From contig JBBQYG010000063.1 of assembly GCA_038208905.1 (NCBI GenBank), positions 1 through 18,999 of the forward strand: a stretch of 18,999 bases of DNA, in the 5' to 3' direction. The translations under genes were made by a program, and so were the position numbers. Positions 1 through 18,999 of the stretch are shown here, one piece after another. The stretch is from Candidatus Sumerlaeia bacterium (GTDB lineage Bacteria; Sumerlaeota; Sumerlaeia; SLMS01). Position 1 is the first letter of the stretch, and each line of letters opens with the position of its first letter. The notes under the pieces were generated by a model, which made no database searches, was not told the origin of the DNA, and saw nothing but the letters and a program-made list of their open reading frames with translations.

Positions 1-708
1 GACTCCACCGAGACCCAGGTGGTGATGGGAAAGATCTACACCACCGCCAACGTCGCCGTTCTTGAGAATTACAAGGGCAAGATGGCGGGCCCCCAAAAAA
101 TCAGCTGGCCCGGCGGTAAAGCTGGCAAGCTCGTGATGGAAGTGCCGGGCGTCCCCAAGCTGCACGCGGGCGAGGAGGCGATCCTCTTCCTCAGCAGGCC
201 GCAGGACCGCATGCCCAAGTCAACGCGCGACGCGATGAATCCGGAATCCCCCGTGAACCAAAGCTATCAAGTCGTCGGCGGATTTCAGGGAAAAATCACC
301 ATCGCCAACCACAACAAGGAAGCAAAGCAGCTTCGCAAGGGCACCGAACCGATTCCCGCCACGGCGACGGCGTCGCGAGGCACCTTCACCGGCACCAACA
401 CAAGCGCACCGAAGGTCGAAGTCGCGAAGCTTCGCGGCGCACTTCGAGGCGTGGCGAAGTCACAGGCCGACAAGGCGGCCCAGAAGGGCGCCCTCCGCAA
501 GATTGCCGGCATACGCGGCGAGTTCGCGGTTCCCGATCGCACCGACGACCCTGTCGTCCGGCTATTCGATCCGCTCCCCGGCTTCGCCTATCTGCCGGAT
601 GCGGAACTCGAAGCGGTCCGCGCGAAAATGATCGATGATCAGTTGAAGAGCCAGAAGGCGGCGCCTGTGGCGCCCAATGCCACCGGAGCCGCCCCCGAAG
701 AAAAATGA
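1..708 (+). CDS. 5'-truncated hypothetical Lys-rich protein; matrixin-associated 'IYT..PGG..G.P...GE..LFL' domain (probable beta-barrel accessory/pro-domain)
   Basis: Frame 1 is open from base 1 (DSTETQVVMGKIYTT...). The motif GKIYTTANVAVLENYKG...WPGG...VPGVPKLHAGEEAILFL...VVGGFQGK resembles a domain I recall fused or adjacent to M10/matrixin genes. The stop codon overlaps the next ORF's ATG (ATGA, 705-708). Confidence 0.7.
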   Translation, partial: DSTETQVVMGKIYTTANVAVLENYKGKMAGPQKISWPGGKAGKLVMEVPGVPKLHAGEEAILFLSRPQDRMPKSTRDAMNPESPVNQSYQVVGGFQGKITIANHNKEAKQLRKGTEPIPATATASRGTFTGTNTSAPKVEVAKLRGALRGVAKSQADKAAQKGALRKIAGIRGEFAVPDRTDDPVVRLFDPLPGFAYLPDAELEAVRAKMIDDQLKSQKAAPVAPNATGAAPEEK

Positions 709-3700
709 CCGACCGCACGCGCACCTCCTCCGCACGAGATACCTATCAGGGGATCAGAATGCTTTCACGCGCCCTTCGCCAGTTCCTTCCCATCGCAGCA
801 CTAGCAGGCATCCTGCTCGGCGCCCTTCATCAGGCGACCGCCGGCCCGGGGTTTTTGGTTTTTACCCGCGAGCGCGCGGGTACCGATCTGACTGCCATCG
901 ACGACTCGTTTTCTCGCAAAGAGTTGAAGTTCCGCGATGGGACCGAGCTGCGCTACTACCTCTATCGGCCCTTCGAAGGCCCCGCCGCTGTCCTGGACCC
1001 GGGCGTCAACACCGGCCCCGACCCGATCCTCGACGACGACATCTACCTCTCCCTGCAAAAGGCGCAGAAGCAGTGGGAGGACGCCGTCGACGATCCCAAC
1101 ATTGAGTTCAAGCTTCCCCTCTACTCCGCCGACGGCGCCTTCCCCGGCATCGCCTACTTGGAACTGGGCCCCTTCGAGGCGGCGCTCGATACACGCAACC
1201 TGATCACCTTCCGCGATCCCAACATCACCGTGGGCGATGGCATACTCGCGCTACCGATCTATTACTTCTTCGAGGAAGACTACACGATCGACCTCAACCG
1301 CAACCCGAACGAGCAGGTTCTCCTCGCGACGGACGATATCGGCGGCGACGTTGTCGTTGGTATCTTCCTTGATGGCGGGTTGCTTGGTGGGCTCAGCGAG
1401 CTTGCATTCCTGCTCCGCGGCCAGGTCGGCGAAACGATCGAGGCGGGCGAGTTGATCGAGTCCGACATCATCATAGCGGGCGCCTTCGATGGCTTCAACC
1501 TCTATCCCGAGGATCCAGAGGACCTTCCCCGAGAAGATCTGGATCGCAACGACGTCATCGGCACCGTGGACATTCAGGCGGTCTTCACCAGAGCCATCGG
1601 GCGATCGATCGGTCTGGCCGACTCCCACATCTACGCCGCCACGCTTTCGCCCTTCTACATCCTGCCCGGCGACGTGAACGACGAATTCCTGACCGACCCC
1701 TACGACGTCCGCGAGCTTTCCGTGGACGACAAGAGCGGCATGACGCGCCTGTACAGCGACAGCAAGGGCGGCGGCATCCGCGGCAGCCTGGTGCGCGGCG
1801 AGGATCAGTTGATTCCCGATTTCGGCATTCCCCTCCGAAGCGACGTGTGGATCAACGAAATCGACTATATTGACTACGACGTAATCGAGAACAATCGAGT
1901 TCTAGGCGATGACTTCGTCGAAATCGCCGGCGGAGCCGGTCTCGATATCACCGGATGGCGCCTCTACATCTATGATTCGGGCGGCAATCCCATAGGCCCC
2001 GTGGGCGGCTACACGATTCCCGGAGAGCGCCTGCCCACCCAACTTGTCAACTACGGGACCATCGCGGTCTCCACGAATCCGATCTTCAACGAGGGCCTGC
2101 CCGACACCATTGGCGGCATCGCGCTCGTGGACGATAGCTTCAACGTCATCCAGTTCCTCAGCTACGGGGCGACGATCGTTGTCCCTATCCCGACCAACGT
2201 GCCGACCGATCCAGAAGAACTCGCCGCTGCGCGCGAACTCGATCCCGTCGCCTACGGCCCCGACATCCTGCGCATTTCCACCTTCATCGAAGGTGTGGCC
2301 GAGAACCTCGCGCTGGCCGATGGCGGTGGCTCGCTTCAGTTGCAGGGGACGGGTACCCGCTTCGCCGATTTCGCCTTTGCCTTGGTGACGCCACCCACGA
2401 GAGGATTCCCCAACGTGCCGGGGCAGATCTTTGCCGGCTTCGCCTTCGAGTTTACTCAGATCACCTCCCGCGAAGCACTGGATATCTACGATCATCCGAT
2501 CTATGCGTGCCTCCCCCAGAGTTTCCGGGACCCACTCACGCTCGACACGGTCGTCGAAACCAACACGCGCTTCGGCCTGACAGAGCGCAACCGGGGGCCG
2601 CTCCGCGCGGTCGCTCACGCGCTCACCGGACCGGAGCAGCAGTACCTCTTTGCGGACGCCGAAGGCGAGATCATTCTTCCGGCGCTCGTGGACTTCCAGA
2701 ATTCGCGCTATTCGATTCCGGGACTACCGGGCGGAAGCTATTCCGTGCTGGTCGGCGCTCGCGAGGAAGGCATCTCCCTCATCGCCTCCAACGCCGTTGT
2801 CCCGTTGCTCGAAAACGAGATTACTCCCGAACTCGTCGAATTCTTCGGCGGCGTCGATCCCGCCTCGCCTGTATACGGCGATGGCAATGTACAGGAGTCG
2901 CGCCCCGGCGACAATATCATCGGAAGCTCCTTTCTGGAGTTCTGGCTGGAGTTTCGTGACCAGATCGTATCCGACAGCAGCACCGGAGCAATTTTCCAGC
3001 AGCAGAGCTATACGGGCCGCTATCGGGTCGGTATCCCCGCCGGACCCACGTTCATCGATTCGGGCGGAACCGCTGGCGGCACGTTGGAAAGTTTCGCCGT
3101 GGCTCAGCTTCGCCTGAACAAGCCGACCGGCCAGCAGACGATCTTCCTGGACAATCGCGGGCGTGGCTTTGGCGGCGATTTCGCGGGCAGCCTCGACGAT
3201 CTCGAACTGGACGAGGATGCCAACACCGCCACGCTGATCTTCAGCATCAGGGACTCCAGCGGCGCGTCCGTCGGTATCCTCGAGCAGAAGATGGAAATCG
3301 TGGGGCTTCCAGAACTTCGGATTTCAAATATCATCGGGCCGATTCTTCAGGAGCGCGTGCTTAAGGTCACCTACACGCTCTTCAACCAGACACAAACCCC
3401 CGCCAACCCGCTCGGCTATCCCATCGAGTTCGGCATGGCCAGCGTCTTCAATGCGGCCTACGGCTCCTTCCTTTCACCCCAGCTCTTCGTCAACGGGCAG
3501 TGGCAGACGGAAAAGCGCGGATTCGGCGGGCAGGGCGAAAGCTCCGTCCCCCAGGCCGTCTATTGGGGCGACAAGCCCGAGGACCCGTTCCTCCGCTTCG
3601 CGGTCTTCGGAAACATCCCCGGCGTGACCGCGCCAAGCCGCCTCATCCTTGTCGATACGGCGGAGACCAAGATCGCGGGCTTTAAGCTGGATCAGAACAA

Positions 3701-6700
3701 CCCGCTCTCCGGCATTCCACTTTGGGAGGTAAAGCCTGGCGGAATCCTTGACGGTCCGCTCATCACCTCTCCGCGCAACACCGGCGTTCTGCTCCGGTTC
3801 GATCCAACTGGCCGTGTTGCCACGGTGGGCACTCCGGCGTCGATCACGCTGGCGCTGGGCTACGACGACCTCACCTTCGACAATCCCCAGCAGAGGCTCT
3901 TCCGCCACGTCGAGAATGCCTACCTGCGGCGCGTTCCACGGGAGATTTTTGCCGACGATCCCGCCATCTCCTACCCAGTTCACGTCGGTGGCGGCATCGT
4001 TCCCAACGTAACGATCATCACCAACATCGGAAACCGTCAGGTCTTCCCCGGCAATGACTTCGATCGCGACGGCATCGAGAATGATCGCGACAACTGCCCC
4101 TATCTTGAAAACCCCGGGCAGGAGGACGTGGACAACAACGGCGTTGGCGACGCCTGCGAGGGGGACTTCGATAGCGATGGCGTTCCCGACGCCTACGATA
4201 ACTGCCCCGACGTCCCCAATCCGGCTCAGCAGGATAGCGACGGCGATGGCGTCGGCGACGACTGCGACACCGATAGCGACGGCGACGGTATTCCCACCGA
4301 GATCGACAACTGCCCCAACGACTTCAACCCGGGGCAGGAGGACAGCGATGGAGACGGCGTCGGCGATGCCTGCAACGATTCAGACCGCGATGGCGTCCCC
4401 GACCAGCGCGACAATTGCCCACTGATTCCCAACTCCGACCAGAGCGACATCGACCGTGACGGCATTGGCGACGCCTGCGACGCCGACCGCGACGGCGACG
4501 GCGTCTCCAACGAGGTGGACAACTGCCCGGACGTGCCGAACCCGAGCCAGAGCGACATCGACGACGACGGCACCGGCGACGTTTGCGATTTCGACCGCGA
4601 CGGCGACGGCGTACCCGACAATGGCGACAACTGCCCCGACGTGCCCAACCCCACTCAAACCGATACAGACGGCGACGGAATCGGCGACCTGTGCGCGCCG
4701 GGCCTCGTGGTCTTCAACGACGAGAGCGAACTCCGCCTCCCCAACGACAATCTCAACATTCTGGACATTGCCGCCGGCGATCTTACCGGTGACGGATATC
4801 CGGACGTGATCGTGGGCGTTGGCGGTCAGGGCTCGGATACTCAGGCCGGCCTTGCAAACCGCATCTACATCAACAGGGGCACCGAAGGACCGGCGGGCTT
4901 CTATACCGATCTGACATTCGGCTTCAACGGCATCCCCGAAGAAGGCGTCGCTGGCCAGCCCGGCGGCGACGACCGCCTGCCCCTCCAGCGCGACATCACG
5001 ACGAGCATCATCCTCTTCGACTTCGATCTGGATGGCGATCTCGACATCTTCTTCGGCAATTCCGGCAGCTCCGACGGCCAGCCCGGCGGCACAGACCGCC
5101 TGCTGCTCAATGTGGACATCAACGATACGGTGAAGAACCGGTTCCCCGACGATGACGAGGTTGGCGACGGTTTCTTTATCGACGTTTCCGACCTCGCTCT
5201 CCCTGGCGTGCTCAATACGAAAGACGCCGACACTAGCTATCTCTATCCGCGTCCGGCGACCACCCGCGGAGAGGCCGTGGACTTGGATTCCGACGGCGAT
5301 CTTGACCTTGTTCTTCCTACCCGCACAACCCTCGGGAGCGCGGGCTTCCTCACCGCGGTCAATCCGCAAACCGGATTTCCCAGCGCCGACTTCGGCTTCT
5401 ACGATATTGTCGGATCTGTCCTCGAGGCGAGTTTCGACACGGATCCTGGCACCCCGGTTCTCGACGCCCCGCTCAACCGCAAGACGTTTGGCACGCGCAT
5501 TATCATCAACCGGCGCAACGAACTGGTTGACGAATTCGGCAGCTCCCTCCCGCCTGGTACTCCCGACGCATTCCTCGAGTTCATCGCCCAGTCGCCCGAT
5601 GTGGTTCGATCCGTCTTCAACCCCGACATCCCCACCGACGAGGTCAACCGGCAGGCGGTCCTTCAGGATATCCTCGGCCCCGAGATCAGCATGACGCGTC
5701 GCTTGGACAAGTTCTGGATGCGTGACGAGACCCTTGGCCGCGACGGGATTTTCGGTGGCGCAACCTCCGACGTTCGCAATGCCGACCGTCTTCCTCCCGG
5801 GCACATGGACCTTCCGCAGGCGGCAATCCGTGCGCCAGGCAATCGGGAAGACGAAACTTTCGACACTAATCAGGTGGTTGTTGGCGCTTTCCTTGGCATC
5901 TACGGCCCCTCGATCTTTACAATGCTCTCGCGAACCCAGCGACTGTTTGTTGGCGAGAACGCCCGCGTGGACAGCGATGGACGCACCGCCTACTTTATCA
6001 ACTTCGACTTCCTCGATGAAAACGGGTCCCAGGCGTTCAACATTGGGGACAACCGTCTCGCGGTCGCTCAGTTCAATAGTATTGCCGATGGCGGGGTCGA
6101 CGGAATCTTCTACAATGCCAGCTATGGCGCAGATTTCTGGATTCCCCTCTTTGACAACCCATGGAGTGCGCTGATTGGCTCCCGTCAGTCCATTCCTACG
6201 GACATCGAGCCCCCGGTGCGCCCGGAGAACGGCGAGCAAGCGGTTGCAACGGAATCTACCCATACTACGACGGGCGTTGTTGTGGACAGCTACGGCTCGG
6301 GCGCTCACGACATCATCGCCTTCGAAATGACGGGAGGCGGTACATCCATGTACCGGAGCTCGCGGTTCCTCGGCGGCGTCATCGGGACTCCACTCATCAG
6401 CCGTGGACAGACCAATCATGCGATCGGCGGCGCCACGTCCGAATTTGGCTTCTTTGCCGGCAGCTATAACGACGAGGGGACCCAGATTGAAACCCAGCGG
6501 GATCTCTTTGCCGCCGAGCAACGTGTCCGGGACTCGGGATCGGCGGACTTTGACAGGAATGGCAGCATCGACATCGCGGCAGCTGGCGACGGTGGCCCAG
6601 GGTCGCAATTGTTTTCGCTCGATCCATCGGGAGGGTTTGTCTCGATCTATCTGAATATCAATGGTGAGGGTGAGCTGCTCGGGCAGGCGGGTGAGTTCCG

Positions 6701-9191
6701 CTCCATATCGGAATCTGCCTTCAGGCCCGCCCCACTTGAGACCGTGGCGGCCATTGGCATGGCGATCACCGACGTGGATAACGACGGTGACTCCGACATT
6801 ATCGTCGGTGGCAACTCTGATGGGATGCGGATTTTCGTCAACCAGCTGTATAGCCCCGAGATTCGCCCGAATGCCGCTACGTTGACGGACGCGCCAATTT
6901 TCGCGGAGTCTTCGGTGACGTTCATACCAAACCAGTACAGCGTCGCATTCCGACCGGACTTCGGATCCAACACGAGTCCGTCGGGGTCCACGGGATCAGT
7001 TGATTCCGGAGATATCGACCGCGATGGCTACCCCGATATCCTGACTGCCGGCGGCGGCGAGTTCAGCCAAGTGGGTGACAGGACATACGTTCTGCGCAAT
7101 CACGGCCCGAGCTTCCCTGGAGCCCGCTACTTCCAGCCCACGCCAGTATCCAACCCGGCACCTCGGCTCACCACCGACGGCTACGCATTCGGCGAGACCT
7201 CGCTATTCCAGTTCAACCGCGCCACCACGAAGGCCCGCTTCTTTGACTTCGACGGAGACGGCGATCTCGACGTCTTCCAGGCCAATTTCGGCGAGGCGAA
7301 CCAGCTCTTCTACAACAAGAACGCGGAAGAAGAGGATCTCTACGCCAACCAGCCTGCCTTCGCCGGGTTCAACTTCCCCTACTTCAACTCATTGTTCCGC
7401 TACCAGCAGACGGAACGCCGCGTCGGCCGTGCTCCCGATACAGGCACGCCGCCTCCCGCGTCGATTGCCCGTCAGGGCTTCCCCCCGGAAATCATGGAGC
7501 TGACCCGTCTCGGGCACGGCATCTACGAAGTGAATCAAAACTCCCCGCGTGTGGTGTATCCGAACCTCAGTGGCCCGGGAAATCGCGAATTCACCCGCGA
7601 CTTCGCCGTGGGCGACGTCAACAAGGACGGTCGCCCGGATATCTTCCTCGCCAACGGTGTGCGTGACTTCGGCGCACGCAACGTGCTACTCATCAATCGC
7701 CTCGCCGACCCCACCGATCCAAAGTCCGCGATTCTGGTGGACGAAACCTCGACCCGCATACCGCTGGTTCAGGGCCCCGATGGTCAGCCGGGCGCCATCT
7801 TCGACGACACGCGGGCCGTGGCGTTCCTGGATGTCGATTCCGACGGCGATCTGGACTTGATCGTTGGAAACAGCACCGCAGGCCGCCCGGAGGACCGTGG
7901 ACCCAACCTGGTTGAGCGGACGATCCTGTACCTCAACGATGGCACGGGCCGCTTCACCGAGCAGACCAACACCGCCCTGTGGCCCGTCATCTCCCGCTCC
8001 GTTCGCTCCATCACCGTGGCCAACTTCTCGCGCAACGGCGACTTGTCGGAAGATATCGACGGGAACGGCATCGTGACAGACCGCGAGGCACAAGTCTTCA
8101 ACCAGATGGTTGGCGTGCTCGAGTCAACGGTCTTTGCGAACGATCCTCGTCCCATCTATAACGACATCCCGGAAGCAATATCCCGCATCGGGGTTACCGA
8201 AGTCGTTCGCTCCGCCACGAATCCCAACGACACGTTCGTGACCCAGCGCCCGGCGCGGTTTGTTAACCTGAATCGCAACGTCACGCCGCAGGGCCAAGCG
8301 ATCTACGACACAACCTACGACGTGATTTTGTGGACGGCGGACGGAAACCACATCTTCCTGACCAACAATGGAAGCGGCCGATTCGTCGACTCTTCCGGCA
8401 CGGTCTTCCAGGAGCCGGTCCTCGAGGCTGTGTACGACACCGAAGTCGGCGACGTGAACCTCGATGGATGGCCCGATATCGTGCTCGCGGTGGAAGGACT
8501 TCAGCGGGATACCTCGGCCCGCCTTCTGATCAATGGCGCAACACCGGGCCTTACCTTCTTCACGAACCGTACCCAAGGCGAGATTCCGGCGCCCCTTGCC
8601 ACCCTGATCCAAGGCGTGAATAATATAAGCGAGCCCCACGGAAACGCCCGGGCGCTCGAACTCTTCGATGCGGACGGCGACGGCGACCTAGACCTCTACG
8701 TCGGCGAGGTCGGACGCAATTTTGGCGGGGATGCCATAGGCGCACTCGATGCTTTCTACGAGAACCTGCTGATCGGCACAGGGTACCGTTCCAAGGCGGT
8801 CGGCTCGCTCAAGGTTCTTCCCGGCACCGGACCGACCATCAACCCGCGCTTGGCCTTCACGGCGATCCAGCCGAACTCCGGAACCGTTGGTTCCCAGTTC
8901 ACCGTTCGCATTTTCGGGCGTCAGTTCAAGGCGGGCGCCCAGGTATTCCTGGGGCAGGGCATCACGGTGATCGGAACGCCGCAGGTCCTTTCCCCCGAGG
9001 CGATCGATGTGACGATCCGCATCGAGGCAAATGCTCGCATCGGCGGACGGCAGATCTTCGTGTTCAATCCCGATGGCGAAACCGCGGCGAGCGCTCAGGG
9101 TGCCTTTACCATCGGCGTCGTCGGACCTGGCAACCAGACCAACCCCGGCCGCGACACGACGTCGGTCACGGGCTGGGATCTCTTCAACTGA
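705..9191 (+). CDS. Giant secreted multidomain surface protein (pseudo-matrixin, lamin-tail-like, TSP3 x6, FG-GAP propellers, EF-hand, IPT/TIG); true start may be ATG 759
   Basis: 2828-aa uninterrupted ORF with GC-biased third codon positions. A Sec signal peptide [28 protein letters not shown] starts at ATG 759, with a CAGGGGA SD-like sequence upstream. Domain motifs are listed as separate features. Confidence 0.93.
   Translation: [2828 protein letters not shown]
920..1755 (+). other. Matrixin (M10)-like metzincin domain with degenerate active site
   Basis: [23 protein letters not shown] and [19 protein letters not shown] align to D[LI]QxVxTHExGHxLGLxHS. AATLSP sits at the Met-turn position and [15 protein letters not shown] matches the C-terminal helix. 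Boundaries are approximate. Confidence 0.75.
1845..2415 (+). other. Lamin-tail-domain (LTD)-like module
   Basis: VWINEIDY...[21 protein letters not shown]...GIALVD...VIQFLSYG...SLQLQGTG...TRGFPN matches the LTD-type module found in bacterial extracellular nucleases and surface proteins. Confidence 0.75.
4056..4700 (+). repeat. Six tandem thrombospondin type-3 (Ca-binding) repeats of ~36 aa (~108 bp)
   Basis: Six units of DxDxDG[IV]xxxxDNCPxxxNxxQxDxDxxGxGDxC, e.g. [34 protein letters not shown]. Confidence 0.95.
4760..8770 (+). repeat. FG-GAP/VCBS-like repeats, probably two 7-bladed beta-propellers
   Basis: Eleven clear DxxxxGxxD motifs: [110 protein letters not shown]. About three more are degenerate. 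[10 protein letters not shown]-type strands are also present. Confidence 0.88.
8844..9113 (+). other. IPT/TIG (Ig-like) domain
   Basis: [13 protein letters not shown]...[9 protein letters not shown]..GAQV...[11 protein letters not shown]...VFNPDG...AFTI follows the IPT/TIG pattern. Confidence 0.85.
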
Positions 9192-9205
9192 GGAATGGTG
9201 CATCC

Positions 9206-11806
9206 ATGAAGAAGGCAACGATGAATCCGGCGGTGGGCGCGATGGCGCTCGTGTGCTCCCTGATGATGGGCATCCCGTCGGCATCCCCGGCGGGGGAGGA
9301 GGCGGGGAGTCCTCGATTTACCTCTGAATTTCGCTACCTGCTCGATGACCTCCGCCCGATGTCCGCAGAGGATCGCGGACGTGCAGAGAAGAGCGTGCAC
9401 ACGGAGCGCGCAACTCCGCTCTTCCGCCTTCGCGGCAAGCAGAGCGACCAGATTCAGGCCTATGTATGGCTCGATAGCTGGGACCAAGACCTGCGCGATG
9501 CCGTCGTCGCCGCCGGTGCTCAGTTGGAGGAGGAAGACCCCTCCCGCCTCCTGATGCAGGTTTGGCTTCCCATCGACCGGGCAGAGGCCATCGCTTCCAT
9601 CAAGGGCGTCCGGCACATTCGTCGGCCCTCGTATGCGTCCCCCGCTTCAGGGGCGGTGCTGACGGAAGGCGACACGAACATCGGCAGCTTCTTCATCCGC
9701 GCACTCGGAAACAAGAACGGCCTCGGCATTCGCGTGGGCGTGATATCCCACGGACTTTTCGACGCCGGATTCAGTTCGGGGAGCATTCAATCCGGAGGTG
9801 CCAATCGGGATGGTCGGGTGCTGAGTGGTGACCTCCCCATTTTTCCCGTCCCCGACCCCTCTGTAATGGCCCCCACGTTTGGTTTCCTCGGTGGGGTGGA
9901 GATTTTCCCCTCCTCGCCGACGATCCACGACCTGACGCAGGAAGGCGTCCCTGCCTTTGGCCGGACATTCGCCGAAGGCGCCGCGATTCTGGAAATCCTC
10001 CACGATGTTGCGCCCGGTTCCAAGTTATTCTATGCCGACGCCAAGACCGACGTCGAGCTCCAGAGCCGCCGAAACACCATGCTGCGGATCATTGGCTCCG
10101 ACAAGATTCCCTCCATCGATGCGGAGCGCGACGAAGGCGTGGACGTGATCGTGGACGATCTGGTCTTCTACGACTCGGGTCGATTCGACGGCAGCAGCCC
10201 GATTTCCCGCCGGGCGCAGGAGATCGTGCTCAATAACGATGTGGTGTATGTCTCCGCCACGGGCGACTACACCCCTCCGCCTACCGGGTCTGGCACACTC
10301 ACGGCTGCGCAATCGGGGCGGTTTCCGATCTTCGTCAACGGCTACTTCACTCCCGTGCCCGGTGCCAATGATTCCAAGGTCCACAACTGGACCGAAGGCC
10401 GTGCGCCCCAGATCACCGACAACGTGCTACTTGTCCGCCCTCAGTCTGGTGTCATTGACATAGCCGTAGTGTGGGACGATATCTGGGACGATGTAAATCC
10501 CCGGGCCAAGGACGATATCGACCTGTTCCTCCTCAAGCCGCTGGATTTAACGCCGAGCCAGGCGTCTCTTCCTCCTCTGCCCGAGGTGGTGCGCGGTTCC
10601 ACCGACTTGCAGAACGGAACGACCGGGCGCCCCATCGAGCGCTTCACCTACATCGACTCCAGCAACGTCTATGGCAATAACAACTTCCGCCTTGTGATGA
10701 GCCGCAAGAATTCCCTCAACAGTACCCGGACTCTCTTCACGCTGATCATTTTCCAAGGCATCGTGGACAGCTCCGACTCTGTCTATCTGACGCACGGGAT
10801 TGCGGGCAACAATGGCGATGCGCTTCCCCCGGTGATAACCGTTGGCTCTCTCGACGCCCAGCTCGGCGTCGATACGGTGCTCACTTCCACGGTGCCGGGG
10901 CTCTCGCCGGGGCCGGGACGCGCCTTTGATAACAACTTCGTCCGCTGGTTTACGCGCCAAACCACCCCGTCGGTGGTCAGCTACTCCAACGTTACGACGC
11001 GATCCAGCGGCAGCTATTTCCCCGGATCCTCCGCCGCCGCGGCCCACATCGGCGGGCTTGTCTCGCTTCTGCGCCACTCGTTCAGGGACATTCCCGCCTA
11101 CGAATACTACAATATTCTCCGTGCCACGGGAAACGACGCCCAATTCCCCAATGCCACCGCGCTGAACACCGAAACGCTCGAGCCGTTTGGAAATGCTCCA
11201 ACCTACCTTCGCGTCAACGGCTTCGATACCTGGTTCAACCTTGGCGGAAACACTCCTGTGGCGCCTGAGCGCCGCTCGGCCAAGGTCTCGCCGATGCTCT
11301 CCGTCACCGCCTGGGAACCGAGCGACTCCACCGGCGTCTTTGCCGATCCCGATTTCGGCAGCTCCTCCCTTGGCGTCTCGCTTTCCCCGGCAGGCCGCAA
11401 CAACGTCTTTGGCTTCTGGCAGACTCCCGTGCTCGCGTTCAGCGGTCCCGGCGGAACCGAATCCGCCGCATTGTCCACCAACAAGCTCTACCGCCTCACC
11501 GCTCGCATTGGCACCGACGAATCGGACCCGTCTCGCGTACCGGATTTCCGGCTCCGTCTCACCAGTGGCGCCAACGACGAGTCGGGCCTCCTGGTAGTTG
11601 CCGGACTCGACAGCTCCGCCGCCAACACTCCCAACACCATCGGCGGCAAGGAGTACGAGCTGTACTACCGTCCCACCAATTCCGCCGTCGCGGCTCAGGG
11701 GGTGCGCTTCGCGTTCGACCTGATCCACTTCGATCCCAGCGACAACGCCGATGCGACGCTCTTTGTTCAGGACGTGAAGTTCGAAGAGTTCAACATCCCC
11801 GAGTAG
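9206..11806 (+). CDS. Secreted S8 subtilase-like protein with divergent catalytic motifs and a C-terminal beta-rich domain
   Basis: Signal peptide (…GAMALVCSLMMGIPSASPA) followed by a propeptide-like segment (IASIKGVRHIRRP). Motifs GLGIRVGVISHG, EGAAILEILHDVAPGSKLFY, GVDVIVDD, VVYVSATGD, VITVGS and FPGSSAAAAHIGGLVSLL match the S8 subfamily with EGxAMxxIxHDxAPGA. Starts 14 nt after the upstream stop, with a GAGGA SD-like sequence. Confidence 0.88.
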   Translation: MKKATMNPAVGAMALVCSLMMGIPSASPAGEEAGSPRFTSEFRYLLDDLRPMSAEDRGRAEKSVHTERATPLFRLRGKQSDQIQAYVWLDSWDQDLRDAVVAAGAQLEEEDPSRLLMQVWLPIDRAEAIASIKGVRHIRRPSYASPASGAVLTEGDTNIGSFFIRALGNKNGLGIRVGVISHGLFDAGFSSGSIQSGGANRDGRVLSGDLPIFPVPDPSVMAPTFGFLGGVEIFPSSPTIHDLTQEGVPAFGRTFAEGAAILEILHDVAPGSKLFYADAKTDVELQSRRNTMLRIIGSDKIPSIDAERDEGVDVIVDDLVFYDSGRFDGSSPISRRAQEIVLNNDVVYVSATGDYTPPPTGSGTLTAAQSGRFPIFVNGYFTPVPGANDSKVHNWTEGRAPQITDNVLLVRPQSGVIDIAVVWDDIWDDVNPRAKDDIDLFLLKPLDLTPSQASLPPLPEVVRGSTDLQNGTTGRPIERFTYIDSSNVYGNNNFRLVMSRKNSLNSTRTLFTLIIFQGIVDSSDSVYLTHGIAGNNGDALPPVITVGSLDAQLGVDTVLTSTVPGLSPGPGRAFDNNFVRWFTRQTTPSVVSYSNVTTRSSGSYFPGSSAAAAHIGGLVSLLRHSFRDIPAYEYYNILRATGNDAQFPNATALNTETLEPFGNAPTYLRVNGFDTWFNLGGNTPVAPERRSAKVSPMLSVTAWEPSDSTGVFADPDFGSSSLGVSLSPAGRNNVFGFWQTPVLAFSGPGGTESAALSTNKLYRLTARIGTDESDPSRVPDFRLRLTSGANDESGLLVVAGLDSSAANTPNTIGGKEYELYYRPTNSAVAAQGVRFAFDLIHFDPSDNADATLFVQDVKFEEFNIPE

Positions 11807-11836
11807 GCACGCACCAACTCCATCCGCGCAAAATCA

Positions 11837-11868
11837 AATCGGCGCCCCTCGCGAGAAGGGCGCCGATT
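11837..11868. terminator. Bidirectional intrinsic terminator between convergent genes
   Basis: Perfect 11-bp inverted repeat AATCGGCGCCC / GGGCGCCGATT around an inner TC-GCGA-GA (GNRA) hairpin. A-rich 5' flank (AAAATCA) and T-containing 3' flank (GCTTTAT). Confidence 0.85.
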
Positions 11869-11899
11869 GCTTTATCCGTTGGTCTTGCGCCAGCTTGCC

Positions 11900-13024
<1,125 letters not shown>

Positions 13025-13138
13025 GGGGCGAGCCGGTTCCTTTTCCTAGTGTGCGGCGGGACTACCGCTGGATCACGAGATGTCTTGGGGCAACGCTGCG
13101 CGAGGGTCAAGCGCGCTCGCACCGCTCCAAGCGGAAAA

Positions 13139-13489
13139 CTAAATTTTTCGCGCCTTCCGAGCCGCGATGAAGGAGCGGACGCATAGGACGAGGAAGGCAA
13201 CCGTCATCGCGAGCGTAAGTATCTGGGCGATGACCGCGGGACGTGTAAAGTCGGAGGCACCAGCGACTCGAACACCCAGCGCCACGATCACCAGAAGCGA
13301 CAGCGCCGCCGCCGCGTGCATGGCGTGCCTGCGCAGCGAGGGCTTCATGGAGATGATCCCGACCGCCAGAAAGACAACGCCAAGGAAGCTCGGAATCAGC
13401 GCTGTCACGCTCGCCATGCCTGTCAGCACGTAAGTTACCATGCCCAGCACGATCAGGGAGAGGGAGAAGATAAGTGTGTTCTGGACCAT
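13139..13489 (-). CDS. Small 4-TM membrane protein of unknown function (116 aa)
   Basis: Start placed at ATG 13489 (MVQNTLIFSL...). Four hydrophobic segments. Conserved-looking TALIP, RRHAMH and CVRSFIAAR motifs resemble a widespread hypothetical membrane family. Confidence 0.8.
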   Translation of the reverse strand: MVQNTLIFSLSLIVLGMVTYVLTGMASVTALIPSFLGVVFLAVGIISMKPSLRRHAMHAAAALSLLVIVALGVRVAGASDFTRPAVIAQILTLAMTVAFLVLCVRSFIAARKARKI

Positions 13490-13940
13490 GGAGGCACCGC
13501 CCTGTCTGGGACTTCGGCGACTGATCCCCGCCGTTGGCCGAAGAGTGCCCGCCAAAGCCGGAGGGGCAAGCCGGGTTTGTCCCGGCCGTGAAACAGACCA
13601 TCATGAAGTTCTCGACCGGTAGATCCCCGCCAACGGCGACGGCGCATTCAGCCCCCACTCCGCGTTGTTGAGCGGATTGGGGTGGTGCCGTCGTAGTTGA
13701 ACGCGAGTTCGTCTACCTCTCCCTCCGCCGCAAGGCTCCTTGAGCGAACTGGAGATCACCTCCGACGTTGGGAACAGGTTCCGACAGTGCTGCGCGAGGA
13801 GCGTCGCCGAGCCCTCAGCGTTGGGACCCAACATACAGGTGCCGCCGAGCGTCTCATAGTTCGGTGACTTTGTGGTCTATGATATGGCGAACCAGACGTG
13901 GGGCCTTGCCCCGCCTTGGGCGCTGGGGAACAACCAACCC

Positions 13941-14588
13941 ATGAGCTTTACTCCCCCAAATTCAACCCCATCCGGGAATGCGCCCACTCAAGCCGCGAAA
14001 GGCGTCGGCGGAAGGCGGGTCACCATCATTGCGTTTCTGATCCTGATGGGTATCGCGATCTTTACGTACTTCGTGGTTCCCATGCTTGTGACGCCCTACC
14101 TGCGGGCTCGCCCGGCGGAGCTTCAGGCTTCCTTCGGGGTGATCGAGGCGGCCCTCCGCGCCTACCACGCCGACCACGGTGTGTTTCCACCGCGCGAGCA
14201 AATGCTCAATCACAGGCGCCCCAACAAGAACCTGACCACATCGAGGGCATATGGCATCAACGCCTATCGCCTCGCCTCGCTCACAACACCGGTGGCCTAT
14301 CTGGATCCCAACAAGGGCCCCGACCCATATGCCATGCCCGAGCAGTTCGCGCCTCCGGGATATGCCACGGGACTGCTCGATTCAGATAGCGTCGCCTACG
14401 CGCTCCTCTTCTCGCCCGGGCCCAACCTTCGGTACGACATTCGGAACATCGAGATTGAGGATCTGACCTCCCTCGCCGCCATCGAGGACGCGGTCGCGCG
14501 AAGAACCTACGACCCCACCAACGGCGCACGGAGCGGGGGCGATTTGCCGCGGCTCGTGATAATTCCCTTGCAGACCGCCCGCCCCTAG
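13941..14588 (+). CDS. GspG/pseudopilin-like single-pass membrane protein with degenerate prepilin site
   Basis: One N-terminal TM helix, then ALRAYHADHGVFP, LTTPVAYL, DPY, SPGPN and YDPTNGARSGGD, as in GspG-like pilin paralogs. Start placed at ATG 13941; the ORF track extends to 13872. Confidence 0.82.
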   Translation: MSFTPPNSTPSGNAPTQAAKGVGGRRVTIIAFLILMGIAIFTYFVVPMLVTPYLRARPAELQASFGVIEAALRAYHADHGVFPPREQMLNHRRPNKNLTTSRAYGINAYRLASLTTPVAYLDPNKGPDPYAMPEQFAPPGYATGLLDSDSVAYALLFSPGPNLRYDIRNIEIEDLTSLAAIEDAVARRTYDPTNGARSGGDLPRLVIIPLQTARP

Positions 14589-14722
14589 CTCTTGATTCCG
14601 CTTGTCCGTGACGCCCCATGGCGTCGGGAGTTTTGCTCACGCAAAAATTCGGACTTTCGTGCGCCGGTGGCCTGCCCGGCCGGCAATCCTGAGCAGCTTT
14701 TCAGCTGCCCCGCCGCACAGTC

Positions 14723-14748
14723 GGGGCGACCACTTCGGTGGTCGCCCC
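14723..14748 (+). other. Perfect GC-rich hairpin with C(UUCG)G tetraloop (terminator or structured-RNA element)
   Basis: GGGGCGACCAC-TTCG-GTGGTCGCCCC forms an 11-bp perfect stem with a canonical cUUCGg loop. There is no immediate U-tract. Confidence 0.6.
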
Positions 14749-15068
14749 CCCTCCCATTTAAGGGCCCCTTTTCCACGTATATACATCTATACATTGGGCC
14801 CCGCCCTTCGCCCGGGTTCCAACGGGGCACGCGATCCCGGAGGCCAGACCTCTGATTCTTCGATTCTTCCAAGAATCATTCGGGCAATCCGACGCTCCAA
14901 GGGCCGATTCGATTTGCCCCCTTCGCCAAAGGAATTGCACGGTTTTTTCGAAAGTCGGAGGCGCACAGCCCCGCCCTCTTCCCGCCTCGGCGCCGGTGTC
15001 CGGAGCCGTCCAAGTACCCCCGGATCAGCAGCCGAGCGGAGCGAAAAATCCTCCAAGGGTTAGCCCCC

Positions 15069-16649
15069 ATGCTCCAACTCACCAAGTACGGGATCAACGT
15101 CCCGAACGTGTATCATAACTGTTCCGTCGCAAAGCTCTACCAGCTCGGCCTTCGGGTCCCCGGCAACTACATCGCCAGCAGCGGCGCCTTGATCGCCTAC
15201 TCGGGAGAGAAGACAGGCCGCAGCCCCAAGGACAAGCGCGTCGTCGAGGAGGAGACCAGCAAGGACAACATCTGGTGGGGGACCGTGAACATCCCCATTC
15301 CGGAGGACAGCTTTCAGATCCTCCGCGACGAGGCAATCTACTCCCTCAACTCCCGCCGCCAGCATGTCTATGTGGTCGATGGATTCGCCGGGTGGGATTC
15401 GAAGTACCGCATCAAGGTCCGCGTGATCTGCGGGCGCGCGTACCATGCGCTCTTCATGCACAACATGCTCATTCGCCCCACGCCCGATGAACTGGCCAAC
15501 TTTGGCGAGCCGGATTGGGTGATCTACAACGCGGGCCAGATCCGCGTCAGCCCGCACATCAAGGGCCTCTCCAGCCCCACCTCCATCGACATCGATTTCA
15601 AGACGCGCGAGATGGTGATCCTTGGCAGCGAGTACGCCGGAGAAATGAAGAAGGGCGTCTTCACCGTCCTTCACTACATCCTCCCGCTGCAGGGCGTGCT
15701 CAGCATGCACTGCTCCGCCAACGAAGGACCCAAGGGCGATACCGCGCTCTTCTTCGGCCTCAGCGGCACGGGCAAGACGACGCTCTCCGCCGATCCCAAG
15801 CGGTCGCTCATTGGCGACGACGAGCACGGTTGGTCCGACGACGGAATCTTCAACTTCGAGGGCGGTTGCTACGCCAAGTGCGTGAACCTCTCCGCGGAGA
15901 AGGAGCCCGAAATCTTCGGCGCGATTCGCTTCGGCAGCGTGTTGGAGAACGTCGTCTTCGATCCCGAGACCTACGAGGTGAAGTACGAGGACGTCTCTAT
16001 CACCGAAAACACCCGGTGCAGCTATCCCATCGAGTACATCCCCAACGCCAAGGTTCCCTGCGTCGGCGGGCATCCCAAGAACGTCATCTTCCTGACGTGC
16101 GATGCCTTTGGAGTTCTACCCCCGGTTTCGCGCCTGACCACGGGCCAGGCCATGTATCACTTCATCAGCGGATATACAGCCAAGGTGGCTGGCACCGAAA
16201 TGGGCGTGAGCGCGCCACAGGAGACTTTCTCCGCGTGCTTCGGGGCCGCCTTCCTTGTCTGGCACCCCACCAAGTACGCCGACTTGCTGAAGGAAAAGCT
16301 GGAGAAGCACGGCTCCACGGTCTGGCTCGTGAACACCGGATGGACCGGTGGCGGCCCGGGCGCAGGCAAGCGCTTCGAGCTCAAGTACACGCGCGCCGTG
16401 ATCGACGCGATTCTCGACGGCACGCTGGACAAGGGCGCCTTCGAGGAGGACGACGTCTTTGGTCTCCACATTCCCAAGGCCGTCCTCAACGTCCCGGCGG
16501 AAGTGCTCCGCCCGCGCAACACCTGGAAGGACAAGGAGTCATACGACGCGGCGGCAAAGAATCTCTCGCGACTCTTCCACGAGAATTTCAAGAAGTACGC
16601 TGACAAGGCGTCGGCGGAATTGCTCGCGGGGGCGCCCAAGGGCGTTTGA
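15069..16649 (+). CDS. pckA: Phosphoenolpyruvate carboxykinase (ATP)
   Basis: TGRSPKDK, YAGEMKK, SMHCSAN, P-loop FFGLSGTGKTTLS, IGDDEHGW, FNFEGGCYAK, TENTR, GYTAKVAGTE and WLVNTGW motifs. Strongly biased codon usage. Confidence 0.98.
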   Translation: MLQLTKYGINVPNVYHNCSVAKLYQLGLRVPGNYIASSGALIAYSGEKTGRSPKDKRVVEEETSKDNIWWGTVNIPIPEDSFQILRDEAIYSLNSRRQHVYVVDGFAGWDSKYRIKVRVICGRAYHALFMHNMLIRPTPDELANFGEPDWVIYNAGQIRVSPHIKGLSSPTSIDIDFKTREMVILGSEYAGEMKKGVFTVLHYILPLQGVLSMHCSANEGPKGDTALFFGLSGTGKTTLSADPKRSLIGDDEHGWSDDGIFNFEGGCYAKCVNLSAEKEPEIFGAIRFGSVLENVVFDPETYEVKYEDVSITENTRCSYPIEYIPNAKVPCVGGHPKNVIFLTCDAFGVLPPVSRLTTGQAMYHFISGYTAKVAGTEMGVSAPQETFSACFGAAFLVWHPTKYADLLKEKLEKHGSTVWLVNTGWTGGGPGAGKRFELKYTRAVIDAILDGTLDKGAFEEDDVFGLHIPKAVLNVPAEVLRPRNTWKDKESYDAAAKNLSRLFHENFKKYADKASAELLAGAPKGV

Positions 16650-16686
16650 TCCCGCCAAACCGGGCACCGAATGAATGGGTCCATAA

Positions 16687-16730
16687 AAAGCCTCCCCTCT
16701 CGCCTTGTGTCCCGGGCGGGAGGGGGCTTT
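16687..16730 (+). terminator. Probable intrinsic terminator after pckA
   Basis: Imperfect stem AAAGCC..CCCTCTCGCC / GGCGGGAGGG.GGCTTT followed by a pyrimidine-rich tract. Confidence 0.55.
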
Positions 16731-16771
16731 CCTCTTCAGACGAATCTCAATTTCAAGGACGTCCCCTCCGC

Positions 16772-18850
16772 ATGAACCTTCGCCATCTCGCCGCCATTGC
16801 ACTCTCCTTCGCCTGTCTCGGGCTGGGCGCATGTACCAGAACGATGGCGGATCGCACTGTCGCGGGCCAGACCAAGTACACACTCGGAGGCGGTATGATC
16901 TCGAAAGTCCCCCTGATTCCGCGCGACGTGCTGTTTGGCAACCCCGACCGCGCCGCCGTCCGTTTGAGCAACGATGGCCGCTACATCAGCTTCCTCTCTC
17001 CCGTCGAGGGCGTAATGAACGTTTGGGTCGCGCCCGCGGATAGCCCGGACAAGGCCGAGCCCGTGACCTTTGACAAGGGGCGCGGCATCCGATCCTACTT
17101 CTGGGCATACAACAACACGCACCTACTCTATACTCAGGACAAGGACGGCGACGAGAACTGGCGCGTCTATACGGTTGAGGTGGCCACAAAGACAGTTGCA
17201 GACCTTACGCCGCAGACAGGCGTCCGCGCCGAGATCGAATCGGTGAGCGCCGACTTTCCGAACGAAATCCTGATCGGACTGAACGACCGCAACGAGCAGT
17301 TCCACGACATCTACCGCCTGAACATCATCAACGGACAGAAGGAGCTGGTGCTCCAGAACGACGAGTACGCGGGCTTTGTGACAGACGACGCGTACCAAGT
17401 GCGCTTCGCGTCGAAATACGCCGACGACGGCTCGTTCGTTTACTACGCCCCCGATGGATCAGGCGGTTGGAAGGAGTTCATGAAAGTCGCCTCCGAGGAT
17501 ACGTTCAACACCTACTTCGCCGGCTTCGACAAGAGCGGCAAAATCGCCTACTTCGGCGACAGCCGAGGGCGGAACACCAGCGCGCTGACGACGCTCGATC
17601 TTGAGACGGGCGAGCAGAAAGTCCTCGCGGAGGACCCGCTGGCGGACCTGAGCGGCACAATGAGCCATCCCACCGAGAAGACCATCGAGGCCGTCAGCTT
17701 CGACTATGACCGGCGTCGCTTCACGATTCTCGACGAGCGCATCCGCCCCGACATCGAGGCGCTGGAAAAGCTTGCCGACGGCGAGCTGGTTCTTACCAGC
17801 CGCACGCTGGACGACACCCGGTGGGTGGCGGCTTTCCTGCGCGACACGGGCCCGACGGAGTACTATCTGTGGGATCGCACGGAGCAGAAGGCCACGTATC
17901 TTTTCAGCAATCGCAAGGCGCTGGAGGGACTCCCCCTCGCGCCGATGAAGCCCGTGATCATTCCCGCGCGCGACGGCCTGGCGCTGGTCTCCTACCTTAC
18001 GATTCCCGTGCACGTGCCGCTGAATGCCGATGGCATGCCGACGCGCGCAGTGCCACTTGTGCTCAACGTGCATGGCGGGCCATGGGCGCGCGATTCGTGG
18101 GGCTATGACGCCGAGCATCAGCTCCTCGCCAATCGTGGCTATGCGGTGCTTGCGGTGAACTTCCGCGGGTCCACGGGGCTCGGCAAGAATTTCACCAACG
18201 CGGGAAACGGCGAGTGGGCGGCCAAGATGCACGACGACTTGATCGACGCCGTGACATGGGCCATCGGGCGCGGCATCGCCGATCCGGAGCGCATCGCCAT
18301 CATGGGCGGCAGCTATGGCGGCTATGCCACGCTGGTCGGCCTGACATACACGCCCGAGGTGTTTGCCTGCGGTGTCGATATCGTGGGGCCGTCGAACCTG
18401 ATCACTCTGCTGAATTCAATCCCGCCGTATTGGGCTCCCGCGCTGGAGATGTTCAAGCGCCGCCTGGGCGACCACACCACAGAGGAGGGCCGCAAGTTCC
18501 TCGAATCGCGGTCGCCCCTCAACTTTGTGGATCGCATCAGCAAGCCGCTCCTCATCGCGCAGGGCGCAAACGACCCGCGCGTGAAGCAGGCAGAGGCCGA
18601 CCAGATCGTGAAGGCCATGCAGGATAGGAACATCCCCGTGACCTATGTCCTGTATCCCAACGAGGGCCACGGCTTCGCACGCCCGGAGAACAACAAGTCC
18701 TTCATGGCAGTGACCGAGGCGTTTCTCGCTCAGCACCTCGGTGGTCGCTACGAGCCGATTGGGAAGGACTTCGAGGGCTCGTCCATCACCGTGCCCGCTG
18801 GTGCGGATGGCGTGCCAGGACTGAGCGCGGCGCTGCAGATGACGCCGTGA
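16772..18850 (+). CDS. S9 family serine peptidase (dipeptidyl aminopeptidase/acylaminoacyl peptidase type), predicted lipoprotein
   Basis: VHGGPWARD, NFRGSTG, nucleophile GGSYGG, Asp in GANDPRV and His in EGHGF, with an N-terminal propeller region. ATG 16772 gives the signal MNLRHLAAIALSFACLGLGA-C (lipobox). The ORF track's start at 16646 would span the terminator. Confidence 0.93.
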   Translation: MNLRHLAAIALSFACLGLGACTRTMADRTVAGQTKYTLGGGMISKVPLIPRDVLFGNPDRAAVRLSNDGRYISFLSPVEGVMNVWVAPADSPDKAEPVTFDKGRGIRSYFWAYNNTHLLYTQDKDGDENWRVYTVEVATKTVADLTPQTGVRAEIESVSADFPNEILIGLNDRNEQFHDIYRLNIINGQKELVLQNDEYAGFVTDDAYQVRFASKYADDGSFVYYAPDGSGGWKEFMKVASEDTFNTYFAGFDKSGKIAYFGDSRGRNTSALTTLDLETGEQKVLAEDPLADLSGTMSHPTEKTIEAVSFDYDRRRFTILDERIRPDIEALEKLADGELVLTSRTLDDTRWVAAFLRDTGPTEYYLWDRTEQKATYLFSNRKALEGLPLAPMKPVIIPARDGLALVSYLTIPVHVPLNADGMPTRAVPLVLNVHGGPWARDSWGYDAEHQLLANRGYAVLAVNFRGSTGLGKNFTNAGNGEWAAKMHDDLIDAVTWAIGRGIADPERIAIMGGSYGGYATLVGLTYTPEVFACGVDIVGPSNLITLLNSIPPYWAPALEMFKRRLGDHTTEEGRKFLESRSPLNFVDRISKPLLIAQGANDPRVKQAEADQIVKAMQDRNIPVTYVLYPNEGHGFARPENNKSFMAVTEAFLAQHLGGRYEPIGKDFEGSSITVPAGADGVPGLSAALQMTP

Positions 18851-18858
18851 CACGACAG

Positions 18859-18999
18859 CTACGGAACCGACGGCCAACGGACAGTAGCGATCAGGGAGTC
18901 TTCCTCGCACCGCCACGCGTGCGGCTCCGCGCCATCCCAGAGCGCGTAGTCGCCCTCGCGCGCGAGGACAACTTCCTTGCCGGAGAATTCAAGCACGAA
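18859..18999 (-). CDS. 3' end of a cupin-domain protein (partial; starts beyond the window)
   Basis: Not in the ORF track. The minus strand reads FVLEFSGKEVVLAREGDYALWDGAEPHAWRCEEDSLIATVRWPSVP-stop (TAG at 18861-18859), with a cupin motif-2-like GDYxxW..xxH pattern. Confidence 0.75.
   Translation of the reverse strand, partial: FVLEFSGKEVVLAREGDYALWDGAEPHAWRCEEDSLIATVRWPSVP

Follow-up and report, generated by a model that had tools for sequence, protein, structure and literature searches.

A matrixin-like domain without zinc ligands, and its predicted TIMP-fold partner, in a giant exported protein of Candidatus Sumerlaeota

What is a protease fold for when every residue that should bind its zinc has been replaced? 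The question is raised by contig JBBQYG010000063.1 (GCA_038208905.1) of a Candidatus Sumerlaeia bacterium (lineage SLMS01), whose 18,999 nt are the whole stretch of DNA that we analysed and are called the window here. It encodes a giant exported protein that begins with a degenerate matrixin domain. The features we refer to are as follows, all on the forward (+) strand.

1..708, +: upstream partner gene, truncated at its 5' end where the contig starts; profile matches cover 4-330
705..9191, +: ORF of the giant exported protein, 2828 aa counted from the first ATG
759..842, +: likely signal peptide of the giant protein, placed by eye with the -3/-1 rule
843..1784, +: pseudo-matrixin domain, aa 47-360, with a predicted MMP-like fold and insertions
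1248..1268, +: strand aa 182-188, the likely cleft edge strand, from the domain model and its G045 equivalent
1590..1622, +: degenerate zinc-binding motif RAIGRSIGLAD, aa 296-306, active-site helix and loop
1626..1628, +: His308, the sole His of the pseudo-matrixin domain, from the sequence
1644..1646, +: Leu314 at the Met-turn position, from the sequence and the orthologue alignment
1800..2450, +: insert of ~220 aa, aa 366-582, not in the closest full-length orthologues
4050..4727, +: Thrombospondin type 3 (TSP3) calcium-binding repeats, 7 Pfam stretches
4737..8804, +: FG-GAP-like repeat region, 11 Pfam stretches, bounds approximate
8853..9113, +: Ig/IPT-like domain, scores under curated cut-offs
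9156..9188, +: C-terminal V-x-x-W-x-x-F tail, common to many ORFs of the host genome
9206..11806, +: downstream subtilase-like gene, 14 bp past the giant gene

Judging from the sequence, translation of the giant protein more likely starts at a second in-frame ATG, at 759, which is preceded by AGGGGA. The metzincin domain comes right after the signal peptide; neither a propeptide nor a cysteine switch lies in between, and the first Cys of the protein is aa 602. The ~220-aa insert had no Pfam or NCBIfam match, and a related stretch is present in another ORF of the host genome (C110). The FG-GAP-like repeats are likely beta-propellers. Forty ORFs of the host genome carry the V-x-x-W-x-x-F tail, where a control offset by 30 residues gave 10; the tail is likely a sorting tag, and the giant protein is likely surface-exposed. 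The gene at 9206..11806, which we take to be subtilase-like, had no match in the libraries searched for this label. It adjoins the giant gene in many relatives, and its membership in the same module is only putative.

The first-pass annotation had read the DNA at 1569-1755, which encodes DIQAVFT...MTRLY (aa 289-350 of the ORF), as a metzincin site stripped of its catalytic residues. Its positions for the motif, the His and the Leu are correct and lie within an intact ORF. Its substitution register is also the one we obtained by aligning the domain with orthologues that carry HExxHxxGxxH: His1 has become Arg296, Glu Ala297, His2 Arg300, His3 Asp306 and the Met-turn Met Leu314. The alignment thus bears out the loss of all zinc ligands and of the catalytic Glu. 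The likeness to a degenerate motif is not a matter of chance, as the same alignment columns hold the intact motif in 21 of 62 orthologous domains. No HExxH occurs anywhere in the 2828-aa protein; an active matrixin is defined by HExxHxxGxxH with three zinc ligands (PMC12587646).

The predicted structure also agrees with a metzincin, and the annotation's refuting condition of a fold unlike that of metzincins does not hold. The domain model (pLDDT 88.6) aligned with MMP-9 at Z 14.8 and an rmsd of 2.9 A over 154 residues, the best five rows were all MMPs, and all eight Foldseek matches at E<=0.001 were MMP or karilysin entries. Searched against PDB sequences, the family profile matched MMP-16, MMP-14 and karilysin (E 4e-5 to 1e-4). 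Pfam PF00413 did not match the host's own domain; it matched 24 of 60 family members at E<=0.01, and the orthologues with an intact HExxHxxGxxH exceed its cut-off. Because searches with the single host domain miss it (nothing relevant in Pfam, NCBIfam or PDB sequences), the origin of the domain is visible only through its orthologues and its fold. It resembles matrixins (MEROPS M10A, PF00413, including bacterial karilysin) in fold, motif position and Met-turn position. It differs in having no zinc ligands, catalytic Glu, propeptide or structural-zinc His, in the Leu at its Met-turn, and in size (~310 aa against ~160) and setting, at the head of a 2828-aa TSP3/FG-GAP protein.

MMPs are marked by a His-rich structural zinc site and a cysteine-switch propeptide, and the domain, with 1 His only, has no such zinc site. 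Its 314 aa hold 59 D/E, 24 K/R, 1 His and 0 Cys, which makes it strongly acidic. With one His and no Cys, a normal zinc site is impossible to build from this sequence. With neither the zinc ligands of matrixins nor their catalytic glutamate, the domain is likely catalytically dead. The Met-turn residue is not diagnostic alone: among the 62 orthologues the column is Met in 45 and Leu in 15, Leu or Trp stands there in 2 of 21 intact copies, and Met is kept in 26 of 41 dead ones.

Could the lost site have been rebuilt? His308, Asp306 and nearby carboxylates might form a different metal site with residual or different hydrolase activity, and the annotation itself had raised a zinc site of His308 plus Asp. 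In the host's order 18 of 24 copies retain His308, and pseudoenzymes with migrated catalytic residues exist according to the available sections of PMC10211241. However, the domain has no general-base Glu besides its single His and lack of Cys, two Arg sit at the metal position, and the His308 column is His in 22 of 62 orthologues, including 4 intact ones, while 23 of 41 dead copies do not have it. Among the invariant columns we saw no residue that was special to dead copies. We give almost no weight to a rebuilt site. His308 as a gained ligand was rejected on the same grounds: intact enzymes also have His in this column, and the domain holds no other His.

Orthologues of the giant gene occur in 62 of 75 Ca. 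Sumerlaeota genomes, nearly always as a single copy and by vertical inheritance, and the orthologous proteins are about 1950-2750 aa long. HExxHxxGxxH is intact in 21 of the 62 and lost in 41. A tree made without the motif columns recovered the families and gave 7 state changes, from which we infer that the motif was lost separately seven times across the phylum. A single origin of the loss was rejected (p-AU 7e-66).

None of the 63 family matches has a stop codon inside it, and dN/dS was below 1 for dead and intact copies alike (0.10-0.53 in six dead same-genus pairs and 0.23-0.34 in four intact pairs, with two further pairs saturated in each group). Dead copies are full length, and conservation is about equal in their domain and in the remainder of the protein. 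By these measures the dead copies are under purifying selection and the gene is not decaying, so the domain is retained, as had been proposed. Judged by the orthologue alignment and the trees, the domain descends from active family members and is probably a pseudopeptidase (non-peptidase homologue) of M10A. A frameshift or assembly artefact was rejected because the same kind of motif occurs in nine genomes of the same family, and a recent broken allele was rejected by dN/dS, conservation and the tree. Searching the genome contigs with the single host protein found no related loci.

The first-pass annotation contained neither this coexistence of intact and dead orthologues in the phylum nor the conserved gene upstream. 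That gene encodes a secreted, cysteine-free protein (the signal peptide is seen in relatives). In the ATGA at 705-708 its stop codon overlaps with the first ATG of the giant ORF. Of the 62 loci, 59 have it upstream, namely 40 of the 41 dead ones and 19 of the 21 intact ones. The single dead copy without it is at a locus cut off by a contig end, and the 2.2 kb upstream of one intact second copy (L041) contain no partner gene. Both genes are missing from 11 of 75 genomes, and only one of the two is seen in 3 of 75, with a completeness of 75-82%.

The host partner is truncated, and the pair that we modelled comes from a close relative, G045, whose domain is 53% identical to the host's. The G045 partner model (pLDDT 92.1) aligned with N-TIMP-3 at Z 9.4 (rmsd 2.7, 114 aligned) and with agrin NtA at Z 9.2, and the best 13 rows were NTR/TIMP-type. 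Foldseek placed TIMP-2 and NtA at the top (best E 0.004). The N-TIMP/NTR fold is a prediction from the model; sequence identity to these fold matches is 8-16%. None of 56 partner members matched the Pfam TIMP or NTR profiles at E<=0.01, and a search of PDB sequences with the partner gave no TIMP at E<=10. TIMPs have an N-terminal Cys-x-Cys and a disulfide frame as their signature. The partner has no Cys at its predicted mature N-termini or in its consensus. A -3/-1 scan put a cleavage site 14 or 15 residues before a conserved Asp in 42 of 58 partners, but the scan is noisy and other offsets score too, so we claim no exact TIMP register.

Among secondary partner homologues we fetched 17, of which 16 had downstream DNA; in 4 the partner is fused to a matrixin-like domain, and in 12 it directly precedes one. 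No longer, fused forms of the partner were found in a large protein set, which is weak evidence; the fusions came from genomes of the phylum.

The G045 pair gave a complex model with an ipSAE of 0.84, and the best of three controls reached 0.00. The score passes the mark we used for ipSAE, which is reached by 116 of 157 solved pairs and 2 of 215 mismatched ones, counts that are only rough. Contacts agreed in at least 90% between runs, with a partner pLDDT of 85. In this model the interface takes in the residues that replace His1, Glu, His2 and His3, the edge strand, and partner residues 1-5, 31-34 and 66-74. The equivalent of the host strand aa 182-188 pairs antiparallel with partner 67-71; residues 1-5 touch the domain, but confidence is highest for the contacts at 67-71 and 113-116. 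The partner is therefore predicted, as modelled, to plug the dead cleft, with contacts that may echo those of solved TIMP-MMP complexes. Because such complexes exist, the score may stem from structural memory, and the partner's lack of a sequence match to TIMPs can be set against this concern. Interface conservation in dead copies showed no clear excess (0.41 vs 0.42 for the domain, 0.43 vs 0.39 for the partner). Covariation between the proteins was weak (mean z 0.48) and is circular, as it depends on the model.

We believe, with a probability of roughly 60%, that the dead domain is a docking head for its co-encoded TIMP-fold partner, which would sit in the former active-site cleft. On this reading a former protease and its inhibitor persist as a non-catalytic module for docking or chaperoning. 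It is rather unlikely that the dead domain is purely structural and that the partner is kept for another job, such as capping active matrixins or binding elsewhere on the giant protein. In favour of this, an intact matrixin exists in the host genome (at C45), conservation is not raised at the interface, and operon order can last without direct binding. Against it, a separate partner gene precedes the C45 matrixin, further weak matches to the A1 profile (which is no general matrixin search) turned up in just 5 of 75 genomes, and the partner was modelled in the dead cleft while the controls stayed at 0.00.

The annotation had also suggested that the two Arg might take over the charge of the zinc or bind an acidic ligand, and had named the conservation of RxxGR in orthologues as a check. 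The idea finds little backing: RxxGR is present in only 2 of 62 orthologues, and in 2 of 55 library representatives, where 20 of 55 have the intact motif. RxxGR as a conserved family signature was rejected on these counts. What does hold is a broader pattern typical of the host's family, in whose 10 copies K/R stands at His1 in 10, R at His2 in 9 and D/E at His3 in 10; 23 of 82 charged columns in this family are conserved that well. K/R...R is found in 10 of 62 orthologues, and a distant lineage (L052) acquired RxxGR..GLAD independently. Dead lineages outside the host's family have Glu, Gln, Thr, Ser, Phe or Tyr at the former ligand positions. From these patterns the empty zinc pocket in the host's family is probably filled by Lys/Arg-Arg-Glu/Asp salt bridges. 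The family conservation and the independent case in L052 would also suit a new site for an acidic ligand. We think this very improbable, as the motif is rare, the conserved acid at His3 can pair internally with the basic residues, the domain is strongly acidic overall, the same residues lie under the partner in the model, and the positions were chosen after the fact.

The dead cleft could instead be a substrate-trapping adhesin that still binds the substrates of its ancestor, with the partner as a cap that is released after export. The domain heads a protein whose TSP3 and FG-GAP repeats are of the adhesin type, inhibitor-like model geometry suits a cap, and animal pseudo-metzincins such as ADAM22 serve as receptors (PMC11266112, available sections). 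However, cleft residues vary widely among dead lineages and share no new specificity, and in the same sections LGI1 is bound by the surface of ADAM22 and not by its pseudo-active site. An adhesin of this kind is quite improbable. Animal pseudo-metzincins (ADAM2, 7, 11, 22, 23; unc-71) are likewise described there as non-catalytic metzincin folds that act as interaction domains of extracellular proteins. They belong to M12B; in Sumerlaeota it is orthologues and not paralogues that switch state repeatedly, and, unlike in the animal proteins, the ligand is predicted by the model to lie inside the cleft.

As for the docking head, the known systems that resemble it include inhibitor pairs. The partner resembles the TIMP N-terminal domain/NTR (MEROPS I35) in its predicted fold, and may do so in the N-terminal residues and loops predicted to cover the cleft; it differs in having no N-terminal Cys, disulfides, or Pfam or PDB sequence match. 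In TIMPs the alpha-amino group binds the catalytic zinc, according to the available part of PMC9890683, whereas the host domain offers no zinc to bind. Listeria monocytogenes Mtz-Tim is likewise a conserved pair of adjoining metzincin and TIMP-like genes in a bacterium (PMC8235301), a likeness by description. Tim differs in being a downstream gene and a lipoprotein that is cleaved by active Mtz, and the phenotypes require Mtz activity (PMC8235301). In Tannerella forsythia the PotA-karilysin pair (potempin-KLIKK) has an OB-fold barrel, encoded directly upstream, that forms a stable complex with an MMP-like peptidase. Potempins are lipoproteins that inhibit active enzymes, and their authors term them otherwise unrelated to TIMPs (PMC9890683, available part). 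No potempin appeared in the 50 fold matches listed for the partner.

The docking head could have come about as follows. The giant protein and the partner would both be exported by signal peptides. The ancestral matrixin would have had no propeptide, and the partner would have acted as a propeptide in trans, both folding aid and latency cap. Proteolysis would then have become dispensable in seven lineages, while the heterodimer was still needed, either as an aid to folding or export or as a structural cap. Such a cap would sit at the tip of a calcium-binding surface protein of 2000-2800 aa, made of TSP3 repeats and FG-GAP propellers. Between a chaperone and a structural role the evidence favours neither. 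Only tentatively, and with the odds somewhat against it, we propose that the bacterial TIMP-fold protein and the matrixin form an obligate two-subunit structural module, a permanent propeptide in trans for which proteolysis is optional.

In the literature we found no characterised bacterial pseudo-matrixin and nothing on the Sumerlaeota giant protein. Pseudo-metzincins have been described from animals (ADAMs). A review (PMC11266112) assigns most pseudometallopeptidases to M12 and M14, and the only prokaryotic case given in its available sections is M16B. A survey of microbial MMPs dropped sequences without the canonical motif, so such surveys can miss pseudo-matrixins by design (PMC12587646).

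The analysis also draws attention to a likely surface protein that is conserved in an uncultured phylum and has so far escaped characterisation. In this one orthologous Sumerlaeota gene catalysis appears to have been lost seven times and the partner never demonstrably. The family is a natural experiment in which active orthologues can be matched with dead ones, each alongside the TIMP-fold partner that belongs to it. A dead enzyme leaves an inhibitor nothing to inhibit, and as the partner is kept at 40 of 41 dead copies, its role as inhibitor, chaperone or structural subunit becomes directly testable, a question that bears on the origin of the animal TIMP-MMP pairing. If the structural-module reading is true, the TIMP-MMP interface would have a non-inhibitory assembly role in bacteria, and the pair would build the head of a phylum-wide giant adhesin.

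The domain treated here is the N-terminal part of a giant protein, and the features around it are the following.

1-708, + strand: ORF of the upstream partner, with its 5' end lost at the contig start
705..9191, + strand: ORF of the giant protein, 2828 aa
1590-1622 (aa 296-306), + strand: RAIGRSIGLAD in translation, the degenerate metzincin motif
1800-2450, + strand: insert of ~220 aa that the closest full-length orthologues of the giant protein lack
9156-9188, + strand: V-x-x-W-x-x-F tail, the C-terminal end of the giant protein
9206-11806, + strand: downstream gene, 14 bp after the giant gene
13872-14588: 238-aa ORF with a hydrophobic N-terminal stretch

The host genome is 94% complete, and its contig C63 begins at the window. 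Re-translation placed RAIGRSIGLAD, His308 and Leu314 exactly where the first-pass annotation had put them. A motif scan found no HExxH in the whole 2828-aa protein. The domain has one His, no Cys and 59 Asp or Glu; aa 1-400 contain no histidines other than those at positions 42 and 308, and no Cys occurs in the protein before aa 602. Pfam reports TSP3 repeats in 7 stretches, FG-GAP repeats in 11 and a weak Ig-like domain in the giant protein. It gives no match for the N-terminal domain, which was also blank in a search of PDB sequences with the window's protein.

The metzincin fold that the annotation had claimed is what the AlphaFold2 model of the domain predicts (pLDDT 88.6, pTM 0.89). All eight Foldseek matches at E<=0.001 are MMPs or karilysin, and VIA-align scored MMP-9 highest, at Z 14.8 (rmsd 2.9, 154 aligned), ahead of other metzincins. 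The degenerate motif sits on the helix at aa 290-301 of this model.

We found the domain in 61 of the 75 genomes of the phylum with a single-protein search and in 62 with a profile search, almost always as one copy per genome, and no match had a stop codon inside it. Searching 1.84 billion protein representatives gave 58 domain matches; one relative, 50% identical along the whole domain, is labelled Candidatus Sumerlaeota by its source. The motif was read in 62 domains from 61 genomes (two are from G010), leaving out the N-terminal fragments of G001 and G005:C301, both without the motif region. HExxHxxGxxH is intact in 21 of these domains and lost in 41 (we call the copies intact or dead), and it is intact in 20 of 55 library representatives. 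The two motif glycines are conserved in 61 and 58 of the 62, and orthologues also show the partial states HNxxH, HExxHxxGxxN, HExxN and RExxH. Intact orthologues reach or nearly reach the PF00413 cut-off, 24 of 60 aligned members match PF00413 at E<=0.01, and the family profile matches MMP-16, MMP-14 and karilysin among PDB sequences. The domain descends from M10A and falls outside the active matrixins by their membership tests.

Domain dN/dS was 0.10–0.53 for dead same-genus pairs (n=6; 2 further pairs saturated) and 0.23–0.34 for intact ones (n=4; 2 further pairs saturated). Within families the domain diverges at about the rate of the partner, dead or intact, and against 33 long orthologues it is conserved about as well as the remainder of the giant protein (e.g. 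58% vs 49%, 44% vs 44%, 35% vs 33%). The pseudo-matrixin proposed by the annotation is real and well supported, and we are nearly certain that it has no protease function. It would work in the manner of animal pseudo-metzincins such as ADAM22 and its relatives (PMC11266112).

The annotation had also proposed that two Arg residues replace the zinc charge or bind an acidic ligand. In the host's family the columns of His1, His2 and His3 do hold a conserved charged set (Lys or Arg in 10/10, Arg in 9/10, Asp or Glu in 10/10), a level of conservation reached by 23 of 82 charged columns, and internal salt bridges may stand in for zinc there. The set is not common to the dead copies as a whole among the 62 domains: K/R...R occurs in 10 and RxxGR itself in just 2, so the feature is family-specific at most and an Arg site for an acidic ligand is very unlikely. 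We also considered His308 as a gained zinc ligand and ruled it out because the same column is His in 4 intact copies as well as in 18 dead ones. In a domain with a single His and no Cys, a rebuilt metal site is hardly credible.

In 59 of the 62 loci (40/41 dead, 19/21 intact) the gene immediately upstream, in the same orientation, is a partner homologue. At the dead exception the contig breaks off ~200 bp before the reading frame; at one intact exception the gene is split across two contigs and the partner is on the other; the last, an intact second copy, has no partner within 2.2 kb upstream. Both genes are absent from 11 of the 75 genomes. These include the whole of family f16 (G067-G073, seven genomes, one closed as a single contig), in which our profiles found neither domain nor partner, and this lineage apparently does without the module.

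The partner bears a signal peptide and has no fitting family in Pfam or NCBIfam and no PDB sequence match. The predicted fold of the copy from genome G045 (model pLDDT 92.1) resembles N-TIMP-3 at Z 9.4 (rmsd 2.7, 114 aligned). Agrin NtA scores Z 9.2, and the best 13 fold matches are all NTR/TIMP-type. Foldseek ranks TIMP-2 top, yet at E 0.004; the partner agrees with TIMP (I35) in predicted fold and differs in cysteines and sequence.

Secondary loci were fetched for 17 partner matches and 2 matrixin matches. Downstream DNA was available for 16 of the 17: in 4 the partner is fused to an HExxH domain and in 12 it directly precedes a matrixin-like gene, one of them degenerate. Both loci chosen by matrixin match have an upstream partner. 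One is the intact pair on contig C45 of the host genome (L112, G000:C45:18287-22041), with a 1060-aa frame that is the host's one intact matrixin above the Pfam cut-off and a TIMP-fold-type gene upstream. The degenerate gene (L099:633-2573, G016:C38) follows a partner homologue; it is a second, unrelated matrixin-like gene and, judged by its motif, a further pseudo-matrixin beyond the main orthologous group. The fusions (L095, L096, L097, L098) are natural single frames, and in the matrixins of L095, L103, L104, L107 and L108 Asp is the likely third ligand.

A tree of 60 domains with the motif columns removed recovered the families and needed 6 changes between intact and dead states. The combined tree of 56 domain-plus-partner rows, without the window and 5 others whose partner or domain was missing or partial, needed 7. 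The host's entire order is dead (24/24 in the motif reading; branch support 92/79), and the other changes fall in f11 (sister to the intact f10), f14, one f12 genome, f15 (two places) and f18. A single grouping of all dead rows was rejected (p-AU 7e-66). The combined tree is unrooted; we take the intact motif as ancestral because outside matrixins carry it, and on that basis the changes would be seven losses.

We modelled the complex for the G045 pair, which has a dead motif and a domain 53% identical to the window's. Its ipSAE was 0.84 against 0.00 for the best control; the mark we used is reached by 116 of 157 solved pairs and 2 of 215 mismatched ones, counts that hold only roughly here. At least 90% of contacts were common between runs, and the partner had a pLDDT of 85. 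On the domain side the predicted interface takes in the edge strand, the loop that follows the Met-turn and the residues replacing His1, Glu, His2 and His3; the partner contributes residues 1-5, 31-34, 66-74 and 88-117. We take this arrangement to look like TIMP bound to MMP, and the score may reflect likeness to solved TIMP-MMP complexes and not binding. Contact over the former active site would also suit a peptide-trapping adhesin with the partner as a removable cap, which we consider improbable. Two results speak against the complex: interface residues in dead copies are not more conserved than others, and domain-partner covariation is weak and circular. The first would fit a domain that is a structural relic while the partner works elsewhere, a reading we find unlikely.

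Beyond the pair, a tail similar to V-x-x-W-x-x-F ends most long orthologues of the giant protein. Such ends occur in 40 of 5957 host-genome reading frames >250 aa; when the position is shifted by 30 residues as a control, the count is 10. The tail is likely a phylum-specific sorting tag. The ~220-aa insert has a relative in an ORF on contig C110 of the same genome (E 1e-8) and no match in the domain libraries searched; by eye it resembles a lamin-tail-like domain. The 9206-11806 gene, presumably subtilase-like, has no Pfam or NCBIfam match, and its homologue adjoins the giant gene in many genomes of the host's order and of f12-f14. Its product retains the likely nucleophile Ser and has Glu/Asp at the usual His position; the Asp of the f12/f13 copies is His in the window's and variable across the host's order. 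The gene may encode another protease in decay, the second in this operon. The 13872-14588 product has no Pfam match at E<=1, and we take its N-terminal stretch to be pilin- or pseudopilin-like. By eye, 11900-13024, 15069-16649 and 16646-18850 look like an ordinary sugar ABC-transporter ATPase, ATP-dependent PEP carboxykinase and S9 prolyl-oligopeptidase-family peptidase.

Published bacterial parallels are Mtz-Tim of Listeria (PMC8235301) and PotA-karilysin of Tannerella (PMC9890683), both with an active enzyme. Our literature search, which covered few subscription journals, turned up neither a characterised bacterial pseudo-matrixin nor a description of the giant protein. What stands out in this phylum is that catalysis was lost repeatedly and the TIMP-fold partner retained. 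Motif loss, orthology, gene pairing and selection are observed, and the folds and the complex are predicted. The ancestral matrixin would have been propeptide-less, with a TIMP-fold protein from a separate gene as its cap. Because proteolysis would have been lost seven times while the pair stayed, we think, with a probability of roughly 60%, that the dead domain is kept for its contact with the partner, and that this contact serves the folding, export or structure of the domain as head of a giant surface protein that binds calcium.
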